This document shows positions 1 through 64,000 of a stretch of DNA of 64,000 nt, in pieces. Source of the stretch: Nioella sp. Lineage in GTDB: Bacteria > Pseudomonadota > Alphaproteobacteria > Rhodobacterales > Rhodobacteraceae. The DNA is taken from NCBI RefSeq assembly GCF_965215655.1, contig NZ_OZ244111.1, forward strand, positions 517,963-581,962, read 5' to 3'. How positions within the stretch are numbered: the first letter of the stretch is position 1; every line of letters begins with the position of its first letter. A model generated the notes under the pieces. That model worked only from the letters and a program-made list of their open reading frames with translations. It had not been told where the DNA came from and made no database searches. The position numbers and the translations under genes are program-made.

Positions 1-484
1 TCACGACGTCGCCGATGTTGAGGGTCGACAGGTCAACGGTGATCTTTTCCGGGATGTCGCCTGCGGTCACGCGAAGTTCGACTTCCGGGCGCACCACGGT
101 GACAACGCCACCCTTCTTGATGCCGGGGGCCACCTCTTCGCCGACGAACTCAACCGGAATGAACAGGTTGACGCGGCTGGTGCGGCGCAGGCGCATCAGG
201 TCGACATGGGTCGGCAGGTCCTTCACGACGTCACGCTGAACGCCGCGGCAGATCACGCGCACATCTTCGTGGCCTTCAACCTTGAGGTTGAAGAGCTGCG
301 CCAGAAAGCGGCCTGCTTTCAGGTGCTTGAGCAACACGTTGAAGGGGATCTGAATCGAGACGGGGTCCGAACCACCGCCATAGACAACTCCGGGCACCAT
401 ACCGTTGCGGCGTGCTTGACGAGCGGCCCCCTTGCCTGTCCCCGTCCGTGCCTCGGCGACGAGATCTTTAATCTCTGCAGCCAT
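1..484 (-). CDS. rplY: 50S ribosomal protein L25/general stress protein Ctc (runs off the window edge)
   Basis: Manual translation from ATG at 484: [37 protein letters not shown]...[16 protein letters not shown]; L25/Ctc motifs; missing from the ORF track because it is truncated. Confidence 0.95.
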
Positions 485-543
485 AGCTATTCTCCATATG
501 ATAAAGGGCGGCCTCCAAGGGTGTCCGCCCGGTTGAGGCCGTG

Positions 544-572
544 CCTATAGACGAGCCTTGCGGGTTTGGAAA
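544..572 (-). promoter_or_regulatory. putative sigma70 promoter of rplY
   Basis: Minus strand TTTCCA-17 bp-TATAGG, ~55 nt upstream of the start codon. Confidence 0.5.
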
Positions 573-641
573 GGGGCATTGCGCGATGAATCCGCGCTTT
601 GGAGCTTGCTTTGAAGCAATGCCCGTGACAATCGCCCGGTC

Positions 642-1778
642 ATGCTGATCCTGCGCGCGATTTCCCTGTCCCGTCATGACCTGCCGGCCTTTGCGGCGCA
701 AGGCATCTATTGGGGTGCTTTCGCCGCCTATGTGCCGCAGATCAAGGCCCATATCGGGGCAAGCGACGGCGCCTTCGGCCTTGCGATGCTGGTCACCGCG
801 GCGGGTGCGGTGACGGCGATGCTGTCTGCGCCCATCTTCGCGGCGCGGTTCGGGCGCTATGCCGTGTCGCTTGCGTCCGTTCTGCTGGCGCTGGCGTTTC
901 AGGCGCCGATGTGGGTTGCGTCGGTGCCGGTTTTCGCGGCGCTGATGTTCTTTGCCGGGGCCGGGTCGGGATTGCAGGACGTGGTGATGAACACCCGCCT
1001 GTCGCGCACGGAATCGCGCCTCGGGGCATCCTTGATGAACCTCAATCACGCGATGTTTTCCTTTGCTTACGCAGCCTCTGCCATATCCGCGGGTCTGGCA
1101 CGAGAGGCGGGGCTGCCGCCCGCGCCGGTCTTCGCCACGCTTGGGCTGCTGACGCTGATTGCCTCGGCGTTCATGATGTCGGGGGATGGCGCGGAAACCC
1201 ATGGCACGGCCAAGGCCGCACGTGGCCGCTTTGGCGGCGTGGTGCTGTGGGGCGGGCTGATCGTGCTGGTGGCGTTCCTTGCGGAAAACGCGACCGAGGG
1301 CTGGTCGGCCCTGCATGTGGAACGCACCCTGGGTGGCGGTGCGGCCGAGGGCGCGCTTGGTCCCGCGATGCTTGGCCTGACCATGGGAATCGGACGTTTC
1401 ACCGGTCAGTTGGTGGTGGGCCGCCTGTCGGAAACCCGCGTGGTGTTCTGGAGCGCGCTGGTCACCGCCTGTGGAGCCTTGCTGGCGGCCATCGCCCCGG
1501 TGCCTCTGGTGGCCTATGCCGGGTTTGCCATTCTGGGGCTTGGAGTGTCCACCATCGCACCGATGCTGCTGGCGCTGGCGGGCCGACTGGCCAGCGATGA
1601 CGCGCGGGCCTATGTGATCAGCCGGGTCACGACCATCGGCTATTTCGGTTTCTTCATCGGTCCACCGATCATGGGCTTCATCGCGCAAGGTTTCGGCCTG
1701 CGGATGTCCTTCGGCTTCGTGGCGCTGCTCTTGCTGCTGATCCCCGGCTTTCTGGTGCTGATGCGCCGGGCGGGTTAG
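642..1778 (+). CDS. MFS transporter (YbjJ-like)
   Basis: 378 aa, ~12 hydrophobic segments, two-fold repeat with GRFGR / GRLSETR cytoplasmic loops. Confidence 0.85.
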   Translation: MLILRAISLSRHDLPAFAAQGIYWGAFAAYVPQIKAHIGASDGAFGLAMLVTAAGAVTAMLSAPIFAARFGRYAVSLASVLLALAFQAPMWVASVPVFAALMFFAGAGSGLQDVVMNTRLSRTESRLGASLMNLNHAMFSFAYAASAISAGLAREAGLPPAPVFATLGLLTLIASAFMMSGDGAETHGTAKAARGRFGGVVLWGGLIVLVAFLAENATEGWSALHVERTLGGGAAEGALGPAMLGLTMGIGRFTGQLVVGRLSETRVVFWSALVTACGALLAAIAPVPLVAYAGFAILGLGVSTIAPMLLALAGRLASDDARAYVISRVTTIGYFGFFIGPPIMGFIAQGFGLRMSFGFVALLLLLIPGFLVLMRRAG

Positions 1779-2287
1779 TCGAAGACCTCTCCGGGGTCGA
1801 CGCCCCAAAGTGTGTCCATCGGCACCCAACCGCGATGGCCGCCCACGTTCAGGCGACACCAGCTGCCGTTGCATTCATCGAGGAAGGCAATCACCCCAAG
1901 CTCAGCCTGAGCGGTAACGGGAGAGGCCGGGTCGGGCCTCTGGTGCAGTTCCAGCATGTCGACCTCGACAATCGCGGTGCGTATTCCCGACAGCAGCGAA
2001 TAATGCATCCAGCCGCCCGCCCCGTCGCGGTCGATGACCCGGCGCCAGTGTTCATGTTCGGCCACCACCTGCATCGGCATGTTGCGGCGCTGAAACACCC
2101 AGTCGATGCGGTGGCTGCGCGAGGGTCCGCGCCGTGCGAAAGCCTCTGACGCCTGGATCGAGACATAGCGAGGAATGGGGAACCCCGTCACGGGACCGCG
2201 CGCCTCGGCCTCCTGCGCGGTGGCGGCCGTGGCCATCAGACCCAGAATCATCGCGAGGATCACGCCCGATATCTTGCGCTTCGTCAT
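1775..2287 (-). CDS. secreted bacterial SH3-domain protein (two SH3_4-like repeats)
   Basis: Signal peptide (ATATA-Q), then GPVTGFPIPRYVS..RRGPSRSHRIDW..EHWRRVID..GWMHYSLLSG..WCRL..GWV; alternative GTG start at 2293. Confidence 0.8.
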   Translation of the reverse strand: MTKRKISGVILAMILGLMATAATAQEAEARGPVTGFPIPRYVSIQASEAFARRGPSRSHRIDWVFQRRNMPMQVVAEHEHWRRVIDRDGAGGWMHYSLLSGIRTAIVEVDMLELHQRPDPASPVTAQAELGVIAFLDECNGSWCRLNVGGHRGWVPMDTLWGVDPGEVFD

Positions 2288-2433
2288 CTGCACTGCCTGC
2301 CCGCACCTGTGCCGCTGTTTCGCGGTCTTGATCGGTGTTTTTGTCGCTGTTGGGGTGCTGTGTCTTGCACCCCTGCCTAGGATGAGAGAGTGTCACGGCA
2401 AGGGCTGAAATGCCAGAAAAAGGGAAAGACGGG

Positions 2434-3420
2434 ATGCCAGGTCAGAAGCTGAGTGTTGTCGTAACGCGACGGTTGCCCGAGGCGGTCGAGACGCGGATGT
2501 CGGAACTGTTCGATGTGGAACTGCGCGAGGATGATCGCCCGATGACCCGGCAGGAACTTGTCTCGGCCATGGGCCGGGCCGATGTGCTGGTGCCTTGCGT
2601 GACCGACCAGATCGACGCCGGATTGCTGGGGCAGGCGGGTGATAAGCTCAAGCTCATCGCCAATTATGGCGCGGGCGTCGATCATATCGACGTGCACACC
2701 GCCCGCCAGCGGGGCATTCTCGTGTCCAACACGCCCGGTGTGGTGACAGAGGACACCGCCGATATGACCATGGCGCTGATCCTTGCCGTCACGCGCCGCA
2801 TCCCCGAGGGTCTGGCGGTAATGCAGGCTGGCAAATGGCAGGGCTGGTCGCCCACGGCCTTCATGGGTGGGCGCATCGGCGGCAAGCGGCTCGGCATTCT
2901 GGGCATGGGCCGGATCGGCCAGGCCGTGGCCCGGCGCGCGGCGGTGTTCGGGATGCAGGTGCACTATCACAATCGCCGTCGTCTGCATGAGCACATCGAG
3001 GCGGATCTGGAGGCGACCTATTGGGAAAGCCTCGACCAGATGATCGCGCGGGTCGATATCCTGTCGATCAACTGCCCGCACACGCCCTCGACCTTTCACC
3101 TGATGAACGCGCGGCGGCTGAAGCTGATGAAACCCACGGCGGTGATCGTGAACACCTCCCGCGGGGAAGTCATCGACGAAAACGCCCTGACGCGAATGCT
3201 GCGGTCCGGCGATATCGCCGGGGCGGGTCTCGACGTGTTCGAACATGGCAAGGACGTGAACCCGCGCCTGCGCGAGCTGGAAAACGTGGTGCTGCTGCCG
3301 CATATGGGCTCGGCCACGCTGGAAGGGCGCGAGGAGATGGGCGAAAAGGTCATCATCAATATCAAGACCTTTGACGATGGCCACCGGCCGCCCGATCTGG
3401 TCGTGCCGAGCATGCTGTGA
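2434..3420 (+). CDS. D-isomer-specific 2-hydroxyacid dehydrogenase (glyoxylate/hydroxypyruvate reductase-like)
   Basis: GILGMGRIG Rossmann motif, NTSRGEV, LDVFE, LPHMGSAT; alternative start at 2410. Confidence 0.9.
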   Translation: MPGQKLSVVVTRRLPEAVETRMSELFDVELREDDRPMTRQELVSAMGRADVLVPCVTDQIDAGLLGQAGDKLKLIANYGAGVDHIDVHTARQRGILVSNTPGVVTEDTADMTMALILAVTRRIPEGLAVMQAGKWQGWSPTAFMGGRIGGKRLGILGMGRIGQAVARRAAVFGMQVHYHNRRRLHEHIEADLEATYWESLDQMIARVDILSINCPHTPSTFHLMNARRLKLMKPTAVIVNTSRGEVIDENALTRMLRSGDIAGAGLDVFEHGKDVNPRLRELENVVLLPHMGSATLEGREEMGEKVIINIKTFDDGHRPPDLVVPSML

Positions 3421-3433
3421 CCACGCGCAATCA

Positions 3434-3520
3434 GAAGAAAATTCCAGAATTTTCTTCCTGCCGCAAAATTCTTCCAGAAGAATTTTGGACCGGTTTGAAA
3501 ATCCTTCGGGAAGGATTTCC
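3434..3520. repeat. array of three AT-rich 24-bp palindromes (11-2-11)
   Basis: GAAGAAAATTC-CA-GAATTTTCTTC (3434-3457, perfect); CAAAATTCTTC-CA-GAAGAATTTTG (3464-3487, perfect); GAAAATCCTTC-GG-GAAGGATTTCC (3497-3520, one mismatch). Confidence 0.9.
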
Positions 3521-3537
3521 CGGCGCGCGTTGCGGTC

Positions 3538-4071
3538 ATGGCTAGGTTTGTCGTCCTACCGGTCCTGATTGCCTTCGCCTGCCTTCTGGCGGGTCTCTAC
3601 GGAGTGGTTCACAACCAGATCAGCTATACGGTCGGTCCCGACTATTTCCATGCTTTCAAGTTCCCCCAGTTCAACATCGCCGAGGCACTGCCATTCCGGG
3701 TTGGCGCAGCCATCGTCGGCTGGCGGGCAAGCTGGTGGATGGGGATAGTGATTGGCGTGCCCATCGCCGCCATTTCCCTGGCCATGCCAACAACGCGGCA
3801 GATGGTCCGCACCTTTCTGCGGGCGTCCCTGCTGATCGTTGGGATCACGTTTGCGCTCGGTGTGGCCAGCCTGTTTGTGCCGGTCGACCCCGCACAGTTT
3901 CACCATTTCCGCGTCCCGCCCGGCGTCACGGATGTGCCTGGATTCATTCGAGCTGGGTTGATGCACAACACCAGCTATTGTGCAGGCATGATCGGCCTTG
4001 GCGCCGGGCTTATTTATATGATCGTTGCGGTCATCCGGGCACGGCGATCGGTCGGTAACACAGCCAGATAG
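3538..4071 (+). CDS. uncharacterised integral membrane protein
   Basis: 177 aa ORF, about four hydrophobic segments, motifs HNQISYTVGPDYF, WWMG and MHNTSY. Confidence 0.7.
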   Translation: MARFVVLPVLIAFACLLAGLYGVVHNQISYTVGPDYFHAFKFPQFNIAEALPFRVGAAIVGWRASWWMGIVIGVPIAAISLAMPTTRQMVRTFLRASLLIVGITFALGVASLFVPVDPAQFHHFRVPPGVTDVPGFIRAGLMHNTSYCAGMIGLGAGLIYMIVAVIRARRSVGNTAR

Positions 4072-4197
4072 GCACGGCATGTCGCGAAAAACCCGGGCGC
4101 GTGTCGGATTCTCGCGTTATCTGGTCGGCTGGCCTTCGCACCGACCTGCGCAATTCGGCACATTACCGGCAGAAAATCTGGCCCGGAGTCGCGCCCA

Positions 4198-6705
4198 ATG
4201 AAAACCCAAGTCAAAGCCCTTGTCGTCGGTGGCGGTGCCGTCGGCACCTCGATCGCCTATCACCTTGCCAAAGCTGGCTGGGACGATGTCATGCTGCTGG
4301 AACGTGATGAGCTGACCTCCGGCTCTACCTGGCACGCTGCCGGTCTGCTGCCGCTCTTCAATATGAGCTACGCGACGACCCATATCCACCAGTACTCGGT
4401 TGATTTCTACAAGACGCTGGAAGAGGAAACCGGTCTGAATGCGGGCTTTGCCGTCGTTGGCAACCTGCGCATGGCGCAGACGCAGGAGCGCATGGATGAA
4501 TACATGCTCTACGCGTCGACCGCCGAGACCTGCGGTGTAAAATACGAATGGCTGACGCCGGACCAGATCAAGGAACGCTGGCCGCTGATTGAGACGTCCG
4601 ACCTCAAGGGCGCGATCTATCATACCGAGGACGGCTATATTAACCCCGCCGACGTGACCCAGGCGATGGCCAAGGGGGCCCGACAGCGCGGGGTGGAGAT
4701 CGTGCGCAAGATGCAGGCCGATGCCTTCCACTGGAATGGCACCCATTGGGAAGTGACCTGCACCAAGATGGTGGAAAAGGGCGGCAACCTCGTGCCCTCC
4801 GACGAACAGGTCGTGATCACCGCCGAGCATGTGGTGACTGCCTCGGGCAACCACGCACAGCGCACCGCCAAGATGCTGGGCATCAAGATGCCCGCGATCC
4901 CGGTGGAGCACACGTTCATCGTCATGGACAAGGACCCCGAGCTGGTCAAATGGCGTGAGGCCGGCAACCCCGAGCACCCGGTCGTGCGCGATGCCGATAA
5001 TGAATCCTACGCCCGCGAAGAACGCGGCGGCTGGATTCTGGGCATCTACGAACACGGCGCGCCCGCGCGCTTTGAATATGGTGTGCCGGACAGCTTCCGC
5101 GCCGACCTCTTCCCGCTCGATCTGGACCGGATCGCCGACCAGTACATGGCGATGGCAGAGCGGGTTCCTTCCTGCGCCGAATCCGGCCTGAAGGACGATT
5201 TCAACGGCCCGATCTGCTACACGCCCGATGGCAACCCGCTGGTCGGCCCTGCACCGGGCCTGCGCAACATGTGGCTGGCCGAGGGCTTTTCCTTCGGGAT
5301 CACGGCGGCTGGCGGCACCGGCTACTACCTCGCCCAGATGATGGTCGACGGTGAGGCCGAGATCGACATGGCCAGCCTCGACCCCAAGCGCTACAGCCAG
5401 AACTGGATGACCACCGAGTTCGCCGCGCGCAAGAACGAGGAATGCTACGAACACGTTTACATCCTGCATCATCCGGACGAAGAGCGTGAAGCCTGCCGCC
5501 CGCTGCGCACCGCGCCCGCCTATGACCGGCAGAAAGCGCGCGGCGCGCAGTTCGGGTTTGTGAATGGCTGGGAACGCCCCAACTATTACGGGCCGCTCGA
5601 CGCGCCTGAGACCTTCGACCATGACGCCCGCAGCTTCCGCCGTGGCGGCTGGTGGCAATATGCCGTGGAGGAGGCCAAGGCGATCCGTGAAGGCGTGGGC
5701 CTGATCGACGCGACCGCCTTTACCAAGCACGTGGTCAAGGGCCCCGGTGCAACCGCGTTCCTCGACTGGTTCACCTGCAACAAGCTGCCGAAGGTGGGCC
5801 GGATCAACCTGACCTACGCGCTGACAAGTGCGGGCACCACGCGCACCGAATACACCATCGTGCGCAATGGCGAGAACAATTACTACCTCGTCTCCGCGGG
5901 GGCCTGGACCGAGTATGACGCCGACTTCCTTCGCAAGGCGGCCGAGGACAAGATGGAGGAGTTCGGCTATATCGAGATCCAGGACGTGACCACCCAGTGG
6001 GGCGTTTTCGCCATCGCCGGGCCGAAGTCGCGCGACGTTCTGAAAGAGGTGATCAAGGACGCCGATCCCGAAACCGCCCTGTCCAACAAGCGCTTCCCCT
6101 GGCTCTCGGCCCGCCAGATCGAACTGGGCATGTGCCCGGTCAATGCGATCCGCGTGGCCTATACCGGTGAGCTGGGATGGGAACTGCATCACCCGATCGA
6201 GATGCAGAACTATCTGTTTGATCTTCTTGAAAAAGCTGGCGAAAAGCATGGGATGAAGCTGGTTGGCGCGCGCGCGCAGAACTGGCTGCGGCAGGAGAAA
6301 TCCTACCGTGCCTTTGGCAACGAACTGGGCCGCGACGCGACGCCACTGGAAGCCGACCTGCCGCGTTTTGTGGACCTGTCCAAAGAGTTCAACGGCAAGG
6401 CGGAGATGGAGGCCAAGGGCATCCGGTCCAAGTGCTGCACCGTCCTGATCGACGGGCCGGAGGATGCCGATCCCTGGGGACGCGAAGTGCTATACACGCC
6501 GGAAGGCGAGCGGGTTGGCCGCCTGACTTCGGGCGGTTATTCGGTGGCCTTCGGCAAGTCCATCGGCATGGGTTACGTCACCCCCGATCTGGCCGTGGAA
6601 GGCACGAAGCTGAAGGTCAAGATGCTCGATCAGTTGTGGGATGCGGTCGTGACCTGCGACAGCCCCTATGACCCGAAAAACGAGACCATCCGCAAGGACG
6701 GCTGA
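4198..6705 (+). CDS. GcvT-family FAD-dependent oxidoreductase (dimethylglycine/sarcosine dehydrogenase-like)
   Basis: 835 aa; GGGAVG FAD motif, TSGSTWHAAG, YTPDGNPLVG, C-terminal aminomethyltransferase fold (YTGELGWELH, LRQEKSYR, TSGGYS). Confidence 0.9.
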   Translation: MKTQVKALVVGGGAVGTSIAYHLAKAGWDDVMLLERDELTSGSTWHAAGLLPLFNMSYATTHIHQYSVDFYKTLEEETGLNAGFAVVGNLRMAQTQERMDEYMLYASTAETCGVKYEWLTPDQIKERWPLIETSDLKGAIYHTEDGYINPADVTQAMAKGARQRGVEIVRKMQADAFHWNGTHWEVTCTKMVEKGGNLVPSDEQVVITAEHVVTASGNHAQRTAKMLGIKMPAIPVEHTFIVMDKDPELVKWREAGNPEHPVVRDADNESYAREERGGWILGIYEHGAPARFEYGVPDSFRADLFPLDLDRIADQYMAMAERVPSCAESGLKDDFNGPICYTPDGNPLVGPAPGLRNMWLAEGFSFGITAAGGTGYYLAQMMVDGEAEIDMASLDPKRYSQNWMTTEFAARKNEECYEHVYILHHPDEEREACRPLRTAPAYDRQKARGAQFGFVNGWERPNYYGPLDAPETFDHDARSFRRGGWWQYAVEEAKAIREGVGLIDATAFTKHVVKGPGATAFLDWFTCNKLPKVGRINLTYALTSAGTTRTEYTIVRNGENNYYLVSAGAWTEYDADFLRKAAEDKMEEFGYIEIQDVTTQWGVFAIAGPKSRDVLKEVIKDADPETALSNKRFPWLSARQIELGMCPVNAIRVAYTGELGWELHHPIEMQNYLFDLLEKAGEKHGMKLVGARAQNWLRQEKSYRAFGNELGRDATPLEADLPRFVDLSKEFNGKAEMEAKGIRSKCCTVLIDGPEDADPWGREVLYTPEGERVGRLTSGGYSVAFGKSIGMGYVTPDLAVEGTKLKVKMLDQLWDAVVTCDSPYDPKNETIRKDG

Positions 6706-6711
6706 GACGCG

Positions 6712-6799
6712 TTAACCGGGGGTGCCACCCGTGCACCGGGCGTACACCCCCTGTACACCCCCCGTGCAGACGCGGCTTTGCAACGCGGCCAAGGGTTAA
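6712..6799. repeat. 88-bp REP/MITE-like element with TTAACC...GGTTAA ends and four 11-bp internal units
   Basis: Units CGTGCACCGGG/CGTACACCCCC/TGTACACCCCC/CGTGCAGACGC at 6730-6773; 6-bp terminal inverted repeat. Confidence 0.7.
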
Positions 6800-6825
6800 G
6801 GCGCGGGGCGATCGGTAAGAGATTG

Positions 6826-6860
6826 GAAAGACCCGCACGACCGGCGGGTCTTTCTTTGTT
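6826..6860 (+). terminator. intrinsic terminator
   Basis: GAAAGACCCGC-7 nt-GCGGGTCTTTC followed by TTTGTT. Confidence 0.8.
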
Positions 6861-6992
6861 GTGTCCCGACACGCGGCGATGTGCCGTGGGGGTACGAGTT
6901 CGAGCCAGCCGCAGCATGATCTCCTGGCCTCATGTATCAAATGCATCAACAATCTAGCTGACATTTCGGTCCATTTGAATCACCCTGCCCCC

Positions 6993-7190
6993 ATGCAGAA
7001 CAAGACCATAGATAACGCGCTTTTGGCGCTGAGAAAGCAGGGTGGTCAGCAAGGCAAGCAAGCAGACGTGCTGCTGGACATGCGCGGTGTTGCTGCCCTG
7101 GCCCACTATCAGGTTGCGCCGGAGCGACGAGCATTCACAACAAGCTATTGCGAGGCAAGTTCAGCGCGGCTTTCCTACTTCAGTCTTTAG
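6993..7190 (+). pseudogene. small, possibly truncated hypothetical protein (MQNKTIDNALLALRKQGG...)
   Basis: 65-aa ORF inside the inverted-repeat islet; N-terminus looks like an amphipathic helix; 3' end overlaps the convergent cargo ORF by 30 nt. Confidence 0.4.
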
Positions 7191-7718
7191 TGGCGATTGG
7201 GTCTTTTGATCTTCGAATATAATTGGTCGTCCAGACTGCTCGATAAGCTTGTACAACTGAAAAGCAGCGCGGCCAGCCTCAGTATCGCTGCCGATAGAAA
7301 AATCACCAAAAGAGCAGTCAATGAAGTCGTAAGCGCCCGTGCCATTGTACAAAAGCTTTACGCCGTTAAACTGACAGTTTTGAAAAGACTTTCCATCAAT
7401 TATAAGCTTATCATGTCGGAAGATTTTCCCACTCACAACTTCTTTTTTGATTGTAAACTTTGGCGGAAATTTTGACTTGAAGAAGTGCTGAAGCCACAAC
7501 GCTCCTGTACTTCCAAGCAGTACAAAAAACAAAGCTAATAATGGTGGCCCCAATGAACTATCAACAAACACACCGGACCCCTCCGACAGTAAGCGGTTCA
7601 TTCCTTGGCCAGCGGCCCACTCTTCTATGTTTTGCCGGTAGATGGTCCCCATCGGGATCAGCACAATAACCAGCAGTGCCGTTGAAACAAATCTCCACAT
7701 GGCAAGACCATGCCTCAC
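7161..7718 (-). CDS. low-GC hypothetical membrane protein (two TM helices plus a soluble C-terminal domain)
   Basis: 185 aa open frame across AT-rich DNA; GTG start at 7718 or ATG at 7700; C-terminal IIDGKSFQNCQFNGVKLLYNG. Confidence 0.65.
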   Translation of the reverse strand: MRHGLAMWRFVSTALLVIVLIPMGTIYRQNIEEWAAGQGMNRLLSEGSGVFVDSSLGPPLLALFFVLLGSTGALWLQHFFKSKFPPKFTIKKEVVSGKIFRHDKLIIDGKSFQNCQFNGVKLLYNGTGAYDFIDCSFGDFSIGSDTEAGRAAFQLYKLIEQSGRPIIFEDQKTQSPLKTEVGKPR

Positions 7719-7852
7719 CGCATGGAGGTTGTGGAGTCATTTCATAAACTCCTCTTCTGCACGCTTGGTGCGCTTGATACATAAGGCTGGGCTTTCCATC
7801 GGGCGGCTGCTCGGCCAAACTGGACGTTCAGTGATTGCTACGGGGGATCGGC

Positions 7853-8233
7853 ATGGCAACGGCGGCGGTGGTGATTGGTTTGGTGGCCTTCGGCTGGCTG
7901 ACGCTCTTTCAGATCGCGCTGGCAGCAGGTGCGCCGATTGGGCACCTGGCCTGGGGCGGGGCCGCGCGGGTGCTGCCGAAGGGCCTGCGGGTGGCGAGCG
8001 CCCTGTCCGTTCTGCTGGCGCTGCTCGGCTTGCTGGCAATCGCCGAGACCGGCGGAGTGATCGCGCCGGTGTTTCCGGAGGGCTGGTTGCGCCCTGTCCT
8101 CTGGGGGCTGGCCGGGCTCTTCGGGCTGAGCGTTCTGACCAATCTCTTCGGCGCGCGAGGGTTGGAACGGTTGCACGGCGTCCCGCTGGCTTTGCTTTGC
8201 GCCGGGTCGTGCCTGGTGTTGGCCCTGTCCTGA
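7853..8233 (+). CDS. small integral membrane protein
   Basis: SD GGGGGA before ATG 7853; four hydrophobic segments; FQIALAAGAPIGHLAWGG motif. Confidence 0.7.
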   Translation: MATAAVVIGLVAFGWLTLFQIALAAGAPIGHLAWGGAARVLPKGLRVASALSVLLALLGLLAIAETGGVIAPVFPEGWLRPVLWGLAGLFGLSVLTNLFGARGLERLHGVPLALLCAGSCLVLALS

Positions 8234-8354
8234 CACATGTGGGGAAGGGGGATGCCGTCAGGCATGCCCCGGCCCAATGCCCTTGCAGGGGCGTTCCACG
8301 CCGCCCGTCAGGGCCGCGCGGGTCGATGCGCGCGACACTGCGCAGCGAAATCTC

Positions 8355-8951
8355 TCAGCGGCGCAGGAACCGGCCCAGAACGTCGTCCATCGCAGACCCG
8401 TCGCCATCTGCGTCAAGCAGATCGTTCAGCATGCCAAGCCCGCCACCGCGGCTTGACCCGCCACCGCCGAGCAGACCGCCGATCATCCCGGCCAGCCCGC
8501 CGCCCTGCGCCTCTTCTTCTGCCGCGTCAATCTGGTCGTCCGGCATCTGCCGTTGCAGCCCGCCCTGCGCCATTGCGGCGAGCGCTGGCAGGAATTGGCT
8601 GACCAGATCGCGGTCCACGCCAGAGCGTGCGGCGGCTTCGTCCGCCAGACCATCTGCGGCCTCTTGCCCGCCCAGAAGCGCCGACAGGAAATCGCGCCCC
8701 TGCGCCTGACCGTCGGAACTGGCCGCCGCTTCGGCATCGTCGAAGAGCCCCGCCTGATCCTGTCCGCGCAGCCGCCCGAGCACATCGCCAAGCCCGCCGC
8801 TTTCCGCGCGCTGGCGCGCGGCCGACCCGATGGCGGGGGCCAGCAGCGATGTCAGGCTTTCGGCCTGCGCGTCGTCCAGCCCAAGCTGAGAGGCAAGCTG
8901 CCCCAGACCCTGACCGCCCTGCGCCTGCTGCAAAAGTCGCATGATCGACAT
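8355..8951 (-). CDS. DUF937/YidB-like protein
   Basis: LGQLASQLGLD..LAPAIG..ARSGVD..FLPALAAM..LDADGDGSAMDDV pattern. Confidence 0.75.
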   Translation of the reverse strand: MSIMRLLQQAQGGQGLGQLASQLGLDDAQAESLTSLLAPAIGSAARQRAESGGLGDVLGRLRGQDQAGLFDDAEAAASSDGQAQGRDFLSALLGGQEAADGLADEAAARSGVDRDLVSQFLPALAAMAQGGLQRQMPDDQIDAAEEEAQGGGLAGMIGGLLGGGGSSRGGGLGMLNDLLDADGDGSAMDDVLGRFLRR

Positions 8952-9052
8952 GGTAATCCCTTTCTTAAATCCCGTGACCCGATCAGGTCAGCACAGATGC
9001 CGCCGTCGGGGAACCCGATTCGGGTGTCGCGGGCCGGATCGGCGGAAGGGGG

Positions 9053-9412
9053 TTATTCGGCGGCTTGGGGGGACAGGGCCGCGTGCAGCTCGTCATAGGC
9101 ATCCATCGCCTTGGCCGCATACATCAGTGCCGGGCCGCCGCCCATCTGCACCGCCATGCCGAGCGCTTCGCCCAGTTCCTCACGGCTGCCACCGGCGCGG
9201 ATCAGCACCTCGATATGGAAATTCATGCACGGCTCGCAGCTGTCGGCCACCGCGATGGCCACGGCAATCAGCTCCTTTGTTTTCACATCGAGCGCGCCAT
9301 CGGTTTTCACCACCGCGCTGACCCCTGCAAAGGCCTTTGTCACCTCGGGGATTGCCTTGTTCAGCTTGCGCAGCTGCCCGTGCATTTCGTCGCGTTTTTC
9401 CATCCAGCTCAT
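9053..9412 (-). CDS. carboxymuconolactone decarboxylase / AhpD-like protein
   Basis: ALDVKTKELIAVAIAVADSCEPCMNFH (CxxC..H), ELGEALGMAVQMGGGP. Confidence 0.9.
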   Translation of the reverse strand: MSWMEKRDEMHGQLRKLNKAIPEVTKAFAGVSAVVKTDGALDVKTKELIAVAIAVADSCEPCMNFHIEVLIRAGGSREELGEALGMAVQMGGGPALMYAAKAMDAYDELHAALSPQAAE

Positions 9413-9467
9413 GGCGGTCTCCTGCTATTCTTTCGGCCTGTCAGAACAGGTTGGCAGGGGCCGCGCC

Positions 9468-9481
9468 TTGACCGGGATCAA
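9468..9481. promoter_or_regulatory. FNR/FnrL-type box
   Basis: TTGACCGGGATCAA matches TTGAy-N4-rTCAA; centre is 62 bp upstream of the CMD start codon. Confidence 0.6.
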
Positions 9482-10116
9482 TTGGCGCTGACAATTACCA
9501 TGAGGTTGTTGGAGGGCATCTCCACCGTTTCGGTCCTCAGCGGTGACAGGCGGTCGCGGACCAAGGCGATATCCTTGTAGCCGATGGCGGGGTCCTGCGC
9601 CCGCAGGCTGGCATGGAAGGCGGCATCGCCGTCGCTGGTCGTTTCGCCGTCGCGCAGGAACGGGCCATAGAGGAATGCCTTGCCGCCGGGGGTGAGGGCC
9701 TTTGCGATGCCTCTCAGCACCGCCTCGGCCTCTGTGTCCGCGATCAGGTGCAGCAGGTTCACCAGCAGGATCATGTCGGCGGGGCCATGGGTTGCGTGCC
9801 AGCCGGGGGTGGCGGCGTTCAGTTCGACGGGTGGGCGCAGGTTGGCGGGGCCTTCGGCCTGCCGCCACGCCTCGATCGAGGCCAGCCTTTCGGGGTCCAG
9901 ATCGGTCGGTTGCCAGTCGAGACTGGGAAAGGCGCGGGAGAAGGCCACCGCATGTTCCCCGGTGCCCGCCGCGATTTCCAGGACGCGGCCTTCGGTGGGG
10001 GCATGGGCGCGCAGCACCTCAAGGATCGGGCCCATGTTGCGCCGGGCAGAGGGCGCGGACATGCGCTTGTCTGTGCCAGCCGAGGGCGCGTCCGGCAGGG
10101 TCAGCCTGCGGGTCAT
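9478..10116 (-). CDS. DUF938 family SAM-dependent methyltransferase (METTL26-like)
   Basis: APSARRNMGPIL, VLEIAAGTGEHA, WQPTD, LYGPF..G..SDGDAAFHASLR..D; start overlaps the upstream stop (ATGA); the ORF-track start at 10248 is likely too long. Confidence 0.85.
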   Translation of the reverse strand: MTRRLTLPDAPSAGTDKRMSAPSARRNMGPILEVLRAHAPTEGRVLEIAAGTGEHAVAFSRAFPSLDWQPTDLDPERLASIEAWRQAEGPANLRPPVELNAATPGWHATHGPADMILLVNLLHLIADTEAEAVLRGIAKALTPGGKAFLYGPFLRDGETTSDGDAAFHASLRAQDPAIGYKDIALVRDRLSPLRTETVEMPSNNLMVIVSAN

Positions 10117-11195
10117 CCGAACCGTGCGGGGCTGAGCGCCGCGACGGTGTCCGCGTCCAGGTCCGGCGTGCGACCTGCGACCACATCGGCCAGCAACTGG
10201 CTGGCGGCGGGCGCGGTCTGGAAACCGTAGCCGCCTTGCCCTGCGCACCAGATGAAATCGGGTTCCCGCAGATCGCGGCCCAGGACCAGCGTCCGGTCGG
10301 GGGCGAAGCTGCGCAGCCCCGCCCAGGTGGTTTCGACGCGGGTCACTTCCTCGGTCACGAAGGGCTGATAGCGGGCGATGCCCTCGGCCAACACCATGTC
10401 ATCGGCCCATGCGTCGTGGGGTTCGTCAACCGGGTCCTGTTCGGCGGGCGAGACGATCCACTTGCCCGCATCGGGCTTGGCATACCAGGTTTCACCAGCG
10501 CCAATCAGCATCGGCCAGCCGGACGGATCATAGCCCCCCGGTGCAGGCATCCGCGCCATGGACCGGCGTAGGGGGCTAATGCCGATTGGGGTGATCCCGG
10601 CCATTTTGGCGATGATGTCGACCCAGGCCCCGGCGGCGTTGACCAGTTGGCGCGCTTCATAGGTATCGCTGCCCGAGCTGACCTGCCAGATGCCATCCGT
10701 GCGGGTGATGGCCTCAACCCGCTTGCCGGTTTTCACCGTGCCGCCATTGCCGCGCATTTCCTTGACGAAATTGCCGATCAGAAGATCGGTGTCGAGGTCC
10801 CAGGCGTCCTCATGATGCGCCGCGCCGCGCAGGTGGTCGCGGTTCAGTGCCGGGACCAGCGCCATGGCCTCGTCGATAGTGATCGGGGTCAGGCCCATAT
10901 CGGCAGTATCTTGCGCAAGCGTGTCTTCCTCACCCGGACCGGCAAGGAACATCAGACCGCGTGGGCTGAGCACGCCGCCATTCGCGGTCATGTGATAGTC
11001 GCGCGAGGCGAGGTTCAACTGCACCGTGGCGGGCAGGCCATATTGCGATTCAAAGAGCGCCGCCGAGCGGCCAGAGGCGTGATAGGCGAGGCTGGTTTCG
11101 GCCTCCAGCAACAGGGTTGTGCCCAGATGCGACAGGCGCGCCGCTGCGGAGGTTCCGGCAATGCCGCCGCCGATGATGAGGAAATCATATGTCAT
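10113..11195 (-). CDS. FAD-dependent D-amino-acid dehydrogenase, DauA (D-arginine dehydrogenase)-like
   Basis: GGGIAG, YHASGRSAA, DLDTD, VNAAGAW.D, WYAKPDAG, WAGLRSF, GQGGYGFQT co-linear with Pseudomonas DauA as recalled. Confidence 0.8.
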   Translation of the reverse strand: MTYDFLIIGGGIAGTSAAARLSHLGTTLLLEAETSLAYHASGRSAALFESQYGLPATVQLNLASRDYHMTANGGVLSPRGLMFLAGPGEEDTLAQDTADMGLTPITIDEAMALVPALNRDHLRGAAHHEDAWDLDTDLLIGNFVKEMRGNGGTVKTGKRVEAITRTDGIWQVSSGSDTYEARQLVNAAGAWVDIIAKMAGITPIGISPLRRSMARMPAPGGYDPSGWPMLIGAGETWYAKPDAGKWIVSPAEQDPVDEPHDAWADDMVLAEGIARYQPFVTEEVTRVETTWAGLRSFAPDRTLVLGRDLREPDFIWCAGQGGYGFQTAPAASQLLADVVAGRTPDLDADTVAALSPARFG

Positions 11196-11307
11196 GGCAG
11201 ATGCGTGACATGGCGTGTCGGCGCAGGCAAGGGGGCAGATGCAGCGGGGCTGTCATCGGGGCAGGAGCCGGGCTAGGGTTCGGGCGACGCAACGGGCGGG
11301 GGAGCCT

Positions 11308-12072
11308 ATGACCACCACATTGATCGTTCTGGCGCATCCCGATCCGGGGTCGTTCAACGGGGCCTGGGCCGAGGCCAGCGCATGCGCCTGCCGGTCGCTT
11401 GGGCAGGACGTGCTGGTCAGCGACATTTGCGCCATGCGCTTCGATGCCGTGGAGGGTCGGCCGCATTTCCCCGGCTATGCGGAGGGCCGGCCTTTTGACC
11501 CGCTGAAGGCGCAGGAAGAGGCGACAGAGGCCGGTGAGATCCCTGTTGATGTGGCGGGAGAAATCGACAAGATCCGGGCCGCCGATCTGGTGATATTCCA
11601 CTTCCCCATCTGGTGGTTCGCGCCGCCCGCGGTGCTGAAAGGCTGGTTCGACCGGGTTCTGGTGCACGGCGGGCTGCACAGTGTGGACGCGCGGTTCGAT
11701 GCCGGGCTGTGCCGGGGCAAGCGGGCTCTGTTCTGTGCGACCACGGGGGCCAGCGCCGCGGAATGCGGGCCGGACGGGAAAGAGGGCGATATCCGCCTGC
11801 TGCTGTGGCCCGTGGCGCAGACGCTGCGGTATCTGGGAATCGAGGTCTATGAGCCGGAGATTGTGCACGGGGTGCATGGCTATTTCGAGGGCGCAGAGGA
11901 CCTGATGTTGCGGGCGCGACTGACGGGGGTTCTGGACGGCCAGCGGGCATTGCTTGACGGTCTGACGGACCGGCCCCTGATGCGGTTCAACGCGGATGCG
12001 GATTTCGATGCAGACGGGCGGTTGAAGCCTGACAGCCACAGCTATTCCCCGTTTATCCGGCATCCGAGCTAA
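11308..12072 (+). CDS. NAD(P)H:quinone oxidoreductase (flavodoxin-2 family)
   Basis: SD GGAG; LAHPDPGSFN, ADLVIFHFPIWWFAPPAVLKGWFDRV, TTG motifs. Confidence 0.88.
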   Translation: MTTTLIVLAHPDPGSFNGAWAEASACACRSLGQDVLVSDICAMRFDAVEGRPHFPGYAEGRPFDPLKAQEEATEAGEIPVDVAGEIDKIRAADLVIFHFPIWWFAPPAVLKGWFDRVLVHGGLHSVDARFDAGLCRGKRALFCATTGASAAECGPDGKEGDIRLLLWPVAQTLRYLGIEVYEPEIVHGVHGYFEGAEDLMLRARLTGVLDGQRALLDGLTDRPLMRFNADADFDADGRLKPDSHSYSPFIRHPS

Positions 12073-12075
12073 GAA

Positions 12076-12102
12076 AAAGGCCCGCCACCGGGGCGGGCCT
12101 TT
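12076..12102. terminator. bidirectional intrinsic terminator
   Basis: AAAGGCCCGCC-5 nt-GGCGGGCCTTT between convergent genes. Confidence 0.8.
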
Positions 12103-12123
12103 CCGAAATCAGTCGCACGAAGA

Positions 12124-13203
12124 TCAGTTCGGCACGTCGCCGGTGATGCCTTCGACGTAGAAGTTCATGCCAGCCAGCGTGCCGTCATCGGCCACTTCGC
12201 CTTCGGCCAGCCAAGCGGAGCCGTCCTGACGGTTCAGCGGGCCGGTGAAGGGGTGGTATTCGCCAGCGGCAATGGCCTCGACCATGGCCTGGGCAGAGGC
12301 GCGGACTTCTTCCGGGATCGCGTCGGTCATTTCACCGATACCAACCATGCCCGGTCCGATGCCGTCCCAGGTGTCGGTGCTTTCCCAGGTGCCGTCCATG
12401 ACCGCCTGGGTGCGGGCGATGTAGTAGGGGGCCCAATCGTCGATGATGGCAGACACACGCGGGGCGGGGGCGAACTGGTACATGTCGGATGCCTGACCGA
12501 AGCCGATGGCGCCTGCCTCCGCCAGCACGGTCATCGGCGCGGTGGAGTCGGTGTGCTGCATGATCACGTCTGCGCCCTGGTCGATCAGCGCCTGTGCGGC
12601 GTCTGCCTCGACAGCCGGATCGAACCAGGTGTAGGCCCAAACGATGCGGAATTCGACATCGGGGTTCACTTCACGGGCGTGAATGAAGGCCGAGTTGATG
12701 CCGCGGATCACTTCGGGGATCGGGAAGGAGGCGATGTAGCCGACGATGTTCGACTCGGTCATGTGCCCGGCGATATGGCCCATCACGGCGCGGCCTTCAT
12801 AGAAGCGGGCCGAATAGGTGGATACGTTCGGATGGTCGCGGCGATAGCCGGTGGCATGTTCGAAGCGCACGTTCGGGAACCGCTCGGCCACGGCATTGGT
12901 CGGGTCCATGTAGCCGAAAGAGGTGGTGAAGATCAGGTCGGCACCCGACAGGGCCATCTGGGTCAGCACGCGTTCCGCATCCGCGCCTTCCGGCACGTTT
13001 TCCACATAGCTGGTTTCGACGGCATCGCCGAAATGCTCTTCCACGGCCAGACGGCCGCGGTCATGTTCATAGGTCCAGCCGAGATCGCCGATGGAACCGA
13101 CATAGATGAAGCCGACCTGTGTCGGATCGTCCTGCGCCAGTACCGGCGCGGCAAGGCCGAGCGACAGCGCGCTGGCTGCCATGATCTTGGTGAGTGTCTT
13201 CAT
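12124..13203 (-). CDS. BMP-family ABC substrate-binding protein (purine/nucleoside)
   Basis: Signal peptide; GFIYVGSIGDLGWTYEHD, TTSFGYMD, FEHATG, IPEVIRGIN, QHTDS. Confidence 0.92.
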   Translation of the reverse strand: MKTLTKIMAASALSLGLAAPVLAQDDPTQVGFIYVGSIGDLGWTYEHDRGRLAVEEHFGDAVETSYVENVPEGADAERVLTQMALSGADLIFTTSFGYMDPTNAVAERFPNVRFEHATGYRRDHPNVSTYSARFYEGRAVMGHIAGHMTESNIVGYIASFPIPEVIRGINSAFIHAREVNPDVEFRIVWAYTWFDPAVEADAAQALIDQGADVIMQHTDSTAPMTVLAEAGAIGFGQASDMYQFAPAPRVSAIIDDWAPYYIARTQAVMDGTWESTDTWDGIGPGMVGIGEMTDAIPEEVRASAQAMVEAIAAGEYHPFTGPLNRQDGSAWLAEGEVADDGTLAGMNFYVEGITGDVPN

Positions 13204-13205
13204 TC

Positions 13206-13967
13206 TCAGGTCTCCTTGTTGGTGTCTGTTTCGTATTCTGTTTCTAGGTCGAGATCCGTTATCGGATCCTCAAGATCGCCCTCCAGCAGGGCGCTTGTGA
13301 TCAGGCCGGCGGGCACTGCGATCACCCCAAGCCCGACCAGCAGCACAAGCCCGGTAAAGGCCCGCCCCGCCAGCGTGATGGGATAGACATCGCCATAGCC
13401 CACGGTGGTCAGGGTTGCCAGAGACCACCACAGGCAGGCAGGGATCGAGCCGAAGGTGTCGGGCTGCGCCTGATGCTCGAAATGGTAGATGCCCACGGCC
13501 GAGAGGTAGAGCACGACAAGGGCGATGAAGCTGAAGATCCACAGCTCGTCCCGGTTCTTCTGGAAGGCACGGGCCAGACGATCCAGCGCATGGCTGGCAT
13601 GGAACAGTTTCAGCAGGCGAATGAGCCGCAGCAGGCGCAGCGAGCGGATGGACTGGGCGTCGGGCAGCAGGAACAGGATGGCGGGCACGATCGACAGGAA
13701 GTCCACGATTCCCCAGAAACTGACCGCGTAGCGCAGGGGTTTCGGCGAACAGGCCAGCCGCAGCAGATATTCCGCCGTGAAGATCGCCAGAACGCTGTAT
13801 TCCACCACCAGCAGCACCCGGCGCAGCTCTGTCGGCAGGCTTTGTACGGTTTCCAGCGCAATGGCGACCGCCGAGACGATGATCAGCAGCTGCAGGGCAA
13901 TCGCGATGCCCCGCCCGATGGTCGGATGTGTGCCATCCAGTGCCTGCAGAATCGCGCCGCGAGTCAT
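13206..13967 (-). CDS. 6-TM voltage-gated-type potassium channel (Ion_trans)
   Basis: SD GGAGGA; S4 IRSLRLLRLIRLLKL; selectivity filter WWSLATLTTVGYGD; 253 aa. Confidence 0.9.
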   Translation of the reverse strand: MTRGAILQALDGTHPTIGRGIAIALQLLIIVSAVAIALETVQSLPTELRRVLLVVEYSVLAIFTAEYLLRLACSPKPLRYAVSFWGIVDFLSIVPAILFLLPDAQSIRSLRLLRLIRLLKLFHASHALDRLARAFQKNRDELWIFSFIALVVLYLSAVGIYHFEHQAQPDTFGSIPACLWWSLATLTTVGYGDVYPITLAGRAFTGLVLLVGLGVIAVPAGLITSALLEGDLEDPITDLDLETEYETDTNKET

Positions 13968-13975
13968 GTGTCCTC

Positions 13976-14899
13976 CTAGCCGGTTGCATGGAACACCTTG
14001 CCAAGAGCGGCGGGCGCATTCAATGCGGTACGGCTCTTGTCCGAGGACATGATCACGAGCACGACGATGGTGATGACATAGGGCGACATTGCCAGGATCT
14101 CGACCGGGATGTTGATGCCCGCCGCCTGAAGGCGCAATTGCAGGGCCGTGACGCCACCGAATAGATAGGCCCCAAGCAGCGCGCGCCAGGGCTTCCAACT
14201 GGCGAAGACCACAAGCGCCAGCGCGATCCAACCCGCGCCAGCGGTCATGCCATCGACCCAGTTCTGCACCCGAACGACGGACAGGAACGCGCCGCCAAGA
14301 CCCGCACAGGCGCCGCCGAACATGATCGCCATCAGGCGAATGCGGATAACCTTGTAGCCAAGCGCATGGGCAGCATCGTGGTTTTCGCCCACGGCGCGGA
14401 TGATCAGGCCCACCTTGGTGTAGCCGAGCACATACCAGACCGCCGCGACCAGCAGGACCGACAGATAGATGATCAGGGAATGGCCGAAGAGGATGGGCCC
14501 GATCACCGGGATTTCTGCCATGGCTGCCGGGAACGGGTCTGACACAGGTGGCGGGGTCGATCCGGGATAGCCGACGCCAAGCAGGGCAGACAGCCCGAGT
14601 CCGAACAGTGTCAGCGCCAGCCCGGTGGCCACCTGATTGGACAGCAGCATCTGGGTGAGAACGCCGAAGATCAGCGACAGCGCCACACCGCTGGCCATGC
14701 CCGCCAGAAAGCCGAGCGTGGGCGAGCCGGTGTTGACGGCGACCACGAAGCCCATGACGGCACCGGTGATCATCATGCCCTCGACGCCAAGGTTCAGAAC
14801 GCCGGTCTTCTCTACCACCAGCTCGCCGATCGCGGCCAGCAGAACGGGGGTGGAAACGGTGATCAGTGCAACGATCAGGGTGACTGGATCGATACCCAT
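13976..14899 (-). CDS. ABC transporter permease (BPD_transp_2, NupC-like)
   Basis: TPVLLAAIGELVVEKTGVLNLGVEGMM, GENHDAA, GAGWIALALVVF. Confidence 0.92.
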   Translation of the reverse strand: MGIDPVTLIVALITVSTPVLLAAIGELVVEKTGVLNLGVEGMMITGAVMGFVVAVNTGSPTLGFLAGMASGVALSLIFGVLTQMLLSNQVATGLALTLFGLGLSALLGVGYPGSTPPPVSDPFPAAMAEIPVIGPILFGHSLIIYLSVLLVAAVWYVLGYTKVGLIIRAVGENHDAAHALGYKVIRIRLMAIMFGGACAGLGGAFLSVVRVQNWVDGMTAGAGWIALALVVFASWKPWRALLGAYLFGGVTALQLRLQAAGINIPVEILAMSPYVITIVVLVIMSSDKSRTALNAPAALGKVFHATG

Positions 14900-15984
14900 T
14901 ATGCGACCCCCTCTTTCTTGAAGCGGATACGGTAGGTCGACAGAACATCGACGGCCAGCAGGAAGAACAGCAGCATACCCTGGAAGGCCTGGATGGCCGG
15001 GGCCGGGATCTGCAACATCAACTGCGCCAGTTCGCCGCCGATATAGGTCAGCGCCATCAGAAGCCCCGCCAGCAGGATGCCGATGGGATGCAGGCGGCCC
15101 AGGAAGGCCACGATGATCGCGGTAAAGCCGTAGCCGACGTTGAAGTCGATGCTGATCTGACCGGCAGGGCCGGAGACCTCGAAGAGACCGGCAAGACCTG
15201 CCAGCGCGCCGGAAACGCCCATGCACAGCACGATCAGCCGGTTGGGATTGACCCCGGCGAAGCGCGCCGCGCGTGGGGCCTGACCGGCCAGCTTGATCTG
15301 GTAGCCCAGAAGGTGCTTGTTCAGCAGCACATAGGCGGCGATGACCGCGATGAAGGCCATGACCACGCCCCAATGCATGCCCGTCCCCGAGATCAGTTCG
15401 GGGTTGTTCATCGAGTCAATGCGGCTGAGGTTGCGCGAGCCGGGAAAGCCGGAGCCTTCGGGGTTGCGCAGGAAACCCACGGCGGCGGATGCCAGAAACT
15501 TCTCGGCCACATAGACCAGCAGCAGCGACACGAGGATTTCGTTGGTGCGGAACCGGGTCTTGAGGATCGCGGGGATCATCGACCACGCCCACCCGCCGAG
15601 AGCCCCGGCGACGATCATGCCGGGGAAGATCAGCGGGCTTTCAGACGGATAGAAGGCCAGGCCGAAGGACGCACCGGCGATGGCACCCATGATATACTGA
15701 CCCTCGGCCCCGATGTTCCAGACACCCGCCCGGAAGCCGAGCGCAAGGCCGATGGCGATCAGGATCAGCGGACCGGCCTTGACCAGAAGCTGAGGCCGCG
15801 AGTAGGCGGCGAAGCTTTCATGAAACAGCGGATCCCAGAAGATGATGCGGATCGCCTCGAACGGGTTCTTGCCCAGAAGGGCGAACATGATCCCACCGGC
15901 GATCATGGTCAGTACAACCGCCAGAACCGGCGTGGCGGCTGTCCATGCGCGGGACGGGGACGGTCGTTTCTCAAGCCTCAGCAT
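14899..15984 (-). CDS. ABC transporter permease (NupB-like)
   Basis: GVWNIGAEGQY, TNEILVSLLL, GYGFTAIIVAFLGRLHP. Confidence 0.92.
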   Translation of the reverse strand: MLRLEKRPSPSRAWTAATPVLAVVLTMIAGGIMFALLGKNPFEAIRIIFWDPLFHESFAAYSRPQLLVKAGPLILIAIGLALGFRAGVWNIGAEGQYIMGAIAGASFGLAFYPSESPLIFPGMIVAGALGGWAWSMIPAILKTRFRTNEILVSLLLVYVAEKFLASAAVGFLRNPEGSGFPGSRNLSRIDSMNNPELISGTGMHWGVVMAFIAVIAAYVLLNKHLLGYQIKLAGQAPRAARFAGVNPNRLIVLCMGVSGALAGLAGLFEVSGPAGQISIDFNVGYGFTAIIVAFLGRLHPIGILLAGLLMALTYIGGELAQLMLQIPAPAIQAFQGMLLFFLLAVDVLSTYRIRFKKEGVA

Positions 15985-17512
15985 GGATCGCCTCCTCGTC
16001 CAGATCATGCATGTCATGCGCCCCACCCAGCATCAGCCCGATGGTTTCCATGGTCAGGTCGCGCGTCGTGCGCACGTTTGACAGGCGGCCTTCGTTGAGG
16101 GCGGCGAAATTGTCGGAGACCTCCAGCAATTCATCGAGATCCTGGCTGATGACGATGACGCCCGCGCCCTTCTGGGCCAGATCGAGGATTGCCTGTCGAA
16201 TATCGGCCGCCGCCGAGGCATCGACGCCCCAGGTCGGCTGGTTGACCACCAGAACGGTGGGGTCTTGCAGGATTTCCCGTCCGATGACGAATTTCTGCAA
16301 ATTGCCGCCGGACAGCGACCGCGCCACGTTGTCGGGACCGGGGGTGCGCACGTCGAAATCGGCGATGACCTTTTCGGCATAGCTGCGAGTCGCGCCCCAG
16401 TTGACGAAGCCGCTACCCGCAAGGTTCTTGCGCTGGCGCGCGGTCAGCAGGGCGTTTTCAACAAGGCTCATATCCGGTGCGGCGGCATGGCCGAGCCGTT
16501 CTTCCGGCCCGCAGAGAATGCCCAGTTCGCGCCGTTCGTTCGGGCCCTTGTCGCCAATCGGGTTCTTGTTGAGCATCACCGTCCCCGGCGCGGTCGTGAC
16601 TTCCCCCGACAGGGCGGCAAGCAGCTCGTCCTGACCGTTGCCGGCAACGCCGCCAATGCCCAGAACCTCGCCCGCGTGCAGCTCGATGCCGATATGGCGC
16701 AGCGGGGTGCCGAAGGGGTTCGACGGCTCCACCGAGAGGCCCGAAACCTTCAGGATCACCTCGCCCAGATCGGCATTGTCGCGGGCCGGGGTGGCCAGGG
16801 ACTTGCCGACCATCAGTTCGGCCATTTCAGCGGCGGAAGTGTCGCGCGGTGTGCATTTGCCCACGACCTTGCCAAGCCGGAGAATGGTGGCCTCGTCGCA
16901 AAGCGCGCGGATCTCTTCCAGCTTGTGGCTGATATAGAGGATCGAGGTGCCCTCGGCGGCCAGCTTGCGCAGGGTGTGGAAGAGGATCTCCACCTCCTGC
17001 GGGGTCAGCACGCTGGTGGGCTCGTCCATGATCAGCAGCTTGGGATCTTGCAGAAGGCAGCGGATGATCTCCACCCGCTGGCGTTCGCCTGCGGACAGGT
17101 CACCGACCAGACGATCGGGGTCGAGCGGAAGGCCATAGGCCTCGCTCACCTCGCGGATGCGTTTGGCCAGATCGCGCTGAGGCGGCGGGTTTTCCATGCC
17201 AAGCGCGATGTTCTCGGCAACGTTGAGCGCCTCGAAGAGCGAGAAATGCTGGAACACCATCGCCACACCAGTGGACCGGGCGATGCGCGGTTCGGGCGGC
17301 GCATAGGACGAGCCCCGGAAGGTCATGGACCCGCTGTCAGGGCGCACGAGGCCGTAGATCATCTTCACCAGCGTCGATTTGCCCGCGCCGTTTTCACCAA
17401 GCAGGGCATGAACTTCGCCCGGCATGATCTGGAACGACACATCGCTGTTGGCGACGACGCCGGGATAGGCCTTGGTCAGCCCGTTTATGGAAAGCAGGGG
17501 TTGGTCGGTCAT
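15971..17512 (-). CDS. ABC transporter ATP-binding protein, two-domain (NupA-like)
   Basis: GENGAGKS Walker A, LSAGERQ, DEPT, second domain LSGGNLQK, NQPTWGVD. Confidence 0.95.
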   Translation of the reverse strand: MTDQPLLSINGLTKAYPGVVANSDVSFQIMPGEVHALLGENGAGKSTLVKMIYGLVRPDSGSMTFRGSSYAPPEPRIARSTGVAMVFQHFSLFEALNVAENIALGMENPPPQRDLAKRIREVSEAYGLPLDPDRLVGDLSAGERQRVEIIRCLLQDPKLLIMDEPTSVLTPQEVEILFHTLRKLAAEGTSILYISHKLEEIRALCDEATILRLGKVVGKCTPRDTSAAEMAELMVGKSLATPARDNADLGEVILKVSGLSVEPSNPFGTPLRHIGIELHAGEVLGIGGVAGNGQDELLAALSGEVTTAPGTVMLNKNPIGDKGPNERRELGILCGPEERLGHAAAPDMSLVENALLTARQRKNLAGSGFVNWGATRSYAEKVIADFDVRTPGPDNVARSLSGGNLQKFVIGREILQDPTVLVVNQPTWGVDASAAADIRQAILDLAQKGAGVIVISQDLDELLEVSDNFAALNEGRLSNVRTTRDLTMETIGLMLGGAHDMHDLDEEAIHAEA

Positions 17513-17548
17513 GTGACGCCCTCCTGTCTTGGTCCTTGTTCGGTCATG

Positions 17549-18520
17549 TCACTCCCCTCCCGAGTGGTGCCGCTGGCTGCGGTCTGTCTTTTGTTGTGTC
17601 CCGGCCTGCGCGGCGTCCCTGATTAGGCTGGCCGCCACCCCAACGGCAATGGCCTGCGGGTGCTTGCCAAGGCTGGGGTCGCCGATTGGGCAGGTGATGC
17701 GCGAAATCTGGGCGTCCGAGTGCCCAAGCTGCTGCAAACGCTTGCGAAAGCGGGTCCATTTGGTGGCCGATCCGATGAGGCCGCAGAAGCGGAATCCGTG
17801 GCTTAGCGCGTTGTGGCAAAGCGCCAGGTCAATCTCGTGGCTATAGGTCAGGATCAGGTGTTGGGCGTCCGGTGGGGCCAGCCGCATGGCGGCGGGCATA
17901 TCGGGCGCGGGCAAGGCGGTGAGGTCTTGCGGAATATCCTGAGGAAAGCGATCCGGGGCACTGTCGATCCAGGTGATGGCGAAATCCGGCAGGGGCGTGA
18001 GCGTGGCAACGATGGCCCGACCCACATGGCCTGCGCCCCAGATCCAGAGCGGCGTGGCTGCGGACCGGATCGGTTCGACGAACCAGCCCTGAACAAGCTG
18101 CGCCTCAATCGGGCGATGACCCGCCCGTGAGGCGCGCAGATGGCCCGTCAGCTTTAGCGGCATTGCGTGGGTGGAGCCGGGCAGGGCGCGCGCATGGACA
18201 TCGCCAGTGACGCCTGCAAGGCGTGCCTCATCCCAGACCTCTGTCAGCAATTGCACCGCCCCGCCGCAGCACTGCCCCAGACCGGGGCCGAGCGGCACCT
18301 TGTCGAAACGGTCGGCGCTGGTCAGCGCCTGCCGCGCCCGGTCCACCGCCTGAAATTCCAGCGCGCCGCCGCCAATCGTGCCGGATTGTCCATCGGCCCA
18401 GACCAGCATGGAGGTTCCGGCCTCGCGCGGCACAGACCCGGCTGAGCCCGCGATCACGACCCGCGCAACGCGGCCATGCGCAGCGACAGCGGCGCGAAGG
18501 GCGTTCAGGTCGAGGCTCAT
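17549..18520 (-). CDS. xdhC: xanthine dehydrogenase accessory protein XdhC
   Basis: GSVPREAG, GTIGGGALE, LGQCCGG, WGAGHVG, LILTYSH, GLIGSATK, CPIG; ATGA overlap with xdhB. Confidence 0.93.
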   Translation of the reverse strand: MSLDLNALRAAVAAHGRVARVVIAGSAGSVPREAGTSMLVWADGQSGTIGGGALEFQAVDRARQALTSADRFDKVPLGPGLGQCCGGAVQLLTEVWDEARLAGVTGDVHARALPGSTHAMPLKLTGHLRASRAGHRPIEAQLVQGWFVEPIRSAATPLWIWGAGHVGRAIVATLTPLPDFAITWIDSAPDRFPQDIPQDLTALPAPDMPAAMRLAPPDAQHLILTYSHEIDLALCHNALSHGFRFCGLIGSATKWTRFRKRLQQLGHSDAQISRITCPIGDPSLGKHPQAIAVGVAASLIRDAAQAGTQQKTDRSQRHHSGGE

Positions 18521-20925
18521 CCTCTCGCCCTCTTGATGGCCGAAAGCACTTCCTCGGCGGTCGCGGGGGCTTGCAGGTCGGCATAGTTCGGCCCGCAGGC
18601 GGCCACCGCCTCGGACAGAGCAGACCAGACGCTGATCCCGTGCATGAAGGGCGGCTCGCCCACGGCCTTGGAGCGATAGATCGTCTCCTCGGGGTTGGGC
18701 GCGTCCCAAAGTGCGACGTTGAAGACGCGGGGCCGGTCCGAACAGGCGGGGATCTTGTAGGTCGAGGGCGCGTGGGTGCGCAGCCGCCCCTTGCCGTCCC
18801 AGACCAGTTCCTCGGTCGTGAGCCACCCCGCGCCCTGTACGAAAGCCCCTTCCACCTGACCGATATCGAGAACAGGGTTCAGGCTGCTGCCCGCGTCATG
18901 CAGGATGTCGGTGCGCAGGATACGGTTTTCGCCAGTGAGCGTGTCGATGACGACCTCTGAACAGGCCGCGCCTTGGGCGAAGTAGAAGAACGGACGCCCG
19001 CGCCCGGCGATGCGGTCCCATGCGACCTCGGGCGTTTTGTAAAACCCGGTAGCGGACAGACTGACGCGTCCCACATAGGCGCGGTTCGCGGCCTCGTCGA
19101 AGGGGATCGCCTCATTGCCCACATGCACCATGCCATCGGCAAACCGGACCTGCGCGGGCTTGGTCTGGTACTGCTCGGCAAAGAAGTCGGCCATCCGGTC
19201 GCGGATCGTGTCACAGGCGGCTTTTACGGCCATTCCGTTCAGGTCCGAGCCAGAGGAGGCCGCGGTGGCAGAGGTATTGGGCACCTTGCCGGTATCGGTC
19301 GCGGTGATCTTGACCCGGTCGAGCGGCACGCCGAAGCGGTCGGCGGCGACCTGCGCGACCTTCTGAAAGAGGCCCTGGCCCATTTCCGTACCGCCGTGGT
19401 TCAGGTGGATGGAGCCATCATTGTAGACATGCACCAGCGCGCCTGCCTGGTTGAGATGCGTGAGCGTGAAAGAGATGCCGAATTTCACCGGCGTCAGGGC
19501 GATGCCGCGTTTCAGCACCGGCTGGCTGGCATTCCAATCCGCAATCGCGGCGCGGCGGGAGTGGTAGTCGCAAGCCTGTGCCAGTTTCGCGGTCAGCCCG
19601 TTCAGGATGAAGTCCGTCACCGGCATGTGATAGGGCGTGGTCTGTTGCCCGGCTTCCATCGGTTCGGGCGAATGCGCGCCGCCGAAGCGTTTCGCGCCGC
19701 CAGTGCCGGAGCTGATCTTGTGCGCGGTGCCTGCGCCCTTCGCCTCGACATCGGCTTCCGGGTTTGCCCCCGGTTTACCGCCCATCTCGGCGTAGTAATT
19801 CGCCTTGCGCACCTCCAGCGGGTCGAGCCCAAGCGTATGGGCGATATGGTCCATCACCCGTTCGATCCCCAGAACCCCCTGCGGGCCGCCAAAACCGCGA
19901 TAGGCGGTGGCGCTTTGGGTGTTGGTGCGCAGCCGGTGCGAGGTGATCCGTGCGGCGGGCAGGTGATAGGCGTTGTCGGCATGCAGCATGGCGCGGTCGG
20001 CCACGGGCAGGGACAGGTCCAGCGCCCATCCGCAGCGGGTCATCTGCACGAAATCGACGCCAGTGAGCTTGCCATGGGCATCGACGCCCGCGCGGTAGTC
20101 GATGCGGAAATCGTGCCGCTTGCCGGTGATCATCATGTCATCGTCGCGGTCATAGCGCATCTTCACGGGGCGGCCCGTGCGATCCGCGACCATGGCGCAG
20201 GCGATGGCCAGATGGTTGCCCTGACTTTCCTTGCCGCCGAAGCCGCCACCCATGCGGCGCACTTCGACTCGCACCGCGTTCATCGGGCGGTGGAGCGCAT
20301 GGGCCACCTTGTGCTGGATTTCGCTTGGGTGCTGGGTGGAGCAATGCACCACCATATCGCCGCCTTCCTGCGGCAGGACCAGCGCGGCCTGACCCTCCAG
20401 ATAGAAATGCTCCTGCCCGCCCATCTTCAGCCGGCCTTCGATGATATGCGTGGCGCGGGCCAGCGCGGCATCAACATCGCCTTTTTCATAGATGCGGGGG
20501 CCGTCCTCGAACCTCGCATTTGCAGCGAGCGCCTGTTCGATGGTCAGGATGGGTTCCAGTTCCTCATACTCGACCTGCGCCAGCCGTGCGGCCTTGCGGG
20601 CGGCGAGGTGGCTGGTCGCGGCCACGAGGAAGAGCGGCTGACCGAGGTAATGCACACTGCCATCGGAGAGCAGCGGCTCGTCATGGGCCGAAGGCGAGCA
20701 GTCGGGGATCCCGTCGAAATCCTCACCGGCCAGCACCATCACCACACCGGGCGCAGCACGTACCGCGTCGAGATTCATGGAAATAATCCGACCATGGGCG
20801 ATTTCAGCCATGCCGAAAGCCAGATGCAGGCAGTTGGCCGGGACCGGGATGTCATCGACATAGCGGGCCTGGCCGGTCACATGCAGGGGCGCCGCGTCAT
20901 GGGGGAGGGATTTGTGAACGCTCAT
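18517..20925 (-). CDS. xdhB: xanthine dehydrogenase molybdopterin subunit
   Basis: [56 protein letters not shown]. Confidence 0.97.
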
Positions 20926-22301
20926 GCCGACACCTCCAGCACGTTGGACAGGGTGCCCTGATCCTCATGGAAATAGCGCAGGAGCATGTTGGCGGCGGTC
21001 TCCAGCCGGTAGGCGGCAGAGGCGCGCATGTCGGTGAGCGGGGTGAAATCCTGCGTATATGCCGCCATCGCGGCGCGGACGGTCGCTTCCGTCCAGGGCT
21101 GGCCGACCAGCGCGGCCTCGGCATTCGATGCCCGCTTGGGGATGCCCGCCATGCCGCCATAAGCCAGCTTCGCGTCGGTCACGGTGCCGTTCTCGACGGT
21201 GACACTCAGGCAGCCGCAGACGGCGGAGATGTCCTGATCGAAGCGCTTCGACAGCTTGTAGCAGCGCAGCCGGTCGGGTTGGGTCGGGATGGTGATGCCT
21301 TCCACGAATTCGCCGGCATCGCGGTCCTGCTTGCCGTAGTCGATGAAGAAGCTTTCCAGCGGGATCGTGCGGCGCGTATCGCCCTTGCGCAGGTGAAGTT
21401 GCGCGCCAAGCGCGATCAGGGCAGGTGGCGAATCCCCGATGGGCGATCCATTGGCGATATTGCCGCCGATGGTGGCCGCGTTCCTGACCTGCGTGGACGC
21501 AAACCGACGCAGCATCTCCGCAAAGGAAGGATGGCGGGGCGCGATGGCGGCATGAAGCTCCGTGAGAGACACCATCGCGCCCACATGCATCCCGGAAGCA
21601 TCTTCCGAGATGGTTTTCAGGTCGGCGCAGCCACCGAGAAAGGCGACCGGCGACAGGTCGCGCAGCATCTTGGTGACCCAGAGCCCGACATCCGTGGCTC
21701 CGGCAATGAGCGTGGCATCGGGGTTCGCCGCGTACCAGTCGGCCAGCTCATCGCTGCTGCCGGGGGCGAAGGGCAGTTGGCTGGCGTCCAACGCGGCCAC
21801 AGCGTCTCGGTCGGTTTGCATCCAGTCCGGCACAGGTTCAGACGCGGCAGCCTCAGCCGCGCGGATGATCGGTGCGTAGCCGGTGCAGCGGCAGAGGTTC
21901 CCCGCCAGCACATCGTCGAACGCCGTGTCGCCATTGGTATGGGCTGCGGCCAGCGAGGCCACGATGCCCGGCGTGCAGAACCCGCATTGCGACCCGTGAT
22001 GCTCCACCATCGCGGTCTGCACCGGATGCATCTGGCCATCGGGGCCGGAAATGCCCTCGACCGTGCGCACGGCCTTTCCGTTCAGCTGAGGCAGGAACAG
22101 GATGCAGCCATTGACCGCCTTCGATCCGTCTGCATCGGTGACAACCACGGTACATGCCCCGCAGTCGCCCTCGTTACAGCCTTCCTTGGTTCCGGTCAGG
22201 CCCTGCGTCTCGCGCAGCCAATCCAACAATGTGCGGGTAGACGGCTGATCCGTGATCCGGACCGGCGCGCCGTTGAGGAGGAAAACAACCTCGTCAGTCA
22301 T
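20922..22301 (-). CDS. xdhA: xanthine dehydrogenase small (Fe-S/FAD) subunit
   Basis: [44 protein letters not shown]. Confidence 0.97.
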
Positions 22302-22583
22302 TCAATTCTCGCGTCGCCTTCTTTTCGGAGGGGCTTTGCCCTCATTTGCGCTGGCCCGATGCGACGTAAAGCCTGTGCGCGCTTCCCTGTTGGTGTGGTC
22401 AGGAAAGCGGCTTTTTGTCTCTGTGGCAAGCGACGCGGCGCATTGCAGCACAAAAAGACTTTCAGGTTTCTTGCGAAAATGAGTTGGATTCCCGCAAAGA
22501 GGTGAAAGATCAGGCTGTCTTGAAACGAGCGTCGTCCAACCACGGGGCTGGCAGCGCGTCTGGTGCTGCGCTAGCCTCGCACA

Positions 22584-25500
22584 ATGAGCAGCGCCCCCCG
22601 ATTCATCCATCTCCGCCTTCATACCGAATATTCCCTTCTGGAAGGGGCCGTGCCGGTCAAGAAACTGGCTGGCATGTGCGCGGGCGCCGGGATGCCCGCC
22701 GTGGCGGTAACCGAAACCAACAACATGTTCTCGGCCCTGCAGTTTTCGGAACTTGCGGCAGGGGCCGGGGTGCAACCCATTATCGGCTGCCAGATCAGCG
22801 TCGATTACGACCCGCCTCAGCCGGGGGAAAAGCCGCGCGCGTTTGCGCCCGTGGTGCTGCTGGCCCAGAACCGGACGGGCTATGAGCATCTGATGAAGCT
22901 CAACTCCTGTCTTTACCTGCGCGGCGATGGCAGCCTGCCGCATGTGACACTGGAGGAACTGGCCGTCCATTCCGAGGGGCTCATCTGCCTGACAGGCGGC
23001 CCCGATGGCCCGATCGGCCGCTTCCTGCGCAATGGACAGCGGGCCAAGGCCGAGGCGCTGATGGCGCGGTTGAAGGGCATCTATGGCGACCGGCTCTATG
23101 TCGAACTGCAACGCCACCCGGGCGAGGGCGGATTGCCAGAGGCGGAACAGAAATCCGAGCGCGGCCACGTGGAACTGGCCTATGCAATGGACCTGCCTCT
23201 GGTCGCGACCAATGATGTCTATTTCCCGAAATCCGACATGTACGAGGCTCATGACGCGCTGCTCTGCATTGCGGACGGTGCCTATGTGGACCAACAGGAA
23301 CCGCGCCGCCGCCTGACCCCGCAGCATTATTTCAAGACGCCCGAGGAGATGGCGACGCTGTTTGCCGATCTGCCCGAGGCGCTGGAAAACACCGTCGAGA
23401 TCGCCCGCCGCTGCGCCTTCCGTGCGCGGACACACCCGCCCATCCTGCCGAAATTCGCCGATGACGAGGTCAGCGAATTGCGCCGTCAGGCCAACGAAGG
23501 GTTGCAGGCGCGTCTGGCCGTGATCCCCCATGCGGTCAGCCCCGAGGAGTACCAGGCAAGGCTCGATTTCGAACTGGACATCATCGAGGGCATGGGCTTC
23601 CCCGGTTACTTCCTGATCGTGGCCGACTTCATCCAATGGGCCAAGGATCATGACATTCCGGTTGGTCCCGGGCGGGGGTCCGGGGCAGGGTCACTGGTGG
23701 CCTATGCGCTGACCATCACCGACCTCGACCCGCTGCGCTATTCGCTGCTGTTCGAACGCTTCCTGAACCCCGAACGGGTCAGCATGCCCGACTTCGATAT
23801 CGACTTCTGCATGGACCGCCGCGAAGAGGTGATCCGCTACGTGCAGGAGAAATACGGGCGCGAGAAGGTGGGCCAGATCATCACCTTCGGCGCGCTTCTG
23901 TCCAAGGCCGCCGTGCGCGACGTGGGCCGGGTGCTGCAAATGCCCTTCATGCAGGTGGATCGCCTGTCCAAGATGATCCCGGTCGAGGGCGTGAAACCCG
24001 TCTCGATCGAAAAGGCGCTGGCCGATGAACCCCGCCTGCGCGAGGCCGCGCGGGAAGAGGAGGTCGTCAAACGTCTGCTGGATTATGGCCAGCAGGTGGA
24101 AGGTCTGCTCAGGAACGCCTCGACCCACGCGGCTGGCGTGGTGATCGGGGACAGGCCGCTCGATGAGCTGGTGCCGCTCTATCAGGATCCCCGCTCCGAT
24201 ATGCCCGCAACCCAGTTCAACATGAAATGGGTTGAACCGGCGGGGCTGGTGAAATTCGACTTCCTCGGTCTGAAGACCCTGACCGTGGTGCAAAACGCCA
24301 TTGACCTGATTCATGGGCAGGGGCGCGACCTGCATATCGGGCCGGACGGGACGACGCTTTACGAGCCGCCCGCCGGGGCCGAGAACCAGATCAACGCCAT
24401 TCCGCTGGATGATGAGGCGACCTACAAGCTTTACGCCAGCGCCAAGACCGTCGCCGTGTTCCAGGTGGAAAGCTCGGGCATGATGGATGCGCTTCGGCGG
24501 ATGAAACCGACCTGTATCGAGGATATCGTGGCGCTTGTGGCGCTCTACCGTCCCGGCCCGATGGAGAACATCCCGACCTATTGCGAGGTCAAGAACGGGC
24601 TGAAGGAACGCGAATCCGTTCACCCGCTCATTGACCATATTTTGGAAGAAACCCAAGGCATCATCGTCTACCAGGAACAGGTGATGCAGATCGCGCAGGT
24701 CATGGCCGGGTACTCCCTTGGCGGCGCCGACCTGCTGCGCCGGGCCATGGGTAAGAAGATCGCCGAGGAGATGGCCAAGGAACGCCCAAAATTCGAAAAA
24801 GGGGCGATGGAAAACGGCGTCGACAAGAAGAAGGCGTCGGAGGTTTTCGACCTTCTTGAGAAGTTCGCCAACTATGGCTTCAACAAATCCCACGCGGCGG
24901 CCTATGCGGTGGTCAGCTACCAGACGGCCTGGCTGAAGGCCAATCATACGGTGGAATTCATGGCCGCCGTCATGAACTGCGATATCCACCTGACCGACAA
25001 GCTGAATGTCTACAAGCAGGAGGTGGACCGGCTGGAGATCGAGACCATCCCGCCTTGCGTCAACCGCTCTGCCGCGATGTTTACGGTGGACAAGGGCCGT
25101 GTCGTCTATGCGCTGGGTGGGCTCAAGAATGTGGGCGTCGAGGCGATGCGCCTGATCGAAGATGGCCGCGCCGGGCAGCCCTTTGCGACGCTCTTCGACT
25201 TTGCCCGCCGGGTGGATCTGAAACGGGTCGGCAAACGGCCGCTGGAAATGCTGGCGCGTGCCGGGGCGTTTGATGAGCTTGACCGCAATCGCCGCCGTGT
25301 CTTCGATAGCCTTGATGCATTGGTCGGCTATTCCGCTGCGATCCATGAACAGCGCAATTCCAACCAGGTGTCGCTCTTTGGCGAGGCGGGCGACGACCTG
25401 CCCGAACCGCGCCTGCCCAACCCTGCCGACTGGCTGCCCAATGAGCGACTGGCGGAGGAGCACAAGGCCGTCGGGTTCTATCTGTCGGGCCATCCGCTCG

Positions 25501-26081
25501 ATGACTACATGCCGGCGCTCAAACGCAAGAAATGCATGACGCTGGAGGAGGTGGAGCAGAAGGTGCAGGGCGGGGCCTTCGTGGCCAAGATGGCGGGGTC
25601 CGTGTCCTCCCGTCAGGAACGGAAAAGCCAGCGCGGCAACCGGTTTGCTTTCGTGCAGCTGTCAGACCCGACCGGGCTGTACGAGGTCACCATGTTCTCC
25701 GAGGTGCTGGAGGCAAGCCGCGAGTTTCTCGACAGCGGGTCGAACGTGGTGATCACGGCGGATGCGACCTATGAGGGCGAGCAGCTGAAACTGCTGGCCC
25801 GCACGGTGCAGCCGGTCGATGGCGTGGTTGCCGATGCGGGTGGATCGGGCCTGCGGATATTCATCGAGGAAGATGTGGCCATCCCCGCCGTTGCGGGCCT
25901 GCTGGACCGCGCGCGGGGCGAGGCGAAGCTGAAGGGCCGGGGGCCGGTCAGCCTGTGTTTGATGGATCCCGATCTGCCCGGTGAAGTCGACGTGCTGTTG
26001 GGCGAAGATTTCCCCGTGAACCCGCAGATCAAGGGTGCGTTGAAGAGCCTTGAGGGCGTTCTGATGGTGGAGGAGATCTGA
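22584..26081 (+). CDS. dnaE: DNA polymerase III alpha subunit
   Basis: PHP domain HLRLHTEYSLLEG; GRGSGAGS, SMPDFDIDF, KFDFLGL, YGFNKSHAAAY; C-terminal OB fold. Confidence 0.99.
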   Translation: MSSAPRFIHLRLHTEYSLLEGAVPVKKLAGMCAGAGMPAVAVTETNNMFSALQFSELAAGAGVQPIIGCQISVDYDPPQPGEKPRAFAPVVLLAQNRTGYEHLMKLNSCLYLRGDGSLPHVTLEELAVHSEGLICLTGGPDGPIGRFLRNGQRAKAEALMARLKGIYGDRLYVELQRHPGEGGLPEAEQKSERGHVELAYAMDLPLVATNDVYFPKSDMYEAHDALLCIADGAYVDQQEPRRRLTPQHYFKTPEEMATLFADLPEALENTVEIARRCAFRARTHPPILPKFADDEVSELRRQANEGLQARLAVIPHAVSPEEYQARLDFELDIIEGMGFPGYFLIVADFIQWAKDHDIPVGPGRGSGAGSLVAYALTITDLDPLRYSLLFERFLNPERVSMPDFDIDFCMDRREEVIRYVQEKYGREKVGQIITFGALLSKAAVRDVGRVLQMPFMQVDRLSKMIPVEGVKPVSIEKALADEPRLREAAREEEVVKRLLDYGQQVEGLLRNASTHAAGVVIGDRPLDELVPLYQDPRSDMPATQFNMKWVEPAGLVKFDFLGLKTLTVVQNAIDLIHGQGRDLHIGPDGTTLYEPPAGAENQINAIPLDDEATYKLYASAKTVAVFQVESSGMMDALRRMKPTCIEDIVALVALYRPGPMENIPTYCEVKNGLKERESVHPLIDHILEETQGIIVYQEQVMQIAQVMAGYSLGGADLLRRAMGKKIAEEMAKERPKFEKGAMENGVDKKKASEVFDLLEKFANYGFNKSHAAAYAVVSYQTAWLKANHTVEFMAAVMNCDIHLTDKLNVYKQEVDRLEIETIPPCVNRSAAMFTVDKGRVVYALGGLKNVGVEAMRLIEDGRAGQPFATLFDFARRVDLKRVGKRPLEMLARAGAFDELDRNRRRVFDSLDALVGYSAAIHEQRNSNQVSLFGEAGDDLPEPRLPNPADWLPNERLAEEHKAVGFYLSGHPLDDYMPALKRKKCMTLEEVEQKVQGGAFVAKMAGSVSSRQERKSQRGNRFAFVQLSDPTGLYEVTMFSEVLEASREFLDSGSNVVITADATYEGEQLKLLARTVQPVDGVVADAGGSGLRIFIEEDVAIPAVAGLLDRARGEAKLKGRGPVSLCLMDPDLPGEVDVLLGEDFPVNPQIKGALKSLEGVLMVEEI

Positions 26082-26189
26082 GTTGGATCGGATGGGTTGC
26101 CTTTGAGCCGAACTCGTGTTGAGAACTCCTATATGGACGATCCCAGGGCTTCACTTGGGTATTTGGTAATGAGTTAGGAGTGAAACCAG

Positions 26190-26696
26190 ATGTTGTCTTT
26201 TTCCCTGCGTCGATACTCGATTTGCCGCAAAACGATTGTTCCGTTGTTTCTGATCACCTGCCTTGCGGCTTCTTGCGCTCCGGTTGTTGAAACGAGCCAA
26301 CGCGGGGACCCCGGTTGCATGTTCCAGCCAGGTTCACCGACCTCCTGCACGCGGATCTATGCCTGCATTGGCGGCGAGGATATCCTTGCAGGTCGAGCGG
26401 TCGGATGGGAGGAAGGCGTGGTCGCCGCCACCATGTCCAACGGCGCAAGCTGTGAAGGGACGTTTCAGGCCACCCGACAGGGTGGAACGGTTTCATTCAC
26501 CTGCGATGATGGTCAAAGCGCGGGCGTGAATTTCACGCTGGCCGGCAACAGGTCCAGCACCGCTATCGGCATCGGAAGAACGGATCAGGGCCGCACGATC
26601 CAAGGTTGGACCGGCCCCGCCTTGCGAGAGTTTTTTGCTAACACAAACGGCGGGCAACTGCCTGTTTGCGGTGGTCAATCCATCCAACCGGTGTGA
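26190..26696 (+). CDS. Cys-rich hypothetical lipoprotein
   Basis: SD AGGAG; lipobox-like LAASC; several downstream Cys; lower GC than its neighbours. Confidence 0.6.
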   Translation: MLSFSLRRYSICRKTIVPLFLITCLAASCAPVVETSQRGDPGCMFQPGSPTSCTRIYACIGGEDILAGRAVGWEEGVVAATMSNGASCEGTFQATRQGGTVSFTCDDGQSAGVNFTLAGNRSSTAIGIGRTDQGRTIQGWTGPALREFFANTNGGQLPVCGGQSIQPV

Positions 26697-26738
26697 AGGC
26701 ATATCAGGATCCCGTCTTGCAGATTGTGGGTCTGCAAC

Positions 26739-27204
26739 CTAACCCGTCCCAATGGTCAGCCCCGATATGTTCACCCCCTGCGTCTTCCAGAAATGCCGCA
26801 GGTCGATGAACATCTGGGTCTCGGCCAGTGTCTCCCTCTTTCGCCGCTCCCCTGCCAATGGATCTCTCCCGGAGCTGCGTCGTCCATATCGAGGGCCGCT
26901 TGCCTGCGCAAAGCAGCATCTGGCGCACCAGTGAGGGCCTGGATTCATTCTCCACCGCACCCCGAGCAAGGCTCCCTGGGGCGTTTTCTGGACGAAGACA
27001 CGAGGATCGCCGAGGACTGGGAGCCGCAGGTCGGTCAGATATCTGCCGATGGTCGCCGCATCGACTGGCCCGGTTGCCGGTCGATGCGCGCGGATTGCCA
27101 GCGACCGGGGCGACAGGGCGCCATTTGGCGCAGAGGGCAACAATCCGCCCTCGACGGAGGGTTGTGAGGCGGGTGAGGCGGGCAGCGTGATGCAGGGTGT
27201 CCAT
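26739..27204 (-). pseudogene. possible degraded/frameshifted hypothetical gene
   Basis: Protein-like stretches alternate between minus-strand frames; no single convincing ORF. Confidence 0.25.
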
Positions 27205-27334
27205 CTTGCGAGGTCGCCGGTGTGATTTGGCAATTGCGGCCCGTCCCCGAATCGGCTGTACAACCCGGAGCGTTCACGGCCAGCGGACCGGGGGCGAACA
27301 TGGAGGGCGACCGATAGGGGCCGTAATCGAATCC

Positions 27335-28084
27335 TTGCCGCTTGGCGTTCTGGCCGCGGCGCTGGCGATCACCTTCTTCGGGGGCGTGGTCAAGGGCGTG
27401 GTGGGATTTGCCCTGCCGTTGATCATGATCTCTGGCCTCAGTGCGATCATGCCGCCGGAAATCGCGCTGGCGGCGCTTCTGCTGCCCGCGGCGCTGACCA
27501 ATATGTGGCAAGCGTTTCGGCAGGGTCTGGGGGCGGCGGCGCAGTCTCTGCGGGGGCATTGGCCCTTCATGCTGATCGGACTCGGCGTCATGGCGGTGGC
27601 GGCGCAGATGGTTCTGGACGTGCCGCAATGGGCCTTCTTCGGGATCATCGGGGTGCCGGTGGTGATCTATGCCAGCCTGCAACTGATGGGCCGGCCGATC
27701 CGGGTTCCGGCGCGGCGGCGGGGGTTGGCGGTACTGCTGTTCGGCGGGCTTGCCGGGGTTCTGGGGGGCTTCGCGGCGGTTTTCGGACCGCCGACGGTGG
27801 CCTATCTGATGTCGCGCGACGCGGAAAAGGCAGAGCAGGTGCGGGTGCAGGGGATGATGTACTTCCTCGGCAACGTTCTGCTGTTCGGGGCGCATCTGCG
27901 ATCCGGCGTGCTGAATGCGGACACGATCCCGCTGACGGTGCTGATGCTGCTGCCTGCATTCGCGGGGATGTGGTTGGGGTTCAGACTCCAGGACCGGATG
28001 AACAAGGCGCAATTCCTGCGGGCCACGCTGGTGGTGCTGCTGATTGCCGGACTCAACCTTGTTCGGCGGGCTGTTTTCGTGTGA
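27335..28084 (+). CDS. TauE/SafE family (sulfite exporter-like) membrane protein
   Basis: GGVVKGVVGFALPLIM, LGGFAAVFGPP, about 8 TM; start uncertain (TTG 27335 or non-canonical ATA 27314 / ATC 27326). Confidence 0.85.
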   Translation: MPLGVLAAALAITFFGGVVKGVVGFALPLIMISGLSAIMPPEIALAALLLPAALTNMWQAFRQGLGAAAQSLRGHWPFMLIGLGVMAVAAQMVLDVPQWAFFGIIGVPVVIYASLQLMGRPIRVPARRRGLAVLLFGGLAGVLGGFAAVFGPPTVAYLMSRDAEKAEQVRVQGMMYFLGNVLLFGAHLRSGVLNADTIPLTVLMLLPAFAGMWLGFRLQDRMNKAQFLRATLVVLLIAGLNLVRRAVFV

Positions 28085-28108
28085 GGTCCCGTCGGGGAGG
28101 ATAATGGC

Positions 28109-29167
28109 ATGCCGATTGACTTGAAGGATCTGCCGGAACGGATCGAAGGGCCGGGGGCCTGGATGGGGGCGGAGATGGCCGCGCATCCCGATCGCTGGCT
28201 GATGACGCTGACGCAGGAAGACGTTGCCGATCTGGAGCAGGCGGCGGAGGCCTTCCTGGCGACCGGGGCCGATCTGGGGCAGATCACGGCGGAGGCCTTT
28301 CCGCTGCGGCACTTCGCGGGCCATGTGGCGAAGCTGCAGGAGAAGATGCGCAGCGGCAGCGGGGTCGAGGTGATCCGGGGCCTGCCGATGCAGCGCTATG
28401 ATACGCGGATGGCGGCGACGATCTTTTGCGGGATCGGAGCCCATATCGGCTCGGCCCGGTCGCAGAACGCGGCGGGGCATGTGTTGGGGCATGTGCGCAA
28501 TGTGGGGGCAGACCCCGGTGACCCCAATACGCGGATCTACCAGACGGCAGCGCGGCAGACTTTTCACACGGACAGTGCCGATGTGGTGGGGCTGATCTGC
28601 CTGCGCAACGCGAAAGAAGGTGGTGACAGCCTGCTTGTGAGTGCCGAGACGATCTACAACCGGATGCGCGCGACGCGGCCTGATCTGCTGGCGCTGCTCT
28701 TCGACCCGATTGCGACGGATCGCCGGGGCGAAGTGCCCGAGGGCATGAAGCCATGGATGGAGATCCCGCCTTTGAGCTGGCATGACGGCAAACTGACAGT
28801 GTTCTACCAGCGGCAATACATCGACAGCGCGCAGCGGTTCGAGGGGGCGATGCGGCTGACATCGGCGCATGTCGAGGCGCTGGACCTGTTCGACGCATTG
28901 GCCAATGACCCGGATCTGCATTTCCGGATGCGGCTGGAGCCCGGGGACATGCAGTTTGTCTACAACCACGCGCAGCTGCATGACCGGACCGGCTTCACGG
29001 ACTGGCCGGAGCCCGAGAAGCGGCGGCATCTGCTGCGGCTGTGGCTTTCCTTGCCGGGGGACAGGGAATTGCCGGACTGCTTTGCCGAACGGTATGGCAC
29101 TGTCGAAATCGGCAACCGAGGCGGGATCATCGTGCCGGGGACGCGATTGCACGCACCGCTGGATTGA
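28109..29167 (+). CDS. TauD/TfdA (clavaminate synthase-like) Fe(II)/2-oxoglutarate dioxygenase
   Basis: HxD motif FHTDSAD, GGDSLLVS, distal HDRTGF..RHLLRLW. Confidence 0.9.
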   Translation: MPIDLKDLPERIEGPGAWMGAEMAAHPDRWLMTLTQEDVADLEQAAEAFLATGADLGQITAEAFPLRHFAGHVAKLQEKMRSGSGVEVIRGLPMQRYDTRMAATIFCGIGAHIGSARSQNAAGHVLGHVRNVGADPGDPNTRIYQTAARQTFHTDSADVVGLICLRNAKEGGDSLLVSAETIYNRMRATRPDLLALLFDPIATDRRGEVPEGMKPWMEIPPLSWHDGKLTVFYQRQYIDSAQRFEGAMRLTSAHVEALDLFDALANDPDLHFRMRLEPGDMQFVYNHAQLHDRTGFTDWPEPEKRRHLLRLWLSLPGDRELPDCFAERYGTVEIGNRGGIIVPGTRLHAPLD

Positions 29168-29210
29168 GAGGGTGCAAGGCCCTTCGAAGGGCCTTGGCTG
29201 CGCTCCAATA

Positions 29211-30809
29211 TCAGCTGATCGCCGCGGCCTTCACGTCGTCGTCGATGAAGGGCACGTATTGGGCGAAGTTCTCGGCAAACATGTTCACCAGCTTCTGCGC
29301 CTGTGCGTCATAGGCCTCGGGGTTGTCCCAGGTGCGGCGGGGGTCCAGCAACACCTCGGCCACGCCGGGGCAGGACACCGGCACGTCGAAGCCGAAATTC
29401 GTGTCCTTGCGGAACTCGGCATCGTTCAGAGACCCGTCCAGAGCGGCGGTCAGAAGCGCACGGGTGGCGCGGATTGGCATCCGGCTGCCGGTGCCATAGG
29501 CGCCGCCGGTCCAGCCGGTATTGACCAGCCAGCAGGTGGCGCCGTGCTGGGCGATCTTGTCGCGCAGCATGTTGCCGTAGACCTCGGGGCGGCGCGGCAT
29601 GAAGGGGGCGCCGAAGCAGGTAGAGAAGGTGGGTTCTGGTTCCGTCACGCCCCGCTCGGTTCCCGCGACCTTCGAGGTAAAGCCGGACAGGAAGTGATAC
29701 ATGGCCTGCGCTGGTGTCAGCCGGGCAATCGGAGGCAGCACCCCGAAGGCATCGCAGGTCAGCATGATGATGTTCTTCGGGTGCCCGCCAAGGCCGGTGT
29801 CCGATGCGTTGGAGATATAGTCCAGCGGATAGGCGCAGCGCATGTTCGCGGTCAGGCTGTCATCGTCGAAATCGAGCGCGCGGGTTTCGGGATCGAAGAC
29901 CATGTTCTCGATCACCGTGCCGAACTTGGAGGTGGTTGCGTAGATCTCCGGCTCTGCCTCTTCGCGCAGATTGATTGTCTTCGCGTAGCAGCCGCCTTCG
30001 AAGTTGAAGATGCCCTTGTCGGACCAGCCATGTTCATCATCGCCGATCAGCACACGGGCGGGGTCGGCAGACAGCGTCGTCTTGCCGGTACCCGACAGTC
30101 CGAAGAAAACGGCTGCGTCATCGGGATTGTCCACCGCGTGGTTGGCCGAGCAATGCATCGCCATCACGTTCTTGCCGGGCAGGATGTAGTTCAGCAGGGT
30201 GAAGACCGACTTCTTGTTCTCGCCCGCGTATTCGGTGCCACCGATCAGGATCAGCTTCTTTTCGAAGTTGAGCGCGATCACGGTTTCAGTGCGGCAGCCG
30301 TGGCGTTCGGGATCGGCGAAGAAGCTGGGGCAGTTGATGATGGTGAATTCGGGGACGAAGCTGTCTAGCTCTTCCGCGGCGGGACGGCGCAGCAGGTGGC
30401 GGATGAAGAGGCCATGCCAGGCCAGTTCCGTCACCACGCGCACATCCAGTCGATGCTCGGTATCGGCGCCGCCGAACAGGTCCTGCACGAAATACTCGCC
30501 GCCCTTCATATGGGCCAGCATGTCGGCATGCAGCCGGTCAAAAGCGTCGGGCGTCATCGCCGCGTTGTTTTCCCACCAGATCGTGTCTTCGGTCGCGGCG
30601 GAACGCACGACATGTTTGTCCTTTGGCGAGCGGCCAGTGAATTTTCCGGTGGTCACCAGGAAAGCGCCACCCTGCCCGAGAGTGCCTTCGTTCTTGCGAA
30701 GGGCCGCTTCGATCAGGGCGGGTTCGAGCAGGTTATAGTGAACCGAACCGAGGCCGGAAATGCCTTGAGCGTCCAGTGTCTGGGCCGGGTTCACGCGTCC
30801 TGTTGTCAT
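29211..30809 (-). CDS. pckA: phosphoenolpyruvate carboxykinase (ATP)
   Basis: [45 protein letters not shown]. Confidence 0.98.
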
Positions 30810-30942
30810 TATGCAAGCTCCTGCGCCGTCTCTGCCCGGCGCCTTGGGTGAAACAGAAGGGGTCGCGGCCGGTAGGGAAGGCCGCTGCGACAGGGGCCAT
30901 ATAACATGGCGTTTTCAGCGAGGAACAGGACGCAATCGCACA

Positions 30943-30987
30943 GTTAGCGCAACCAAACTCACCTTTTTTCGGGCCGTTAGCGCTGCC
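30943..30987. promoter_or_regulatory. two LacI-family-like operator sites in the pckA/chvI divergent spacer
   Basis: GTTAGCGCAACC (30943) and GTTAGCGCTGCC (30976), 33 bp apart, near-palindromes of GTTAGCGCTAAC. Confidence 0.45.
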
Positions 30988-31120
30988 TTAAGAGGTGGAT
31001 GGTAGGAAATCGGCCACACCTGTTGCCCCCGGATGCAACTTAGAGATTGATTCTAAAGCCCGAAATGTAGGAGAATAAGAAAAAAACAAGGCAAATCGGG
31101 CAGAATAAGGACATAGTAAC

Positions 31121-31822
31121 ATGTCGAGGATCGCACTCGTCGATGACGACAGGAATATCCTGACCTCCGTTTCCATGACTCTGGAAGCGGAAGGATTTGA
31201 AGTTGAAACCTATAATGACGGGCAGTCGGCCCTGGACGCGTTTACGCGCCGGATGCCGGAACTGGCCGTTCTGGACATCAAGATGCCGCGCATGGACGGC
31301 ATGGATCTGTTGCAGCGCTTGCGCCAGAAAAGCGCGGTGCCGGTGATCTTCCTCACCTCTAAGGATGATGAGATCGACGAACTGATGGGCCTGCGCATGG
31401 GCGCTGACGACTACGTGCGCAAGCCGTTTTCGCAGCGCCTTCTGGTCGAACGCATCCGGTCGATCCTGCGCCGGCAGGAGGCGATTGCCTCTGATGCCGG
31501 GGGCACCCCGGAAGAAAGCCAGGTGATGGTGCGTGGCCCGCTGACCATGGATCCGCTACGCCACGCGGTGACCTGGCATGGCAAGGACGTGTCGCTGACG
31601 GTAACGGAATTCCTGCTGCTACAGGCGCTGGCGCAGCGCCCGGGCTTCGTGAAAAGCCGTGACCAGTTGATGGATGTGGCCTATGACGAACAGGTCTATG
31701 TGGATGACCGGACCATCGACAGCCATATCAAGCGTCTGCGCAAGAAGATGCGTGAAGTGGATTCGGATTTCTCGGCCATCGAAACGCTTTATGGTATCGG
31801 GTACAGGTATAACGAAGACTAA
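31121..31822 (+). CDS. chvI: OmpR-family response regulator ChvI
   Basis: [51 protein letters not shown]; synteny with pckA, chvG and hprK. Confidence 0.95.
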
Positions 31823-33553
31823 ATGACACTGGCCTCCGACATCGGACCGACCCAAAGGCGCGAACCTGCGGAATCGCAGATCGTGCTGGGGGAAGACTGG
31901 GACCGCCCCGCCGGGGCGGTCGAAGTCGAACTGCGCGATGCGCGGGCCCGGCGCGGGCTGATGTCGCTCAATCGTTCGCCGCTGGCGCGCAAGATCATCC
32001 TGTTCAACCTGCTGGCACTGGTGGTTCTTGTGGCGGGGGTTCTGTTTCTGAACCCGTTCCGCGACAGTCTGGTCTATCAACGCGAACAGGCGCTGGCCGT
32101 CGAAGCGCAGCTTGTGGCCGAGATCTTCGAGGCCAGCCTGCCGCGCACGGCCCCGGCCAACCTGCTGACCGGGGACGGCATCGACCCGGTCGATGTGCTT
32201 GGCCGGATCGGCCTGTCGGATGGCGTCGATGTCTATGTCTTCGCCCCGAATGAAACGCTGGTGGCGTCGACCGGCGACGTCACAACCGAGGCGGCCGCCC
32301 CGATCTCTGGCGCGGATGAGGATCCGGGCCGGTCGCTGGTCATCACCGATTTCCTGAACACCGTCTGGGATGGCATTGCCGGGGTTCTTTCCTCGAGCTC
32401 GAGACCGGCTGAAACGGTATCAACAGAGGACCAGGCGCGAGCTCTGGTAGCAGATGCGCTATCGGGTGAAACCGTTCTTCATGGTGGCAATGGAACGGCG
32501 GGCGCGATCTTCCTCGCGGCCTCGCCGATCGAGGGTGCATCGGGCGTTGTGGGCGTCGTGGCGCTGGCCACCGCCGCGGGGGAGATCGAACAGTTGGTGC
32601 GCGCCGAACGCGAACAGATCCTGCAAATGTTCTTCGTGGCGCTTCTGGTCTCCATCGGCTTGTCGCTGGTACTGGCCTCGACCATTGCCAACCCGCTGTC
32701 GGACCTGTCCGCCGCCGCCGAACTGGGCCGCGACAAGAATGCCCGCAAGATGAGCCCCACGCGGGTGCGCATCCCCGATCTGACCGGCCGTCCCGACGAA
32801 ATCGGCCGCTTGTCCGCCGCGCTGCGCGGCATGGTGGCGGCGCTCTATGACCGAATCGACGGCAATGAACAATTCGCTGCCGACGTGGCGCATGAGGTGA
32901 AGAACCCGCTCGCCTCGCTGCGATCTGCCGTGGGCACGATGAGGCTGGCGCGCACGGATGAACAGCGCACGCGGCTGCTCGATGTCATCGAGCATGACGT
33001 GCGGCGGCTGGACCGGCTGGTATCTGATATCTCCAACGCCTCGCGGCTCGATTCAGAGCTGGTGAAGGAGGAGGCCGATGATTTCGACCTCATCCACATG
33101 CTGTCGAACCTGACCCAGTACCATGCCGAGGAGGCGCAGGGACAAGAGATCGCCTTCATCTCGGACCTGCCCGGCGAACCGGTCAGGTTGCATGGGCTGG
33201 AGGGGCGGCTGGCACAGGTCTTCGTCAACCTGATCACCAATGCGATTTCCTTCTGCGAGGCGGGCGATGCCGTCCGGGTCTGGGCGCGCAAGCGGGAAAA
33301 CCGGGTGCTGGTGGTGGTTGAGGATACTGGCCCAGGCATCCCCGAAGAGGCATTGACCAAGGTGTTCAACCGCTTCTATTCGGAGCGGCCCGTTCAGCAG
33401 TTCGGAGATCATTCCGGCCTTGGCCTTGCGATTTCCAAACAGATTGTCGAGGCGCATGGCGGCGTGATCTGGGCGGAAAACATCCGCCCGACCGAGGCTG
33501 ATATCACGTCGGACCCGCTTGGCGCGCGGTTCGTAGTCGGCCTTCCGCTCTAG
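31823..33553 (+). CDS. chvG: sensor histidine kinase ChvG
   Basis: Two TM helices, HAMP, FAADVAHEVKNPL H-box, NAISF, EDTGPG, FYSERP, HSGLGLAIS. Confidence 0.95.
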   Translation: MTLASDIGPTQRREPAESQIVLGEDWDRPAGAVEVELRDARARRGLMSLNRSPLARKIILFNLLALVVLVAGVLFLNPFRDSLVYQREQALAVEAQLVAEIFEASLPRTAPANLLTGDGIDPVDVLGRIGLSDGVDVYVFAPNETLVASTGDVTTEAAAPISGADEDPGRSLVITDFLNTVWDGIAGVLSSSSRPAETVSTEDQARALVADALSGETVLHGGNGTAGAIFLAASPIEGASGVVGVVALATAAGEIEQLVRAEREQILQMFFVALLVSIGLSLVLASTIANPLSDLSAAAELGRDKNARKMSPTRVRIPDLTGRPDEIGRLSAALRGMVAALYDRIDGNEQFAADVAHEVKNPLASLRSAVGTMRLARTDEQRTRLLDVIEHDVRRLDRLVSDISNASRLDSELVKEEADDFDLIHMLSNLTQYHAEEAQGQEIAFISDLPGEPVRLHGLEGRLAQVFVNLITNAISFCEAGDAVRVWARKRENRVLVVVEDTGPGIPEEALTKVFNRFYSERPVQQFGDHSGLGLAISKQIVEAHGGVIWAENIRPTEADITSDPLGARFVVGLPL

Positions 33554-33557
33554 GGCT

Positions 33558-34019
33558 TTGGGCGATCCCGATACATCCCTTTTGAACCACACCAACGGCC
33601 CTGCGCCGGATGGGCGCGTGTTCTGCCGGGGCACGGCGGTCTGCCTGAACGGGCGGGGGCTGCTGGCCATCGGCCCCTCGGGCAGCGGCAAATCGCAGCT
33701 GGCGCTGGAACTGATGGCGCGTGGCGCGACGCTGGTCGCCGATGACGGGGTCTGGCTGACCGCGGACACCCTTATGGAACGGCCCGACACGGCGCCCCGG
33801 ATGATCGAGGCGCGGGGCATCGGGCTGCTCAACGCCACCACGCTGCAAAGCGCACCCCTGACGCTGGTCGTCGATCTGTCCCGAACCGAGCCCGACCGCC
33901 TGCCGCCGCCCCGAACCGTCGAGGCCCCCGGCGGGACGGTGCCGCTGATCCTGGGCAAGGATCACCCTTTCCTTGCCGCCGCGATCTGCCAATATCTGAC
34001 GCAAGGACGCGCGGAGTAA
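33558..34019 (+). CDS. hprK: HPr kinase/phosphorylase (short alphaproteobacterial form)
   Basis: Walker A GPSGSGKS, LVADD, IEARGIGLL; TTG start. Confidence 0.9.
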   Translation: MGDPDTSLLNHTNGPAPDGRVFCRGTAVCLNGRGLLAIGPSGSGKSQLALELMARGATLVADDGVWLTADTLMERPDTAPRMIEARGIGLLNATTLQSAPLTLVVDLSRTEPDRLPPPRTVEAPGGTVPLILGKDHPFLAAAICQYLTQGRAE

Positions 34020-34025
34020 CCACGG

Positions 34026-34925
34026 ATGGATCACGAAGACCAGACCACCGCAGAAGAGACCGAACGGGTCGTCTTCGTCTCGGGCCCCTCCGGCGCGGGC
34101 CGGTCCACCGCGATCCGGGCACTGGAAGACCTGGGGTTCGAGGCCATCGACAACCTGCCGCTCAGCCTGCTGCCACGGCTTCTGGACGGCCCCCCGCCGA
34201 CCCGGCCCCTGGCGCTTGGCACCGACCCTCGCAACCGGGACTACAGCGCGCAGGCGCTGATCGCGGCTGTCGACAAGCTGGCTGCCGACCCGCGTATTCT
34301 GGCCGATCTGGTCTATCTCGATTGCGCGACCGATGTGCTTGTCCGCCGTTATTCCGAAACTCGCCGTCGTCATCCTCTGGCCCCCGAAGACCGGCCCATT
34401 CTGGGGATCGAACTGGAACAGGATCTGCTGGCGCCGGTGCGCGCGCGGGCGGGCATTCTGATCGACACGTCTGACATGACCCCACATGAGCTGCGCGCCG
34501 AGATACAACGCTGGTTCGCTCCGGGCGGGCAGAAACTGGCCCTGTCGGTGCAGTCCTTCAGCTACAAACGCGGGCTGCCGACGGGGGCCGATCTGGTCTT
34601 TGACTGCCGCTTTTTGCGCAACCCCTACTGGAATGCCGATCTGCGCAGCCTTGATGGCCGCGATGCGGCGGTTGTGGACTATATCGCCGACGATGCCCGC
34701 TTTGCGCCGTTTCTTGCCCAGGTGACCCAGCTGGTGGAAACGCTGCTGCCCGCCTATCAGGAGGAGGGCAAGGCCCACCTGACCGTGGCGTTTGGATGTA
34801 CCGGGGGGCAACACAGATCGGTTGCCGTCACGGAAAAACTGGCCGCCCATCTTGCGCAAGCGGGCTGGCAGGTGTCAAAGAGGCACAGGGAGATTGAACG
34901 CCGGGCCGTGACCCGCGCGCCGTAA
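34026..34925 (+). CDS. rapZ: RNase adapter RapZ (YhbJ/YvcJ P-loop protein)
   Basis: SGPSGAGRS, IDNLP, SFSYKRG, FDCRFLRNPY, GCTGGQHRSV. Confidence 0.95.
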   Translation: MDHEDQTTAEETERVVFVSGPSGAGRSTAIRALEDLGFEAIDNLPLSLLPRLLDGPPPTRPLALGTDPRNRDYSAQALIAAVDKLAADPRILADLVYLDCATDVLVRRYSETRRRHPLAPEDRPILGIELEQDLLAPVRARAGILIDTSDMTPHELRAEIQRWFAPGGQKLALSVQSFSYKRGLPTGADLVFDCRFLRNPYWNADLRSLDGRDAAVVDYIADDARFAPFLAQVTQLVETLLPAYQEEGKAHLTVAFGCTGGQHRSVAVTEKLAAHLAQAGWQVSKRHREIERRAVTRAP

Positions 34926-34943
34926 GCGCCAAGGAAGCTAAAC

Positions 34944-35336
34944 TTGATCGGCATCGTGATCGTTGCACATGGGGGTCTGGCCCGCGAGCTTCAGAATGCC
35001 ATGGAGCATGTGGTGGGCCGAAAGCCTGGCGTGTTGGCCATTTCCATCGGGGCCGAAGATGACCGCACCCGCCGCCAGCGCGAAATCTGCGATGCCGCCG
35101 ACGCGGTGGATATGGGTGATGGCGTGGTGGTGGTCACCGATATGTTCGGCGGCTCACCGTCCAACCTGTCGCTGCGCGCCTGCCGCCCGTCCAATCGCAA
35201 GATCCTGACCGGGGTGAACCTGCCGATGCTGGTGAAGCTGGCGAAATCGCGCAGCCTGCCGGTGGACGAAGCCGTAACCCGCGCCGCCGAAGCCGGACGC
35301 CGATATATCAACAGTTTTGACGGAGCCCCCGAATGA
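34944..35336 (+). CDS. PTS EIIA component, mannose/fructose type (ManX-like)
   Basis: IVIVAHGGLA, VTDMFGGSPSNL, GVNLPML; TTG start. Confidence 0.92.
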   Translation: MIGIVIVAHGGLARELQNAMEHVVGRKPGVLAISIGAEDDRTRRQREICDAADAVDMGDGVVVVTDMFGGSPSNLSLRACRPSNRKILTGVNLPMLVKLAKSRSLPVDEAVTRAAEAGRRYINSFDGAPE

Positions 35337-35611
35337 CCACCCCGACCAAGCGCAAGCTGGACATCGTGAACGTCAAGGGGCTGCATGCCCGCGCCTCGGC
35401 GAAATTCGTAGAAACGGTCGAGCAGTTCGACGCCAGTGCCACAGCCTACAAGGATGGGCTGAGCGCCGCCGGAGACTCCATTATGGGGCTTTTGATGTTG
35501 GCAGCCTCTCAGGGAACCACTATTGAGGTGGAAACCAGCGGGCCAGAGGCAGAACAGCTGATGGATGCCCTTTCGGCACTTGTTGCTGACAAGTTCGGTG
35601 AAGGCATGTAA
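35333..35611 (+). CDS. ptsH: phosphocarrier protein HPr/NPr
   Basis: GLHARASAKFV (His15 site), DSIMGLLML (Ser46 site). Confidence 0.95.
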   Translation: MTTPTKRKLDIVNVKGLHARASAKFVETVEQFDASATAYKDGLSAAGDSIMGLLMLAASQGTTIEVETSGPEAEQLMDALSALVADKFGEGM

Positions 35612-35649
35612 GCCCGTACACTCAGGGTGGAATCGGGGAAAGAGGACCG

Positions 35650-36552
35650 TTGACCGACGTGACAACGCCAGATGCAGGGCAACAGGCCCGGCCCGCAGAG
35701 GGCCAGCAGCAGCCGGTCTATGACCGGCGCAGCCTGACCTATGCGTCGTCTTTCGATTCGCCGCTGCGCTCGACCGTGATCCGGGCCATCGAGTGGTTTA
35801 CCGGCAAGCTGACCATCGTGCGCCGGGTGCGCCAGTTCGAGCGGATGGGCGCGCCCAAGGGGCAGGCCTTCTGGCCCGCGACGATGAAGGTGATGGGCAT
35901 CGACCTGCAAACCCCGGCGCATCAACTGGACCGGATTCCTGCTGAGGGGCCTGTCGTTTTCGTGGCCAACCACCCGCATGGGCTGGTCGATGGCATGATC
36001 CTTGCCGACCTGATTGGTCGCCGCCGCGATGATTACCGGATTCTGACCCGCTCGCTTCTGACCGGGATCGACGAAAGCGCGGCGAGCTACATGATTCCGG
36101 TGCCGTTCCCGCACCAGCCCGACGCGCAGCGGGAAATGATCCGCATGCGCGCAGCGGCGATGGCCCATTTGCAGGACCACGGGCTGATCGCGCTGTTTCC
36201 CTCGGGCGTTGTCGCCACATCGGCCACCGCCTTCGGTCCGGTGATCGAGCAGGAATGGAACGTGTTCACCGCCAAGATGATCCGCCGCTCGGGCGCGACC
36301 ATCGTGCCGTGTTTCTTCCAGGGCACCAATTCGCGCGCTTACCAGATCGCCAACCGGGTGTCTCCGGTCGTGCGCCAGGGGCTGTTGCTGCACGAGGTGG
36401 TGAAAAGCTTCGACAAGCCGCAAGCCCCGATCATCGGCCATGCAATCACGCCAGATCAGTGGGATGGCCCGATCCAGAACCCGCGCCAGTTCATGGCGCA
36501 GCTGCGCGAGCATACGCTTGGGCTGAAGGCCGATCCTGACCGCGTGTTCTGA
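35650..36552 (+). CDS. lysophospholipid acyltransferase family protein (probable SalA aminolipid acyltransferase by synteny)
   Basis: FVANHPHGLVDG, LFPSGVVA; lies between HPr and hbd; TTG start with SD GAGGA. Confidence 0.85.
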   Translation: MTDVTTPDAGQQARPAEGQQQPVYDRRSLTYASSFDSPLRSTVIRAIEWFTGKLTIVRRVRQFERMGAPKGQAFWPATMKVMGIDLQTPAHQLDRIPAEGPVVFVANHPHGLVDGMILADLIGRRRDDYRILTRSLLTGIDESAASYMIPVPFPHQPDAQREMIRMRAAAMAHLQDHGLIALFPSGVVATSATAFGPVIEQEWNVFTAKMIRRSGATIVPCFFQGTNSRAYQIANRVSPVVRQGLLLHEVVKSFDKPQAPIIGHAITPDQWDGPIQNPRQFMAQLREHTLGLKADPDRVF

Positions 36553-36558
36553 GCGCCC

Positions 36559-37434
36559 TTAGCGGGTCGGAACCGGAACATCTCCGCGATAATCGTAGAA
36601 GCCGCGCTGCGTCTTGCGGCCAAGCCAGCCCGCCTCGACATATTTGGTCAGCAGCGGGCAGGGGCGGTACTTGGTGTCTGCCAGCCCGTCATGCAGCACG
36701 TTCATGATCGCAAGGCAGGTGTCCAGACCGATGAAATCCGCCAGTTCCAGCGGCCCCATCGGGTGGTTGGCCCCCAGCTTCATCGACTCGTCGATGGACT
36801 TCACGTTTCCGACGCCTTCGTAGAGCGTATAGACCGCCTCGTTGATCATTGGCATCAGGATGCGGTTGACGATGAAGGCGGGGAAATCCTCTGCCGTTGC
36901 GGCGGTTTTCCCAAGCTTGTCCACCACGGCCTTGCAGGCGGCGAAGGTCTCCTCATCCGTGGCGATCCCGCGGATCAGCTCCACCAGTTGCATCACCGGA
37001 ACCGGGTTCATGAAGTGGAAGCCCATGAACTTCTCCGGCCGGTCGGTGCGGCTGGCAAGACGGGTGATCGAGATCGACGACGTGTTGGAGGTCAGGATCG
37101 TGTCGGGCTTCAGATGCGGCAGAAGGTCCTCGAAAATCGCCTGCTTGACGGTTTCACGTTCCGTTGCGGCCTCGATGATCAGGTCAGACGGGCCAAGATC
37201 GGTCAGTTTCAGCGTGGTCGAGATGCGTCCAAGCGCGGCGGCCTTGTCCTCCGCGCTAACCTTACCCCGGCTGACCTGCCGTTCGATATTGCGGTCGATC
37301 AGGGCCATGGCCTTGTCGAGGCTGTCTTGGGAAACATCATTCATAACAACGTCGTACCCGGCCAATGCACAGACATGGGCAATGCCGTTGCCCATCTGTC
37401 CCGCGCCGACGATGCCAATCTTCTGAATGTCCAT
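36559..37434 (-). CDS. hbd: 3-hydroxybutyryl-CoA dehydrogenase
   Basis: GIVGAGQMGNGIA, EAATE, SNTSSIS, GFHFMNPVPVM, HPMGPLELADFIGLD. Confidence 0.95.
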   Translation of the reverse strand: MDIQKIGIVGAGQMGNGIAHVCALAGYDVVMNDVSQDSLDKAMALIDRNIERQVSRGKVSAEDKAAALGRISTTLKLTDLGPSDLIIEAATERETVKQAIFEDLLPHLKPDTILTSNTSSISITRLASRTDRPEKFMGFHFMNPVPVMQLVELIRGIATDEETFAACKAVVDKLGKTAATAEDFPAFIVNRILMPMINEAVYTLYEGVGNVKSIDESMKLGANHPMGPLELADFIGLDTCLAIMNVLHDGLADTKYRPCPLLTKYVEAGWLGRKTQRGFYDYRGDVPVPTR

Positions 37435-37613
37435 GTCCCGTACCTCTGGCCCAGTGTTTCGCCCGCACAATAGGCGCGGGGGACGGGGGCAGACAAGGTC
37501 AAACGCCGCGGCGGATTGTGCGAAAAATCACCACAAGTTTTCGGTTTAGCCATTTGGAAACGGCCACGGCGCAAATTGGGTCCGGGTGAGTCGAAACATG
37601 GGTGGAGCAAGCC

Positions 37614-38435
37614 ATGAGTTATGCAAAAGCGGGGCATGGGCCCCTTGATTATCAGCCGTGCCGCTACGAGGGGTCGCCGATGACGTTTCGGGGGCCGAAG
37701 GCGGAGCCGGAGGAGGGCTATGTCCTGTGCCTCGGCGGATCGGAAACCTTCGGGAAGTTTTCACCCGACCCCTTTCCCGACCTGTTGGCGCGGCGGCTTG
37801 GGCGGCCTGTGGTCAATATGGGCGCGATGAACGCGGGGATCGACCTGTTGCTGCATGACCCCGCCATTCGCAACGCCCTCGCGCGGGCCGGGGCGGTGGT
37901 GTTGCAGGTGCCGGGGGCGGCCAATCTGTCGAACCGGTTCTTCAGCGTGCATCCCCGGCGAAATGACCGGTTCGTCAAGGCCTCGACCATGATGCGCACG
38001 ATCTACCGGGAGGTGGATTTTACCGAGTTCCACTTCACGCGGCACATGCTGACCGCGCTGAAACGAAGGTCGGAGGACCGGTTCATGATCGTGGTGGAGG
38101 AATTGCGTGCCGCGTGGCAGGCGCGGATGACGACGCTGCTGGACAGGATCGGCGTGCCGGTCCATCTGCTGTGGCTGTCACGCCGGGCGCCGGGGGATGA
38201 CCCGTTGGACGAGGAGGGGTTGGGATATGATCCGCTCTTCGTTGATGCCGCGATGCTGGCGGGTCTGGCGCCAAAGGCGGCCAGCGTGTCTGTCTGCATT
38301 CTGCCACAGGATGCGCGGGCACCGGCCGCGCGGGGCATGTTCTATGGCCGGGGCGAGGAAGCTGCCGCGCGGCTGATGCCGGGGCCGGAGGACCATGACC
38401 GGGTGGCTGCGCTGCTGGCAGGTGCAATGGCATGA
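37614..38435 (+). CDS. DUF6473-like protein with SGNH-like motifs
   Basis: [41 protein letters not shown]. Confidence 0.75.
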
Positions 38436-38437
38436 AA

Positions 38438-38463
38438 AAGGCCCGCCGGGATGGGCGGGCCTT
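38438..38463. terminator. bidirectional intrinsic terminator
   Basis: AAGGCCCGCC-6 nt-GGCGGGCCTT between convergent genes. Confidence 0.75.
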
Positions 38464-38486
38464 CTGTGATTGCGCAGTCGCGTGGA

Positions 38487-39416
38487 TCAGCCGAGTTTCT
38501 CGGTCAGTTCCGGGACGGCGGTGAAGAGGTCTGCGACCAGGCCGTAATCGGCGACCTGGAAGATCGGGGCCTCTTCGTCCTTGTTGATCGCGACGATGAT
38601 CTTGCTGTCCTTCATGCCCGCGAGGTGCTGGATCGCGCCCGAGATGCCGACGGCAATGTAGAGATCCGGGGCGACGACCTTGCCGGTCTGGCCCACCTGC
38701 CAGTCGTTCGGGGCATAGCCCGAGTCGACTGCGGCGCGGGAGGCACCAACAGCGGCGCCGAGCTTGTCGGCGAGACCTTCGATGATCTTGAAGTCCTCTT
38801 CGGACCCGACGCCACGGCCACCGGACACGACGATGCCGGCGCTGGTCAGTTCGGGGCGGTCGGACGCGGCAACCTTGTCCTCGACCCCTTCGCTGAGGCC
38901 GGGGTTATCGGCGGCGGAAATGGTTTCCACCGGCGCTGCGGCCTGTTCACCGGCTGCGTCGAAGGTCGATGTCCGGAAGCTGATAACCTTCTTTTCATCT
39001 TTCGAGCGTACGGTCTGCACCGCGTTGCCCGCATAGATCGGGCGTTCGAACGTATTTCCGTCCACAACACCGGAGGCATCCGAGATCACCATCACATCCA
39101 GAAGCGCGGCCACGCGGGGCAGCACGTTCTTGGCATCCGTGGTGGCGGGCGCCACGATATGCTCGTAATCGCCAGCCAGCGACACGATCAGCGCGGCGGT
39201 CGGTTCCGCCAGCCGATGGCCGAGCGAGGCATCTTCGGCGACCAGAACCTTGGACACGCCCGCGATCTTGGCAGCGGCGTCCCCGGCAGCGGCGGCAGAG
39301 GCACCAGCGGCCAGAACGGTCACGTCGCCAAGCGACGAGGCCGCGGCAACGGCCTTTGCGGTGGCGTCGAGCGACAGTTCGCCATCGGTCACTTCAGCAA
39401 GGAGAAGAACAGCCAT
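38487..39416 (-). CDS. etfA: electron transfer flavoprotein alpha subunit
   Basis: [51 protein letters not shown]. Confidence 0.97.
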
Positions 39417-40174
39417 TACACAGCCCCCGCTTCTTTGAGTTTCGCAACAAGCTCGTCCACGGAGCCCACAATCTCACCGGCCTTGCGGGCCTCGGGCTCG
39501 GTCGTCGAGACAATCTCCAGACGCGGGCTGACGTCGACGCCGTAATCGGCGGCGGTCTTTTCATCCAGCGGCTTTTTCTTGGCCTTCATGATGTTGGGCA
39601 GCGACGCATAGCGCGGCTCATTGAGGCGCAGGTCGACGGTGATGATGGCGGGCATCTTCACAGTGATGGTCTGCAGGCCGCCATCGACCTCGCGGGTGAC
39701 CTTGGCGCTGTCGCCGTCGATATCGACCTCGGAGGCGAAGGTGCCCTGGGACCAGCCGAGCAGAGCCGACAGCATCTGGCCGGTGGCGTTCATGTCGTTG
39801 TCGATGGCCTGCTTGCCGCAGAGCACGACGCCGGGCTGCTCTTCCTCGACCACTTTGGCGAGGATCTTGGCAACCGCCAGCGGCTCGATATCGGTGTGCA
39901 CGTCATCGGCGGCCACGACCAGAATGGCGCGGTCCGCACCCATGGCCAGCGCCGTGCGCAGGGTTTCCTGGCTTTGCTTGACGCCGATCGACACGGCGAC
40001 AACCTCGTCCGCCTTGCCCGCTTCCTTCAGACGGATCGCCTCTTCAACGGCAATCTCGTCGAACGGGTTCATCGACATCTTCACATTCGCAAGATCAACA
40101 CCGCTACCATCCGCCTTCACACGGACCTTCACGTTGTAGTCGATCACGCGTTTGACAGGCACAAGAACCTTCAT
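39416..40174 (-). CDS. etfB: electron transfer flavoprotein beta subunit
   Basis: [52 protein letters not shown]. Confidence 0.97.
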
Positions 40175-40385
40175 TTCCACGTCTCTCCTGTAATGGCCCC
40201 CGAGGCGCCAGCCCCGGGAAAGTCATGCTATCATGCGGTTGTTACCGCTTCGAATCGCGTGATGACAGGTCAAAATCGACGCGTTCGGCCGATTGGACGC
40301 CGCGTTTTTTCCTTATTGAGTGTGTATGTGTCAGATCGGCGTCGCGATTTGTGCCGGGGTGCTTGCGTAGAAGGATGGGGTTTCA

Positions 40386-40763
40386 ATGGAAAAAGTTCAG
40401 GGAATCGGTGGGTTCTTCTTCCGCGCCCAGGACCCGAAGGCACTGGGGCGGTGGTATAGAGACCATCTGGGAATCAACATAGCCCCGACCGATATGAACA
40501 TGGTGCCCTGGGTCAGTGACGCCGGTGTGACGGTGTTTGCACCTTTCGACGAGGACACCGATTATTTCGCCGCCGATCAACGCTTCATGCTGAACTTCCG
40601 TGTCGGCGATCTGGATGCCATGGTGACGCAACTGGAATCTGCGGGCATTGATGTCTACAATCGCTCGGAAATGGAGGGGATCGGCCGCTTCGCCCATTTG
40701 CGCGACCCCGAAGGGACGCCGATCGAATTGTGGGAACCCGCCCCGACAGGAGATAGCGAATGA
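40386..40763 (+). CDS. VOC / glyoxalase-bleomycin resistance family protein
   Basis: VQGIGGFFFRAQDPKALGRWY..LGI, MLNFRV.DLDAMV..L, GRFAHLRDPEGTPIELWEP. Confidence 0.9.
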   Translation: MEKVQGIGGFFFRAQDPKALGRWYRDHLGINIAPTDMNMVPWVSDAGVTVFAPFDEDTDYFAADQRFMLNFRVGDLDAMVTQLESAGIDVYNRSEMEGIGRFAHLRDPEGTPIELWEPAPTGDSE

Positions 40764-41245
40764 CACCATCCATGTCAGAGCCTCAGATCAAGGCCTTCCC
40801 GGAAACCCATACGCTCGGGTTCGTGCGCGATTATTCGATGGCCACGCTGGACGAGATGCCCGACCTTTGGCGCACCTTCTACGAGGCGCCGCTTGTGATC
40901 CCCAATTACGTGCCCGGTGCCATGTATGGCGTGTCCTTTGCGGCGGATGGTCTGGGATCGTTCAAATACGGGGTCACGGTCGAGGTCGATCCGGTTCCGT
41001 CGGAACTGCCCAAGGGCACCAGCCTGGCGCGGCTGCCGGAAGGCGACTACGCGGTGGTGCAGGATTTCGGCACGCTCGACGACGTGCAGCTTTGCTTTGA
41101 CTGGATCATCGCGGACTGGTTGCCGGGGTCGCGCTACACGCAGCGGCGCGGCGCGATTTTCGAGCGTTACCCGGAAGACCCTCGCAACGGACCGGACGGC
41201 ATGGCGTTCGAGATTTGGGTGCCCGTCAGCGACAGGCCCAACTAA
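40760..41245 (+). CDS. stand-alone GyrI-like small-molecule-binding protein
   Basis: EMPDLW..F, MYGV, YGVTVEV, LPEGDYAVV, WLPGS.Y, FERYPED, EIWVPV; ATGA-coupled to the VOC gene. Confidence 0.85.
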   Translation: MTPSMSEPQIKAFPETHTLGFVRDYSMATLDEMPDLWRTFYEAPLVIPNYVPGAMYGVSFAADGLGSFKYGVTVEVDPVPSELPKGTSLARLPEGDYAVVQDFGTLDDVQLCFDWIIADWLPGSRYTQRRGAIFERYPEDPRNGPDGMAFEIWVPVSDRPN

Positions 41246-41377
41246 AACCTCTGGCCGGGGCGACCGTGGAAAGCACCCAACGTCATAACCCTTTGCGGCT
41301 CCACCCGACATGGCAGTTGATAAATTCCGGATGAGATGAGACCATTGACCAGTATAAAGAGTTTGGGAGTGTGCCCG

Positions 41378-41692
41378 TTGTTCCGATTTACCTTTTTGTT
41401 GGCGGCTTTCCTATGGTCAGCCTCTCTGCCCGCCGCTGCGCAGACCGAGTCTGATTACATGGAGTTGTGCCGCGAGATCAGTACTCTGGCGGAATCGATC
41501 ATGTCGAACCGTCAGAGTGGCACTTCCATCGTTCAGATGATGGATATCGCCGATGGAAACGGCCTAGCTCAATCTCTGGTAGCTGCGGCCTATGAAGAAC
41601 CCCGCTATTCCACCCCGCAATACCAGGCCGAGGCGATTTCGGATTTCCGGGATCAGGCCTATCTGGAATGCTATCGGGCCGTTTCCGACTGA
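41378..41692 (+). CDS. small secreted helical protein, uncharacterised
   Basis: TTG start with SD GGGAG; signal peptide (PAAA-Q); two Cys bracket the mature domain. Confidence 0.7.
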   Translation: MFRFTFLLAAFLWSASLPAAAQTESDYMELCREISTLAESIMSNRQSGTSIVQMMDIADGNGLAQSLVAAAYEEPRYSTPQYQAEAISDFRDQAYLECYRAVSD

Positions 41693-41765
41693 TCCGGTGG
41701 GGACAGTCGCCGCTTGGCGCAAGATCGGTCAGGCGCGGGCCGTCGCGACGCTCTATCCTGAGCCC

Positions 41766-42602
41766 ATGAAACGGACGCACACCCAATCGGACCTGATTGC
41801 CCGCACCCTGTGGCAGGTGGAAACGGACCTGTCCCGAGGGCCGGATCTGCCCGCGCTGGCCGAGGCCATCGGGGTCAGCCGGTTTCACCTGACCCGTGCC
41901 TTTTCCCTGCGCACCGGTCTGTCGCTTGGCACATATGTGCGCCGGCGGCGGCTGAGCGAGGCGGCCAAGGCGCGATCAGCCGGTGACAGCGTGACCAATG
42001 CGGCTTTCGACGCTGGCTATGACAGTGTCGAGGGCTTTTCCCGTGCGTTCCGTGCCTGTTTCGGGCTGGCCCCGTCCTCGATCCGATGCGTGGATGACCT
42101 GAACAGGATTACCCTGCAGGAGGCGATTGAGATGCCCAAAACCGAAGAAAGCAAAACCCCGACACCCGAGATCAGGACCATTGACCCCATCACCCTTGTG
42201 GGACGGTCGGGCCGGTTCGACATGAACAGCCGTTCGCGCATTCCCGCGCTGTGGGATGAAACCGTTTCGGAATGGCATGACGCCATGATCGGCGGTCCGA
42301 CCTACGGCGTGTGTTCCGATTTCAACGATGCGGGGGAGTTCACTTATTCAGTGGCCTTTGCGGGCGAAGTGGCAGAGGGTCTCGACCGCCTGACCATTCC
42401 GGGCGGCTCCTATGCGGTCTTTCCCCATGAAGGACACATCTCGACGATATCGCGGACATGGGACGCGATCTTTGCGAAATGGGCGCCAGAGGCAGAGTAT
42501 GACCTGCTGAACGGGTCCGAGTTTGAACTCTACGACCCGGATTTCGACCCGAAAGGCGAAGGCAAAGTTGCGGTTTGGGTACCTGTCGCGCCGCGCGGTT
42601 AG
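41766..42602 (+). CDS. AraC family regulator with C-terminal GyrI-like effector domain (Rob-like)
   Basis: LAEAIGVSRFHLTRAF, YVRRRRLSEAA, AFDAGYDSVEGFSRAF..FG..PS; C-terminal IPALW, IPGGSYAVF, FELYD. Confidence 0.92.
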   Translation: MKRTHTQSDLIARTLWQVETDLSRGPDLPALAEAIGVSRFHLTRAFSLRTGLSLGTYVRRRRLSEAAKARSAGDSVTNAAFDAGYDSVEGFSRAFRACFGLAPSSIRCVDDLNRITLQEAIEMPKTEESKTPTPEIRTIDPITLVGRSGRFDMNSRSRIPALWDETVSEWHDAMIGGPTYGVCSDFNDAGEFTYSVAFAGEVAEGLDRLTIPGGSYAVFPHEGHISTISRTWDAIFAKWAPEAEYDLLNGSEFELYDPDFDPKGEGKVAVWVPVAPRG

Positions 42603-43171
42603 CGGTTCGCCCCCGGCACCCAAAGCACATCGGCGCGTCCATCATCGTTGCAGATGCGGGCCGCGACGAAGAACCAGTCGGACAGGCGGTTGAGGTATTT
42701 CACCGCGGCGGGGTTCACCGATTCTACCGTCGACAGTTCCACCGCCAGCCGCTCGGCCCGTCTTGCCACAGTGCGACACAGATGCAGATGCGCGGCGGCA
42801 GGCGAGCCACCGGGCAGGATGAAACTGCGCAGCGGGTCCAGCCGGTCGTTCATCGCGTCAATCTCGGCTTCCAGCCGGTCCACCTGTGCGGGGATCATGC
42901 GCAGCGGCGGATATTCTGCCTCGGCGTCCTTTTCCATTTCCGGGCGGCACAGGTCCGCGCCCAGATCGAAAAGGTCGTTCTGGATCATCGCCAGCTGCGC
43001 GTCCATCGCGCCTTCGGTATGCAGCCGCGCAAGGCCAAGTGTCGCGTTCAGCTCATCGACCGTGCCATAGGCCGTCACACGGGCGGAATGCTTGTCGACC
43101 CGCGCGCCATTGCCAAGCGCGGTCTGACCGGCGTCGCCAGTACGGGTGTAAATCTTGTTCAGAACAACCAT
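42599..43171 (-). CDS. pduO: cob(I)alamin adenosyltransferase, PduO type
   Basis: KIYTRTGDAGQT, AYGTVDELN, IQNDLFDLGA, FILPGG, LCRTVARRAER, YLNRLSD. Confidence 0.93.
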   Translation of the reverse strand: MVVLNKIYTRTGDAGQTALGNGARVDKHSARVTAYGTVDELNATLGLARLHTEGAMDAQLAMIQNDLFDLGADLCRPEMEKDAEAEYPPLRMIPAQVDRLEAEIDAMNDRLDPLRSFILPGGSPAAAHLHLCRTVARRAERLAVELSTVESVNPAAVKYLNRLSDWFFVAARICNDDGRADVLWVPGANR

Positions 43172-43174
43172 GTC

Positions 43175-43378
43175 TCAGCCCCCATTGCCGCGCAGATAGA
43201 CCACGGCGGCGATCAGGATCACCGCCACGAATTGCGCGGCCAATCGCCAGCGCATGATCTTGTTGGCATTCCTGCGGTTGAATTCCCCGCCGCGCGTGAA
43301 GGTGCCAATCCCGAAGAGCAGGATGATGGCGACCCCGACCGTGACGATCAGGGCAATGATTGTGAGGGTATCTACCAT
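43175..43378 (-). CDS. twin-transmembrane-helix small protein (HIG1 family)
   Basis: 67 aa; GIGTFTRGGEFNRRNANKIMRWRLAAQ. Confidence 0.85.
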   Translation of the reverse strand: MVDTLTIIALIVTVGVAIILLFGIGTFTRGGEFNRRNANKIMRWRLAAQFVAVILIAAVVYLRGNGG

Positions 43379-43397
43379 GGCGGTCCTTTCCGGGGGC

Positions 43398-44228
43398 TCA
43401 GCCCTTGTCGATCAACCAGTCCAATGCACGCGTTGGCAATAGCCGTTTCATCGCGCCCATGAAATAGGTTGGCACCGTTACATAGTATCGCGGGCGCGGT
43501 CGGCCAGACTCGAGCGCGTGAATAAGCTTCTTTGCCACAGCTTCGGGCGGCAGTTCGAACGCGTCGGGCTTGTCCTTGTCTTCATAGAGCCGTTTCAGCA
43601 GCGTGTCGCGATAGAGATCGGACAGGGCCGAGTTTTCCCAGTCGATCCAGCGTTCGAAATGACTGCGGGCGTTTTCGCGGATTTTCGAGGTGACGGGGCC
43701 GGGTTCGATCAGCACCACGTGAATGCCCGAGTCCTTGAGTTCCAGCCGCATGGTGTCGGTCAGCCCCTCAAGCGCGAATTTGGTCGAGACATAGGCCGCG
43801 CGCCACTTGTAGGTGATGAAGCCGAGGACAGAGCTGTTCTGCACGATCCGCCCATGCCCCTGCGCCCGCATGACGGGAATCACCTGCCGGGTCAGGTCGT
43901 GCCAGCCGAAGAAATTGGTCTCGAAGATCTCGCGCAGCCCGTCAGTGGGCAGATCCTCGACCGCGCCGGGCAGGCCGAAAGCACCGTTGTTGAAGAGCGC
44001 GTCGAGCGTCCCGCCGGTCTGGTCCAGCGCCCACGAAAGCCCGGCGGTGATGCTGTCGGCGTCCGACAGATCCAGAACCCCGCAGCTCAGCCCCTCGGCG
44101 CGCAGGCGTTCGGCGTCTTCGGGCTTGCGGCAGGTGGCCAGTACATTCCAGCCGCGCGCGTGTAGCGCATGGGCGCAATGATGGCCGATACCAGAAGAAC
44201 AGCCGGTGATCAGAATGCTGCGGGTCAT
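43398..44228 (-). CDS. short-chain dehydrogenase/reductase (YbbO-like)
   Basis: [26 protein letters not shown] (YxxxK), IEPGPV. Confidence 0.92.
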
Positions 44229-44344
44229 GTTCGGGTCCTGTCGCGCCAGATGGCACAGGGGTAGGGCCAAGGGTGGCCCGGCGCAAGCGGCAGGTCATAT
44301 CCTGCTTTACCACCCCTCGTGGTTTGACGTATCACGGATACCAA

Positions 44345-46648
44345 ATGAACGAGCAGACAATGTCAGACGACAACCGCGAAACATCCGAGTCGCTGAGCCG
44401 CGCCATTGGCTCGCGCTATTTGCAATATGCGCTCAGCACCATCATGCACCGGGCTCTGCCCGACGCGCGGGATGGGTTGAAGCCCGTGCATCGGCGTATC
44501 CTTTATGCGATGCGGGAGCTGCGCCTTGCCTCGAACGGAGGTTTCCGAAAGTCGGCGAAGATCTCTGGCGATGTGATGGGGAACTACCACCCCCATGGCG
44601 ATGCCGCGATTTACGACGCCATGGCGCGTCTGGCGCAGGATTTCACCATTCGCTATCCGCTGGTCGATGGCCAGGGGAATTTCGGCAATATCGACGGCGA
44701 TAACCCAGCCGCAAGCCGCTACACCGAGGCGCGGATGACCGCCGTGGCCGAGGTGCTGCTGGAAGGGTTGAATGAGAACGCCGTTGATTTTCGGGACAAT
44801 TACGACGGTACCCTGCAGGAACCCGAGGTGCTGCCCGCCGCCTTGCCCAACCTGCTGGCCAACGGGTCGAGTGGGATTGCCGTGGGGATGGCCACAAACA
44901 TCCCGCCTCATAACGTGGATGAATTGATTGCCGCCTGTCTGCATTTGATCAAGACGCCCGATGCACGTGACGAGACGCTGCTGAACTACATTCAAGGCCC
45001 CGATTTTCCGACCGGCGGCGTGATCGTCGAGCCCAAGGAAAGCATGGCCGAGACCTACCGCACCGGTCGCGGCGCGTTTCGCCTGCGCGCCAAGTGGGAG
45101 ACCGAGGATCTGGGCCGGGGCACCTGGCAGGTCGTGGTCACGGAAATCCCCTATCAGGTGCAGAAATCGAAGCTGATCGAGAAGATCGCGGAGCTGATCC
45201 AGACCAAGAAGGTGCCGATCCTCGCCGATGTGCGCGACGAATCGGCTGATGACATCCGCATCGTTCTGGAGCCGCGCTCCAAGAACGTGGACCCGGAAAT
45301 TCTGATGGGAACGCTGTTTCGCAGCTCGGACCTCGAAACCCGGTTCAGCCTGAACATGAACGTGCTGATCGACGGGCGCACGCCCAAGGTCTGTTCGCTG
45401 AAGGAGGTTCTGCGCGCCTTCCTCGACCATCGGCGCGAGGTGCTGATCCGCCGCTCCTCCCACCGGATGGAAAAGATCGACCACCGGTTGGAGGTGCTGG
45501 AAGGCTTCATCATCACCTTCCTCAACCTCGACCGGGTGATCGACATCATCCGCTATGACGACGACCCCAAGGCCGCGTTGATGCGCGAGGAATGGGGCAG
45601 GGCGCATGTGCGGGCGACCTCCGAGGCCGATTATGTCAGCCCCGCGCCCGGTGAGGGTGAACTGACCGAGGTGCAGGCAGAGGCCATCCTGAACATGCGC
45701 CTGCGCAGCTTGCGGCGGCTGGAAGAGATGGAGCTGCTGAAAGAGCAGGCCGCCCTGATGGAAGAACGCGCCGAGCTCGACGACCTGTTGGCGCGGGACG
45801 ACCTGCAATGGGGCCGCATTGGCGAAGAGCTGCGCGAGATGCGCAAGCAGTTTGGCAAAGGCACCGAATTCGGCAAACGTCGCACGGATTTTGCCGAGGC
45901 GGGCGAAACCCCCGACGTGCCGCTGGAAGCGATGATCGAGCGTGAACCGATCACCGTGGTCCTGTCGAAAATGGGCTGGGTGCGCGCGATGAAGGGCCAT
46001 GTCGCGCTGGATGGTGAGTTCAAATACAAGGACGGCGACGAGGGCCGCTTCCTGATGCATGCGGAAACCACCGACAAGCTGCTGGTCTTCGGCAATAACG
46101 GGCGCTTCTATACCATCGCCGCGTCGAACCTGCCCGGCGGGCGCGGCATGGGGGAACCCGTGCGTCTGATGGTCGATCTGCCCAATGAGGTCGAAATCGT
46201 CGATCTGCTGATACACAAGCCCGGCGCGAAACTGCTGGTCGCCTCTTCTGCCGGGGATGGCTTCCTCGTGCCAGAGGCCGACGTGATCGCGCAGACCCGG
46301 TCCGGCAAGCAGGTGCTGAACGTGAAAGCACCGGTGCGCGCGGCGGTCTGTACTCGTGTGCAGGAGGGCGAAGATTACGTTGCCTGCGTTGGCGAGAATC
46401 GCAAGGTGCTGGTCTTCCCTCTTGCTGAGCTGCCCGAGATGGGGCGCGGCAAGGGCGTTCGGTTGCAGAAGTACAAGGACGGTGGCCTGTCGGATGCGCG
46501 CAGTTTCAACCGGGCGGAGGGGTTGAGCTGGAAAGACCCCGCCGGGCGCACCCGGACAGAGACTGACCTGACCGAATGGGAAGGCAAGCGCGCCGGAACG
46601 GGCCGCATGGCCCCGCGTGGCTTCCCGAGGGACAATCGCTTCACCTGA
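44345..46648 (+). CDS. parC: DNA topoisomerase IV subunit A
   Basis: [31 protein letters not shown] (catalytic Tyr), short CTD without a GyrA box; alternative start at 44360. Confidence 0.96.
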
Positions 46649-46768
46649 GACCCGGGGTTTGCAACTCGGCCACGGTTTTTTGCCGATTTTCCGGCGGCTT
46701 GGCCGGGTCGATTGCACGACATGCCCGGCTGCGCTATCCCGAACGGGCTGCCATCTAGGAGGAGCCCC

Positions 46769-47401
46769 ATGCGCGCCCTGTCCCGTTTCGCCCTTTTGGG
46801 GCTGGTCCTGATTCTCGGGGCCTGCGCCGCGACTGACCCGCTGGAGGAAGACCTGCCCGATATGGGCGATTTCCGGCTGGCCTATAACATCGTCGTGGCC
46901 GACAACATGCAGCAGGTCCCGCCCTCGCGGGAAGCGTCGGGAGAGGAATGGATCGAAATCCTGACCGCAGAGATCGACCGCCGCTTCGGCGGCTACGAGG
47001 GCGACCGGCTTTATCACATCGCGATCCATGTGGATGCCTATGCGCTGGCACCTCCGGGGATTCCCGTGGTGCTTCAGCCGCGCTCGATCCTCGTGATCAG
47101 TGCCAATGTCTGGGATGATGAATTGCAGGCGAAACTGCATGATGACCCTGAACAACTGACGATTTTCGAGGGAGCGGCGGCGGAAACGATGATCATCGGG
47201 TCGGGTCTTGCCCGGTCACGCGAAGAGCAGATGCAGATCCTTGCGCGCAACGCGGCGCGGCGCATCCAGCTGTGGATGTTGACCCATCCGGAATGGTTCT
47301 CGATCGACGAGGAGGCCGCAGCCGAGGCCCAGGCCGCGCTGGAGGCGCAGGTCGCGGAAGTGGAGCAGCCCGTAGAACTGCCGGAAGAAGCGGCAGAGTA
47401 A
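46769..47401 (+). CDS. uncharacterised lipoprotein
   Basis: SD AGGAGG; lipobox LGAC; acidic C-terminal tail. Confidence 0.75.
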   Translation: MRALSRFALLGLVLILGACAATDPLEEDLPDMGDFRLAYNIVVADNMQQVPPSREASGEEWIEILTAEIDRRFGGYEGDRLYHIAIHVDAYALAPPGIPVVLQPRSILVISANVWDDELQAKLHDDPEQLTIFEGAAAETMIIGSGLARSREEQMQILARNAARRIQLWMLTHPEWFSIDEEAAAEAQAALEAQVAEVEQPVELPEEAAE

Positions 47402-47423
47402 CGGGTTTTCCCCCAACTCACCC

Positions 47424-47452
47424 TTGATTTTTCCCCCGCGCCTCAGTAACGA
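47424..47452 (+). promoter_or_regulatory. putative tuf promoter
   Basis: TTGATT-17 bp-TAACGA. Confidence 0.55.
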
Positions 47453-47508
47453 GCGCGCGATGATGAACCGGGGCCGGGCGGCCCCCCCTAGCATGAGGCG
47501 CCTGAGCA

Positions 47509-48684
47509 ATGGCAAAGGAAAAGTTTGAGCGCGGCAAGCCGCATTGTAACATCGGCACGATCGGTCACGTTGACCACGGCAAGACGACGCTGACGGCGGC
47601 GATCACCAAGTATTTCGGTGACTTCAAGGCCTATGACCAGATCGACGGCGCGCCGGAAGAGAAGGCTCGCGGGATCACCATCTCGACCGCGCATGTGGAA
47701 TACGAGACCGACAACCGTCACTACGCCCATGTCGACTGCCCCGGGCACGCCGACTACGTGAAGAACATGATCACCGGTGCCGCCCAGATGGACGGCGCGA
47801 TCCTGGTGGTGAACGCGGCTGACGGCCCGATGCCGCAGACCCGCGAGCACATCCTGCTCGGCCGCCAGGTGGGTATCCCCGCCATGGTCGTGTTCCTGAA
47901 CAAAGTCGACCAGGTCGATGACGAGGAACTGCTGGAGCTGGTGGAAATGGAAGTCCGCGAGCTCTTGTCCGAATATGACTTCCCGGGCGACGATATCCCG
48001 ATCATCGCAGGCTCTGCCCTGGCGGCGATGGAAGGCCGTGACCCGGAGATCGGCGAGAACAAGATCCGCGAACTGATGGCGGCCGTGGACGAGTACATCC
48101 CGCAGCCCGAGCGTGCCGTGGACCAGCCCTTCCTGATGCCGATCGAAGACGTGTTCTCGATCTCCGGCCGCGGCACGGTTGTGACCGGCCGTGTGGAGCG
48201 TGGCGTGATCAACGTGGGCGACGAGATCGAGATCGTCGGCATCCGCGACACCAAGAAGACCACCTGTACCGGTGTGGAAATGTTCCGCAAGCTGCTGGAC
48301 CGCGGTGAAGCCGGCGACAACATCGGCGCCCTGCTGCGCGGTGTGGACCGTGACGGCGTGGAGCGTGGCCAGGTTCTGTGTAAGCCGGGCTCGGTGAACC
48401 CGCACACCCAGTTCGAAGCCGAGGTCTACATCCTGACCAAGGAAGAAGGCGGCCGTCACACGCCGTTCTTCGCGAACTACCGTCCGCAGTTCTACTTCCG
48501 TACCACGGACGTGACCGGCACCGTTCAGCTGCCCGAAGGCACCGAGATGGTGATGCCCGGCGACAACCTGAAGTTCACGGTTGAGCTGATCGCGCCGATC
48601 GCCATGGAAGACGGCCTGCGCTTCGCCATCCGCGAAGGCGGCCGCACCGTCGGCTCCGGCGTCGTGTCGAAGATCCTCGCATAA
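47509..48684 (+). CDS. tuf: elongation factor Tu
   Basis: [35 protein letters not shown]. Confidence 0.99.
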
Positions 48685-48708
48685 GCGACCGGATCCCCAG
48701 ACAAACAG

Positions 48709-48738
48709 AAAGGCCCGCTCAATCGAGCGGGCCTTTTT
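48709..48738 (+). terminator. tuf terminator
   Basis: AAAGGCCCGCTC-AATC-GAGCGGGCCTTTTT. Confidence 0.9.
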
Positions 48739-48952
48739 GATTGGGACGCGGCACGTGCCGCGAGGGGGCATCTATTCGGTAGTGTATTGCCGAAGCGCGA
48801 GGGGGCGACTCGCACAGTAAGTCTTGCCGCTCTATCCAAGCCAGATCAGCAAACCTTCCCAAGATTACGCGCCTCTCACCAAATCGCTGCCGCGCCCGGC
48901 GCCAGGGACTGGTTGGTCAACAAAAGGTGGGTGGAAATCCCCAACTTTCCCC

Positions 48953-48981
48953 TTGCCCCATCCCCCCATCCCCTGTACATC
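48953..48981 (+). promoter_or_regulatory. putative S10 operon promoter
   Basis: TTGCCC-17 bp-TACATC. Confidence 0.65.
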
Positions 48982-48987
48982 GCGCGG

Positions 48988-49110
48988 GTTCGCAGATAGC
49001 GGACTGCTTGAGAAGCGGGATTCGGTCCCGCTTTTTGAGTTCGAAGAGGGCCGGGGGAATGAGCCGCCGGTCGTCCTATCAACTCCAATAAGCCTGAAAG
49101 GGCGAATGAC
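48988..49110 (+). promoter_or_regulatory. structured rpsJ leader with terminator-like hairpin
   Basis: AAGCGGGA-TTCGG-TCCCGCTT plus TTT at 49013-49036. Confidence 0.55.
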
Positions 49111-49419
49111 ATGCAAAGTCAGAACATTCGTATCCGGCTCAAGGCGTTTGACTATCGTGTGCTGGATGCTTCCACGCAAGAGATCGTCAACACCGCCAAG
49201 CGGACCGGCGCGCAAGTTCGCGGACCGATCCCGCTGCCGAACAAGATCGAGAAATTCACGGTTCTCCGTGGCCCCCACGTCGACAAGAAAAGCCGTGACC
49301 AGTGGGAAATCCGGACCCACAAGCGTCTGCTCGACATCGTCGATCCGACCCCGCAGACCGTGGACGCGCTGATGAAGCTCGACCTCGCTGCCGGCGTCGA
49401 CGTTCAGATTTCGGTCTAA
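49111..49419 (+). CDS. rpsJ: 30S ribosomal protein S10
   Basis: [24 protein letters not shown]. Confidence 0.99.
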
Positions 49420-49432
49420 GGAGGGCAATCAG

Positions 49433-50158
49433 ATGCGCTCTGGATTGATCGCCAAGAAGGTGGGCATGACCCGCCTGTTCATGGAAGACGGCAAGCAGAT
49501 CCCTGTGACCGTTCTTCAACTCGACAACCTGCAGGTCGTGTCGCAGCGCACCTCCGAGAAGGATGGCTATTCTGCCGTTCAGCTCGGTGCGGGCACCCCG
49601 AAGGTCAAGCGTGTTTCCAAGGCCATGCGCGGCCACTTCGCCGGTAACGGCGTGGCCCCCAAGCGCAAGCTGGCAGAATTCCGCGTGACCCCGGACAACC
49701 TGATCGAAGTGGGCGCCGAGCTGTCGGCCGAACATTTCCTGGAAGGCCAGAAGGTCGACGTGTCCGGCACCTCGATCGGTAAAGGCTTCGCCGGTGCCAT
49801 GAAGCGGCACAACTTCGGTGGTCTGCGCGCCTCTCACGGTGTGTCGATCAGCCACCGTTCGCACGGCTCCACCGGTCAGTGTCAGGACCCGGGCCGCGTG
49901 TTCAAAGGCAAGAAGATGGCCGGCCACATGGGCGCCGTGCGCGTCACCACCCAGAACCTGGAAGTTGTCCGGACCGATGCAGACCGTGGTCTGATCATGG
50001 TCAAGGGCGCCGTTCCGGGGTCGAAGGGTGGCTGGGTCACCATCAAGGATGCCGTGAAGAAGAAACTGCCCGAGGGTGTTCCCTTCCCCGCCGCCGTGAA
50101 ATCGGCTGCCGTGGAAGAAGCCCCCGTTGAGGCTCCGGTTGAGGGAGCGGAAGAATGA
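49433..50158 (+). CDS. rplC: 50S ribosomal protein L3
   Basis: [38 protein letters not shown]. Confidence 0.99.
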
Positions 50159-50775
50159 AACTTGATGTAATCAAGCTCGATGGCGGTTCTGCCGGTACCG
50201 TGGATCTGGACGAAGCTCTCTTCGGTCTGGAACCCCGCGCCGACATCCTGCACCGCGTCGTTCGCTGGCAGCGTAACAACGCTCAGGCTGGCACCCACAA
50301 GGTGAAGACCCGGTCGGAAACCAGCTACTCGACCAAGAAGATCTACCGCCAGAAGGGCACCGGTGGCGCACGCCATGGTGACCGCAACGCGCCGATCTTC
50401 CGCAAGGGTGGTATCTACAAGGGTCCGACCCCGCGCAGCCACGGCCACGATCTGCCGAAGAAGTTCCGCAAGCTCGGCCTGCGTCACGCCCTGTCCGCCA
50501 AGGCGGCAGCGGGTGAGCTGGTCGTTCTGGACAGCATCGCACTCGACGCCCCCAAGACCTCGGCGCTTGCCAAGCAGGTCAAGGAACTGGGCTGGAAGCG
50601 CGCGCTGATCATCGACGGCGCATCCGTGGACGAAAACTTCGCCAAGGCCGCTCGCAACATCGAAGGTCTCGATGTGCTGCCGACCATGGGCGCAAACGTC
50701 TATGACATCCTCAAGCGTGACACGCTGGTGATCACCAAGGCGGGTGTTGAAGCACTGGAGGCTCGACTGAAATGA
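50155..50775 (+). CDS. rplD: 50S ribosomal protein L4
   Basis: [28 protein letters not shown]. Confidence 0.99.
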
Positions 50776-51068
50776 GCGCGAAGGCAGAACATTACGACGT
50801 GATCCGCAAGCCGGTCATCACCGAAAAGTCGACCATGGCGTCCGAAAACGGCGCGGTTGTTTTTGAGGTGGCGATCGACGCGAACAAACCCCAGATCAAA
50901 GAAGCGGTGGAAACCCTCTTTGGCGTAAAGGTGAAGGCGGTCAACACCACCATCACCAAGGGTAAAACCAAGCGGTTCCGCGGCCAGCTCGGCAAGCGGA
51001 AAGACGTGAAGAAGGCCTATGTGACCCTCGAAGAGGGCAACACGATCGACGTGTCGACCGGCCTCTGA
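50772..51068 (+). CDS. rplW: 50S ribosomal protein L23
   Basis: [30 protein letters not shown]. Confidence 0.99.
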
Positions 51069-51092
51069 TCTTCGGGTCAATGTGATTGAGGG

Positions 51093-51128
51093 AACCCTCG
51101 GCGAGTGCCGGGGGTTTTCTTGTTTCTT
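51093..51128 (+). terminator. intrinsic terminator after rplW
   Basis: AACCCTCGGC-GAGT-GCCGGGGGTT followed by TTCTTGTTTCTT. Confidence 0.85.
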
Positions 51129-51172
51129 GGGTGTCCCATATGGTTTGGGGGATCGGAAGAAGGATTGTGAAC

Positions 51173-51664
51173 ATGGCGAGCGGGCAAGCCGAACTGCATT
51201 TCCTCTGCGGCAAGATCGCGGCAGGCAAATCGACGCTGTCCAAGGCACTGGCGGCGGAGCATCGCGCGGTGGTGCTGTCGGAGGATGAGTGGCTGCCGCT
51301 GCTCTATCCCGATGAGTTGCTGACGATCCCCGACTATGTGCGCTATTCGACCCGGTTGAAGAAAGTCGTGGGGCCGCTGGTGCGCGACCTGCTTGCGGCG
51401 GGGGTAAGTGTCGTGCTGGACTTCCCGGCCAACACGGTCGAACAGCGCCGCTGGATGAAGGAGCTGGCAGATAGCACCGGCGCGCCGCACACCCTGCATT
51501 ACCTCGACGTTCTGGATGAGGTCTGCAAGGCCCGGCTGAAGGCACGCAACGCGGGCGGCGAGCACCCGTTCGAGGTTACGGATGAACAGTTCGAACAGAT
51601 CACCAGCTACTTCGTGCCGCCGGGCGAGGGGGAAGGGTTCAGGATGGTTGTGCATGGATTGTAA
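51173..51664 (+). CDS. AAA_33 / predicted P-loop kinase
   Basis: Walker A CGKIAAGKST, SEDEW, VVLDFPANT..QRRW, CKARL..RN. Confidence 0.85.
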   Translation: MASGQAELHFLCGKIAAGKSTLSKALAAEHRAVVLSEDEWLPLLYPDELLTIPDYVRYSTRLKKVVGPLVRDLLAAGVSVVLDFPANTVEQRRWMKELADSTGAPHTLHYLDVLDEVCKARLKARNAGGEHPFEVTDEQFEQITSYFVPPGEGEGFRMVVHGL

Positions 51665-51708
51665 GATGGGCACTCCGCGCGGCGCGCTCCATTTGTCATC
51701 TACGGTGC

Positions 51709-51737
51709 TTGACCCCACCCCGCGAACCCCCTAAGAG
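51709..51737 (+). promoter_or_regulatory. putative internal rplB promoter
   Basis: TTGACC-17 bp-TAAGAG. Confidence 0.65.
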
Positions 51738-51743
51738 ACCCCA

Positions 51744-51881
51744 TCGGCAAGGCCCCGGATTCGTCCGGGGCTCTGCTTTTGTCCGAAAGGACATTCACGA
51801 CGGGCACCTACGGGGGCCTATAACATCAGGGTTTCGCGGCATCCGCCGCATGACCCGCACAGAAAACGGAAGACAGTAAAC
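51744..51881 (+). ncRNA. candidate ribosomal-protein leader RNA upstream of rplB
   Basis: Four hairpins with UUCG (51752-51771), GAAA (51780-51793), UACG (51803-51818) and a bulged stem (51829-51856). Confidence 0.6.
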
Positions 51882-52724
51882 ATGGCACTCAAGTCGTATA
51901 AGCCGACGACGCCGGGCCAGCGTGGGCTGGTTCTGATCGACCGTTCGGAGCTGTGGAAAGGACGTCCTGTCAAGGCCCTCACCGAGGGTCTGACCAAGTC
52001 GGGCGGCCGGAACAACACCGGACGGATCACGATGCGCCGCCGCGGCGGTGGGGCAAAGCGTCTCTATCGCATCGTCGATTTCAAGCGGAACAAGTTCGAC
52101 GTCACCGCGACCGTCGAGCGGATCGAATATGACCCCAACCGGACCGCGTTCATCGCCCTGGTCAAGTACGAAGACGGCGAGCAGGCCTATATCCTCGCGC
52201 CGCAGCGTCTTGGACTTGGCGACAAGGTGATCGCATCGGCCAAGGCCGACATCAAGCCCGGCAACGCGATGCCCTTCTCGGGCATGCCGATCGGGACGAT
52301 CGTCCACAACATCGAGCTGAAGCCCGGCAAGGGTGGCCAGATCGCACGCGCCGCGGGCACCTATGCCCAGTTCGTCGGCCGCGACGGTGGCTACGCCCAG
52401 ATCCGCCTGTCCTCGGGCGAGCTTCGCCTGGTGCGTCAGGAATGCATGGCCACCGTTGGTGCCGTGTCGAACCCGGACAACTCGAACCAGAACATCGGTA
52501 AGGCCGGTCGCAACCGCCACAAGGGCATCCGCCCCTCTGTGCGTGGTGTCGTGATGAACCCGGTCGATCACCCCCATGGTGGTGGTGAAGGCCGGACCTC
52601 TGGCGGCCGTCACCCGGTGACCCCCTGGGGCAAGCCGACCAAAGGGGCTCGTACCCGCAACAAGAACAAGGCGTCGCAAAAGCTCATCATCCGCTCGCGT
52701 CACGCCAAGAAGAAAGGACGCTGA
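51882..52724 (+). CDS. rplB: 50S ribosomal protein L2
   Basis: [36 protein letters not shown]. Confidence 0.99.
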
Positions 52725-52727
52725 TAG

Positions 52728-53006
52728 ATGTCGCGTTCCGTCTGGAAGGGCCCTTTTGTCGACTCTTACGTCCTCAAGAAGGCCGAAAAAGCCCGCGAGT
52801 CGGGCCGCAACGAGGTCATCAAGATCTGGTCGCGCCGTTCCACCATCCTGCCCCAGTTCGTGGGCCTTACCTTCGGCGTCTACAATGGCAAGAAGCACGT
52901 CCCGGTGAACGTCACCGAGGACATGATCGGCCAGAAGTTCGGTGAATACTCGCCGACGCGGACCTACTATGGTCACGCGGCCGACAAGAAAGCGAAGAGG
53001 AAGTAA
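52728..53006 (+). CDS. rpsS: 30S ribosomal protein S19
   Basis: [26 protein letters not shown]. Confidence 0.99.
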
Positions 53007-53009
53007 GCC

Positions 53010-53390
53010 ATGGGCAAGGATAAGAATCCCCGCCGCGTGGCGGATAACGAGGCGATGGCAAAGCTGCGCATGCTGCGCACCAGCCCGCAGAAGCTGAACC
53101 TCGTTGCACAGATGATCCGCGGCAAATCCGTGGACAAGGCGCTGGCCGATCTGACCTTCTCGCAGAAGCGGATCGCACAGGACGTCAAGAAGTGCCTGCA
53201 ATCCGCAATCGCCAATGCCGAGAACAACCACAATCTCGACGTGGACGAACTGGTCGTTGCCGAAGCCTATGTCGGCAAGAACATGGTCATGAAGCGCGGT
53301 CGCCCGCGTGGCCGTGGCCGCTTTGGCCGGATCGTGAAGCCGTTTTCGGAACTCACCATCAAGGTGCGTCAAGTTGAGGAGCAAGCCTAA
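53010..53390 (+). CDS. rplV: 50S ribosomal protein L22
   Basis: [31 protein letters not shown]. Confidence 0.99.
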
Positions 53391-54112
53391 TGGGTCACAA
53401 GGTTAATCCGATCGGCATGCGCCTGCAGGTGAACCGCACCTGGGACAGCCGCTGGTACGCAGATACCAAGGACTACGGGAACCTCCTGCTGGAGGACATC
53501 AAGATCCGTGAGTTCATCCACGAAGAGTGCAAGCAGGCGGGCGTGTCCCGTGTGATCATCGAACGTCCGCACCGCAAGTGCCGCGTCACCGTTCACACCG
53601 CGCGGCCGGGCGTGATCATCGGCAAGAAAGGCGCCGATATCGAAACCCTGCGCAAGAAGCTCGCCTCGATGACCGCATCGGAACTGCACCTCAACATCGT
53701 CGAGGTCCGCAAGCCCGAGCTGGACGCTGCCCTGGTGGCGGAATCCATTGCGCAGCAGCTGGAACGTCGTGTGTCCTTCCGTCGTGCCATGAAGCGCGCC
53801 GTGCAGAACGCCATGCGCATGGGTGCCCTGGGCATCCGCGTGAACGTCGCCGGCCGTCTGGGTGGCGCAGAGATCGCGCGGACCGAATGGTACCGTGAGG
53901 GCCGTGTGCCGCTTCACACCCTGCGCGCCGACATCGATTATGCACATGCCGAGGCCTCCACGCCCTACGGCATCATCGGCATCAAGACCTGGATCTTCAA
54001 AGGCGAAATCATGGAGCACGATCCCGCTGCCCGTGACCGTCGCGCCGCTGAAGCCCAGGAAGGTGGCGGTCCGCGTCCTCAGGGCGGTGGCCGTGGCCGT
54101 CGTGATCGCTAA
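53390..54112 (+). CDS. rpsC: 30S ribosomal protein S3
   Basis: [41 protein letters not shown]. Confidence 0.99.
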
Positions 54113-54125
54113 GGAGTAGAAGACA

Positions 54126-54539
54126 ATGCTGCAACCGAAGCGCACAAAATTCCGCAAACAGCACAAGGGCCGGATCCGCGGTGAAGCGAAGGGCGGGTCT
54201 GACCTGAACTTCGGCACCTACGGCCTGAAGGCACTGCAACCCGAACGGGTCACCGCCCGTCAGATCGAAGCCGCCCGTCGGGCCATGACGCGTCACATGA
54301 AGCGTCAGGGTCGTGTCTGGATCCGGATTTTCCCCGATCTGCCCGTGACCTCGAAGCCCGTCGAAGTTCGTATGGGTAAAGGTAAAGGTTCGGTCGATTA
54401 CTGGGCCTGCAAGGTCAAGCCCGGCCGGATCATGTTCGAGATCGACGGCGTGTCCGAGCCGATCGCCCGCGAGGCCCTGCGCCTGGCCGCTATGAAGCTG
54501 CCGATCAAGACCCGCACCGTGGTCCGCGAAGATTGGTAA
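54126..54539 (+). CDS. rplP: 50S ribosomal protein L16
   Basis: [28 protein letters not shown]. Confidence 0.99.
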
Positions 54540-54541
54540 TC

Positions 54542-54564
54542 GGTGGGCAAACTGCCCACCCTAC
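54542..54564 (-). repeat. GTAG-type REP element
   Basis: Minus strand GTAG-GGTGGGCA-GTT-TGCCCACC: GTAG tetranucleotide plus an 8-bp perfect stem. Confidence 0.7.
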
Positions 54565-54570
54565 GACATC

Positions 54571-54609
54571 AAAACCCCCGTCGAGCTGATCGGCGGGGGT
54601 TTTTCTTTT
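54571..54609. terminator. intrinsic terminator after rplP (likely bidirectional)
   Basis: AAAACCCCCGTCGA-5 nt-TCGGCGGGGGTTTT followed by TCTTTT. Confidence 0.88.
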
Positions 54610-54730
54610 GCTGCGATCCGGTTTGGGCGAGCCGTTTGACCCTGAGCGGGGCCAAGGCGGTTCGAACCGCCTTCCAACCCGATTGCGAAATCAGGTCAAA
54701 GCGCCTTCGAAGGCGCTTCCCCGCCCGGTC

Positions 54731-55516
54731 TTACCGGTCTCCGAACATATCCCCCAGGCCACCGAGAACCGATCCCTCGCCCTTGCTGCCACCGGGCATC
54801 GCGGCGCGCATGATGCGGTCGGCGAGGCGAGAGAAAGGCAGGCTTTGCAGCCAGACGGTGCCGGGGCCTTTCAGGGTCGCCAGGAAAAGCCCCTCGCCCC
54901 CGAAGACCATGGATTTCAGGTTCCCGGCCCGTTCGATGTCATATCCGACGCTTCCATCCATCGCCGCCAGACAGCCGGTATCGACCCGCAGGGTTTCGCC
55001 CGCCGCAAGCTCGCGCTTGATGACAGTGCCGCCCACATGGATGAAGGCCATCCCGTCGCCATTCAGGCGCTGAAGGATAAAGCCCTCGCCCCCAAAGAAC
55101 CCGACGCCCAGTTTCTTCTGAAAGGCGATGCCCGTGGTGGTGCCGAAAGCGGCGCAGAGGAAGGCGTCCTTCTGGCAGATCAGTTCGCCACCGATCTCGG
55201 CCATGTTGACCGGGATGATCTTGCCGGGATAGGGGGCGGCGAAGGCCACGCGCTTCTTGCCCTGACCGTTATTGGTGAAATGGGTGAGGAAGATGGATTC
55301 CCCTGTCAGCACTCGTTTGCCGACATTGAGCAGTGAGTTCATGATCCCGCCCGAGGGCCGCGCGCCATCGCCCATGCGGCTTTCGAAATCGATGCCGTCC
55401 TCAAGGTAGTTCATGGCACCCGCCTCGGCGATGACTTTCTCTCCGGGATCAAGCTCTACCTCGACGATCTGCATGTCGTCGCCGAAAAGCTCGTAGTCAA
55501 CCTCATGGCATTGCAT
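54731..55516 (-). CDS. TIGR00266 / AIM24 family protein
   Basis: [77 protein letters not shown]. Confidence 0.9.
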
Positions 55517-55707
55517 CGGAAATGTCCTTTCTGTTCTGGAGGCGTGAATCCCCGCCCAAATGACGCGTGTCCTAACAAGGGGAAAGATCGGGGTTCCGGG
55601 CACAACGGTCAAGAAGCTGCGCAGAAATCCTCTGGCGCAGCACACCTATAGGGAGAATCCCGAAACCGCGCTAAGCTCCACGTCATCCAACAACAGGGAG
55701 AACGGCA

Positions 55708-56523
55708 ATGTGCGATATCTGTGTGATGAACGCGGTGAAGGAACGGATGCTGTCCCGCCGCGGTTTCTTCAAGGCCACGGCTGGTGCGGGGGCCGCGGCG
55801 GCCATCGGGGCGTCAACGACGCTGCCTGCCATGGCCGCCGGGCACGGGGCGATTGAGGATCTGACCCATGCTCTGCATCACGACTTCCCGACCTGGGGCG
55901 GCGCGCCCGGCTTTGCCATGGAGCAGGAGTTCAATTTCTCCGAACACGGGTTCAACCTTTTCCAGCTGCATATCGCCGAACATACCGGCACCCATATCGA
56001 TGCGCCGCTGCATTTCTCGGCTGACGGGCTGTCGGTCGATGAAATCCCGGTGGGCAACCTGATCGCGCCGCTCTGCGTGATCGACATCGCCGCCCGCGCG
56101 GCGGAGGATGCGGATACGACCGTGACACCCGACGATCTGCGCGCCTGGATCGCGGCCAATGGCGACATCCCAGACAATGCCTGCGTGGCCATGTATTCGG
56201 GCTGGGGGGCCAAGGTGGACACTGACGGTTTCCGCAATTTCGATGGAGAGATGCAGCATTATCCCGGTTTTCATGTGGAAGCGGCGCAGATGCTGATGGA
56301 GGAGACCGGCGCAAGCTCCATCGCGGTGGATACTTTGTCGCTCGACCCTGGCAACTCGCAGGATTTCGCCACGCATTACGCCTGGCTGCCCTCGGGTCGT
56401 TTCGGGATCGAGAATATCGCCAATCTGGACCGGCTGCCCGCGTCCGGCGCGACGATCTTCATCGGCGCACCCAAGTTCCGGGGCGGCACCGGCGGACCTG
56501 CGCGTATCCTGGCGATGGTCTGA
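55708..56523 (+). CDS. Tat-exported cyclase / kynurenine formamidase-like metal hydrolase
   Basis: Twin-arginine SRRGFFK; EHTGTHIDAPLH metal motif; IENIANL; GGPARI. Confidence 0.9.
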   Translation: MCDICVMNAVKERMLSRRGFFKATAGAGAAAAIGASTTLPAMAAGHGAIEDLTHALHHDFPTWGGAPGFAMEQEFNFSEHGFNLFQLHIAEHTGTHIDAPLHFSADGLSVDEIPVGNLIAPLCVIDIAARAAEDADTTVTPDDLRAWIAANGDIPDNACVAMYSGWGAKVDTDGFRNFDGEMQHYPGFHVEAAQMLMEETGASSIAVDTLSLDPGNSQDFATHYAWLPSGRFGIENIANLDRLPASGATIFIGAPKFRGGTGGPARILAMV

Positions 56524-56561
56524 TCATGCTCCTGCGCGCCTGCTGGCCGGGCGCGCGGGGC

Positions 56562-57182
56562 TTACTCCCACCTATAGTTGAAACTGATCGAGATGCGTTC
56601 CTCCTCGGCCATGTTCATCGGTACCTCGTGGCGCAGCCAGCTTTCCCAAAGCAGCACGTCGCCGACATCGGGCTTGACGTAGATGAAGGTCTTCAGCTCC
56701 TCCCGCGCGCCTTTCTTTCGGGCCGGGGCGGCCATCATCCGGCCTGATCGCGGGTCTTCCAGTTTCAGCGCGCTGGCACCCTCGGGCATCGCCACATAGG
56801 TTGTGCCGGAAATGACCGAATGCGGGTGCAGGTGGCTGGAATGCATGCCGCCCTCGGGCAGGATGTTGATCCAGAGGTCCTCCAGCACCAGCTTGCGGCT
56901 GTCGAGGTCGAATTCCAGATCCTCGGCAAAGGCCGCCACATGCTGATCCAGCACCTTCACGAGGTCCGCGAAGATCGGAAAGCGCCAGGGCAGGTCAGTG
57001 AGCGAGGCGTAGGAGGTATAGCCGGGATAGCCGTTTGCCTCGCACCAGTCCTGCCCCGCCTCGTCATCCTCTGCGATCACGATGCAGGAATTGTCCAGCT
57101 CCTGCGGGTCGATTTCAGGGCCGAACTCCGACAGGCGGGCGCGGTATAGGCGGGTCACGAAGAGGGATGATATCTGGGCCAT
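56562..57182 (-). CDS. TIGR02466 family putative 2OG-Fe(II) oxygenase
   Basis: WINIL..GG.HSSHLHPHSVISGTTYV, G.VLLWESWLRHEV, RISISFN. Confidence 0.88.
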   Translation of the reverse strand: MAQISSLFVTRLYRARLSEFGPEIDPQELDNSCIVIAEDDEAGQDWCEANGYPGYTSYASLTDLPWRFPIFADLVKVLDQHVAAFAEDLEFDLDSRKLVLEDLWINILPEGGMHSSHLHPHSVISGTTYVAMPEGASALKLEDPRSGRMMAAPARKKGAREELKTFIYVKPDVGDVLLWESWLRHEVPMNMAEEERISISFNYRWE

Positions 57183-57260
57183 GCGCGTGCTATTACCCCA
57201 AGGCGCGCCGCCACGCGAGAGCCATCGCAGCCTTATGGTGCAGGTTTTTCAATCTAGCCC

Positions 57261-57289
57261 TTGCCCCCCAAGCCCAACCCCCCTATAGA
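57261..57289 (+). promoter_or_regulatory. putative rpmC/spc promoter
   Basis: TTGCCC-17 bp-TATAGA. Confidence 0.65.
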
Positions 57290-57407
57290 GCGGCATCGCA
57301 CGCTTCCCCGGGTTCGCCCGGGGATTCGTCGTTTGTCATTCATCCACCAGGTCAACGGGTGACCCATCACGGGGCTCGCTGGTGTTTTGAGAGAAGGAAA
57401 AAGGCGC

Positions 57408-57614
57408 ATGAACGCCACCGAACTGCGTGACAAGACCCCGGATCAGCTCCGGGAAGAGCTCGTCAATCTGAAGAAAGAATCGTTCAACCTGCGCTTTCAG
57501 CAGGCCACCGGCCAGCTGGAAAACACCGCGCGTATGCGCCAGGTCCGTCGCGACACTGCCCGCATCATGACGATCCTGAACGAAAAAGCAGCCGCCGCTG
57601 CGTCGGCCGAGTAA
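57408..57614 (+). CDS. rpmC: 50S ribosomal protein L29
   Basis: [33 protein letters not shown]. Confidence 0.98.
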
Positions 57615-57628
57615 GAGGAGCCTGATAG

Positions 57629-57859
57629 ATGCCCAAACGTATTCTGACCGGCACCGTTACGTCCGACAAGAACGACCAGACCGTCACCGTGTCTGTCGAG
57701 CGCCGCTTCAAGCACCCCGTGCTGCAGAAGACCATCCGTAAGTCCAAGAAGTACCGGGCTCACGATGCCAACAACACTTTCAAAACCGGCGACACCGTCC
57801 GTATCCAGGAATGTGCACCGGTTTCGAAGTCGAAACGCTGGGAAGTGATCGCGAACTAA
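57629..57859 (+). CDS. rpsQ: 30S ribosomal protein S17
   Basis: [39 protein letters not shown]. Confidence 0.99.
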
Positions 57860-57933
57860 GCGATCCCGTTCCAGATTGAACGAAACCCTGGGGGAACAAA
57901 CAAGACCAGCCCCCACAGGTCGGGAGAAACCAC

Positions 57934-58302
57934 ATGATCCAGATGCAGACCAATCTGGATGTCGCTGACAACTCCGGCGCTCGCCGGGTGCAGTGCATCA
58001 AGGTCCTGGGTGGTTCCAAGCGTAAGTACGCCTCCGTTGGTGACATCATTGTCGTCTCGGTGAAGGAAGCCATCCCGCGCGGCCGCGTGAAGAAAGGGGA
58101 CGTCCGCAAGGCCGTCGTCGTGCGCACCGCCAAGGAAGTTCGCCGTGAAGACGGCACCGCAATCCGCTTTGACCGCAACGCCGCCGTGATCCTGAACAAC
58201 GCAGGTGAGCCGGTCGGTACCCGTATCTTCGGGCCGGTTGTGCGCGAACTGCGTGCCAAGAACTTCATGAAGATCATCTCGCTCGCCCCGGAGGTGCTGT
58301 AA
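57934..58302 (+). CDS. rplN: 50S ribosomal protein L14
   Basis: [34 protein letters not shown]. Confidence 0.99.
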
Positions 58303-58303
58303 G

Positions 58304-58615
58304 ATGGCTGCTAAGCTGAAAACCGGCGACAAGGTCGTCGTGCTCGCTGGCAAGGACAAGGGCAAGGAAGGCACCATCGCCTCCGTTGACCCCAAGGCCG
58401 GCAAAGCCGTCGTGGACGGCATCAACATGGCGATCCGCCACACCCGTCAGAGCCAGACCGACCAGGGCGGCCGTCTTCCCAAGGCGATGCCGATCCAACT
58501 GTCGAACCTCGCTCTGCTCGACGCAAATGGCAAACCGACCCGCGTTGGCTTCCGCATGGAAGGCGACAAGAAGGTCCGTTACGCCAAGACCACGGGGGAC
58601 GTGATCGATGCTTGA
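58304..58615 (+). CDS. rplX: 50S ribosomal protein L24
   Basis: KOW motif [26 protein letters not shown]. Confidence 0.99.
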
Positions 58616-59171
58616 TTCCGCAAACTACACCCCGCGTCTGAAGGCCGCCTACAAGGACAGCATCCGCGCTGCCATGAAGGAAGAGTTCGGCTACAAGAAC
58701 GACATGCAGATTCCCCGCCTGGACAAGATCGTCCTGAACATCGGCTGTGGGGCCGAAGCGGTGCGCGATTCCAAGAAAGCCAAGTCGGCCCAGGAAGACT
58801 TGACTGCAATTGCTGGCCAGAAAGCTCTGACCACCACGGCCTCCAAGTCGATCGCCGGTTTCCGGGTTCGTGAAGGCATGCCGCTCGGCGCCAAGGTCAC
58901 CCTGCGTGGCGACCGCATGTACGAATTCCTCGATCGCCTCATCACGATTGCAATGCCCCGCGTCCGCGACTTCCGCGGCGTGTCGGGCAAGTCCTTCGAC
59001 GGCCGTGGCAACTACGCCATGGGCATGAAGGAACATATCGTGTTCCCCGAGATCAACTTCGACAAGGTCGATGAGGTCTGGGGCATGGATATCGTGATCG
59101 CCACCACCGCGAAGACCGACGCGGAAGCCAAGGCGCTGTTGAAGCATTTCAACATGCCGTTCAACAGCTGA
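58608..59171 (+). CDS. rplE: 50S ribosomal protein L5
   Basis: [41 protein letters not shown]. Confidence 0.99.
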
Positions 59172-59192
59172 GCCGCGGAGAGGAAGTAGAAC

Positions 59193-59498
59193 ATGGCTAA
59201 GAAAGCAATGATCGAACGCGAACTGAAGCGGGAACGTCTGGTGGCACAATATGCCGCCAAGCGCGCCGCGCTGAAGGAAATCGCGAATGACGAAGAGCGG
59301 CCGATGGAAGAGCGGTTCAAGGCGCGCTTGAAACTGGCGAAACTGCCCCGTAACAGCTCTGCCACCCGTCTTCACAACCGTTGCCAGCTGACCGGTCGCC
59401 CCAAGGCGTATTACCGCAAGCTGAAAATGTCGCGGATCAAGCTGCGTGACCTGGCCTCGAACGGCCAGATCCCCGGCATGGTCAAGTCGAGCTGGTAA
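59193..59498 (+). CDS. rpsN: 30S ribosomal protein S14 (zinc-free type)
   Basis: [26 protein letters not shown]. Confidence 0.99.
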
Positions 59499-59510
59499 GG
59501 AGGGTTTGAT

Positions 59511-59906
59511 ATGATGAACGATCCTATCGGTGATATGCTGACCCGTATCCGCAACGCCCAGATGCGTGGCAAGTCGACCGTGTCGACCCCGGCATCGAAG
59601 CTGCGTGCTTGGGTTCTGGATGTGCTGGCCGACGAAGGCTATATCCGCGGCTACGAGCGTGGCACGGATGCAAACGGCCATCCCACCATCGAAATCAGCC
59701 TCAAGTACTATGAAGGCGAGCCTGTGATCCGCGAAGTCAAGCGCGTGTCCAAGCCCGGCCGTCGTGTGTATATGAGCGTCAACGACATCCCGCAGGTCCG
59801 TCAGGGCATGGGTGTTTCCATCGTCTCCACGTCCAAGGGCGTGATGTCGGATGCAGCAGCTCGCGGCGCCAATGTTGGCGGCGAAGTGCTCTGCACCGTG
59901 TTCTAA
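59511..59906 (+). CDS. rpsH: 30S ribosomal protein S8
   Basis: [34 protein letters not shown]. Confidence 0.99.
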
Positions 59907-59918
59907 GGAGGTTTGGCA

Positions 59919-60452
59919 ATGTCTCGTATTGGTAAGAAACCGGTCGAGCTGCCGTCGGGTGTGACTGCATCCGTCTCCGGCCAGACCGTTGAAGTCAAGG
60001 GCCCCAAGGGCACCCGCAGCTTCACCGCAACCGACGATGTGACGCTCTCCGTCGAAGACAACGCCGTGTCGGTCACCCCGCGCGGCAAGTCCAAGCGGGC
60101 CCGTCAGCAGTGGGGCATGTCCCGCACCCAGGTCGCCAATCTGGTGACCGGCGTGACCGAAGGCTTCAAGAAAGAGCTGGAGATCCAGGGTGTGGGTTAC
60201 CGCGCGCAGATGCAGGGCAATGTCCTGAAACTGTCGCTCGGCCTGTCGCATGACGTGAATTTCGAGGTTCCCGCCGGGGTCACCGTGACCGCGCCGAAGC
60301 CGACTGAAATCATCGTCGAAGGCATCGACCAGCAAGAGGTCGGCCAGGTTGCAGCAAACATCCGCGAATGGCGCAAGCCCGAGCCCTACAAGGGCAAAGG
60401 CATCCGCTACAAGGATGAGTACATCTTCCGCAAGGAAGGCAAGAAGAAGTAA
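59919..60452 (+). CDS. rplF: 50S ribosomal protein L6
   Basis: [30 protein letters not shown]. Confidence 0.99.
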
Positions 60453-60463
60453 GGGCGCGAACA

Positions 60464-60823
60464 ATGGCAAACAGCAAACAAGTCCTGTTCCAGAAACGCC
60501 GCCTGCGCGTCCGGAACAAGCTGCGGAAAACCGCGAATGGGCGTCCGCGCCTGTCGGTTCACCGCTCGAACAAGAACATCAGCGTGCAGCTGATCGACGA
60601 CGTGAATGGCGTCACCCTGGCCTCCGCCTCCACCATGGAGAAGGATCTGGGCGTGGTCGGCAAGAACAACGTCGAAGCAGCCACCAAGGTGGGCGCGGCA
60701 ATTGCCGAGCGTGCCAAGGCCAAAGGCGTCGAAGAATGCTACTTCGACCGTGGCGGCTTCCTCTTCCACGGCAAGGTGAAGGCTCTGGCCGACGCCGCGC
60801 GTGAAGGTGGTCTGAAGTTCTAA
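60464..60823 (+). CDS. rplR: 50S ribosomal protein L18
   Basis: [37 protein letters not shown]. Confidence 0.99.
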
Positions 60824-60942
60824 TCAACTGCAGGCGGCTCCACCAAGGGGCCGCCTCGATGATCGGGGGACAGGCTTAACGCCCGTCCACTGCGATCGAC
60901 CCAACCGGCGTCAAGCGCGCCACCAGGATAAGGATGCCATCA

Positions 60943-61518
60943 ATGGCAGAACGTGAAAATCGCGGGGGCCGTGGCCGCCGTCAGGAACGGGAAGAAACGC
61001 CCGAATTCGCAGACCGCCTGGTCGCGATCAACCGTGTGTCCAAAACCGTTAAAGGTGGTAAGCGCTTCGGCTTCGCCGCCCTCGTGGTTGTGGGCGACCA
61101 GCGTGGCCGCGTCGGCTTCGGCAAGGGCAAGGCCAAAGAGGTGCCCGAGGCGATCCGCAAGGCCACCGAACAGGCCAAGCGTCAGCTGATCCGCGTGCCG
61201 CTGAAGGAAGGCCGCACCCTGCATCACGACGTCAAGGGCCATCACGGCGCTGGCAAGGTGACCATGCGCACCGCACCGGAAGGTACCGGTATCATCGCCG
61301 GTGGTCCGATGCGCGCCGTGTTCGAGATGCTGGGCGTCAAGGACGTGGTTGCCAAATCGACCGGGTCCCAGAACCCCTACAACATGATCCGCGCCACGCT
61401 GGACGGTCTCCGCAACGAGTCCTCCCCGCGTATGGTTGCGGCGCGCCGTGGCAAGAAAGTGGCCGACATCCTGCGCAAGCCGGAAGCCGAAGCCACCGCC
61501 GAAGCCGCTGACTCGTAA
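60943..61518 (+). CDS. rpsE: 30S ribosomal protein S5
   Basis: [31 protein letters not shown]. Confidence 0.99.
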
Positions 61519-61530
61519 GGAGACGCACCC

Positions 61531-61719
61531 ATGGCAAAAACCATCGTCGTCAAGCAGATCGGCTCCCCGATCCGCCGCCCCGCCATCCAGCGCCAGACGC
61601 TGATCGGCCTGGGCCTGAACAAGATGCACAAGACCCGCGAACTGGAAGACACTCCTTCCGTCCGTGGCATGATCGCCAAGATCCCGCACATGGTCGAAAT
61701 CATCGAAGAGCGCGACTAA
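61531..61719 (+). CDS. rpmD: 50S ribosomal protein L30
   Basis: [25 protein letters not shown]. Confidence 0.98.
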
Positions 61720-61740
61720 GCTGCTCTAAGAGGTTAAGGA

Positions 61741-61771
61741 AGCGCCCCGGTCGAAAGGCCGGGGCGTTTTC
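61741..61771. terminator. intrinsic terminator after rpmD
   Basis: GCGCCCCGGTC-GAAA-GGCCGGGGCGT followed by TTTC. Confidence 0.85.
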
Positions 61772-62394
61772 TATTCCGAGCCACGCAGCTTGTCAGCATC
61801 TGCGATTTTCTCATGGAACTGTTCGGGCCGATTGCCGGATGGGTAGGGCTCGGACGGCACGTCGCAGCCCAGAAACGCGCACAGCGGCTCCCACCCGCTG
61901 CCAAGCTCATAGGTCAGCAGACGGTCCGGCGGAATCGTGGCCTTCACCCGCGCGATGTGGTCCTCATAGACGCCGATGATATTGTCCCGGTCATCCAGCC
62001 TGCCTGAAAAGACCCTGTCGCGGATCACGACACAGCCAAAGCTTTCCGGATCGGTGCTGTCGCGCAGGACCGGCAGAATGGTGTTCTGCATGCTTTTGAA
62101 CCAGCTATCTGCATCCCGAACGGACAGGATGATCTTGGCCTCCGGGTAGTGATCCGCCAGCACGTCCCAGTAATGCGTCGAGGGCCAGTCGACCGTGGAT
62201 TGGTAGCCGCTGAATACCGTCGCCCAATCGGGCTCCGCGCCTGCCGCAATGGCCCGCCACTGCTGGTTCAACTCGGGTCGTGCCATGACCTCATGCATAT
62301 GGTGACACGGGCCGAAGCCCAGCATCTCCAATGCGCGTTTCAGAGATTCCGTTCCAGTTCGGCCAAACCCGGCCCCGATGATCTGTAACGCCAT
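61771..62394 (-). CDS. sulfotransferase-family (Sulfotransfer_4-like) protein
   Basis: IGAGFGRTGTESL..ALE.LG.GPCHHM, STVDWP, AKIILSVRD..SW..S, GWEPLC.FLG. Confidence 0.88.
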   Translation of the reverse strand: MALQIIGAGFGRTGTESLKRALEMLGFGPCHHMHEVMARPELNQQWRAIAAGAEPDWATVFSGYQSTVDWPSTHYWDVLADHYPEAKIILSVRDADSWFKSMQNTILPVLRDSTDPESFGCVVIRDRVFSGRLDDRDNIIGVYEDHIARVKATIPPDRLLTYELGSGWEPLCAFLGCDVPSEPYPSGNRPEQFHEKIADADKLRGSE

Positions 62395-62459
62395 TTGCCC
62401 CCCTTCTCGCCAAGCCTAGCGGGGTTCTGGCGTATTGCTAAGGAAAATCGAAAGGCTGC

Positions 62460-63026
62460 TCAGGGGCGTCTGTCGGTAAAACTCACCCCTAGCCGCGCCA
62501 ACCGGTCATCCACGAAGTCGCGCTCCTCGTCAGTGAGCCGCTGATGCCGGGGATAGACTGGATCATTCCGGTCCATGCAGATCGGCATGTCCCAGCCATG
62601 AGTGGTCGCAAAGAACTTGTCTGCGCCCTCGATCCCGAACTCGCGCAGATAGCCCTGCACCACCACATCCAGATAGCCTTGCAGCAGCACATGATCGCCG
62701 GCTTCTTCTATATGATCCGCGCTTGCGCGGTAGATCTGGATGTCGGGCAGGGGCGGATGGTCGTGGCGGATCTCCAGAACCGGCAGCCTGTGATAGGCCC
62801 GTTCGCGTTCGTCCAGGGCCACCCAATCGGCGCCGGGAACAGCGGCGATCAGCCCGTCGATCTCCTCGCCATGCGCTTCGACCGCCGTCAGAAAAGCCAC
62901 CCGCCGCAGTTTGGATTTCTTCCACGCCCGCGCCCACCCGGTCACCGTCGCCTTCGCGGCGCGGGGATAGCTGTGGGTGGATCGGTTCACAAGGCTGCCG
63001 TAGCCAAAAAAGAACGGGTCTGACAT
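62460..63026 (-). CDS. gamma-glutamylcyclotransferase (ChaC/AIG2-like) family protein
   Basis: FFGYGSLVN at the N-terminus, LDERE..Y, YLDVV..G. Confidence 0.85.
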   Translation of the reverse strand: MSDPFFFGYGSLVNRSTHSYPRAAKATVTGWARAWKKSKLRRVAFLTAVEAHGEEIDGLIAAVPGADWVALDERERAYHRLPVLEIRHDHPPLPDIQIYRASADHIEEAGDHVLLQGYLDVVVQGYLREFGIEGADKFFATTHGWDMPICMDRNDPVYPRHQRLTDEERDFVDDRLARLGVSFTDRRP

Positions 63027-63107
63027 GAGGTAAGAAATGCCCGCGTATGCGGTTGCATGCAAGGGCTTGCCGAAATCAAAAAGATCGGTATTCTGCGCCT
63101 CGTTCAA

Positions 63108-63257
63108 GCAGGGAGAATCCGGCCTCGTGCCGGTGCCGAAGGAGCAACCGCCCCGGTAAACTCTCAGGCGCCAGGACCTGCAGGAACAACGAAACTCTGG
63201 AGAGAGGCGCGGGATGCGTCCGCCGAAGGGATAACGATCTCAGGCGAAAGGACAGAG
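63108..63257 (+). ncRNA. tandem glycine riboswitch
   Basis: Two aptamers, each GGAGA...CCGAAG...CTCAGG (63108-63181 and 63195-63257), upstream of gcvT. Confidence 0.95.
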
Positions 63258-63332
63258 GGGGCATCGTGACATGCGGATTGCGCATGTTTTTGCGATGCCG
63301 GGCCAGCCCCGGTCGAGGAAAGGGGAGGCCGC

Positions 63333-64000
63333 ATGAGCGATCTGAAACACCTGCCGCTGAAGGCACTGCACGAGGCGCATGGCGCCAAGATGGTGCCGTT
63401 CGCGGGCTATGAAATGCCGGTGCAGTTCGCCGCCGGGGTCATGGCGGAACACCAACATACGCGCGCCAAGGCGGGGCTGTTTGACGTCAGCCATATGGGG
63501 CAGGTCCTGCTGCCGCTGTCGGCGGATGCGGCGTTGGAATCGCTGGTGCCTGTCGATGTGCAGGGCCTGAAGGAAGGCCGTCAGCGCTATGGGCTTTTCA
63601 CCAACGACGCGGGCGGGGTGCTCGACGACCTGATGATCGCGCGGCGGGCGGGGGATCTGTTCCTTGTCGTCAACGCCTCGCGCAAGGAACATGACATCGC
63701 CCATATGCGCGCCGCCATCGACGGAGTGGAGGAAGTGACCGACCGTGCGCTGCTGGCGCTACAGGGGCCGCTGGCGGAAACCGCGTTGGCGCGGATGGTG
63801 CCATCTGTGGCCGAGATGAAGTTCATGGACGTGGCGCAGGTTGCCTGGAACGGCGTGGAGCTGTGGATTTCCCGCTCGGGCTATACCGGCGAGGACGGGT
63901 TTGAAATCTCGGTCCCGGCTGATGCCGCCGAAGGTTTCGCTTCCGCGTTGCTGGAGATGGAAGAGGTCATGCCCATTGGCCTCGGTGCACGCGACAGCCT
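63333..64000 (+). CDS. gcvT: glycine cleavage system aminomethyltransferase T (runs off the window edge)
   Basis: Manual translation: MSDLKHLPL..LH..HGAKMVPFAGYEMPVQF..GVMAEH..TR..AGLFDVSHMGQ; SRSGYTGEDGFEI. Confidence 0.97.
   Translation, partial: MSDLKHLPLKALHEAHGAKMVPFAGYEMPVQFAAGVMAEHQHTRAKAGLFDVSHMGQVLLPLSADAALESLVPVDVQGLKEGRQRYGLFTNDAGGVLDDLMIARRAGDLFLVVNASRKEHDIAHMRAAIDGVEEVTDRALLALQGPLAETALARMVPSVAEMKFMDVAQVAWNGVELWISRSGYTGEDGFEISVPADAAEGFASALLEMEEVMPIGLGARDS

Follow-up and report, generated by a model that had tools for sequence, protein, structure and literature searches.

The palindrome array found behind a dehydrogenase gene of a Nioella genome, within a 64,000-nucleotide stretch of DNA (the window, a term used here for that whole stretch), is a member of a lineage-restricted family of extragenic palindromes, probably a REP/BIME-like hairpin family, that has no RAYT gene. 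It is in enterobacteria and pseudomonads that REP-type repeats are best known, their spread there being explained by the RAYT transposase. What is described here is a REP/BIME-like family in a marine Rhodobacterales genus without RAYT, built of A+T-rich, perfectly paired stems whose arms are much more conserved than the flanking proteins. An earlier note on this DNA had put forward, among its readings, a REP/BIME-like family of dispersed palindromes, and this proposal is borne out by 23 arrays in the present genome and by the presence of the family in all nine genomes of the genus (9/9).

The array behind the dehydrogenase gene

Three adjacent inverted repeats, each consisting of two 11-nt arms around a 2-nt centre (11-2-11), start at window positions 3434, 3464 and 3497. 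Direct reading of the sequence and a repeat finder both return the two perfect units and the single mismatched one that had been described earlier, and the previously given distances (starts 30 and 33 bp apart, spacers of 6 and 9 nt) are likewise correct. The features of the region are as follows:

2410..3420, strand +: upstream gene, D-isomer-specific 2-hydroxyacid dehydrogenase (hprA-like; Pfam 2-Hacid_dh_C, 4e-59; from the ORF list)
3415..3428, strand +: left half of a predicted long-range stem enclosing the three hairpins (RNA fold); contains the dehydrogenase stop codon
3434..3457, unstranded: hairpin unit 1, GAAGAAAATTC ca GAATTTTCTTC, a perfect 11-2-11 palindrome
3458..3463, unstranded: spacer 1, ctgccg, G+C-rich and unconserved (orthologues ccgtcg, cggcat, ggtctc)
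3464..3487, unstranded: hairpin unit 2, CAAAATTCTTC ca GAAGAATTTTG, perfect; 'X' type, box GAAGAATTTTC
3488..3496, unstranded: spacer 2, gaccggttt, unconserved (orthologues ggctgcctt, cggacccg, ggcaacg)
3497..3520, unstranded: hairpin unit 3, GAAAATCCTTC gg GAAGGATTTCC, with one A/C mismatch at the second stem pair
3525..3541, strand +: right half of the predicted long-range stem (RNA fold), pairing with 3415-3428; contains the ATG of the membrane ORF
3538..4071, strand +: downstream membrane ORF of 177 aa, outside the repeat element and without a Pfam family

The array occupies the 117-bp gap between the dehydrogenase stop and the ATG of the membrane ORF, the TGA lying 13 nt upstream of unit 1 and the ATG 17 nt downstream of unit 3. 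Its stems are 64-73% A+T, and the genome, a single contig of 4,139,531 bp, is 63.1% G+C, compared with the ~65% given in the earlier note. The predicted stem 3415-3428/3525-3541, of which a TGACCAT/ATGGTCA equivalent is found in G001, may enclose the array, although such weak folding evidence may also reflect coincidence. Note also that the closest relative of the window's dehydrogenase belongs to an uncultured Nioella (89%).

Copies and unit design in the genome

In a genome-wide scan, A+T-rich 11-2-11 palindromes with a TTC-nn-GAA centre form 24 clusters, including an unrelated singleton. With the singleton excluded, 23 arrays with about 60 hairpins are present in the 4.14-Mb genome, most of the arrays being triplets when degenerate units with 3-4-nt loops are included. 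The number of units per array ranges from one to four, three being the usual count, and an array usually mixes box variants (X, Y, Z, W and other types). Each unit is a 24-bp palindrome made of an 11-nt box, GAAGANTTTTC, and its complement, GAAAANTCTTC, around the 2-nt centre, and both orders (box-then-complement and complement-then-box) are found. The commonest arm variants differ solely at the central N of the box, the GAA...TTC frame is invariant across units, and the centre is TG, CA or CG in 29/38 units, being mostly pyrimidine-purine. Spacers between units measure 5-18 nt and are G+C-rich, without any common sequence either in themselves or in the flanks, and start-to-start spacing within arrays is 29-42 bp, except for one 64-bp gap that contains a degenerate unit.

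The anchor pattern GAA-N5-TTC-N2-GAA-N5-TTC has 38 matches in the genome, versus 0-3 for other spacer lengths and none for a reversed-pattern control. Since base composition predicts only about two perfect 11-2-11 palindromes of any sequence in the whole genome, these 38 matches, together with the folding z of the 131-nt array region against shuffles (-5.6 as RNA and -5.7 as DNA), place the palindromes far beyond chance. The search of the genome and its relatives thus uncovers a multi-copy element with homologues elsewhere, and not a single-copy curiosity. Neither is it a CRISPR, as had already been supposed, given that the units differ from each other, the spacers are 5-18 nt long instead of the roughly 26-72 nt of CRISPR arrays, no array exceeds four units and the loci, 23 in number, are dispersed.

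The same genome contains a second and larger hairpin family, called here family B, of 20-22-bp palindromes with the form AAG-N4-TT-SS-AA-N4-CTT. Its units usually occur as two or three abutting copies, often between GCGCGGGG and CCCCGCGC clamps, and they have 72 strict matches versus 1 for the control; they too are found behind genes. The two families are alike in being perfect short palindromes that have TTC..GAA at the centre and form arrays behind genes, whereas family B differs in its abutting units, its G+C-richer stems and its species distribution, with counts of 94-113 in G001, G002, G004 and G006, 8 in G005, 1-2 in G003, G007 and G008, and 62 in one other genus.

Pairing within the units

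The 38 strict-pattern units were defined irrespective of their inner five positions and therefore provide an unbiased test of pairing. Their inner arms are fully complementary (5/5) in 37 of the 38 units, involving 12 different pentamers, while a null obtained by pairing arms across units is complementary in 13%. Across the 27 distinct sequences all five variable pairs covary, with standard pairs in 100% of the cells. Changes on both sides are present in 38 cells versus 10.2 in shuffles (0/500 reach the observed number), and the covariation signal is lost when the partner columns are slid. Wobble pairs account for one cell in 297. RNA stems under selection normally tolerate G-U pairs; their near-lack here is atypical of RNA stems and agrees with DNA-level pairing or with templated copying.

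Conservation at orthologous sites

All three units of the dehydrogenase-site array are found in G001, G002, G004, G005, G006 and G007, while G008 retains unit 1 alone and G003 only degenerate remnants. Two of these genomes compare with the present one as follows:

Arm positions differing from this genome: G001, 1/66; G005, 1/66
Dehydrogenase third codon positions differing: G001, 32/100; G005, 38/100
Loop positions differing: G001, 4/6; G005, 6/6
Spacer positions identical: G001, 19/28; G005, 15/28

Judged by this alignment, the arms at the orthologous site are conserved about 20 times better than third codon positions, that is, synonymous sites, which indicates strong purifying selection. The sole arm difference from G001 and G005 is the mismatch in unit 3 of the present genome, and this mismatch is private: G001, G002, G004, G005 and G006 carry a perfect palindrome with a GAAGGATTTTC arm, and in G007 it is the other arm of unit 3 that has diverged. 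The arms of unit 1 are unchanged in G004, G001 and G005 and show one change in G006, G002 and G007, its loop varying between ca, cg, tg and cc. Gene conversion by other copies is an unlikely source of this conservation, because no other member of the genome's 38 strict-pattern units shares the inner sequence of unit 1 (pentamer GAAAA). In the case of unit 2, G007 has CAAAAGCCTTC tg GAAGGCTTTTG, a form that differs by two compensated base-pair changes. Six further arrays followed in four genomes are mostly in place, their arms kept or compensated and their loops and spacers changing freely. The earlier suggestion that selection acts on symmetry rather than on sequence is consequently right in its first half, self-complementarity being kept by compensatory changes, but not in its second, as the arm sequence itself is also extremely conserved.

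The membrane protein next to the array is 73% identical in G001 and 56% identical in G005. A link between the array and the arrival of the membrane gene, as had been considered possible, does not hold up, since the two are present or absent independently in relatives: G007 has the three-hairpin array without the membrane gene, and in L001, a Nioella relative, the membrane gene is accompanied by only one degenerate hairpin. G003 and G008 lack the membrane gene, the oxidoreductase gene (window 4198 onward) following without it.

Position relative to genes, and gain and loss

Genes outside the window were called with a crude GC3-based heuristic, giving 3,808 genes that cover 90% of the genome. 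By these calls, arrays occupy 11 convergent gaps, 12 tandem gaps (including that of the excluded singleton) and one divergent gap; in the genome as a whole all four gap classes are about equally common. After correction for small ORFs and degenerate end hairpins, a stop codon lies at most 17 nt from an end hairpin in 22/23 arrays. At co-directional gaps the array always begins 0-17 nt from the upstream stop (at C1:495911 with its degenerate end unit included), irrespective of how far away the next start lies (15 to ~1,000 nt). An apparent exception at C1:1544390 is resolved by a 76-aa ORF that ends exactly at the array, and two other arrays reach a stop codon through degenerate end units; the stop codon (TGA or TAG) and the first GAA overlap in several cases, as in caTGAAGAATTTTC. 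The sole true exception is C1:690997, an array that separates two divergent genes and is situated 23 nt upstream of a DUF167-like one. The neighbours of the arrays are housekeeping genes with no relation to one another (ABC transporter, aminotransferases, PhoH, GcrA, PhaR, SufB, Ndk, SoxB, CysS, carboxyltransferase), and one array is placed inside an operon, between soxB and soxD. No transposase was found among the flanking genes examined. We also would like to mention a replichore bias of 16 versus 7 arrays, which is suggestive only.

Relatives provide both filled and empty sites. At C1:1076022 an array with identical arms is present in this genome (G000), G002, G004, G005 and G006 and absent from G001, G003, G007 and G008. 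The empty sites of G001, G003 and G007 have the same two genes 7 nt apart (TGAggccgatATG), the filled genomes carrying ~121 extra nt that include a new ribosome-binding region, and no target duplication was found at this locus when filled and empty sites were compared. At C1:1837254 the number of hairpins is 0 in G007, 1 in G005, 2 in this genome and 3 in G001; in G007 the stop and start overlap as ATGA, and the filled genomes have ATGA on both sides, with a second GGAGG..ATGA copy. This possible copy is the one candidate for a target-site duplication seen between filled and empty sites. Clean empty sites thus exist and hairpin number differs between species, and sequence comparison shows slow gain or loss between species, of entire arrays as well as of individual hairpins.

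Distribution across genomes and databases

The family is found in each of the other eight genomes of the genus, with 29-42 strict units in G001, G002, G004, G005 and G006 and only 3-8 in G003, G007 and G008. The family looks to be decaying in G003, and we take G003, G007 and G008 as decaying genomes. One genome from each of 300 other genera of the same taxonomic family was also scanned; almost all contain 0-2 non-palindromic chance matches, and about five of the 300 carry the repeat family. For the elevated counts in G135 (12) and G301 (6), the listed matches are palindromic units of the same kind. In G117 (10) and G166 (7) the counts of the anchor pattern are elevated as well, and G101 and G315 have one or two palindromic units each among the matches listed.

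The exact 'X' unit is found in 22 metagenome contigs of 58-72% G+C, often beside a 'Y' unit, and twice the 24-bp units abut in such contigs at a 25-nt period. A scan of IMG/VR gave one contig with two hairpins, and BLAST searches of plasmid and phage collections gave no match to the array. Behind the same dehydrogenase at 79 other Rhodobacterales loci there are generally no conserved hairpins, and the few hairpins seen are unrelated or family-B-like. The literature on box sequences, on REP in Rhodobacteraceae and on Nioella yielded nothing relevant.

Known classes and partners

No Rfam match overlaps 3434-3520 even at E <= 10, and a scan for sigma-70 promoters and terminators found nothing at the array. 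That the array is no normal terminator, as stated in the earlier note, agrees with its A+T-rich stems lacking a U-tail, with the negative terminator scan and with the array inside the soxB-soxD operon. The suggested cognate RAYT/TnpA, on the other hand, is missing: Pfam Y1_Tnp (PF01797, RAYT) has 0 matches in this genome, control genomes being positive, and a single match (in G006) among 12 other array-bearing genomes, so that it is absent from 11/12. No GTAG head was found in or beside the units, which start with GAA and end with TTC. Membership in the GTAG-REP/REPIN-RAYT class is ruled out by these two absences.

Several other candidates were rejected. A classical MITE does not match repeats that have no fixed composition, vary in unit order and number, have no IS with matching ends and, apart from the possible GGAGG..ATGA copy, show no target duplication between filled and empty sites. 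Regarding an IS with matching terminal repeats, the isolated 11-nt boxes are chance occurrences or belong to family B, and none flank an ORF. CsrA-type GGA loops were discarded, as loops read against the direction of transcription have no sense-strand GGA bias, and both CcrM (GANTC) sites and uptake sequences were excluded on sequence.

What the arrays may do

Under the REP/BIME-like reading, which we consider probable, each unit would form, within one strand, a stem of 10-11 bp closed by a 4-nt loop and, being a palindrome, would do so equally on either strand. Transcribed into mRNA, the array would form three tandem stem-loops in a 3' UTR or in intercistronic RNA, a structure that could delay decay in the 3'-to-5' direction or shield adjacent transcription units from each other, in the manner of E. 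coli REP/BIME. This RNA-stability function, drawn by analogy, is the least certain part of the reading. Given the near-lack of wobble and the close conservation of sequence, maintenance or spread could also involve a DNA hairpin or cruciform and a putative hairpin-specific protein. Several points speak against parts of this picture: neither a mobilising enzyme nor a target-site duplication came to light, AU-rich stems would be a poor design for blocking an exonuclease, the scarcity of wobble points to pairing at the DNA level or to templated copying rather than to RNA-level pairing, and the array at C1:690997 lies in a divergent gap and not at a 3' end.

Somewhat unlikely, in our estimation, is a reading of the arrays as hairpin elements that need no RAYT, home to stop codons and depend for their maintenance on a dedicated, putative hairpin-specific protein. 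One would expect such a protein in the six array-rich genomes (29-42 strict units) and in a few unrelated genera, and its loss where the arrays decay (G003, G007 and G008). This reading would explain the strict Watson-Crick palindromy, the ~20-fold greater conservation of the arms, duplication-free insertion exactly at TGA/TAG and the patchy distribution. If true, it would mean a new hairpin-enzyme partnership, parallel to REP-RAYT.

We regard it as improbable that the arrays are duplex-DNA docking sites for a dimeric or multimeric protein, whether a nucleoid-associated protein, a regulator or a recombinase, that would read the GAA/TTC triplets and the shape of the A/T tracts. The three sites would then be comparable to those of resolvase res or the 12-2-12 hix, and it is true that the 11-2-11 geometry and the number of sites resemble those of serine-recombinase res/hix. 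The invariant GAA...TTC frame, the mostly pyrimidine-purine centre, the typical grouping in threes, the almost complete absence of wobble pairs and the extreme conservation of the arm sequence across species, beyond what pairing demands, all agree with this idea. However, the inner five positions vary and yet remain complementary within the unit (37/38), a pairing for which a reader of duplex DNA has no need. The half-sites covary and occur in both orders (arm-rc and rc-arm), the 29-42 bp spacing has no helical phasing, and the arrays are found at gene 3' ends and inside operons, not at promoters, beside genes without a common theme. In the case of recombination, 23 scattered sites would endanger the chromosome, and no recombinase adjoins the arrays among 20 flanking genes examined.

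The view that the arrays act as unconventional, strand-symmetric bidirectional terminators, replacing the canonical G+C-rich hairpin and U-tract, appears very doubtful. It draws on the way in which arrays hug stop codons, on at least seven convergent pairs in which the array nearly fills the 70-117-nt gap and leaves no space for another terminator, and on 'Y'-type units, whose short inner stem is preceded by an A5 run and followed by a T5 run. There is, however, no U-tail after the stems and no hit of the terminator scan at the array, and two arrays adjoin a canonical terminator with hairpin and T-run. Moreover, read-through is needed at the array between soxB and soxD and at those whose flanking genes overlap in relatives (ATGA) or stand 7 nt apart there. 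To judge from these contexts, the arrays are probably not efficient terminators of any kind.

We hold it to be very unlikely as well that the arrays are selfish or mutational by-products without a host function, seeded by a putative enzyme or by fold-back or template-switch errors, tolerated behind genes and kept palindromic by quasipalindrome correction. Their patchiness across genera, the remnants in G003, G007 and G008, the gain and loss of single hairpins and of whole arrays, and the presence in the same genomes of a second hairpin family with a different lineage distribution would all be expected of such by-products, and perfect Watson-Crick palindromes without wobble fit templated copying. 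Against this, arms are ~20-fold more conserved than third codon positions, including those of unit 1 with its unique inner sequence, arrays persist at the same site across ~35% synonymous divergence, and correction by template switching should by itself leave the substitution rate per pair unlowered.

The unusually A+T-rich, perfectly paired stems and the conservation of the arms point either to a genuine host role at the ends of transcripts or to a putative hairpin-specific enzyme, and the six array-rich genomes, the three decaying ones and the clean empty sites provide a comparative handle for finding the partner. There are also practical consequences, since arrays break short-read assemblies (contig ends in G005) and annotators could mistake them for terminators or operators.

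Comparison with known systems

Considering the REP/BIME-like reading in the light of other repeats, we begin with the inverted pairs of uptake sequences (Neisseria DUS, Haemophilus USS) and bidirectional terminators, which share with the Nioella family an inverted 11-nt box placed directly behind genes and strand symmetry. They differ from it in that here the box centre is variable and covaries within the pair, there is no U-tract, and the boxes form arrays of three, also inside operons. A reading as uptake signals makes no sense because the box centre varies and covaries within each pair.

REPIN-RAYT systems (Bertels and Rainey; Nunvar et al.; Ton-Hoang et al. 2012) are found in Pseudomonas and other bacteria. 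What defines them is their partner, a Y1 HUH transposase with the repeats on either side. Likenesses with the Nioella arrays are a lineage-specific hairpin population, kept in some genomes and decaying in others, and insertion without target-site duplication. The Y1 HUH transposase is, however, missing here, and the units are not inverted doublets that form one long hairpin.

The REP/BIME of Escherichia coli and Salmonella are palindromic units arranged in mosaic clusters. They differ from the Nioella units, which are 24-bp, near-perfect and A+T-rich, in being imperfect, G+C-rich and ~35-40 nt long, and the Nioella family is further set apart by having no GTAG head and no RAYT gene, by numbering only ~60 units per genome and by being confined to one genus and a few others. 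The arrays nevertheless resemble REP/BIME in design and placement, and probably in the way they work. As in those systems, short palindromes are present in many dispersed copies, extragenic and located at gene 3' ends and between cistrons; differing units with variable linkers are combined into small mosaic arrays; folding is possible on either strand; and the number of units varies among relatives.

Surroundings of the studied array

In the predicted fold, the three hairpins at 3434-3520 of the window, which belong to family A (dispersed A+T-rich 24-bp palindromes), are enclosed by a 14-bp long-range stem that joins 3415-3428 with 3525-3541, the predicted partners being the stop-codon region of the dehydrogenase gene and the membrane ORF's start codon. 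The pair TGACCAT/ATGGTCA is found at the equivalent place in G001, another genome of the genus. If formed, this stem could couple or mask the start of translation, or its prediction could be a coincidence. The ORF concerned is listed here.

3538-4071, membrane ORF of 177 aa, about four transmembrane segments, no Pfam family

It constitutes an indel separating the array from the oxidoreductase gene, present in six of the nine genus genomes and in one Nioella relative, and missing from the other three of the nine compared (G003, G007 and G008). The ORF evolves fast, with 56-84% identity within the genus.

Placement of family A and an unlikely partner

GC skew places the origin of the chromosome (G000:C1) close to coordinate 0, with the terminus at about 1.87 Mb. 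The family A arrays are mildly skewed: the right replichore, which makes up 45% of the chromosome, has 16 of them and the left has 7. The sole array that is not 3' of a gene (G000:C1:690997-691080, outside the window) occupies a divergent gap, where a DUF167-like ORF begins 23 nt downstream. The repeats apparently break short-read assemblies: several contigs of a relative, G005 (C105, C186 and C204), end at or beside family A arrays.

G006:C58:16377-16667, Y1_Tnp (IS200/RAYT-type) match, open frame of 199 aa

This Y1_Tnp match is the single one in the genus, and it is unlikely to be the partner of family A, because only one array-bearing genome has it.

Arrays and look-alikes elsewhere

L144:12141-12200, two-hairpin array on IMG/VR contig IMGVR_UViG_3300035698_035353, classed as viral
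G209:C1:69519, G062:C51:78575 and G014:C40:90592, examples of GAAC-N4-GTTCATGAAC-N4-GTTC-like sites

The first array reads GAAAAATCTTC ta GAAGATTTTTC, followed by GGAATTTTC ta GAAAATTCC; its contig could represent a prophage; alternatively, it could be a fragment of a related bacterium that was wrongly classed as viral. The GAAC...GTTC-like sites, repeatedly matched by the family A anchor pattern in several unrelated genera, appear to be SOS (LexA) boxes of Alphaproteobacteria arranged in tandem, not members of family A. The palindrome scan also returned a parS-like palindrome, TGTTTCACGTGAAACA, at G000:C1:3946776-3946799, outside the window.

A second hairpin family

The same genome carries a second dispersed hairpin family, B, with two loci in the window and about 60 more elsewhere.

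29176-29195 (G000:C1:547138), family B locus
54654-54718 (G000:C1:572616), family B locus

Its unit is a perfect palindrome of 20-22 bp of the form AAG-N4-TT-SS-AA-N4-CTT (for example AAGGCGCTTCGAAGCGCCTT), and the strict pattern gave 72 matches versus 1 for the control. Units abut, usually two or three per locus, and are frequently flanked by a clamp, GCGCGGGG...CCCCGCGC, an arrangement for which a Y-shaped fold is predicted. In its species distribution, family B is unlike family A.

Follow-up and report, generated by a model that had tools for sequence, protein, structure and literature searches.

An islet of about 0.9 kb, located at 6925-7789 of the 64,000-nucleotide stretch of Nioella sp. 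DNA analysed here (hereafter the window), is very probably a defective, transposase-less derivative of a transporter insertion sequence (IS) of the ISNha5 group, IS1595 family, which arose by internal deletion. At 865 bp, it counts as a derivative of an IS1595-family member and not itself as an IS. The low-GC islet is real but ordinary, that is, it represents a known kind of mobile element and no new system. A first-pass annotation of the same DNA had described it as a candidate undescribed mobile cassette. Several of its observations are borne out: GC content is 38-45% at 7200-7600 against 63% across the whole window, two open reading frames point inward (a small one at 6993-7190 on the forward strand and one of 185 aa at 7161-7718 on the reverse strand), and the window is free of any transposase gene. 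The idea of a mobile cassette with swappable cargo holds partly. The islet is part of a mobile element with terminal inverted repeats (TIRs) at its ends, and its relatives carry varied cargo; the claim of a new system belonging to no transposase family does not stand, as full copies encode a zinc ribbon plus an IS1595-family DDE transposase, are flanked by 8-bp target duplications, and show affinity to the ISNha5 group.

The ends of the islet

Within 6000-8800, the top inverted pair is 6927-6949/7765-7787, which is complementary at 19 of 23 positions. Once multiple testing is taken into account, this repeat could by itself be due to chance: a core match of this quality was reached in 1 of 2000 dinucleotide shuffles of the two intergenic pieces alone, and, among 895 pairs of 140-nt pieces taken across the window at a comparable spacing, 4 equalled it. 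The repeat is accepted as real because of external evidence, namely a transposon family whose ends carry this motif. In viral and metagenome contigs, over 150 sequences terminate in the motif, C-GGCCTTATGTATCAA(A/G)CGCACCAAG, which was found in 14 viral and at least 120 metagenome stretches. The arm consensus was built from 150 unique ends, and the conservation figures for positions 2-23 are inflated because these positions belonged to the search pattern.

Compared with this consensus, the left TIR (6925-6950, forward strand) is decayed. It reads T-GGCCTCATGTATCAAATGCATCAAC and shares 21 of 26 positions with the consensus, C-GGCCTTATGTATCAAACGCACCAAG, the deviations being the tip (position 0) and positions 6, 17, 21, and 25. 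The right TIR (7764-7789, reverse strand) reads C-AGCCTTATGTATCAAGCGCACCAAG on its own strand and agrees at 24-25 of 26 positions, with A for G at the conserved position 1 and the A/G variant that is common at position 16. Both tips are mutated (left T instead of C, right A instead of G), at positions that are 97-99% conserved in the family and lie outside the search pattern. The window copy has the TIRs common to its IS1595-family relatives, and homology to them runs inward from both ends.

The arms had first been taken to be 49 nt long. Each is in fact about 26 nt: homology to other copies begins at 6926 and ends at 7789, and the outer half of the supposed right arm (7790-7813) is conserved flanking sequence in a relative with an empty site. 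Similarity between the two outer halves is weak, with a local score of 8 that was equalled in 89 of 5000 shuffles and in 114 of 5000 real pairs from the window. The 49-nt arm was rejected on these two grounds. Folding of the left flank as DNA gave no structure.

Full-length relatives and their transposase

The arm motif occurs in inverted pairs around varied cargo at many loci that are unrelated to one another, and a gene for a protein of the MQD(R/K)TI(D/N)NALLALRKQ type usually adjoins one arm; the first reading had listed this outcome as support for its proposal. Perfect 8-bp target duplications flank 17 of the 24 testable arm pairs, and the enclosed elements measure 2.4-4.5 kb. Full-length relatives of 2.9-3.6 kb usually have the order left TIR, winged-helix gene, cargo slot 1, transposase gene (on the opposite strand), DUF6471 gene, cargo slot 2, and right TIR. 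For example, a perfect 25-bp inverted pair at one locus (L081) encloses a winged-helix gene, a DUF3800 gene, and an IS1595 transposase gene. Slot 1 is occupied by MazF/PemK, HicAB, SocA/Panacea, an M78 peptidase, a methylase-Mrr fusion, or DUF3800, and slot 2 by diverse membrane-anchored proteins; small proteins of DNA-binding type are also among the passengers of the relatives. One element of 3311 bp is 100% identical on four contigs at no fewer than three different sites. Deletion derivatives other than the window copy exist in the family (L102, L104, L130, and the 105-bp L092), and one of them (L104) lacks the transposase and has a perfect target duplication. A search for further copies of the 105-bp form, which resembles a miniature inverted-repeat element (MITE), found only the one.

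The IS1595 family is characterized by the DDE_Tnp_IS1595 domain with an N-terminal zinc ribbon, except in the IS1016 group, and by 8-bp target-site duplications (PMC8101967). The transposase of the relatives matches DDE_Tnp_IS1595 with 117 bits (cut-off 27) and Zn_ribbon_IS1595 with 54 bits (cut-off 25); no such gene is present in the islet or elsewhere in the 64-kb window. Against the three trimmed ISNha5-group reference domains on which the group assignment rests, taken from the supplement of PMC8101967, it scored 144 (ISNov3), 141 (ISBos1), and 100 bits (ISNha5) at 44-53% identity, and at most 52 bits against ISNwi1, IS1016, ISSod11, IS1595, ISPna2, and ISH4. The ISNwi1 group was rejected on the basis of these scores (52 bits versus 100-144 bits). 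Clustering with the ISNha5 group was found for the transposase of the relatives, and the window copy has none. The motifs DGAYFGG and ADEAxHWD, specific to the group, are common to the relatives' transposase and the ISNha5 group. In the ISfinder family table, the ISNha5 group is characterized by CGGnnTT ends, passenger genes, and sizes of several kb, and the CGGCCTT ends of the present family presumably fit this pattern. In plasmid records, transposases of at most 60% identity were found, labelled just 'IS1595 family transposase'.

Internal deletion in the window copy

The interior of the islet is colinear with full elements. Its left end and the 5′ part of the winged-helix gene correspond to element positions 2-190, the 3′ part of the DUF6471 gene to positions 205-298, and its right end to the last 58-64 nt. 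The winged-helix remnant (6993-7130, forward strand) comprises codons 1-46 of about 110, as seen from tblastn, from its colinear position in full elements, and from nine homologues of 108-114 aa, which are 58-72% identical in the N-terminal part. Homology to the winged-helix gene ends at about 7130, and homology to the DUF6471 gene starts at 7130 in another frame, which places the deletion junction at 7127-7132. At this point, full-length copies have about 2-2.4 kb containing the 3′ half of the winged-helix gene, cargo slot 1, the transposase gene, and the 5′ half of the DUF6471 gene. The junction joins winged-helix codon 46 to codon 44 of DUF6471 in a different frame, and the transposase gene is thereby gone.

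The DUF6471 remnant (7130-7222, forward strand) runs from codon 44 to the end, contains NKLLRGKFSAAFLLQSLVAIG, and terminates with a stop at 7220-7222. It is 68% identical over 25 aa in tblastn and 88% identical in nucleotides to one relative (L165); the assignment to DUF6471 was made on a homologue (L093, 107 bits). What had been called a small conserved ORF is therefore not an intact gene. The 65-aa frame at 6993-7190 on the forward strand is a chimera left by the internal deletion, in which 46 winged-helix codons are followed by 19 codons that read through the DUF6471 remnant out of frame. A second copy of this junction was not found among 137 related loci.

The remaining cargo gene

The sole intact gene of the window copy is its slot-2 cargo (7161-7700, reverse strand), with a GC content of 45%. 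It encodes 179 aa from ATG, or 185 aa from GTG at 7718. An initial word-indexed homology search gave one match, and the protein was regarded as an orphan; this was overturned by exhaustive phmmer, which detected 191 relatives, all uncharacterized. The N-terminus is 62% identical to P0001, with pN of 0.18 versus pS of 0.78. Scans with Pfam, NCBIfam, and PADLOC, which also covered several cargo proteins, returned no family for the product of either islet ORF.

The protein is predicted to have N-terminal membrane helices followed by a short quadrilateral beta-helix domain. This comes from AlphaFold2 with an alignment (pLDDT 89.5), which gave a good model, while the single-sequence prediction was useless (pLDDT 49). 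Foldseek against the PDB yielded weak, pentapeptide-repeat-like matches only (E of 0.02 or higher, TM-score of 0.3 or lower). An exact look-up of the protein in public assemblies gave no record, and RNA runs labelled with the same species contained nothing from 4000-9500.

The target site in Nioella

The host is a Nioella-like marine bacterium, and two housekeeping genes flank the islet. The closest relative, Nioella sp. MMSF_3534 (L001), is 93% identical in nucleotides in the flanks and has an empty site, which the first-pass annotation had named as support for its reading. Its sequence aligns to the window up to 6893 and again from 7789, exactly where the right arm stops, and 22 nt replace window positions 6894-7788. 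The 8-mer next to the right tip (7790-7797), GGCTTTCC, occurs once in this empty site. At the left tip, a degenerate 8-mer, TGATCTCC (6917-6924), may be the other copy of the target duplication; it agrees with GGCTTTCC at 5 of 8 positions, against 8 of 8 in 17 of the 24 testable pairs elsewhere. Thus, the earlier statement that no target duplication could be seen was nearly right. An extra stretch of 31 nt (6894-6924) lies between the end of the MMSF_3534 alignment and the left tip. It does not belong to the element family, whose other members align only from 6926, and is unlike the 22 nt of the empty site. Because the duplication is not intact and these 31 nt by the left tip are unexplained, the insertion cannot be reconstructed base for base.

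The only convincing terminator (6825-6855) follows the upstream gene. No sigma-70-like promoters were found, and an Rfam scan of 6600-8000 gave no match. A gene for a 132-aa membrane protein, starting at 7835 or 7853, lies about 50-65 nt downstream of the remnant, which may have displaced its promoter.

Mobility of the window copy

The window copy is most likely an immobile fossil, because its tips are mutated, its target duplication is preserved at only 5 of 8 positions, and a close transposase is present neither in the window nor at genome depth in the sequencing runs of the isolate. Mobilization in trans, as originally suggested, is unlikely for this copy on the same grounds. A still-active non-autonomous cassette, moved by an IS1595-family transposase elsewhere in the genome, would in fact look similar: TIRs and cargo without a transposase are the layout of a mobile insertion cassette (MIC) as defined in PMC3129680, the right arm is close to consensus, the cargo ORF is intact, and the transposase-less relative with a perfect duplication demonstrates that the family yields such derivatives. 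An intact cargo ORF would equally be compatible with an element that is younger or still of use. However, besides the deviating tips, the further changes in the left arm, and the degenerate duplication, there is one copy in 64 kb, and its deletion form is unrepeated in the 137 related loci. In the isolate's runs (X1 and X4), transposase-like contigs have depths of 3-13x versus 90-208x for the genome, or about 3-6% of genome depth, and no transposase of at least 80% similarity was found at genome depth. The direct reading covered 64 kb, and the rest of the genome was represented by assembler contigs at the 80% likeness threshold, so that an IS1595 transposase of lower similarity may have escaped detection. 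Joints indicating excision or inversion over 6400-8300 were absent from one run (X1), as judged from contigs, which drop rare variants. An active cassette is accordingly improbable.

The direction of the event has to be considered as well. If the element was ancestral at this site, the relatives would have lost it by excision or deletion. The spacer is indeed variable in all relatives, with an unrelated gene in N. ostreopsis and 250 nt of other DNA in N. aestuarii, and the 22 unrelated nt of MMSF_3534 do not make a clean empty site. However, three Nioella species lack the element, as does an abundant metagenome population (X5), whose high-depth contig joins 6894 to 7842. Moreover, the element tip lies exactly at the right junction, and MMSF_3534 has one occurrence of the target 8-mer, as expected for an unoccupied target. 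Ancestral presence is thus very improbable, and insertion of the element into an unoccupied site remains the preferred reading.

A chance inverted match, or recombinase sites of an invertible or excisable segment, around an unrelated horizontally acquired islet would agree with the lack of a local transposase and with the equal-score matches in the window, and is practically dismissed, as the same 26-nt sequence ends the transposon family with its 8-bp duplications and internal DDE transposase, homology extends past the arms into both element ends, and the isolate's contigs show no joints.

A possible history and its meaning

In the family, the transposase presumably binds the TIRs of about 26 bp and inserts the element with an 8-bp duplication at GAWATWTC-like sites. 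We know of no study of transposition chemistry in the ISNha5 group. One such element would have inserted between the terminator of a dimethylglycine-dehydrogenase-like gene and the gene for the 132-aa membrane protein, probably after the lineage had separated from Nioella sp. MMSF_3534. About 2-2.4 kb from winged-helix codon 46 to DUF6471 codon 44 would have been deleted, before its arrival or later, so that the slot-2 cargo gene remained between the two ends. Both the tips and the duplicated target would have drifted afterwards.

The low-GC islet, the truncated ORF, and the orphan-looking membrane gene can then be read together as the scar of one old transposition. For the window itself this matters little, beyond moving what had seemed a new system into a known family; there is some value for annotation, where transposase-less IS remnants are seldom recorded. 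The collected loci are of wider use, in that they show an ISNha5-type transposon lineage to be active in marine Rhodobacterales, one copy being 100% identical at three or more sites. This lineage shuttles toxin-antitoxin or restriction-type genes together with variable membrane proteins, and DUF6471 and a small winged-helix protein are always present. DUF6471 gains a testable context as a candidate accessory factor of an IS1595-family transposon. The accessible literature contained no mention of DUF6471 and no description of the fixed trio of winged-helix protein, transposase, and DUF6471 with two cargo slots. It is a tentative suggestion, rather doubtful at present, that the marine Rhodobacterales elements with these ends form an undescribed modular ISNha5-type subgroup, with a fixed core and two exchange slots, and that the host has kept the slot-2 gene after the death of the element, as domestication rather than mere decay.

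Comparison with known elements

The predicted C-terminal domain of the cargo protein, a right-handed quadrilateral beta-helix, has pentapeptide-repeat proteins (MfpA, AlbG, and Qnr) and the SV2 luminal domain as its top fold matches. Unlike these proteins, the window protein is membrane-anchored and far shorter, and gives no Pfam pentapeptide match.

MITEs are likewise non-autonomous derivatives that keep only the IS ends, as exemplified in this family by the 105-bp element. The window copy differs from MITEs, which are non-coding and only tens to a few hundred bp long, in having 865 bp and an intact 179-aa gene.

Mobile insertion cassettes are closer in layout. The example described is MIC231, an IS231 derivative in Bacillus cereus (De Palmenaer et al., 2004; cited in PMC3129680 and PMC3281130). 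As in MICs, the IS-type inverted repeats enclose a gene of another kind and no transposase gene. However, mobilization in trans is part of the definition of MICs, which are usually present as several copies, whereas the window has only one, its tips mutated and its duplication degenerate. The signs of such mobilization (further copies, clean duplications, and a cognate IS) were not found for this derivative in the window, runs X1 and X4, or the 137 loci. The IS family is also different, and remnants of two element genes show that the window copy originated by internal deletion.

The best match is the ISNha5 group, which is known for passenger genes (PMC8101967; PMC11891212); ISNha5 itself carries those for transcription regulators (PMC11891212). 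ISs with passenger genes are named transporter ISs (Siguier, Gagnevin and Chandler, 2009, cited in PMC3129680, PMC8101967, and PMC11891212). Transposases of the marine subgroup reach only 44-53% identity with the three references, and the window copy, having no transposase, is not autonomous. The full-length relatives share with the group the zinc-ribbon and DDE transposase, 8-bp duplications, TIRs, and passenger genes.

A Decayed Element in the Low-GC Islet

The low-GC islet at 6925-7789 (865 bp, with arms of ~26 nt at 6925-6950 and 7764-7789) is very probably what an ISNha5-type transporter IS leaves behind after DDE transposition, loss of its middle and decay to an immobile remnant. The element would have been inserted into the spacer in an ancestor of the strain, and its middle would have been deleted either in place or before a move in trans; the one gene left intact after the decay may still serve the host or may no longer do so. 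The rival readings, namely an active MIC-type cassette, ancestral presence of the element, and a chance repeat or recombinase sites, are all ranked weaker.

The window (63% GC) belongs to a Nioella-like member of the Rhodobacterales, and GC is 38-45% across 7200-7600. Upstream of the islet lies an 835-aa gene with FAD oxidoreductase and GcvT domains (4198-6705), whose protein is 99% identical to that of Nioella sp. MMSF_3534 and 97% to those of N. ostreopsis and N. aestuarii. A strong terminator-like hairpin (6825-6855) stands between its stop and the islet, which is followed by a 132-aa membrane-protein gene (7835-8233) and, beyond it, a DUF937 gene (8355-8951, minus strand). ORF calls agree with the first-pass annotation on the two ORFs of the islet.

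Full-length relatives of the islet have a constant layout: end, winged-helix gene (starting ~69 nt from the tip), a variable slot 1, a transposase of ~320 aa on the opposite strand (81-91% identity between most copies, falling to 68-71% for the two most divergent), a DUF6471 gene (68-74 aa), a variable slot 2 and end. Pfam scores were 117 bits for DDE_Tnp_IS1595, 54 bits for Zn_ribbon_IS1595 and 107 bits for DUF6471, and the winged-helix protein has only weak winged-helix matches. These elements align to the window from 6926 at the left tip up to 7789 at the right tip. Positions 2-190 of the window element match the left end and the 5' part of the winged-helix gene, positions 205-298 match the 3' end of the DUF6471 gene (88% to the full-length element L165), and the last 58-64 nt match the right end. 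The small ORF, whose only homologues are proteins of 108-114 aa sharing its first ~45 residues, had been regarded as conserved. However, its winged-helix homology runs up to codon 46 (~7130), where DUF6471 homology begins at codon 44 in another frame and continues to the stop at 7220-7222. Because the one stops and the other starts out of frame at 7130, the ORF is a chimera produced by a deletion of ~2-2.4 kb, which, judging from these alignments, took the remainder of the winged-helix gene together with slot 1, the transposase and the DUF6471 start. Similar deletion derivatives were found elsewhere (L102, L104 and L130).

An active MIC-type cassette, under which the islet would still be mobile, is an unlikely reading of this copy. 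The left arm departs from the consensus at five positions, one of them its tip (T for C), the right arm departs at position 1 (A for G), the flanking 8-mers agree at 5/8 only, and no transposase was found in the 64 kb. When the isolate's sequencing runs (X1 and X4) were compared with three full-length elements (L165, L140 and L137) at a likeness of at least 80%, the only full-depth matches were to the window's own remnant. Transposase-like contigs had a depth of just 3-13x where the genome had 90-208x; such depths suggest that their source is a minor contaminant, a co-resident organism or a co-cultured relative, not the main genome. These contigs of 2-38 kb carry a related full-length element with transposase. 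The assembler contigs of the isolate's run, in which rare variants are dropped, showed no joints of the kind that excision or inversion would leave.

A Variable Spacer and Its Empty Site

An empty site in relatives, which the first-pass annotation had named as a check, was found among 80 relatives fetched via the upstream gene and aligned to the window. Nioella sp. MMSF_3534 (L001) aligns with 93% identity as far as 6893 and with 90% identity beginning at 7789, and just 22 nt separate the two stretches. The right break of this alignment coincides with the tip of the right arm, and the left one falls 31 nt short of the left arm; these 31 nt (6894-6924) are part of neither the element nor the relative's spacer. 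An unrelated secreted, EF-hand-like ORF occupies the spacer of N. ostreopsis, and ~250 unrelated nt that of N. aestuarii (counterparts of window 6860-7830 compared: L002 10663-11235, minus strand, and L072 10640-10800). The N. ostreopsis protein has a signal peptide and many D-x-D-G-type motifs, which look EF-hand-like by eye. Every Nioella species examined has a different spacer between the dehydrogenase-like and the 132-aa membrane gene; insertions and small indels have a hot spot here. The abundant related population (146x) of the aquatic metagenome X5 joins 6894 to 7842, and contigs identical to the islet are at only 2-5x there. From the empty site, the other Nioella spacers and these contigs, the islet is therefore an insertion/deletion polymorphism in a variable spacer. 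That the element was present ancestrally and lost in the relatives is a highly improbable account of it.

The right tip of the remnant is ~45-65 nt upstream of the 132-aa gene start (TTG 7835 or ATG 7853). The insertion may have separated this gene from its original promoter; a simple scan found no sigma-70-like promoter. Just past the stop of the dehydrogenase-like gene, ~57 nt at 6718-6774 (GGGGGTGCCACCCGTGCACCGGGCGTACACCCCCTGTACACCCCCCGTGCAGACG) have ~40x the depth of their surroundings in the isolate's run and loose ends on both sides, and are thus a dispersed short repeat of the genome. Three other Nioella species conserve the stretch in the same position, and within the 64-kb window it has no second copy.

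The Arms as Transposon Ends

The inverted repeat first reported here is real: 6927-6949 pairs with 7765-7787 at 19/23 positions, the top inverted pair in 6000-8800. The local score of the two non-coding pieces alone was reached by 1/2000 dinucleotide shuffles; in a window-wide control, 4/895 equally spaced pairs of 140-nt pieces scored equally well, so that the repeat by itself would fail multiple testing. The arms of 49 nt originally drawn shrink to ~26 nt, since the outer right half is conserved flank and the outer halves have only CGAG(C)CAGCCGC in common, a score met by ~2% of shuffles and real window pairs. A chance repeat, or a pair of recombinase sites, nevertheless has next to no standing, as the arm motif does extend beyond this locus, where the first-pass annotation had asked for a scan: 14 viral-contig and at least 120 metagenome stretches carry it. 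Among the matches listed, arms form 27 pairs enclosing elements of 2.4-4.5 kb, with perfect 8-bp target duplications in 17 of the 24 testable pairs (chance ~1.5e-5 each) and a preferred target of roughly GAWATWTC. The end consensus of these matches (150 unique ends) is C-GGCCTTATGTATCAA(A/G)CGCACCAAG, in which positions 2-23 were the search pattern and conservation is unbiased at positions 0, 1, 24 and 25 only.

One small-ORF homologue lies on L081, a Rhodobacterales-type genome contig, where a perfect 25-bp inverted pair GGCCTTATGTATCAAACGCACCAAG surrounds 2975 bp. This stretch contains the gene of the homologue along with genes for a DUF3800 protein and an IS1595-family transposase, plus two small ORFs, and has the direct repeat GATATTTG on either side. 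Directly inside the same arm, on a short contig, lies P0001, which a word-index search gave as the sole homologue of the 185-aa ORF (7161-7718, minus strand). One arm pair is a 105-bp MITE-like element (L092 4194-4298), two perfect 30-nt arms around 37 nt without ORF or target duplication; no more copies were found in viral contigs and fetched loci. Four metagenome contigs (L140 7180-10490, L145 655-3965, L178 2497-5807 and L184 2147-5457) carry one and the same 3311-bp full-length element, 100% identical, at no fewer than three different target sites (GTAATACA, CACAAAGC, GATATTTC). This identity indicates recent transposition, and thus an autonomous form that is active now or was so until recently. 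The left flank of L145 is common to L184 and the right flank is different, which suggests recombination between copies or chimeric assembly. Many copies are on contigs that IMG/VR classes as viral (L083-L096); these may be prophages with the transposon aboard or bacterial DNA wrongly classed.

Cargo

Slot 1 holds PemK/MazF, HicA with a DUF1902 (HicB-like) protein, SocA/Panacea, M78 peptidase, an N6/N4 methylase-Mrr fusion or DUF3800 (examined in L093, L131, L104, L125, L165, L190 and L081), repeatedly genes of toxin-antitoxin, restriction or immunity type. SocA/Panacea is paired with an unfamiliar partner, and the methylase is fused to an Mrr-type nuclease domain. Slot-1 cargo had no match among the PADLOC models tested. 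Slot 2 holds mostly membrane-anchored proteins without family. In several elements a ~305-315-aa membrane protein (MSKS.W...), without known family, begins within the last codons of the DUF6471 gene (element coordinates L093 2265-3179, L131 2189-3130, L128 2447-3397 and L181 2489-3427); the overlap suggests translational coupling in a two-gene module.

In the window copy, the 179-aa ORF (ATG 7700) is intact despite a GC of 45%. Over its N-terminal 86 codons, comparison with P0001 yields a pN of 0.18 and a pS of 0.78, which marks it as a real coding sequence whose membrane anchor is constrained. An exhaustive phmmer search returned 191 relatives, the top one with 53% identity across the full length, and these have a conserved core V-x-G-K-x-F-R-N-E-x-V-x-I-D-G-K-x-F-x-x-C-x-F-x-N-V-T-L. 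AlphaFold2 with the relatives' alignment (pLDDT 89.5) gave three N-terminal helices, a short beta-strand coil at 87-137 and a final helix. Foldseek against the PDB returned no significant match; the top weak matches were all pentapeptide-repeat-like quadrilateral beta-helices (SV2 luminal domain, AlbG and MfpA). From the model we commit only to a predicted membrane-anchored small beta-helix protein. Since a relative with 42% identity lies at an ordinary chromosomal locus that lacks the transposon ends, the cargo family is a passenger and not transposition machinery.

Relation to Known Insertion Sequences

At the family level the picture is a modest lead: a fixed winged-helix/transposase/DUF6471 core with two cargo slots rich in toxin-antitoxin/restriction-type genes, and active identical copies in marine metagenomes. 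In ISfinder, ends of the ISNha5 group read CGGnnTT, and the ends of this transposon family read CGGCCTT. Against the trimmed reference-IS DDE domains that accompany PMC8101967, the transposase of the full-length copies scored 144 bits with ISNov3, 141 with ISBos1 and 100 with ISNha5 (44-53% identity), and at most 52 bits with every other group. As a transporter IS, ISNha5 carries passenger genes of regulator type (PMC11891212, PMC3129680), and the window copy is a defective derivative of this known IS family.

Follow-up and report, generated by a model that had tools for sequence, protein, structure and literature searches.

In Escherichia coli, the oxygenase RoxA/YcfD hydroxylates Arg81 of ribosomal protein uL16 and, in Pseudomonas putida, the prolyl hydroxylase PPHD acts on Pro54 of the elongation factor EF-Tu. 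In other protein hydroxylases, catalysis is associated with peptide-binding or chaperone modules. Indeed, collagen prolyl 4-hydroxylase (P4H) comprises a TPR-like peptide-binding domain and a PDI chaperone subunit, and AspH combines TPR with an oxygenase domain.

Another family, defined by the profiles TIGR02466 and PF13759 (2OG-FeII_Oxy_5), is distributed widely among marine bacteria, cyanophages, and phycodnaviruses (PMC10598087, PMC4508852). Its two crystal structures, 3BVC (ISM_01780 of Roseovarius nubinhibens) and 2RG4 (Q2CBJ1 of Oceanicola granulosus), are structural-genomics entries titled “uncharacterized protein.” A literature search with TIGR02466, PF13759, 3BVC, 2RG4, and IPR012668 found no functional study, in agreement with a preliminary description of the present locus, according to which the family has no assigned substrate. 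Here, we describe a member of this family that is encoded within the ribosomal protein gene cluster of Nioella sp., and we discuss what its position, its fold, and its relatives suggest about its target.

The window analysed is a stretch of 64,000 nucleotides (assembly GCF_965215655.1, contig NZ_OZ244111.1). The features of the junction between rplP and rpmC are collected in Table 1. Profile scans and the hairpin found 3′ of rplP bear out the preliminary description of this junction, which is opened by a terminator and filled with an AIM24-like gene, a twin-arginine cyclase gene, and a TIGR02466 gene. The start codons of the oxygenase and rpmC genes are indeed arranged head to head at a distance of 225 bp, and a promoter-like site lies between them. 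Translation also verifies that uL16 keeps the arginine that had been pointed out, Arg82 within VRMGKGKG (codon at 54369). The putative cyclase begins with a SRRGFFK twin-arginine signal (TIGR01409, 18.9 bits for a cut-off of 16.7). The genome, a single 4.14-Mb contig, contains one TIGR02466 copy.

Table 1. Features of the rplP–rpmC junction in Nioella sp. (coordinates within the window)
Feature	Position	Strand	Remarks
rplP (uL16)	54126..54539	+	Closes the upstream S10-type transcription unit; PF00252, 184.7 bits; TIGR01164, 200 bits
Intrinsic-terminator-like hairpin and T-run	54571..54613 (hairpin 54571-54603)	+	14 pairs; just 3′ of rplP
AIM24-family gene (TIGR00266/PF01987)	54731..55516	-	Pfam/NCBIfam scans; ORF extends to 55645
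Putative cyclase/kynurenine-formamidase-like gene (PF04199)	55708..56523	+	Twin-arginine signal
Oxygenase gene (TIGR02466/PF13759)	56562..57182	-	206 aa, intact; TIGR02466, 301 bits
Promoter-like site TTGCCC-17-TATAGA	57261..57289	+	For rpmC-rpsQ and genes downstream; spotted by eye
Structured 5′ leader of rpmC	57300..57407	+	Predicted pairs with compensatory changes
rpmC (uL29)	57408..57614	+	PF00831, 89.9 bits
rpsQ (uS17)	57629..57859	+	PF00366, 104 bits

All related genomes inspected have an equivalent of the rplP hairpin, even where no gene separates rplP from rpmC (islet-free genomes, with about 100-230 bp between the two genes). One of the weak, sub-threshold Rfam matches, to sX11 at 54540-54608, corresponds to this terminator and not to the rpmC leader. 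Upstream of rpmC, the promoter-like site is kept within the genus and has similar counterparts in other genera, its score being below the threshold of a consensus promoter scanner. It is followed by a leader made up of a 5′ hairpin with a U-rich tail (57309-57338), a helix P1 (CACCAG/CUGGUG, 57345-57350 pairing with 57379-57384) enclosing an inner hairpin, and then the Shine-Dalgarno site. Compensatory changes occur at 10 of the 13 predicted pairs in 38 sequences; no Rfam family matched this leader. The leader is also present in some islet-free genomes. Thus, since both the rplP hairpin and the rpmC leader occur where no islet exists, the junction was already open. For the Nioella oxygenase gene itself, the scanner found no consensus sigma-70 promoter, and the stretch from its start to the -35 element of rpmC is poorly conserved among Nioella genomes.

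The oxygenase matches TIGR02466 over nearly its full length (residues 6-205 on positions 2-200 of the 201 of the model, with 301 bits for a cut-off of 62.5), and its C-terminal catalytic half matches PF13759 (121 bits for a gathering score of 27). The sole second Pfam match, to PF13640, stays below the cut-off (16.9 vs. 27 bits, E 0.013), and PF08007 (JmjC_2) gives no match even at E ≤ 10. Its nearest named orthologues are those of Nioella aestuarii and N. ostreopsis (96%) and of N. nitratireducens (89%). The catalytic motif reads H117-x-H119-P ... H185 ... R196-x-S198. No variation is seen at H117, H119, P120, H185, and R196 across 34 orthologues, or in distant paralogues fused to TPR repeats, where HxHP is kept as well. 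The canonical HxD/E...H facial triad is absent, a histidine occupying the position of the carboxylate, so that the putative metal ligands, assigned from motif position, form an HxH...H set (H117-L-H119 and H185). The putative RxS motif for binding of the C5-carboxylate of 2-oxoglutarate (2OG) is R196-I-S198, located 11 residues past H185, and S198 is found in at least 90% of the sequences. Judging from these motifs, the HxH...H arrangement is atypical for 2OG oxygenases and the chemistry could be different from theirs.

The AlphaFold model of the oxygenase is a double-stranded beta-helix with a pLDDT of 93. Representatives of the PDB at Z ≥ 8 number 141 and, among the matches listed, every characterised one is a 2OG oxygenase. 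Following 3BVC and 2RG4, the highest-ranking matches of known function are the EF-Tu-bound P4H of P. putida (Z 15.9), the prolyl hydroxylases (PHDs) of Trichoplax and Dictyostelium (Z 15.7), and a viral collagen P4H (Z 15.2), along with PHD2 (Z 14.7), OGFOD1 (Z 14.3), and Tpa1 (Z 13.6). However, the ranking is shallow, with small-molecule oxygenases (AsqJ, SnoK, AviO1) at Z 13-14 vs. 14.3-15.9 for the top characterised matches, and the modelled fold does not settle the substrate class.

Relatives with additional domains provide another indication. TPR-PF13759 proteins are distant paralogues (24-30% identity) carrying N-terminal TPR repeats. In addition, a search among longer proteins retrieved SecB-TIGR02466 fusions on 14 contigs, in four clusters of which one comes from NCBI; they are limited to one lineage and consist of a SecB domain (residues 16-143), a linker, and a complete oxygenase. 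As TPR and SecB are peptide-binding modules, these architectures favour a protein substrate; they contain no pointer to the ribosome.

Given the modelled fold and these fusions, the enzyme most likely hydroxylates side chains of a protein or peptide; both the protein substrate and the dependence on 2OG are what we infer for this enzyme. With moderate confidence, we therefore lean towards an old, conserved, probably protein-directed hydroxylase, whose substrate cannot be read from the locus.

A less probable reading, to which we give limited credence, is that of an oxygenase acting on small molecules or nucleic acids, or of a non-2OG dioxygenase with three histidines, working on a common marine-bacterial metabolite, in which case the position of the gene would be meaningless. 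The gene stands alone and lacks a conserved partner in every lineage, which is consistent with this reading, as are the wide distribution of the family in marine bacteria and viruses and the many small-molecule oxygenases lying within 2-3 Z units of the top matches. Moreover, a three-histidine site is what cupin dioxygenases with small-molecule substrates typically have. However, the best structural matches and the weak PF13640 match all point to protein prolyl hydroxylases, the known fusions join peptide-binding modules and no metabolic domains, and the RxS motif for the C5-carboxylate of 2OG is retained.

The position of the gene has its own history. The preliminary description had proposed that, provided the linkage of the TIGR02466 gene to rpmC were conserved, its product might modify a ribosomal protein, an rRNA, or a translation factor. 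Conservation of the linkage was therefore surveyed, a gene being counted as linked when lying between rplP and rpmC, or beside whichever of the two falls within the 12-15 kb fetched. With each of 301 genera of Rhodobacteraceae represented by a single genome, an orthologue was found at E ≤ 1e-30 in 188 genera and was absent at this threshold in the other 113. Linkage was observed in all same-genus genomes examined, in 53 of 57 other genera sampled (14/17 and 39/40), and at 77 of 80 named loci, among them those of Ruegeria, Leisingera, Shimia, Roseovarius, and Phaeobacter. Hence, it is conserved across the Rhodobacteraceae.

The surroundings of the gene vary widely. The smallest islet measures 0.87 kb and the largest exceed 7 kb, cargo genes have entered on either side of the oxygenase gene, and linked copies are found on the ribosomal strand (91) as well as on the opposite one (45, one third). 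When all islet ORFs were clustered, the oxygenase was the sole gene common to different genera, and no conserved partner emerged except antisense shadow ORFs. In Nioella, AIM24 is limited to the genus, being seen in same-genus loci alone, and the cyclase is shared by the present genome and N. aestuarii only; this cyclase is the youngest cargo of the islet, a very recent addition. Elsewhere, the cargo includes genes for DMSP lyase, a peptidoglycan-binding protein, TetR, NYN RNase, alpha/beta hydrolase, delta carbonic anhydrase, DUF3179, a HI0933-like flavoprotein, and a PLP enzyme, and no translation theme was found among islet cargo genes. The rplP/rpmC gap is thus a general landing pad with unrelated cargo. 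Tight same-strand co-transcription with rplP was also considered and rejected, just 20 of 88 same-strand copies lying within 260 nt of rplP and always behind the hairpin; at the loci inspected, the terminator always stands between rplP and the oxygenase gene.

Phylogeny indicates when the association arose. In a maximum-likelihood gene tree, 18 of 19 linked copies form one well-supported clade, below which the unlinked Rhodobacteraceae members and those of other families branch. A tree of 99 sequences places all 61 linked copies under one ancestor node, with only two truly unlinked copies inside the clade, G010 and G302. Both belong to Rhodobacteraceae and count as relocations out of the gap. 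The linkage between the oxygenase gene and rpmC is therefore a single insertion that was then inherited, and the observed synteny represents one evolutionary event, not repeated selection for linkage. A tree built on three ribosomal proteins groups the islet-free genomes in one deep clade with the most compact islets, at loci L137 and L139. There, rplP is followed by the hairpin and its short T-run; the ATG of the oxygenase comes about 20 nt later, and the promoter/leader and rpmC complete the order. Since this arrangement leaves no space for a separate promoter, the oxygenase gene would be expressed at these loci by read-through of the S10-unit terminator.

Outside the Rhodobacteraceae, orthologues 40-74% identical to the oxygenase were surveyed in about 16 other alphaproteobacterial families, with 7-8 kb around the gene. 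Within this distance, none of 33 (0/20 and 0/13) lies near the ribosomal cluster, and there is no conserved neighbour, no Pfam family being found in more than 2 of the 69 immediate neighbours. The translation-related gene ychF adjoins the orthologue at two loci, L102 (family f147, where pth is present too) and L250 (family f213). This adjacency was rejected as a translation link, other loci of the same families (L245, L248, L240, L242, L249) being devoid of it; with about 16 independent contexts, chance alone predicts two that are linked to translation (we estimate P ~0.37 at 8% per context).

Taken together, these observations can be arranged into the following scenario. The site would be a built-in break of the Rhodobacteraceae operon, between the rplP terminator and the rpmC promoter and leader. 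A single insertion, most likely in the compact same-strand order rplP-terminator-oxygenase-promoter/leader-rpmC, installed the gene. Vertical inheritance followed, during which both flanks received further genes and the oxygenase was flipped in some lineages. The oxygenase would be the first gene to have settled in an islet of varying content, and it is the only one always present there. In Nioella, it is inverted, with AIM24 gained in the genus and the cyclase gained very recently.

What does this history imply for a ribosomal target? Since the position goes back to an ancient insertion, made once and at a place where the operon tolerates it, it is weak evidence for such a target, and location inside the ribosomal cluster alone is no proof of ribosome modification. 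Alternatively, the retention of the gene in the gap in more than 90% of the Rhodobacteraceae genera that carry it could reflect selection for co-expression with ribosomal genes. On this second reading, the oxygenase would hydroxylate a component of translation (uL16, uL29, uS17, uS12, EF-Tu, or rRNA), its place in the cluster being kept for expression coupling to ribosome synthesis. We regard it as unlikely. It draws on the persistence of the gene in the gap despite heavy turnover around it, on the compact loci transcribable only through S10-unit read-through, on the ychF and pth neighbours described above, and on the nearest characterised folds, among which are the prolyl hydroxylase of EF-Tu and two enzymes that hydroxylate uS12, OGFOD1 and Tpa1. 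The enzymatic repertoire of the genome also bears on it, as no PF13640 prolyl hydroxylase in it scores above the cut-off. As for a ycfD gene, whose presence the preliminary description had suggested checking, a JmjC_2 protein does exist, and a close YcfD does not. Indeed, the single PF08007 protein (L002:988-2274) is NO66/MINA53-like (E 5.6e-33, with NO66 and MINA53 matched at about 1e-32) and remote from E. coli YcfD (E 3.4e-4). Because of this remoteness, the role of uL16 arginine hydroxylase is neither filled nor freed by it. Against a translation target stand the single origin of the linkage, the orthologues of other families that are all distant from ribosomal protein genes, the one third of linked copies on the opposite strand, the ever-present terminator, the two relocations, the many genera without an orthologue, and the chance-level frequency of translation-linked contexts. 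Hence, of the earlier proposal, the conserved linkage stands, and the step from linkage to a ribosomal target is weakened by these features. More specific still, and improbable in our view, is the combined idea that TIGR02466 is a new class of protein hydroxylase with a three-histidine iron site which, in Rhodobacteraceae, is expressed by S10 read-through and targets a ribosomal protein or EF-Tu.

Returning to the favoured reading of a protein-directed hydroxylase, a lead that is testable and independent of gene position comes from the fold and from the fusions to TPR and SecB, which suggest that the family acts on proteins. This matters for a large marine bacterial and viral family with two crystal structures, for which the limits of genomic context are now shown. 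If a translation target were found, the enzyme would be a bacterial ribosome or EF-Tu hydroxylase unrelated to RoxA/YcfD and remote in sequence from PPHD. The translation machinery of abundant marine bacteria would then carry an oxygen- or 2OG-sensitive mark which, via phage homologues, may also appear in infected cyanobacteria. If no such target exists, the locus illustrates cleanly how a highly conserved operon can contain a landing pad for accessory genes.

Finally, the oxygenase can be compared with the systems already described. 3BVC and 2RG4 are its orthologues, at about 79% identity (phmmer E 2e-111 and 3e-110, full length; superposition on the model at 1.4-1.6 Å), and show no substantive difference from it. 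With RoxA/YcfD (ROX JmjC, PF08007), it shares the common Fe/2OG oxygenase fold and belongs to a different family; the likeness lies in the proposed target, a ribosomal protein, which for the oxygenase is encoded next door. The combination of an oxygenase domain with TPR or a chaperone, as in collagen P4H and AspH, is reproduced in the TPR-PF13759 and SecB-TIGR02466 proteins, the analogy concerning these relatives, whereas the Nioella oxygenase itself is stand-alone. PPHD (PDB 4IW3) is the closest characterised fold, with 165 residues aligned at 3.0 Å, and is likewise a stand-alone protein of about 200 residues. However, the two proteins share only 18% identity, HxD in PPHD is replaced by HxH, and the PF13640 profile is matched below its cut-off only. 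Unlike in PPHD and the PF13640 proteins, the N-terminal half of the oxygenase carries conserved motifs of its own, D40, G43, W46, and GYTSY at residues 54-58.

The oxygenase of the TIGR02466/PF13759 family, located between rplP and rpmC, carries an HxH...H motif, its HxH part at residues 117-119, and a histidine is invariant throughout PF13759 at the position where an Asp/Glu iron ligand is usual. As judged from the sequences, this motif would be a 3-His iron site, unusual among 2-oxoglutarate oxygenases. The domain is also found in longer proteins. A SecB chaperone domain (residues 16-143) is joined, via an Ala/Pro-rich linker, to a full-length TIGR02466 oxygenase, forming a true fusion that occurs on 14 contigs of one alphaproteobacterial lineage and suggests a polypeptide as the substrate. 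In two paralogues, TPR repeats are N-terminal and the PF13759 domain, which retains the HxHP...H...RxS motif, is C-terminal.

Features discussed in the text (window coordinates unless a fetched locus, L, is given)
Feature	Location	Details
TIGR02466/PF13759 oxygenase	56562-57182 (-)	206 aa
SecB-TIGR02466 fusion	L251:6001-7128	metagenome contig; proteins P0007-P0010
TPR-PF13759 paralogues	L030:307-1881; L031:1480-2949	about 490-520 aa
Structured leader RNA	57300-57407	upstream of rpmC; predicted fold and compensatory changes
L2-Alphaproteobacteria ribosomal leader	51802-51879	RF03142; upstream of rplB
Glycine-GGAnGA riboswitch-like match	63100-63259	near the window's end
ychF adjoining TIGR02466 orthologue	L102:8679-10478; L250:5643-6776
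Cupin-type DMSP lyase	L044:5585-6253	PF16867
Linked oxygenase gene with in-frame TAG	L053:3773-4390	genome G035
Sole JmjC_2 (PF08007) protein of the genome	L002:988-2274	428 aa; G000:C1, outside the window

Between the rplP terminator and the rpmC leader, the content of the variable insert differs among Rhodobacteraceae. In one genus, a DMSP lyase lies between rplP and the oxygenase, and in other genera the same place is occupied by an NYN RNase, a delta carbonic anhydrase or a TetR regulator. The in-frame TAG found within the linked oxygenase gene of one genus reflects either an assembly error (the genome is 85% complete) or a pseudogene. Outside Rhodobacteraceae, ychF directly adjoins a TIGR02466 orthologue in two other alphaproteobacterial families, with pth also present in one case (L102). 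This adjacency is not kept within either family and is compatible with chance.

The rpmC leader RNA consists, from its 5' end, of a hairpin with a U-rich tail, a CACCAG/CUGGUG helix surrounding an inner hairpin, and the Shine-Dalgarno site. Compensatory changes affect 10 of its 13 pairs among 38 Rhodobacteraceae sequences, and no matching family was found in Rfam. Some genomes devoid of the insert likewise carry this leader, which is a candidate autoregulatory leader for uL29/uS17. Two other matches to RNA families lie in the window, the leader upstream of rplB (57 bits, exceeding the gathering score) and a riboswitch-like match scoring 67.5 bits, below the gathering score of 110 (E 2e-12).

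Finally, NO66 and MINA53 are ribosomal histidyl hydroxylases. The sole JmjC_2 protein of the genome matches both human enzymes with E values of about 1e-32, and E. coli YcfD/RoxA with an E value of only 3.4e-4; it is a bacterial member of the ROX family.
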